Positions 1 through 11,560 are shown, counted from the stretch's first letter. The stretch is 11,560 nucleotides of DNA from Candidatus Heimdallarchaeota archaeon (GCA_015523565.1 WAKA01000032.1:1-11560), one strand, 5' to 3'. The notes: generated by a model from the letters alone, not told the origin. Numbers and translations are program-made.

Positions 1-192
1 CTTGAGACGATTGATGATGTATGTGCCTTGCAGGAGTTGAGAATACTGAATGTTTCTGGCAATTGCCTTGCAACCATTCCCGAATGCCTTTCATCTTTGC
101 CCCATCTTCAGGAACTTGATGTTTCGTGTAACCCTCTTGAATCTATCCCAGATTGTTTCTATAACATGCATTCGCTTAAGTTCCATGTATGA
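1..192 (+). CDS. Leucine-rich repeat protein, C-terminal fragment (runs off the window start)
   Basis: Frame +1 is open from base 1 to TGA at 190-192: LETIDDVCALQELRILNVSGNCLATIPECLSSLPHLQELDVSCNPLESIPDCFYNMHSLKFHV*. It contains two 23-residue LxxLxLSxNxLxxIP repeats. Not in the supplied ORF track. Confidence 0.9.
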   Translation, partial: LETIDDVCALQELRILNVSGNCLATIPECLSSLPHLQELDVSCNPLESIPDCFYNMHSLKFHV

Positions 193-344
193 GGCGTTTT
201 CTCAACTATGTTTGCGGCTGAACAATACATTTGTGTAGATGCGGTGAACTTCTGTTCTCCGTTCCTACAATACAAATTCCGCAAATGAAATGGTCTGTGT
301 CACGAAGCTTGATTTTAAAACGTGTTGGGAGAATTCGGCTTTGC

Positions 345-1262
345 ATGAGATTGGTAGTGGCAATAGGCGGCAACATGATAACGGATGGGAAGGAGACTGG
401 AACATATGAGCGTCAGGTCGAGAAAATAAAGGGCACCGCGGCAGTTATCAAGGGATACATTGAGAAGGGGCATGAAGTTATCGCCACACACGGCAATGGT
501 CCTCAGGTGGGCAATCTGTTGATCCAACAGACCTGTTCGAAGAAAGTTCCTCCTCTTCCTCTCAGGATTTTGGGTGCATTGACACAGGCACAGATTGGTG
601 TCCTGCTGGAACTTTCGCTTAGAAGTCTTGTTCCCGATAGGGAGGTTGCTGTAGTTCCGACCGCAGTATTGGTTGACAGGAATGATTCTGGCTTTCAAAA
701 TCCGACAAAGCCAATTGGTCCGTTTTTCCCTGATGATGAGTTTTCTAAAATCCAGATTGCTGATGATGAGATCTACAAGTCGTTTCCTTTGGGCTATCGC
801 CGCGTAGTGGCTTCTCCTGAGCCTTTACGTATCATTGAGGCTGATGTCATACGTAAATTGGTCTCATCCGGTGTATTGGTGATTGCTGTGGGCGGTGGGG
901 GAACTCCCGTAATTGAGGGTCAAAATGGTGAATTGGAACCTGTTGATGCAGTAATTGACAAGGATCGTGCTTCTGCTGTCTTGGGTGATGAGGTGGATGC
1001 TGACTGCATGGTGATCATAACGAATGTGGATGGTGTTTATGAGAATTTCGGGAAACCTGATGCACGTCACCTGTCCAAACTTACTGTTTCCGAGGCGGAA
1101 CGTATTCTGGACTCGCTTGGTGAAGGAACCATGCGTCCCAAGGTTGAGGCATGCATCCGTTTTGTTAAATCCCGCAAGGGTCGGTTTGCCGTGATTACAT
1201 CCCGTGAACATGCATTGGATGCAATTGAAGGCAATGGTGGTACCATGGTTGTACCTGACTAA
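345..1262 (+). CDS. arcC: Carbamate kinase (amino-acid kinase family)
   Basis: Motifs VVAIGGN, THGNGPQVG, FQNPTKPIGPF, YRRVVASPEP, GGGGTPV, AVIDKDRAS and GTMRPKVEA. Start moved to ATG 345 (MRLVVAIGG), where family similarity begins. Confidence 0.95.
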   Translation: MRLVVAIGGNMITDGKETGTYERQVEKIKGTAAVIKGYIEKGHEVIATHGNGPQVGNLLIQQTCSKKVPPLPLRILGALTQAQIGVLLELSLRSLVPDREVAVVPTAVLVDRNDSGFQNPTKPIGPFFPDDEFSKIQIADDEIYKSFPLGYRRVVASPEPLRIIEADVIRKLVSSGVLVIAVGGGGTPVIEGQNGELEPVDAVIDKDRASAVLGDEVDADCMVIITNVDGVYENFGKPDARHLSKLTVSEAERILDSLGEGTMRPKVEACIRFVKSRKGRFAVITSREHALDAIEGNGGTMVVPD

Positions 1263-1310
1263 CCTGTTGTTTAATAAGATAGATTTAATAATCCTGTATC
1301 AAATTGAGTC

Positions 1311-1835
1311 GTGATGTATGGTCGAAGTTCATCTGATCGTTCAATTGTAGATAAAATGATGAGATTGTTTATTGTACAGGCGATCTCTGGATTTGTGGCA
1401 CGTGATTTCGATACTGGCATTCATTTCCTCAATGAAGTGAAGACACATTTTGCACAGAACCAAAGTCAACTGAACCCTGTCCTGAAAGGACTTGCAAAGG
1501 AGATCATCCAATCCTTGGATCTTCTTCAACCTGGTGCGTCTGCTGACATGTTCTCAGAAAGCAATGCAACAATCCCCATGACCCCTCAATCCGAACTTTC
1601 AAACATTATTTCCAAAAAAAATGAGCCGATCCATGATGATGTTGCAAATCCTGCAATTGCCGAGGTTTTGAAACGTCGAAAGATGAGAAAAAGCGGTCAC
1701 TCCTTTGACGAGATTGACAATGAAGACGAATCCCCTTCCTTGGAAGAGGAACTGGATTTGGGAGAACTTCCTTTTGAAGAGGAATCTCTTCCCAGAAGGA
1801 AACGGAAAAGGTCTGACCTTTGGGATGAACTTTAA
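1311..1835 (+). CDS. Hypothetical protein: N-terminal helical region plus a disordered basic/acidic tail ending DLWDEL
   Basis: 174-aa ORF fills the space between arcC and the convergent ORF, with protein-like composition. Start is GTG 1311 or ATG 1314, with an AT-rich segment (TTTAATAA) just upstream. Confidence 0.75.
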   Translation: MMYGRSSSDRSIVDKMMRLFIVQAISGFVARDFDTGIHFLNEVKTHFAQNQSQLNPVLKGLAKEIIQSLDLLQPGASADMFSESNATIPMTPQSELSNIISKKNEPIHDDVANPAIAEVLKRRKMRKSGHSFDEIDNEDESPSLEEELDLGELPFEEESLPRRKRKRSDLWDEL

Positions 1836-2962
1836 AGTATGCTCTTGTCTGGAGGATTTATCAAATGGGCGGTCAGATCAAGCCTCAAATCTGAAATGAG
1901 TGCCAGTAGTTTTTTCTTCAATGAATTTAGTTCTTCATTGTCCAATTCTGGTATCATATTGTCATATTTTTGTAAAATGTGTTTATATTTGTCCCCAAAT
2001 TGGTAAAGGTGCGCTTTAAATGCAGGGGCAAAGCTGACCATCTGGTTTTGATATGTGTCATTCACAAAAATGTTCAGGGAATGAAGTTCGTAGCCTCCTC
2101 TTGCTTGAGGCATTTTTCTTGAGAAAAACAGTGACATAAGAGTTCCCTTGAATGATTTGCCATGAATCTTGATCACTTGGTGGCTGGTATTCAAAATAAA
2201 GTCTGAAATGTTTACGAGATCAAAATCCACAATGGCAAACGAACCGACTATTGCCCGTGAAATCATGAAAAGCTCGAAGTCATTTGGGCTTCCCACCAAT
2301 CCAAGTGGTCCAATCGCCTCATCAAGATATGCTCCGAAGGCAATGGGAATTATCTCTCCTACCTTGCTCTCATCCGCATCCAAAATTTCCTCGTTTTCAA
2401 TCTTAAAGGGGATCATCTCTTCATATGCTTCCTTTATCTCTCCAGCAAACGCCCCAACTAGGTTTTTGAGCGTCTCATTATGCCTTTTCAATGCATAGAC
2501 TTTGAGCAATGAGGCCATATAGAGACCTGCATCGATTCTCTGCTTTTTTGGGGGTTTTTTCTCTTTTCTCGTATACAAAACTAACATGACAAGATGCTCT
2601 TCCCCTTGACTATACCCATAACTTCGAACAACAGGAAGGAAGACCCTTCCAGCAACCTCCATAGTTTTGACCCCCTCATACTGCTCATAATCCCCATATT
2701 CGTTTTTTTTCCATTTTGACAGACTCATAAGTATGGTGGAAATTTTGGCATTGTTTATTCCGTAATCCTGCACATTTTCCCATTTGGGGTGTCTTGAGCT
2801 AATGGCAAAAACACCCTGCACGCATTTTCTTAAAAGAATGATGTCCTTTATCCCCATTTCCTCTACAAAATGGGAAATCGCCCTGACCAAAATATCTTCT
2901 TCATCTGCCTTATCTAGCAATGCTTCCATAAGTATCTGGGATATGATGGCAGATGATTTCAT
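1832..2962 (-). CDS. Hypothetical protein: putative N-terminal GAF-like domain and C-terminal uDENN/longin-like (FLCN/SMCR8-type) domain
   Basis: 376-aa ORF. The C-half has IAFGAYLDEAIGP..GSP and FFSRKMPQARGGYELHSLNIFV, resembling the F-x-E-x-x-GP and ARG signatures of folliculin/SMCR8 uDENN. The N-half has a VFLPVV...MLVLY...helix pattern like GAF. The ORF is secure; the domain calls are tentative. Confidence 0.6.
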   Translation of the reverse strand: MKSSAIISQILMEALLDKADEEDILVRAISHFVEEMGIKDIILLRKCVQGVFAISSRHPKWENVQDYGINNAKISTILMSLSKWKKNEYGDYEQYEGVKTMEVAGRVFLPVVRSYGYSQGEEHLVMLVLYTRKEKKPPKKQRIDAGLYMASLLKVYALKRHNETLKNLVGAFAGEIKEAYEEMIPFKIENEEILDADESKVGEIIPIAFGAYLDEAIGPLGLVGSPNDFELFMISRAIVGSFAIVDFDLVNISDFILNTSHQVIKIHGKSFKGTLMSLFFSRKMPQARGGYELHSLNIFVNDTYQNQMVSFAPAFKAHLYQFGDKYKHILQKYDNMIPELDNEELNSLKKKLLALISDLRLDLTAHLINPPDKSIL

Positions 2963-3061
2963 GCACTATATTTTATCTGCGAACTATATTAATTTTCTCA
3001 GTTGTTCCCATTGGTTGTCATTATCATTCATCTTAATACCGACGGAAATCCCTCATAAATA

Positions 3062-4270
3062 ATGACAACTGATATGGTCGGTGCCAACCCATTCGCCAAT
3101 GTCACTCGCATTGAATCCTCACAGGAACTATTGGATCTCGCATTTGGAAGGGCCATGAAAATCGCACCACCACAATTGAGAGGGGCAGACCCTCTTGTAA
3201 AGAACAGGGAGTACGAACGAAACCGTATTAATACCGCGGCCAATGTATTGGCTGATCGACTCTATCGCATAATCTCTCAATTTCCATCCTTGAATGTGGT
3301 TCATCCGCTTTATTTGGAACTCGCCAACATCTTGCTGGGCAAGGATCGTGCAAACGGTGTTGATGAACTCAAACGAGCATTGGGGGCTCTTCAAGGTACT
3401 GTCAACCTAATACGAAATGTTGAAACAGAATTGAATGAGAAACTCAATGGGACTTTCACGAAAACCCAGAATATTGAAATACGGAATGCCGCATTCGGGC
3501 GTTTTTCAAGCATTGTTTATCAGACTGAACCGCATTTGGAAATCCTGCGAAAAGCTCAAGAAACCCTTTCAACACTTCCCGGCTTCAATCCCTTGCAACC
3601 CAGCGTTGTTGTTGCTGGGGTTCCCAATGTGGGAAAGTCATCTTTTGTAAGGAATGCCACCTCTGGCAAACCGAATGTGGGTTCATACCCATTCACCACA
3701 AAACGGCTTGTTTTTGGTCATCGAAAGTTTGGTTTTGTATCTGTTCAATTTTGTGACACCCCTGGTATCTTGGATCGTTCCTTGAAAGAAAGAAATGAAA
3801 TTGAACTCATGGCAATTGCCGCTCTGAAGCATATCAGTGATATTCTGCTGGTGATCATTGACCCATCCATTTCTGCTACCTACCCTGTTGAGCAACAACT
3901 TAAGCTTGTTTTGGAATTTGCCGAGTTTTATCCGCAGGCTGAAATCCTGCTCGTAGTCAACAAATTGGACCTTATTTCCAAACAAGACCGCGAGCAAGTG
4001 GAAACTGAAATACAGAGGTTCCTTTCAGACCATCCAATCAATTTGGATTCTGAGCATGGCGTACACTTTATTTCCAGTTTCAGCAAAGATGACATCTCCC
4101 AAGTCATGGATTCAATCAATCATATTGTGAAGACAAAATTACTGAAAAGTCACAAATTCCAAGTACTGACAGACCCTGAAATTGCTGAAGACCAATTGAC
4201 TTTACAGGAGGTAGTTGATGAGGAGGTGTTCTTTGATGACGATGAGGAATACTTAGATCTAAGCATGTAG
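3062..4270 (+). CDS. nog1: Nog1/GTPBP4-family GTPase (OBG-HflX superfamily, ribosome biogenesis)
   Basis: N-terminal helical domain with FPSLNVVHPLYLEL; G1 GVPNVGKS; G2 YPFTTK; G3 DTPGILDR followed by ERNEIE; G4 NKLD; acidic tail. Confidence 0.93.
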   Translation: MTTDMVGANPFANVTRIESSQELLDLAFGRAMKIAPPQLRGADPLVKNREYERNRINTAANVLADRLYRIISQFPSLNVVHPLYLELANILLGKDRANGVDELKRALGALQGTVNLIRNVETELNEKLNGTFTKTQNIEIRNAAFGRFSSIVYQTEPHLEILRKAQETLSTLPGFNPLQPSVVVAGVPNVGKSSFVRNATSGKPNVGSYPFTTKRLVFGHRKFGFVSVQFCDTPGILDRSLKERNEIELMAIAALKHISDILLVIIDPSISATYPVEQQLKLVLEFAEFYPQAEILLVVNKLDLISKQDREQVETEIQRFLSDHPINLDSEHGVHFISSFSKDDISQVMDSINHIVKTKLLKSHKFQVLTDPEIAEDQLTLQEVVDEEVFFDDDEEYLDLSM

Positions 4271-4454
4271 GCACATACTGTCGAACCTTCTAGCCCAAAA
4301 AGACACTTGTTAGCTGGTTATGTTGGGCATCCACAATTATGTGGTTCTCCGCCACTTCGCGTATAGCTGACCCTATACGTAAATCCTTGATGTAGGTAAA
4401 TTGCACTTGTGCCGCGAAAAAATCCACCAATATTTGTTTTGATGATTGTGCATA

Positions 4455-4462
4455 TTTATTAA
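4455..4462 (+). promoter_or_regulatory. Putative archaeal TATA box for the ESCRT cluster
   Basis: TTTATTAA lies about 30 nt upstream of ATG 4491, with no SD-like motif before that ATG. This fits a leaderless first cistron. Confidence 0.4.
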
Positions 4463-4490
4463 CTACCATTTGTTAATTATGTATGGTTAT

Positions 4491-5246
4491 ATGGTAAACT
4501 TCGAAAAAGTTCTGAAAGAAGAGCGGAAATATCTCGCCAAGAACGAGCCGACATTTTATCAGGCTGATCCCGATGGGAGAGTATTTGTCGGTAAGGTTGG
4601 AAGATTGGCGACGGGTGAGGATATTAGGATACGTATCGAAATTCCAGAATTTTATCCAATTGTCAAGCCTACCGTTACAGTAATGCCTGAAATGGTGCAT
4701 CCAAATGTTGATGGAAATGGACGTTTGGATTTGCGATTATTGAATGAATGGGAACCTTCATACAGGGTGAAGGATATAATTGCCGCCGCACGAAGGCTTT
4801 TCATACACAGCCGAAATCTTGCCCGCAAACGGGTTGAAAGGCATGTGGCTCAAACACCACGCCCTGTTGAACCACAACCCGTACTTGACATGGAGCTTGA
4901 ACAATTGCAAAATCGTGTTGCAGACCTGCAAAAGCAACTAAGCAAAATCGAAAGGGAAACAAGGGAAAAACGGGAAGCCTCATTTAAGAGACAGGGCGTT
5001 CAAGTTGTCACAAATGCATCACCAGAATTGGAACTGAAGGCGGAACTGCAGGCTCTTGGAGACTTGCTGGAATTGCTTGACATTAAATTCGAAGATGCGG
5101 AAATCGACCAAACGGACTTTTTCAGATTGTTCAAACATTACATGGCCATGAAATTCAAAACAGAAGAGAAATTGGCAGAATTAAGTGGAGGATATAATTA
5201 TGTCGTATCAAACAAAAAGAAGACAGAAGAGCCTATTAGATCATAA
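4491..5246 (+). CDS. vps23: ESCRT-I subunit Vps23/TSG101-like (UEV + Pro-rich linker + coiled coil + steadiness box)
   Basis: E2-fold motifs IEIPEFYPIVKP and HPNVDGNGRLDLRLLNEWEP, with Asp at the catalytic Cys position. Then TPRPVEPQP linker, heptad coiled coil LEQLQNRVADLQKQLSKI, and SB-like ALGDLLELLDIKFEDAEIDQTDFFRLFK. Adjacent to vps28. Start placed at ATG 4491. Confidence 0.88.
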   Translation: MVNFEKVLKEERKYLAKNEPTFYQADPDGRVFVGKVGRLATGEDIRIRIEIPEFYPIVKPTVTVMPEMVHPNVDGNGRLDLRLLNEWEPSYRVKDIIAAARRLFIHSRNLARKRVERHVAQTPRPVEPQPVLDMELEQLQNRVADLQKQLSKIERETREKREASFKRQGVQVVTNASPELELKAELQALGDLLELLDIKFEDAEIDQTDFFRLFKHYMAMKFKTEEKLAELSGGYNYVVSNKKKTEEPIRS

Positions 5247-5832
5247 GGCTGACTTATATGCCGCCATCGCGACAATTGACAGGTTGGCGACACATTTTGA
5301 CAGGGGCATGGTTGAAGAAACCTTATATCGGAGACAAATGAAAGCGGCCATCTCCGACGTCTTCAAAGCTCAAATGGCTTTGGAAGAACACGGCTTTACC
5401 ATTGAGGACTTCATCAAGGAGCGGAAATTGGATGAAAAGTTTCCTGAAGGTGTTAAACGGCTGAATTTGGTTCAGGGACTTGAACGTGAAGAGGACACTT
5501 CACTTTCCTTTACTAAACTCAAGGATCTTCCTGTCAAATCGGCAGATTATGTTGCCAATGCCATCGAACTGATTGATGTGCTAAGACTCAGATCAATCGC
5601 GAGAGTGGAAATGATTGTCCCGTTGCTTGATGAAATGTACAATATTGTGAAAGAATTCCCCAATCTAGGTCCTGATCATTGGGTTGCTGTTGAGATCGAC
5701 GGATGGAGAAAAGCATTACTCGATGAAAGCCCTAGCATGACCCTTCCAGAAGAAGATGCGGAACGTTTGGAATTTGAGGCTTCACGGTGGCTCAATGAAT
5801 TCCGAAGTCAAATCAGCAAAATTGGTGGTTAG
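5200..5832 (+). CDS. vps28: ESCRT-I subunit Vps28
   Basis: N-domain ADLYAAIATIDRLATHF..G.V....Y and TIEDFIKE; C-terminal four-helix bundle ADYVANAIELIDVLRL...IVPLLDEM...W...L...ERLEFE...NEF matches eukaryotic VPS28. SD GGAGGA at 5187-5192 precedes ATG 5200. Confidence 0.9.
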   Translation: MSYQTKRRQKSLLDHKADLYAAIATIDRLATHFDRGMVEETLYRRQMKAAISDVFKAQMALEEHGFTIEDFIKERKLDEKFPEGVKRLNLVQGLEREEDTSLSFTKLKDLPVKSADYVANAIELIDVLRLRSIARVEMIVPLLDEMYNIVKEFPNLGPDHWVAVEIDGWRKALLDESPSMTLPEEDAERLEFEASRWLNEFRSQISKIGG

Positions 5833-5833
5833 A

Positions 5834-6556
5834 ATGGGTCTTCGTGATATCGAACGCAAAATCAGAATGAAAAGTGCCTATCAGGAAAAAGAAGCGGAAC
5901 TCATGTTGACTGAACTTGACTTGTTAATTGAGAACTACCGGAAACTGGAAAAACAATTAAAGGAATTTGAAAAGAAACATGGCAAGAAAATCAAGGAAAA
6001 CAGGGAATATTATGAAAAATTGTCCGAATTCAGAAGGGAGCTTGGTCTCCCCGAAGAAATTGGTGTCTATGATTGGAAAGAAAAACCATCTTTTGTAGAT
6101 AAACTTACTGGAAAGGGTTACTACGACGAAATCGCAAATGAAATTTTGGAAATTGGCAAGGAGTCCATGCGAGAAACTGGTGGACTAATGTCTGTCGCCG
6201 AAGTAACCCTTCGTCTGAACAAACGCCGACCAGGAAAGATCATTCCTCCAAAAGATGTTATTCGGGCATTGGAATCCTTGAAGAAATCTGGTCTTATACA
6301 AAATCTCAAGCAACTGGATTCTGGCACAAAAATTGTGGAATTTGTCTCTGTTGACCTTTCAAAGGATCAAGAAAAGGTATTGAGCCTTGCATCAAGAAAA
6401 GGTGGAATGTTGACCCTTGAAGAGTTGCTGATCAAGACCAAATGGCCTATGGAACGTGCCACCCGTGCTCTTGACGCCATGGTACAGGATGGGCTTGCAC
6501 TAAAGGATGACGACTATTCTGAGGGAATCCGCTATTGGTTCCCTGCTTTGGGATGA
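5834..6556 (+). CDS. vps22: ESCRT-II subunit Vps22/Vps36-like (EAP30/SNF8 family, tandem winged helix)
   Basis: LKEFEKKHGKKI, YYDEIANEILEI, TGGLMSVAEV, DVIRALESLK, LSKDQEKVL, KWPMERATRAL and GIRYWFPAL are collinear with SNF8/Vps22. ATG 5834 lies 1 nt after the vps28 stop and is preceded by GGTGG. Confidence 0.92.
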   Translation: MGLRDIERKIRMKSAYQEKEAELMLTELDLLIENYRKLEKQLKEFEKKHGKKIKENREYYEKLSEFRRELGLPEEIGVYDWKEKPSFVDKLTGKGYYDEIANEILEIGKESMRETGGLMSVAEVTLRLNKRRPGKIIPPKDVIRALESLKKSGLIQNLKQLDSGTKIVEFVSVDLSKDQEKVLSLASRKGGMLTLEELLIKTKWPMERATRALDAMVQDGLALKDDDYSEGIRYWFPALG

Positions 6557-6623
6557 TGGCTGTGCGATTCCACAACACGTATGGAAATAATATATATTCT
6601 TGTTTGCTAGGAGTGAAATAAGA

Positions 6624-7775
6624 GTGAGTAGCAATCTTTATGCACGAGCCCAACACTTTGCAAAGCTTGCAGTCGAGGCGGATAACGCAGGAAAGCATGG
6701 TGAAGCAATCAACTATTATCTCCAAGCCGCAGAGATACTTGTTGAAATGACCAAATTCACCTCTAACCCTCGACTTGTGGAAACTTACCAAAATCGTGCA
6801 AAATCATATGTTGCACGAGCCAAGGACTTGAAGAAAGAACTGAAAAAAGTGAAAAAACCTACCAGGTCCGGAAAAGGTAACGACGATGACGAGGAATCCG
6901 AGCTCGATGATGCACTCGCAGATGCTATAGTCACAGAAAAACCCAATATTTCCCTTGATGATGTGGCAGGTCTTGAAGATGTCAAGATTGCCCTCAGGGA
7001 GGCCATTGTCTTACCATTAATGCGACCTGATCTATTTACTGGGGCTCGAAGACCATGGAAAGGAATTCTTCTCTTTGGACCACCTGGGTGCGGAAAGACT
7101 ATGATCGCAAAAGCGACAGCAGGAAACATAGACGCAACATTCTTCAATATTTCTGCCGCCCATCTTGTGAGCAAGTGGTTGGGCGAATCTGAAAAATTAG
7201 TGAAAAGACTGTACGAAATGGCCAAAGAAAAACAACCCAGCATCATTTTTATTGATGAGGTCGATTCGTTGACACAAGCCCGTGGCGGTTCTGAAAATGA
7301 TGCCATGAGAAGAATCAAAACTCAGTTGCTGACCAGCATGGAGGGTCTTACCAGTGACCCGCAAACAAGGGTTGTAACTATTGGTGCAACAAATATTCCA
7401 TGGGAAATTGATTCTGCATTTCGAAGACGGTTTGAAAGAAGGATTTATGTTCCAGTCCCTGACTTCGATGCCAGGAAAAAAATATTTGAAGTGAATACAA
7501 AAGGGGTTGAGTTAGACAGTTCAGTTGATTTTACTGAGTTGGCAAAGCTCACTGAAAATTACTCTGGGTCTGATATTGCCACTATCTGTCGAGAAGCTAT
7601 CTTCATCCCCATTCGTGAACTTGATGCAAAAGGGGCAATCTCAGACACAAGCATAAAGGCAAGACCTGTGACACAGCAAGACTTCTTGACAGCACTTAAG
7701 AATGTCAAATCTTCTGTTAGCCTTGAAGAACTTCAAAAATTTGAAGATTGGGATCGTGAATACGGAGCAGGATAA
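6624..7775 (+). CDS. vps4: Vps4 AAA+ ATPase with N-terminal MIT domain
   Basis: MIT: AKLAVEADNAG...AINYY...RAKSYVARAKDLK. Walker A GPPGCGKT; pore loop SKWLGESE; Walker B IIFIDEVD; SRH ATNIPWEIDSAFRRRFERR; C-terminal FEDWDREYG. GTG 6624 is preceded by SD AGGAG at 6609-6613. Confidence 0.95.
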   Translation: MSSNLYARAQHFAKLAVEADNAGKHGEAINYYLQAAEILVEMTKFTSNPRLVETYQNRAKSYVARAKDLKKELKKVKKPTRSGKGNDDDEESELDDALADAIVTEKPNISLDDVAGLEDVKIALREAIVLPLMRPDLFTGARRPWKGILLFGPPGCGKTMIAKATAGNIDATFFNISAAHLVSKWLGESEKLVKRLYEMAKEKQPSIIFIDEVDSLTQARGGSENDAMRRIKTQLLTSMEGLTSDPQTRVVTIGATNIPWEIDSAFRRRFERRIYVPVPDFDARKKIFEVNTKGVELDSSVDFTELAKLTENYSGSDIATICREAIFIPIRELDAKGAISDTSIKARPVTQQDFLTALKNVKSSVSLEELQKFEDWDREYGAG

Positions 7776-7778
7776 AAT

Positions 7779-8483
7779 ATGTCTATCCGGGAAAAAGCCA
7801 AAAAGTATCAAAAAAAGGAAAAGGAAAGTCAACAGGAAACAGATCATCCTGTTGATTCCCCTCAATCTGTAGTTGAAGAAAAACAAACTCAACCTATAAC
7901 TAGCCAACCTATAACTAGTGAAGGCATTCAAAAAACTGACGTTACAACAGTTCCCCCTCCAGAGCTCTTGTTTCAGCAACTTATTCCTGGCTGGGTTAAC
8001 AAACCATGGATGTATATCAAACCCTCCCATCCTTCACAACTTAATTCATGGATACAAGGATGGAAGAAACTGATCTTGGATTATTGTCGAATATTTGTCA
8101 AGCATGTCATTAATTTAATGGAACTGCAAAATGTCCATCCATTCAGAAACCAAAAAAATGGAAAAACCCTCTCTCTACCACAATTGACCACAATTATTGA
8201 TTCAATGGTCGATGAGGGTCTGGCCAAATGGTTGGACGACAGCAAAATTCTGGCGCGGATTTATTATAAGCCCATTGATCAATGGGCTGACGAGATATAC
8301 AACTATCTTCTTGAAACTGGAAAAGCTGCCGAAGTTCTTACCTTCATGGAATTTCGACAAATGGATACCGATTGGAGTTCCCTTCCAGAAGAGGATCTCA
8401 AACTTATCCTTAAATCATTTGTAGATGAAGGAAAGGCAAGGTTTGTCACAAAAGAAGAAGATGCAGTTGAATTTGTCTTTTAA
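7779..8483 (+). CDS. vps25: ESCRT-II subunit Vps25 with ~65-aa low-complexity N-terminal extension
   Basis: WKKLILDYCR, HPFRNQKNGKTL, GLAKWLD, YYKPIDQWADEIYNY, VLTFME and GKARFV...VEF are collinear with eukaryotic VPS25. Starts 3 nt after the vps4 stop. Confidence 0.9.
   Translation: MSIREKAKKYQKKEKESQQETDHPVDSPQSVVEEKQTQPITSQPITSEGIQKTDVTTVPPPELLFQQLIPGWVNKPWMYIKPSHPSQLNSWIQGWKKLILDYCRIFVKHVINLMELQNVHPFRNQKNGKTLSLPQLTTIIDSMVDEGLAKWLDDSKILARIYYKPIDQWADEIYNYLLETGKAAEVLTFMEFRQMDTDWSSLPEEDLKLILKSFVDEGKARFVTKEEDAVEFVF
7890..7918 (+). repeat. In-frame tandem duplication with a 15-bp period (CAACCTATAACTAG x2, encoding QPITS-QPITS)
   Basis: Identical 14-mers at 7890-7903 and 7905-7918. Confidence 0.85.
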
Positions 8484-8532
8484 CCCAAAAAAATTAGAAA
8501 GGGTCAAATAAAACCTGTAATTTACATCTCAT

Positions 8533-8919
8533 ATGTATTCTACTAAAATTCCTGGGACAAAATACGAAGTTGCAATTGAACGTGATGGTGGGATTTGGTA
8601 CATCCGTGTAAAGCTTTATGGCAATGTTGAATCAGAGGAAGTTCTTCCGCAAATCACACAGACGATTCTTGAAAAGAAATTAATGAACGTTCTTAAGGAA
8701 GTTAATGTACATCTGAATGACCTTCAGTTCAAAATGTTGTTCACCACTTTGACCAATCAACTCCCCCATCTTGTCAAAGATGACACTCCTGATGCAGTAT
8801 TGCCGTCCACTGAACAATTAAAAAAGATAGATGAATTGGAAAAAACAGTGAAGAGCCTTGAAAAAACAATTGAGACATTGCTTTCACGCATTGAACGTTT
8901 GGAAGAGCATCTTGCCTAA
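8533..8919 (+). CDS. Hypothetical protein: small beta-rich/alpha N-domain plus C-terminal coiled coil
   Basis: 128-aa ORF co-directional with vps25, 49 nt after its stop. C-terminal heptads IDELEKTVKSLEKTIETLLSRIERLEEHL. Confidence 0.8.
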   Translation: MYSTKIPGTKYEVAIERDGGIWYIRVKLYGNVESEEVLPQITQTILEKKLMNVLKEVNVHLNDLQFKMLFTTLTNQLPHLVKDDTPDAVLPSTEQLKKIDELEKTVKSLEKTIETLLSRIERLEEHLA

Positions 8920-9491
8920 TTTTCTTTCATGTAGGTCACTTTGAGCTTCTCTCTTCTTGCAGGTATAATAATGCTATTTCCAGTTTCATCATCAACAATT
9001 AAGGTTATTGGCAATTTTCCCTCCAACGCTTCATCAATCAATGAAAGCCTTTCCTCTGCCGCAATTCTCTGTTCCTCACTCTCTGCCATGTCCCTTGCAT
9101 AACCCACTTTTTCCTGAATGTCAAGCAATATTCCCTCAACATTTCGGATCCATGTTTGAGGGTTTATCCCTGGTTCTATTTTAATTCCCAGTTCTGGGAT
9201 CTCAACAATTCCAGTTTCTGCCCTGACCACTTTGGTTGTAAAATCCACATCATCTTCTACAAAATATTCATATCTTGTGTGACCCTTTGAATTTATGTTC
9301 GCGAAGTCAGTTTTCCTTAAACCGCATTTCTTGCAGAAAAAAGAAATCATATGGAAATCATCATAGTAGGGGATTTGCAAAAGCCTCTGGATGAGTTGTG
9401 CTTCCTCATTCCCACAGGACGGACAGGTCATGGGAATGAACTCAAGCTTTTCTTCTTGACTTAAATATTCTACAAGGTCTTCTTCATTCAT
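8916..9491 (-). CDS. zpr1: ZPR1 zinc-finger family protein (single-module archaeal type)
   Basis: CPSC...IPYY...CKKCG, IPELGIKIEPG, RNVEGIL, TLIVDDETGNSII. Confidence 0.92.
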   Translation of the reverse strand: MNEEDLVEYLSQEEKLEFIPMTCPSCGNEEAQLIQRLLQIPYYDDFHMISFFCKKCGLRKTDFANINSKGHTRYEYFVEDDVDFTTKVVRAETGIVEIPELGIKIEPGINPQTWIRNVEGILLDIQEKVGYARDMAESEEQRIAAEERLSLIDEALEGKLPITLIVDDETGNSIIIPARREKLKVTYMKEN

Positions 9492-9646
9492 CTATAAAAT
9501 AACCTGAAACAAACTTAATAAAATTGCCCAAAGCATACAAAAATGCAAGGTATTTGTCGCTTTCCCATTTATTTTTCACCATCAATTTCCATTTTCTTGT
9601 CTCCTTACGAATATCTTCATTACCCCATTGTTCCCTTGTAATATTG

Positions 9647-10237
9647 ATGAAACTCATTGTTGCCATGACTGGCGGATCTGGTGCACAATATGGTTTGCAT
9701 ATCATAAAAACCCTGCTCGACTTGGGTCATGAGCCAGAAATCGTGATTTCTCCTGCCGCTATAAAAGTTCTTGAATTGGAAGTCGGAAACAGCTATCGTT
9801 CAATCCTGTCAAATGTGGAAGTACAATATGATGTCAATGACATCGCTGCTCCGATTGCCTCTGGGACTCATAGAAACGATGGAATGATTATTGCCCCATG
9901 TTCCATGAAGACAATTGCCGCAATTGCATCTGGATATACCCAAAATTTAATTCACAGGGCTGCTGATTGCATGCTGAAAGAAGGAAGAAAGCTTGTGCTG
10001 TTATTCAGGGAAACCCCTCTCAATCTTATCCATCTGAAAAATCTTACTTTGCTTAAAGAGGCTGGAGCTACAATCATGCCTGCTGCTCCTGGTTTCTATT
10101 ATCACCCTAAGACTGTAAACGACCTAGTGGACTTCATTGTTGCAAAAGTGCTTAGTCAATTTGGGATTCCCCATCCCCGATTTGCCCCTTGGGATCCTGA
10201 AAAAGCAAAAGAAGATTTATTGGAGGATAACTCATGA
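9647..10237 (+). CDS. ubiX: Flavin prenyltransferase UbiX/Pad1
   Basis: IVAMTGGSGAQYG, APIASG, IAPCSMKTIAAIA, LIHRAAD..LKE, RETPL, PGFY..PKTV. Start at ATG 9647. Confidence 0.95.
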   Translation: MKLIVAMTGGSGAQYGLHIIKTLLDLGHEPEIVISPAAIKVLELEVGNSYRSILSNVEVQYDVNDIAAPIASGTHRNDGMIIAPCSMKTIAAIASGYTQNLIHRAADCMLKEGRKLVLLFRETPLNLIHLKNLTLLKEAGATIMPAAPGFYYHPKTVNDLVDFIVAKVLSQFGIPHPRFAPWDPEKAKEDLLEDNS

Positions 10238-10388
10238 TTTGCCCTCGCTGCTCGCGATTGGATGGAAAAAAAATTCCAATGAAAGTTATTAAAAGAAAGG
10301 GTGGATTCCATAAGCAAACCAAATTTCAATGCAAAAATTGTGGACTCATCAGGATGAAACCCAATAAACCTCGTCCATAAACTTTCTC

Positions 10389-11063
10389 TCATGCTCTAGG
10401 ACCAAAAATTCCTGTCCCTATTCGCAGATGCGTTGATCCTGCAAGCAGGGCTTCCTTCCAATCATTTGTCATACCAGCAGAATATAGAAAATTCGAACCA
10501 AACACTTCTTGTGAAATTCTTTTCCCTTCCTTGAATTTGTTAACCAACTCTTCCCTTGTCCACCTTGGATTTGCCATTACCATAAGTCCTCTAACATTCA
10601 ATCCCTTGCTTTTTCCTAAATCTGCCAATTTTCTGACTTCATCAATAGACCGTACCCCATGTTTACTTTCCTCTCCACTTAAGTTAAACTCTATGAGGAT
10701 TGATCCATTATATTCCAAATTTGCTAATCTGTTCATTACTCTTTCCGTTTCTACTGCATGGATCATCATGGCAATTGATGCAACATCTTTTGCATGTCTG
10801 CGTTGTAGTGGTCCAATGAAATGCCAATTAATGTCCCGACTTCCAACTTCTTTTGCCTTTGCAATCAACTCTTGTGCATAATTCTCTCCGAAATCATGAA
10901 TGCCCACATCAAGAGCAGCAACAATTGCATCAACAGGGTGCTTTTTTGAAACTGCAACAACCGTTGGATGTTTTATGCCATGTTCTTCACAAATCTCATC
11001 AATCTGCTCATTTAACAAGTTCCATCGATCAGATATTGTCTGAACCCATTTTTCGTGATTCAC
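10389..11063 (-). CDS. yggS: PLP homeostasis protein YggS/PROSC family
   Basis: VAVSK (PLP lysine), DFGENYAQE, WHFIGPLQ, GLM, SAGMTND, LRIGTGIFGPR. Confidence 0.95.
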   Translation of the reverse strand: MNHEKWVQTISDRWNLLNEQIDEICEEHGIKHPTVVAVSKKHPVDAIVAALDVGIHDFGENYAQELIAKAKEVGSRDINWHFIGPLQRRHAKDVASIAMMIHAVETERVMNRLANLEYNGSILIEFNLSGEESKHGVRSIDEVRKLADLGKSKGLNVRGLMVMANPRWTREELVNKFKEGKRISQEVFGSNFLYSAGMTNDWKEALLAGSTHLRIGTGIFGPRA

Positions 11064-11109
11064 TTCTTATCACTTCTAAGTTTAATCCTAATTGATTTTC
11101 TCCTCTATT

Positions 11110-11560
11110 TTACTTTTCATTTCTCTCTAACTGACTGATCAAAACTGCAACAATTATCAGAAATCCTCCAAAAAATGACATGATGGATATTCTTTCTCCC
11201 AATATCACCATTGATGCTATTGCACCACTCAATGGAATGATGTTTGTACTAGGTGCTACTCTGCTTGGTCCTAATTTCTCTATTGATTTGTAATGGATAA
11301 TATATGCGAACACAGATGAGACCAACCCCATAAACAATAACCATTCAATGGATTCCAAATTCAACGAATAAATTCCATTCACTGAATTTATTGAAAAGGG
11401 TGCAAGCAGTATTGTACCAAAAATTATCGACCATCCTGTAATTGTAATACTGGACAACCCATTATTGCTTGCCTTTTTTGAAAAAGAAAATGACAATGCC
11501 CAAATGGACGCAGCTAATAATATCAAAAGATTGCCAATTAATTTTCCATACTCAATATCC
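11110..11560 (-). CDS. EamA/DMT-family transporter, C-terminal part (runs off the window end)
   Basis: Frame is open to the window edge (DIEYGKLIGNLLILLAASIWAL...). Five hydrophobic segments; LLFMGLVSSVFAY, LGP, and ILGERIS..GG.LI are typical EamA motifs. Confidence 0.88.
   Translation of the reverse strand, partial: DIEYGKLIGNLLILLAASIWALSFSFSKKASNNGLSSITITGWSIIFGTILLAPFSINSVNGIYSLNLESIEWLLFMGLVSSVFAYIIHYKSIEKLGPSRVAPSTNIIPLSGAIASMVILGERISIMSFFGGFLIIVAVLISQLERNEK

Follow-up and report, generated by a model that had tools for sequence, protein, structure and literature searches.

Gene clusters that combine ESCRT-I, ESCRT-II, and Vps4 genes have been described in Asgard archaea in several studies (Hatano 2022, PMC9192718; Lu 2023, bioRxiv 10.1101/2023.07.25.550441; Makarova 2024, PMC10936438). 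In the published clusters, vps22 is reported to be associated with vps23 and vps28, and vps25 with vps4 and the ESCRT-III genes (PMC10936438; PMC9192718). Y2H and biochemical experiments on proteins from Odin, Loki, and Heimdall AB_125 support the ubiquitin–UEV, Vps23–Vps28, and ESCRT-I–Vps22 contacts, and Y2H and biochemistry likewise support the contacts of Vps25 with ESCRT-IIIB and of Vps4 with ESCRT-III (PMC9192718).

The locus considered here lies in a stretch of 11,560 nucleotides, hereafter the window, which makes up the whole of contig C32. The contig belongs to a MAG (3.57 Mb, 90% complete) from a hydrothermal-vent metagenome; the nearest relatives of this MAG are labelled Candidatus Heimdallarchaeota. 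The cluster is a genuine eukaryote-like ESCRT-I/ESCRT-II/Vps4 locus of the already published type, so that the initial annotation was right not to regard the system class as new (PMC9192718; PMC10936438). What is added here is its three-module layout, the finding that the genome as a whole has more than one copy of two subunits, and the probable dismissal of a 128-aa downstream gene as a partner. The locus resembles the Asgard ubiquitin–ESCRT clusters in its families (UEV-Vps23, Vps28, Vps22, Vps25, and Vps4), in the rule that vps22 is found with vps23 and vps28 and vps25 with vps4, and also in the presence, elsewhere in the genome, of a pair of ESCRT-III genes and of the genes for a ubiquitin system. 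It differs from the published clusters in having vps4 between vps22 and vps25 and, throughout the sub-clade to which it belongs (G000-G002), in the location of the ESCRT-III pair on another contig. Moreover, while the AB_125 type is a UEV-Vps23-Vps28 fusion of 466-490 aa, which is also seen in one family of the same order (f2), the corresponding genes are separate and overlapping here. The coordinates are collected in Table 1.

Table 1. Genes and putative expression signals of the ESCRT locus (positions in the window)
Feature	Position	Strand	Remarks
vps23-like	4491-5246	+	251 aa; UQ_con 6.2e-13; UEV 3e-5, under cut-off
vps28	5200-5832	+	210 aa; Pfam VPS28 7.4e-12
vps22/SNF8-type	5834-6556	+	240 aa; Pfam EAP30 3.2e-27, full length
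vps4	6624-7775	+	383 aa from GTG; MIT, AAA, AAA_lid_3, Vps4_C
vps25	7779-8483	+	234 aa; Pfam ESCRT-II/Vps25 (PF05871) 3.7e-22
128-aa gene	8533-8919	+	49 nt 3' of vps25
A/T-rich TATA-like box TTTATTAA	4455-4462	+	~30 nt 5' of vps23 ATG
SD GGAGGA	5187-5192	+	7 nt 5' of vps28 ATG
SD-like GGTGGT	5824-5829	+	5' of vps22
A/T-rich TATA-like box in vps22/vps4 gap	6585-6598	+	sequence read
SD AGGAGTG	6609-6615	+	8 nt 5' of vps4 GTG
SD-like GGAG/AGGA	7764-7772	+	5' of vps25

All five ESCRT genes run in the same direction without introns or interruption, and each is as long as its own orthologues. Their ORF coordinates reproduce exactly the spacing given in the initial annotation, namely, a 47-nt overlap of vps23 and vps28 (5200-5246) followed by gaps of 1 nt (5833), 67 nt (6557-6623), and 3 nt (7776-7778), and the SD motifs that it ascribed to several genes were found upstream of vps28, vps22, vps4, and vps25. 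The family assignments hold for all five genes by Pfam matches: of the profiles suggested for the check, UQ_con, VPS28, EAP30, ESCRT-II, MIT, and Vps4_C match, with UEV and Vps23_core remaining under the cut-off. The vps4 reading frame opens at TTG 6600, and the start is taken at GTG 6624; this GTG, as well as the A/T-rich box in front of it, is kept in four genomes of the genus. Upstream of vps23, a TATA-like box is positioned at a distance of about 30 nt and no Shine–Dalgarno motif was seen, so the vps23 transcript is possibly leaderless or short-leadered.

The first gene encodes what appears from its sequence to be a Cys-less UEV-stalk-hairpin protein of the Vps23 type. Its UEV domain (residues 1-110), which matches E2 folds in Foldseek with TMt ~0.6, has retained the E2 motif HPN (70-72) and is nearer active E2s than TSG101 in sequence, in which respects it differs from eukaryotic Vps23/TSG101. 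The position of the catalytic cysteine (HPN-x7) is taken by Asp80, and the entire protein has no Cys; in an alignment of 14 relatives this position is Asp, Ser, or Ala, so the family is uniformly Cys-less there. An AF2 model (pLDDT 80.5) consists of the UEV, a stalk helix (132-167), and a hairpin (178-201/207-231) that may correspond to the steadiness box, the last two elements with pLDDT >90, and the hairpin is followed by a conserved tail SNKxKTxxPIR. Pfam Vps23_core matches 11 of the 14 family members (best 9.5e-5) and gives 0.063, under the 26.8-bit cut-off, for the locus protein; a steadiness box is thus predicted from sub-threshold Pfam matches together with the modelled hairpin. A profile of the tail found no match in the PDB, Vps23/TSG101 included. 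Vps28 is complete, with an N-terminal head hairpin and a C-terminal four-helix domain: residues 17-203 cover positions 2-186 of the 188 in the Pfam profile, and the protein is conserved across 10 aligned orthologues. A UEV that lacks the catalytic Cys and a full-length Vps28 are shared with eukaryotic ESCRT-I (Vps23/TSG101-Vps28-Vps37-Mvb12), and the predicted stalk and hairpin would be a further resemblance; no Mvb12-like gene was seen among the genes examined.

With eukaryotic ESCRT-II (Vps22-Vps36-Vps25 x2; PDB 2zme/3cuq), the locus shares an SNF8-type Vps22 and Vps25. The EAP30 protein is a tandem winged helix devoid of GLUE/PH or zinc-finger extensions. Its family profile matches human and yeast SNF8/Vps22 in the PDB at 3e-30 (3.1e-30 and 108 bits for SNF8, with 2zme_A among the matches) and VPS36 at 3.9e-14 (56 bits), and by these sequence comparisons the protein is of the Vps22/SNF8 type, nearer Vps22 than Vps36. 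The GLUE/NZF domain of eukaryotic Vps36 is absent from the five locus proteins, none of which carries a membrane-binding GLUE/PH domain. In Vps25, the ESCRT-II winged-helix core is matched by Pfam at residues 83-196 and runs further; unlike its eukaryotic counterpart, the protein has an additional N-terminal extension of about 75 residues, which is poorly conserved (orthologues align only from ~20-60 onward) and contains an exact 15-nt tandem duplication (7890-7918) encoding QPITS twice. Vps4 has MIT (1.6e-12) and Vps4_C (1e-8), both in common with eukaryotic Vps4, in addition to AAA (1.7e-42) and AAA_lid_3; Walker A (GPPGCGKT), Walker B (IIFIDE), the pore loop (KWLG), and the arginine-finger region (RRRF) are all intact.

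The further components of the pathway are unlinked to the ESCRT cluster in the present genome. Two tandem Snf7 genes are found at C11:7465-8791, and the C-terminal ends of their products, DLEKEIEELRK and LEDELEALKKELE, are acidic and leucine-rich and look MIM1-like when read by eye. A separate operon on contig C104 encodes Ub-like proteins (two copies), a ThiF E1, an E2, and JAB. Very probably, the locus gives a Heimdall-group Asgard archaeon the native upstream half of its ubiquitin-linked ESCRT pathway, arranged as two adjacent modules. For this scheme, the present analysis supplies the set of genes, the integrity of their domains, the catalytic motifs, the spacing, the synteny, and the distribution, and every binding step is transferred from the published experiments with proteins of Odin, Loki, and Heimdall AB_125 (PMC9192718). 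By this analogy, the Cys-less UEV of Vps23 would bind ubiquitin on membrane cargo, and the Vps23 stalk and hairpin would form a complex with the N-terminal portion of Vps28, whose C-terminal domain would contact the winged-helix protein Vps22. Vps25 would then bind Vps22 and nucleate the two ESCRT-III proteins, and the MIT domain of Vps4 may recognize their acidic, leucine-rich C-terminal helices, so that disassembly of the ESCRT-III polymer by Vps4 would lead to membrane scission or remodelling, possibly in vesicle budding, division, or repair.

Proteins of these five families are otherwise a signature of eukaryotes, which speaks for contamination by eukaryotic DNA or for recent acquisition from a eukaryotic donor, but such an origin is exceedingly improbable. 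The organisation differs from that of eukaryotic ESCRT genes in being prokaryotic: the genes overlap or abut, bear SD motifs, and have no introns. They are flanked by genes of archaeal type (carbamate kinase, NOG1-type GTPase, ZPR1, UbiX, YggS, and EamA), the synteny of the flanks recurs in related MAGs, the GC content is even along the contig, and orthologous clusters exist in 41/41 genomes of the order. The contig is archaeal and belongs to the Heimdall group of Asgards, and the prokaryotic origin proposed earlier is borne out by the labels of the relatives and by the common synteny. Transcription of all five genes as a single polycistronic operon, from one promoter upstream of vps23, is a more serious contender, even if we consider it somewhat doubtful. 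It is favoured by the co-directional, closely spaced genes, by the SD motifs in front of the four internal genes, as expected of internal cistrons, by the lack of a terminator-like T-run in the 67-nt gap, and by the same gene order in four genomes of the genus. However, the conserved A/T-rich TATA-like box lies about 30 nt upstream of the conserved vps4 GTG, and a comparison of relatives reveals the modules vps23-vps28-vps22, vps4-vps25, and snf7A-snf7B, which are shuffled and inverted. The five-gene order is common to G001 and G002; in the congeneric G003, snf7A-snf7B follow vps25 to give a seven-gene order, the ESCRT-III pair having moved to contig C11 in the sub-clade G000-G002. In other genera (L039, L040, L046, L047, L008), vps23-vps28-vps22 and vps4-vps25 are on opposite strands or apart, and each must therefore be expressible alone. 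Because of this separation and inversion, the locus is probably transcribed as two units and not as one operon; the ESCRT-I/Vps22 module probably meets the Vps4/Vps25 module in the 67-nt gap, and we infer promoter use there from the sequence. The tight packing noted in the initial annotation stands, and a single operon is the less likely arrangement.

The same annotation viewed the locus as a minimal cargo-sorting machine in a pre-duplication state, with one Vps23/37-type and one Vps22/36-type paralogue. In such a machine, the Vps23/37-type protein would homodimerize and bind Vps28, and the Vps22/36-type protein would homodimerize and bind two Vps25. In the window, there is indeed one gene of each type, but second copies of two subunits lie elsewhere, and the genome therefore does not correspond to an ancestral state with a single copy of every subunit. 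One copy, UEV_X (C4:3554-4192, ~212 aa, outside the window), is another UEV-stalk-hairpin gene, and the other, EAP30-2 (C207:26599-27282), encodes a full-length EAP30 protein of 227 aa which, like the locus protein of 240 aa, is EAP30 only and has no Vps36-type GLUE/PH domain. We regard the pre-duplication reading as rather unlikely, although several observations speak for it. An Odin Vps23 dimer with one Vps28 and a Vps22 homodimer of Heimdall AB_125 have been reported, and Asgards lack Vps37 and Vps36 according to Hatano et al. (PMC9192718); both additional genes lie apart from the operon, and the EAP30-2 profile finds only SNF8 in the PDB (34 bits), with no affinity to Vps36. Among the 101 Asgard genomes sampled, clear, high-scoring orthologues of both extra genes were found only in the order of the present genome, so they look like lineage-specific duplications, and no orthologue of eukaryotic Vps36 emerges from these comparisons. 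Against the pre-duplication reading, both copies are kept in 41/41 genomes of that order, which represent 4 families and 13 genera, the hairpin of UEV_X is homologous to that of the operon Vps23 (hhalign 96%), other sampled Asgard genomes have 2-3 EAP30 matches, and variable numbers of ESCRT-II paralogues have been noted (Makarova et al., PMC10936438).

The tail of UEV_X also resembles Vps37/Mod_r rather than the Vps23 core. Among its non-UEV Pfam matches, Mod_r is the commonest, though always below the cut-off (it reaches 1.8e-5 and 25 bits against a cut-off of 30.1 bits), and it matches 5/9 and 9/24 members of the UEV_X family. A profile of the tail retrieved a single true Mod_r protein library-wide (E 5e-5), beside coiled-coil noise of similar strength; hhalign to this protein gave 93.6% for the UEV_X tail vs 1.5% for the tail of the operon Vps23. 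No Vps37 was found when the PDB was searched with the UEV_X profile. A UEV_X group with a UEV and a C-terminal hairpin is known from Gerd-, Heimdall-, and Kariarchaeia (Lu et al. 2023, bioRxiv 10.1101/2023.07.25.550441), and the present gene is similar to this group and to human VPS37A (UEV plus Mod_r) in its UEV, stalk, and hairpin, while the confinement of its clear orthologues to one order favours an independent duplication. It is conceivable, if improbable, that the operon Vps23 and Vps28 assemble with a VPS37A-like UEV_X and that the operon Vps22 pairs with EAP30-2. Paralogue-based asymmetry, which Hatano et al. consider a eukaryotic innovation (PMC9192718), would in that case have arisen in archaea, in parallel with or before eukaryotes.

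The 128-aa gene downstream of vps25 encodes a protein with a C-terminal coiled coil and belongs to no Pfam, NCBIfam, or Atlas family. It is present as a single copy in 36/41 genomes of the order and adjoins vps25 only in G000-G002. Being order-wide and usually located beside translation genes (in family f2, between aEF-2 and uS10), it probably has no part in the ESCRT system.

Five co-directional open frames, all of them intact, lie within positions 4491-8483 of the window, which is the whole of an 11,560-bp contig (C32) belonging to a 3.57-Mb metagenome-assembled genome (MAG) of 90% completeness. Pfam profiles match each gene to the ESCRT family to which the initial annotation had assigned it, and the spacing read there from the sequence, a 47-nt overlap followed by gaps of 1, 67, and 3 nt, is exact. 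SD-like motifs, reported there for several genes, precede four of the five; vps23 has no such motif and carries an A/T-rich box about 30 nt upstream. The start codon of vps4 is an unusual GTG, which is kept in four genomes of the genus. For the ESCRT proteins of the cluster, NCBIfam yielded no useful match, and neither Rfam nor a tRNA scan had a hit in the window.

Nothing suggests a eukaryotic origin of the contig. Its GC content is even along its length, the Vps23-like protein and Vps28 have their nearest relatives in MAGs labelled Candidatus Heimdallarchaeota, and the sequencing runs containing this stretch are all DNA runs, from one hydrothermal-vent metagenome study. An identical locus is found on a 22-kb ENA scaffold, and the flanking genes (carbamate kinase, NOG1-type GTPase, ZPR1, UbiX, YggS, and EamA) keep the same order in a congeneric MAG. 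Upstream of the NOG1 GTPase gene lie 376-aa and 174-aa genes that are syntenic in the congener G001; these two window genes belong to no Pfam or NCBIfam family. The cluster is genuine and in good condition, one more example of a published class: earlier literature already covers the system class, its association rules, and the unlinked UEV_X group discussed below as well. It is a handy example, with Vps23 and Vps28 as separate proteins and all five genes intact.

Features of the ESCRT cluster and of related loci elsewhere in the genome (positions on the named contig; C32 is the window)
Feature	Location	Strand	SD-like motif	Details
174-aa gene	C32:1311-1835	+		
376-aa gene	C32:1832-2962	-		
vps23-like	C32:4491-5246	+		Pfam UQ_con 6.2e-13; UEV 3e-5, under cut-off
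vps28	C32:5200-5832	+	GGAGGA	Pfam VPS28 7.4e-12, nearly whole profile
vps22	C32:5834-6556	+	GGTGGT	Pfam EAP30 3.2e-27, full length
vps4	C32:6624-7775	+	AGGAGTG	Pfam MIT, AAA, AAA_lid_3, Vps4_C
vps25	C32:7779-8483	+	GGAG/AGGA	Pfam ESCRT-II (Vps25) 3.7e-22
128-aa gene	C32:8533-8919	+		C-terminal coiled coil
UEV_X	C4:3554-4192	-		locus L003; 212 aa; Cys-less UEV domain, stalk, hairpin
EAP30-2	C207:26599-27282	-		L004:6600-7283; 227 aa; full-length EAP30 2.3e-15
Two tandem Snf7-family genes	C11:7465-8791	+		locus L005; 7-nt gap; 11.8-kb contig
Ubiquitin operon	C104:1125-4426	+		loci L030, L033

The Vps23-like protein retains the E2 HPN motif (residues 70-72) and has Asp80 at the position of the E2 catalytic cysteine, which is Asp, Ser, or Ala in 13 aligned relatives; its whole sequence contains no cysteine. 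In the AlphaFold model (pLDDT 80.5), a disordered linker joins the UBC fold (1-110) to a long helix (132-167), after which comes a helical hairpin modelled with confidence (178-231). The steadiness box is predicted, with less certainty than the rest of the protein. Of 14 family members, 11 have a Pfam Vps23_core match at E <=1, the best at 9.5e-5 and the window protein only at 0.063, while a profile of the hairpin tail searched against the PDB returned coiled-coil noise and no Vps23, TSG101, or Vps37 chain. Foldseek with the full model found E2 folds only, dominated by E2 enzymes, and is uninformative for the tail. After the hairpin, the family has a conserved basic C-terminal tail, SNKxKTKxPIR (residues 236-251, window 5198-5243), which is predicted to be disordered (pLDDT <50). 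The Vps22 family profile prefers human SNF8 (3e-30, 108 bits) to VPS36 (4e-14, 56 bits), in agreement with Hatano et al. (PMC9192718), who describe the Asgard protein as Vps22-like. Vps4 has an intact set of motifs: Walker A, Walker B, the KWLG pore loop, and the arginine-finger region. Roughly the first 75 residues of Vps25 are an N-terminal extension with poor conservation, within which an exact 15-nt tandem duplication (window 7890-7918) encodes QPITS twice.

The five-gene order is common to the genome under study (G000) and its congeners G001 and G002. G001 carries the 128-aa gene, ZPR1, and UbiX after vps25 on one contig; in G002, these three genes are grouped with vps25 on a second contig, the first having ended within vps4. 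A more distant congener, G003, has the order vps23-vps28-vps22-vps4-vps25-snf7A-snf7B, and the three blocks [vps23-28-22], [vps4-25], and [snf7A-B] are mutually inverted or separated in other genera. This shuffling matches the published rule that vps22 goes with vps23 and vps28, and vps25 with vps4 and ESCRT-III (PMC10936438, PMC9192718). Since the blocks move in relatives and the 67-nt vps22/vps4 gap contains a conserved A/T-rich box, this gap appears to be a module border, which makes two transcription units somewhat more likely, as judged from the sequence, than one operon.

Because snf7A-snf7B sits directly after vps25 in G003, the ESCRT-III pair appears to have been relocated in the G000-G002 sub-clade; in the genome under study, the tandem Snf7-family genes are on contig C11. 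Both proteins have acidic, leucine-rich C-terminal ends, which, judged by eye, look MIM1-like. The site of the pair in G003 is taken in G000-G002 by the 128-aa gene, which stands beside vps25 in these three genomes only. It has no family in Pfam, NCBIfam, or the ESM Atlas and is single-copy in 36 of the 41 genomes of the order. A role as an ESCRT partner was considered and rejected, given that family f2 of the same order has the gene between aEF-2 and ribosomal protein uS10; the gene probably does not belong to the ESCRT machinery.

When the window proteins were compared with the whole genome by tblastn, one further Vps23 relative (UEV_X) and one further Vps22 relative (EAP30-2) were found, both unlinked to the cluster. 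UEV_X has rps12 and a gene for an RNA polymerase subunit as neighbours and corresponds to the group of that name in the Vps23 tree of Lu et al. 2023 (bioRxiv 10.1101/2023.07.25.550441). A variable number of ESCRT-II paralogues is noted by Makarova et al. (PMC10936438). Each is present in all 41 genomes of the order (4 families, 13 genera), accompanying the operon-type copy in nearly every one. Thus, the genome is not single-paralogue, and the pre-duplication state proposed in the initial annotation, with one Vps23/37-type and one Vps22/36-type protein, finds no support at the genome level. Hatano et al. (PMC9192718) credit Asgards with a single Vps22/36-like gene and with no Vps37 homologue; for this order, both statements are incomplete and need qualifying.

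Evidence that UEV_X may be the counterpart of eukaryotic Vps37 is mixed. Its top non-UEV Pfam match is Mod_r, the Vps37 family (1.8e-5), which is also the commonest such match among UEV_X members in the same family of genomes (5/9) and among representatives world-wide (9/24), and Vps23_core is absent from the match lists of both sets; all these Mod_r matches fall under Pfam's threshold. When 1.84 billion representative proteins were searched with a profile of the UEV_X tail, 31 matched; among them was one true Mod_r protein (Pfam 2.4e-20), recovered at E 5e-5, and coiled-coil noise had similar E-values. Compared by hhalign with that Mod_r protein, the UEV_X tail reached 93.6% and the operon Vps23 tail 1.5%; Vps23 and UEV_X themselves have homologous hairpins (96%). 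Against the PDB, the UEV_X tail profile gave coiled-coil noise and no Vps37, Vps23, or TSG101 chain, and a word-index homologue search with the Mod_r protein P0047 returned only itself. Taken together, the tail seems to resemble Vps37/Mod_r more than the Vps23 core, and with such a tail UEV_X would share the architecture of human VPS37A. For EAP30-2, the corresponding question about Vps36 appears to have a clearer answer: its profile matches SNF8 only, weakly, and gives no VPS36 match.

High-scoring orthologues of UEV_X (>=96 bits) are confined to this order (14/14 sampled genomes), and scores outside it reach at most 36 bits among 101 Asgard genomes sampled, including another order of the same class. 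EAP30-2 orthologues (about 200 bits or more) are similarly limited to the order, the outside maximum in these 101 genomes being 104 bits. The parsimonious reading of both proteins would be lineage-specific duplication. Within the genus only, the gene after EAP30-2 encodes a 346-aa protein that has an N-terminal TM helix, Pro/His-rich repeats, and a faint Vps23_core match (0.037); the idea that this steadiness-box-like neighbour forms a conserved second module was rejected on account of its restriction to the genus. A Ras/Arf-like GTPase is also encoded near EAP30-2.

The second UEV and EAP30 copies turn heteromeric ESCRT-I and ESCRT-II in archaea into an experimentally testable question, and whether these order-wide extra paralogues make both complexes heteromeric is the one lead worth an experiment. 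Complex prediction with Vps23 125-251, Vps28 1-115, and UEV_X 112-212 scored 0.79, and a control in which Vps23 was replaced scored 0.73, a result that speaks neither for nor against such a complex. In family f2 (G012, G015; L043, L044), Vps23 and Vps28 of the operon type are joined in a single protein of about 470-490 aa, a fusion of the AB_125 type, and these genomes still carry UEV_X and EAP30-2.

What is observed directly is gene content, domain integrity, and synteny; we infer each binding step of a sorting chain from homology to the experimentally studied proteins of Odin, Loki, and Heimdall AB_125 (PMC9192718). The UEV domain of Vps23 would recognise ubiquitylated cargo, and the Vps23 stalk and hairpin would bind Vps28. 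Vps28 and/or Vps23 would then contact Vps22, Vps25 would serve as a bridge to ESCRT-IIIB, and Vps4 would recycle the ESCRT-III polymers via MIT-MIM contacts. The ubiquitin operon on C104 comprises two ubiquitin-like genes, a ThiF-type E1 (418 aa), an E2 (173 aa), and a JAB/MPN deubiquitinase (230 aa). Contig C97 has another Ub-like gene together with an E1-like gene, and a stand-alone E2 is found on C204.
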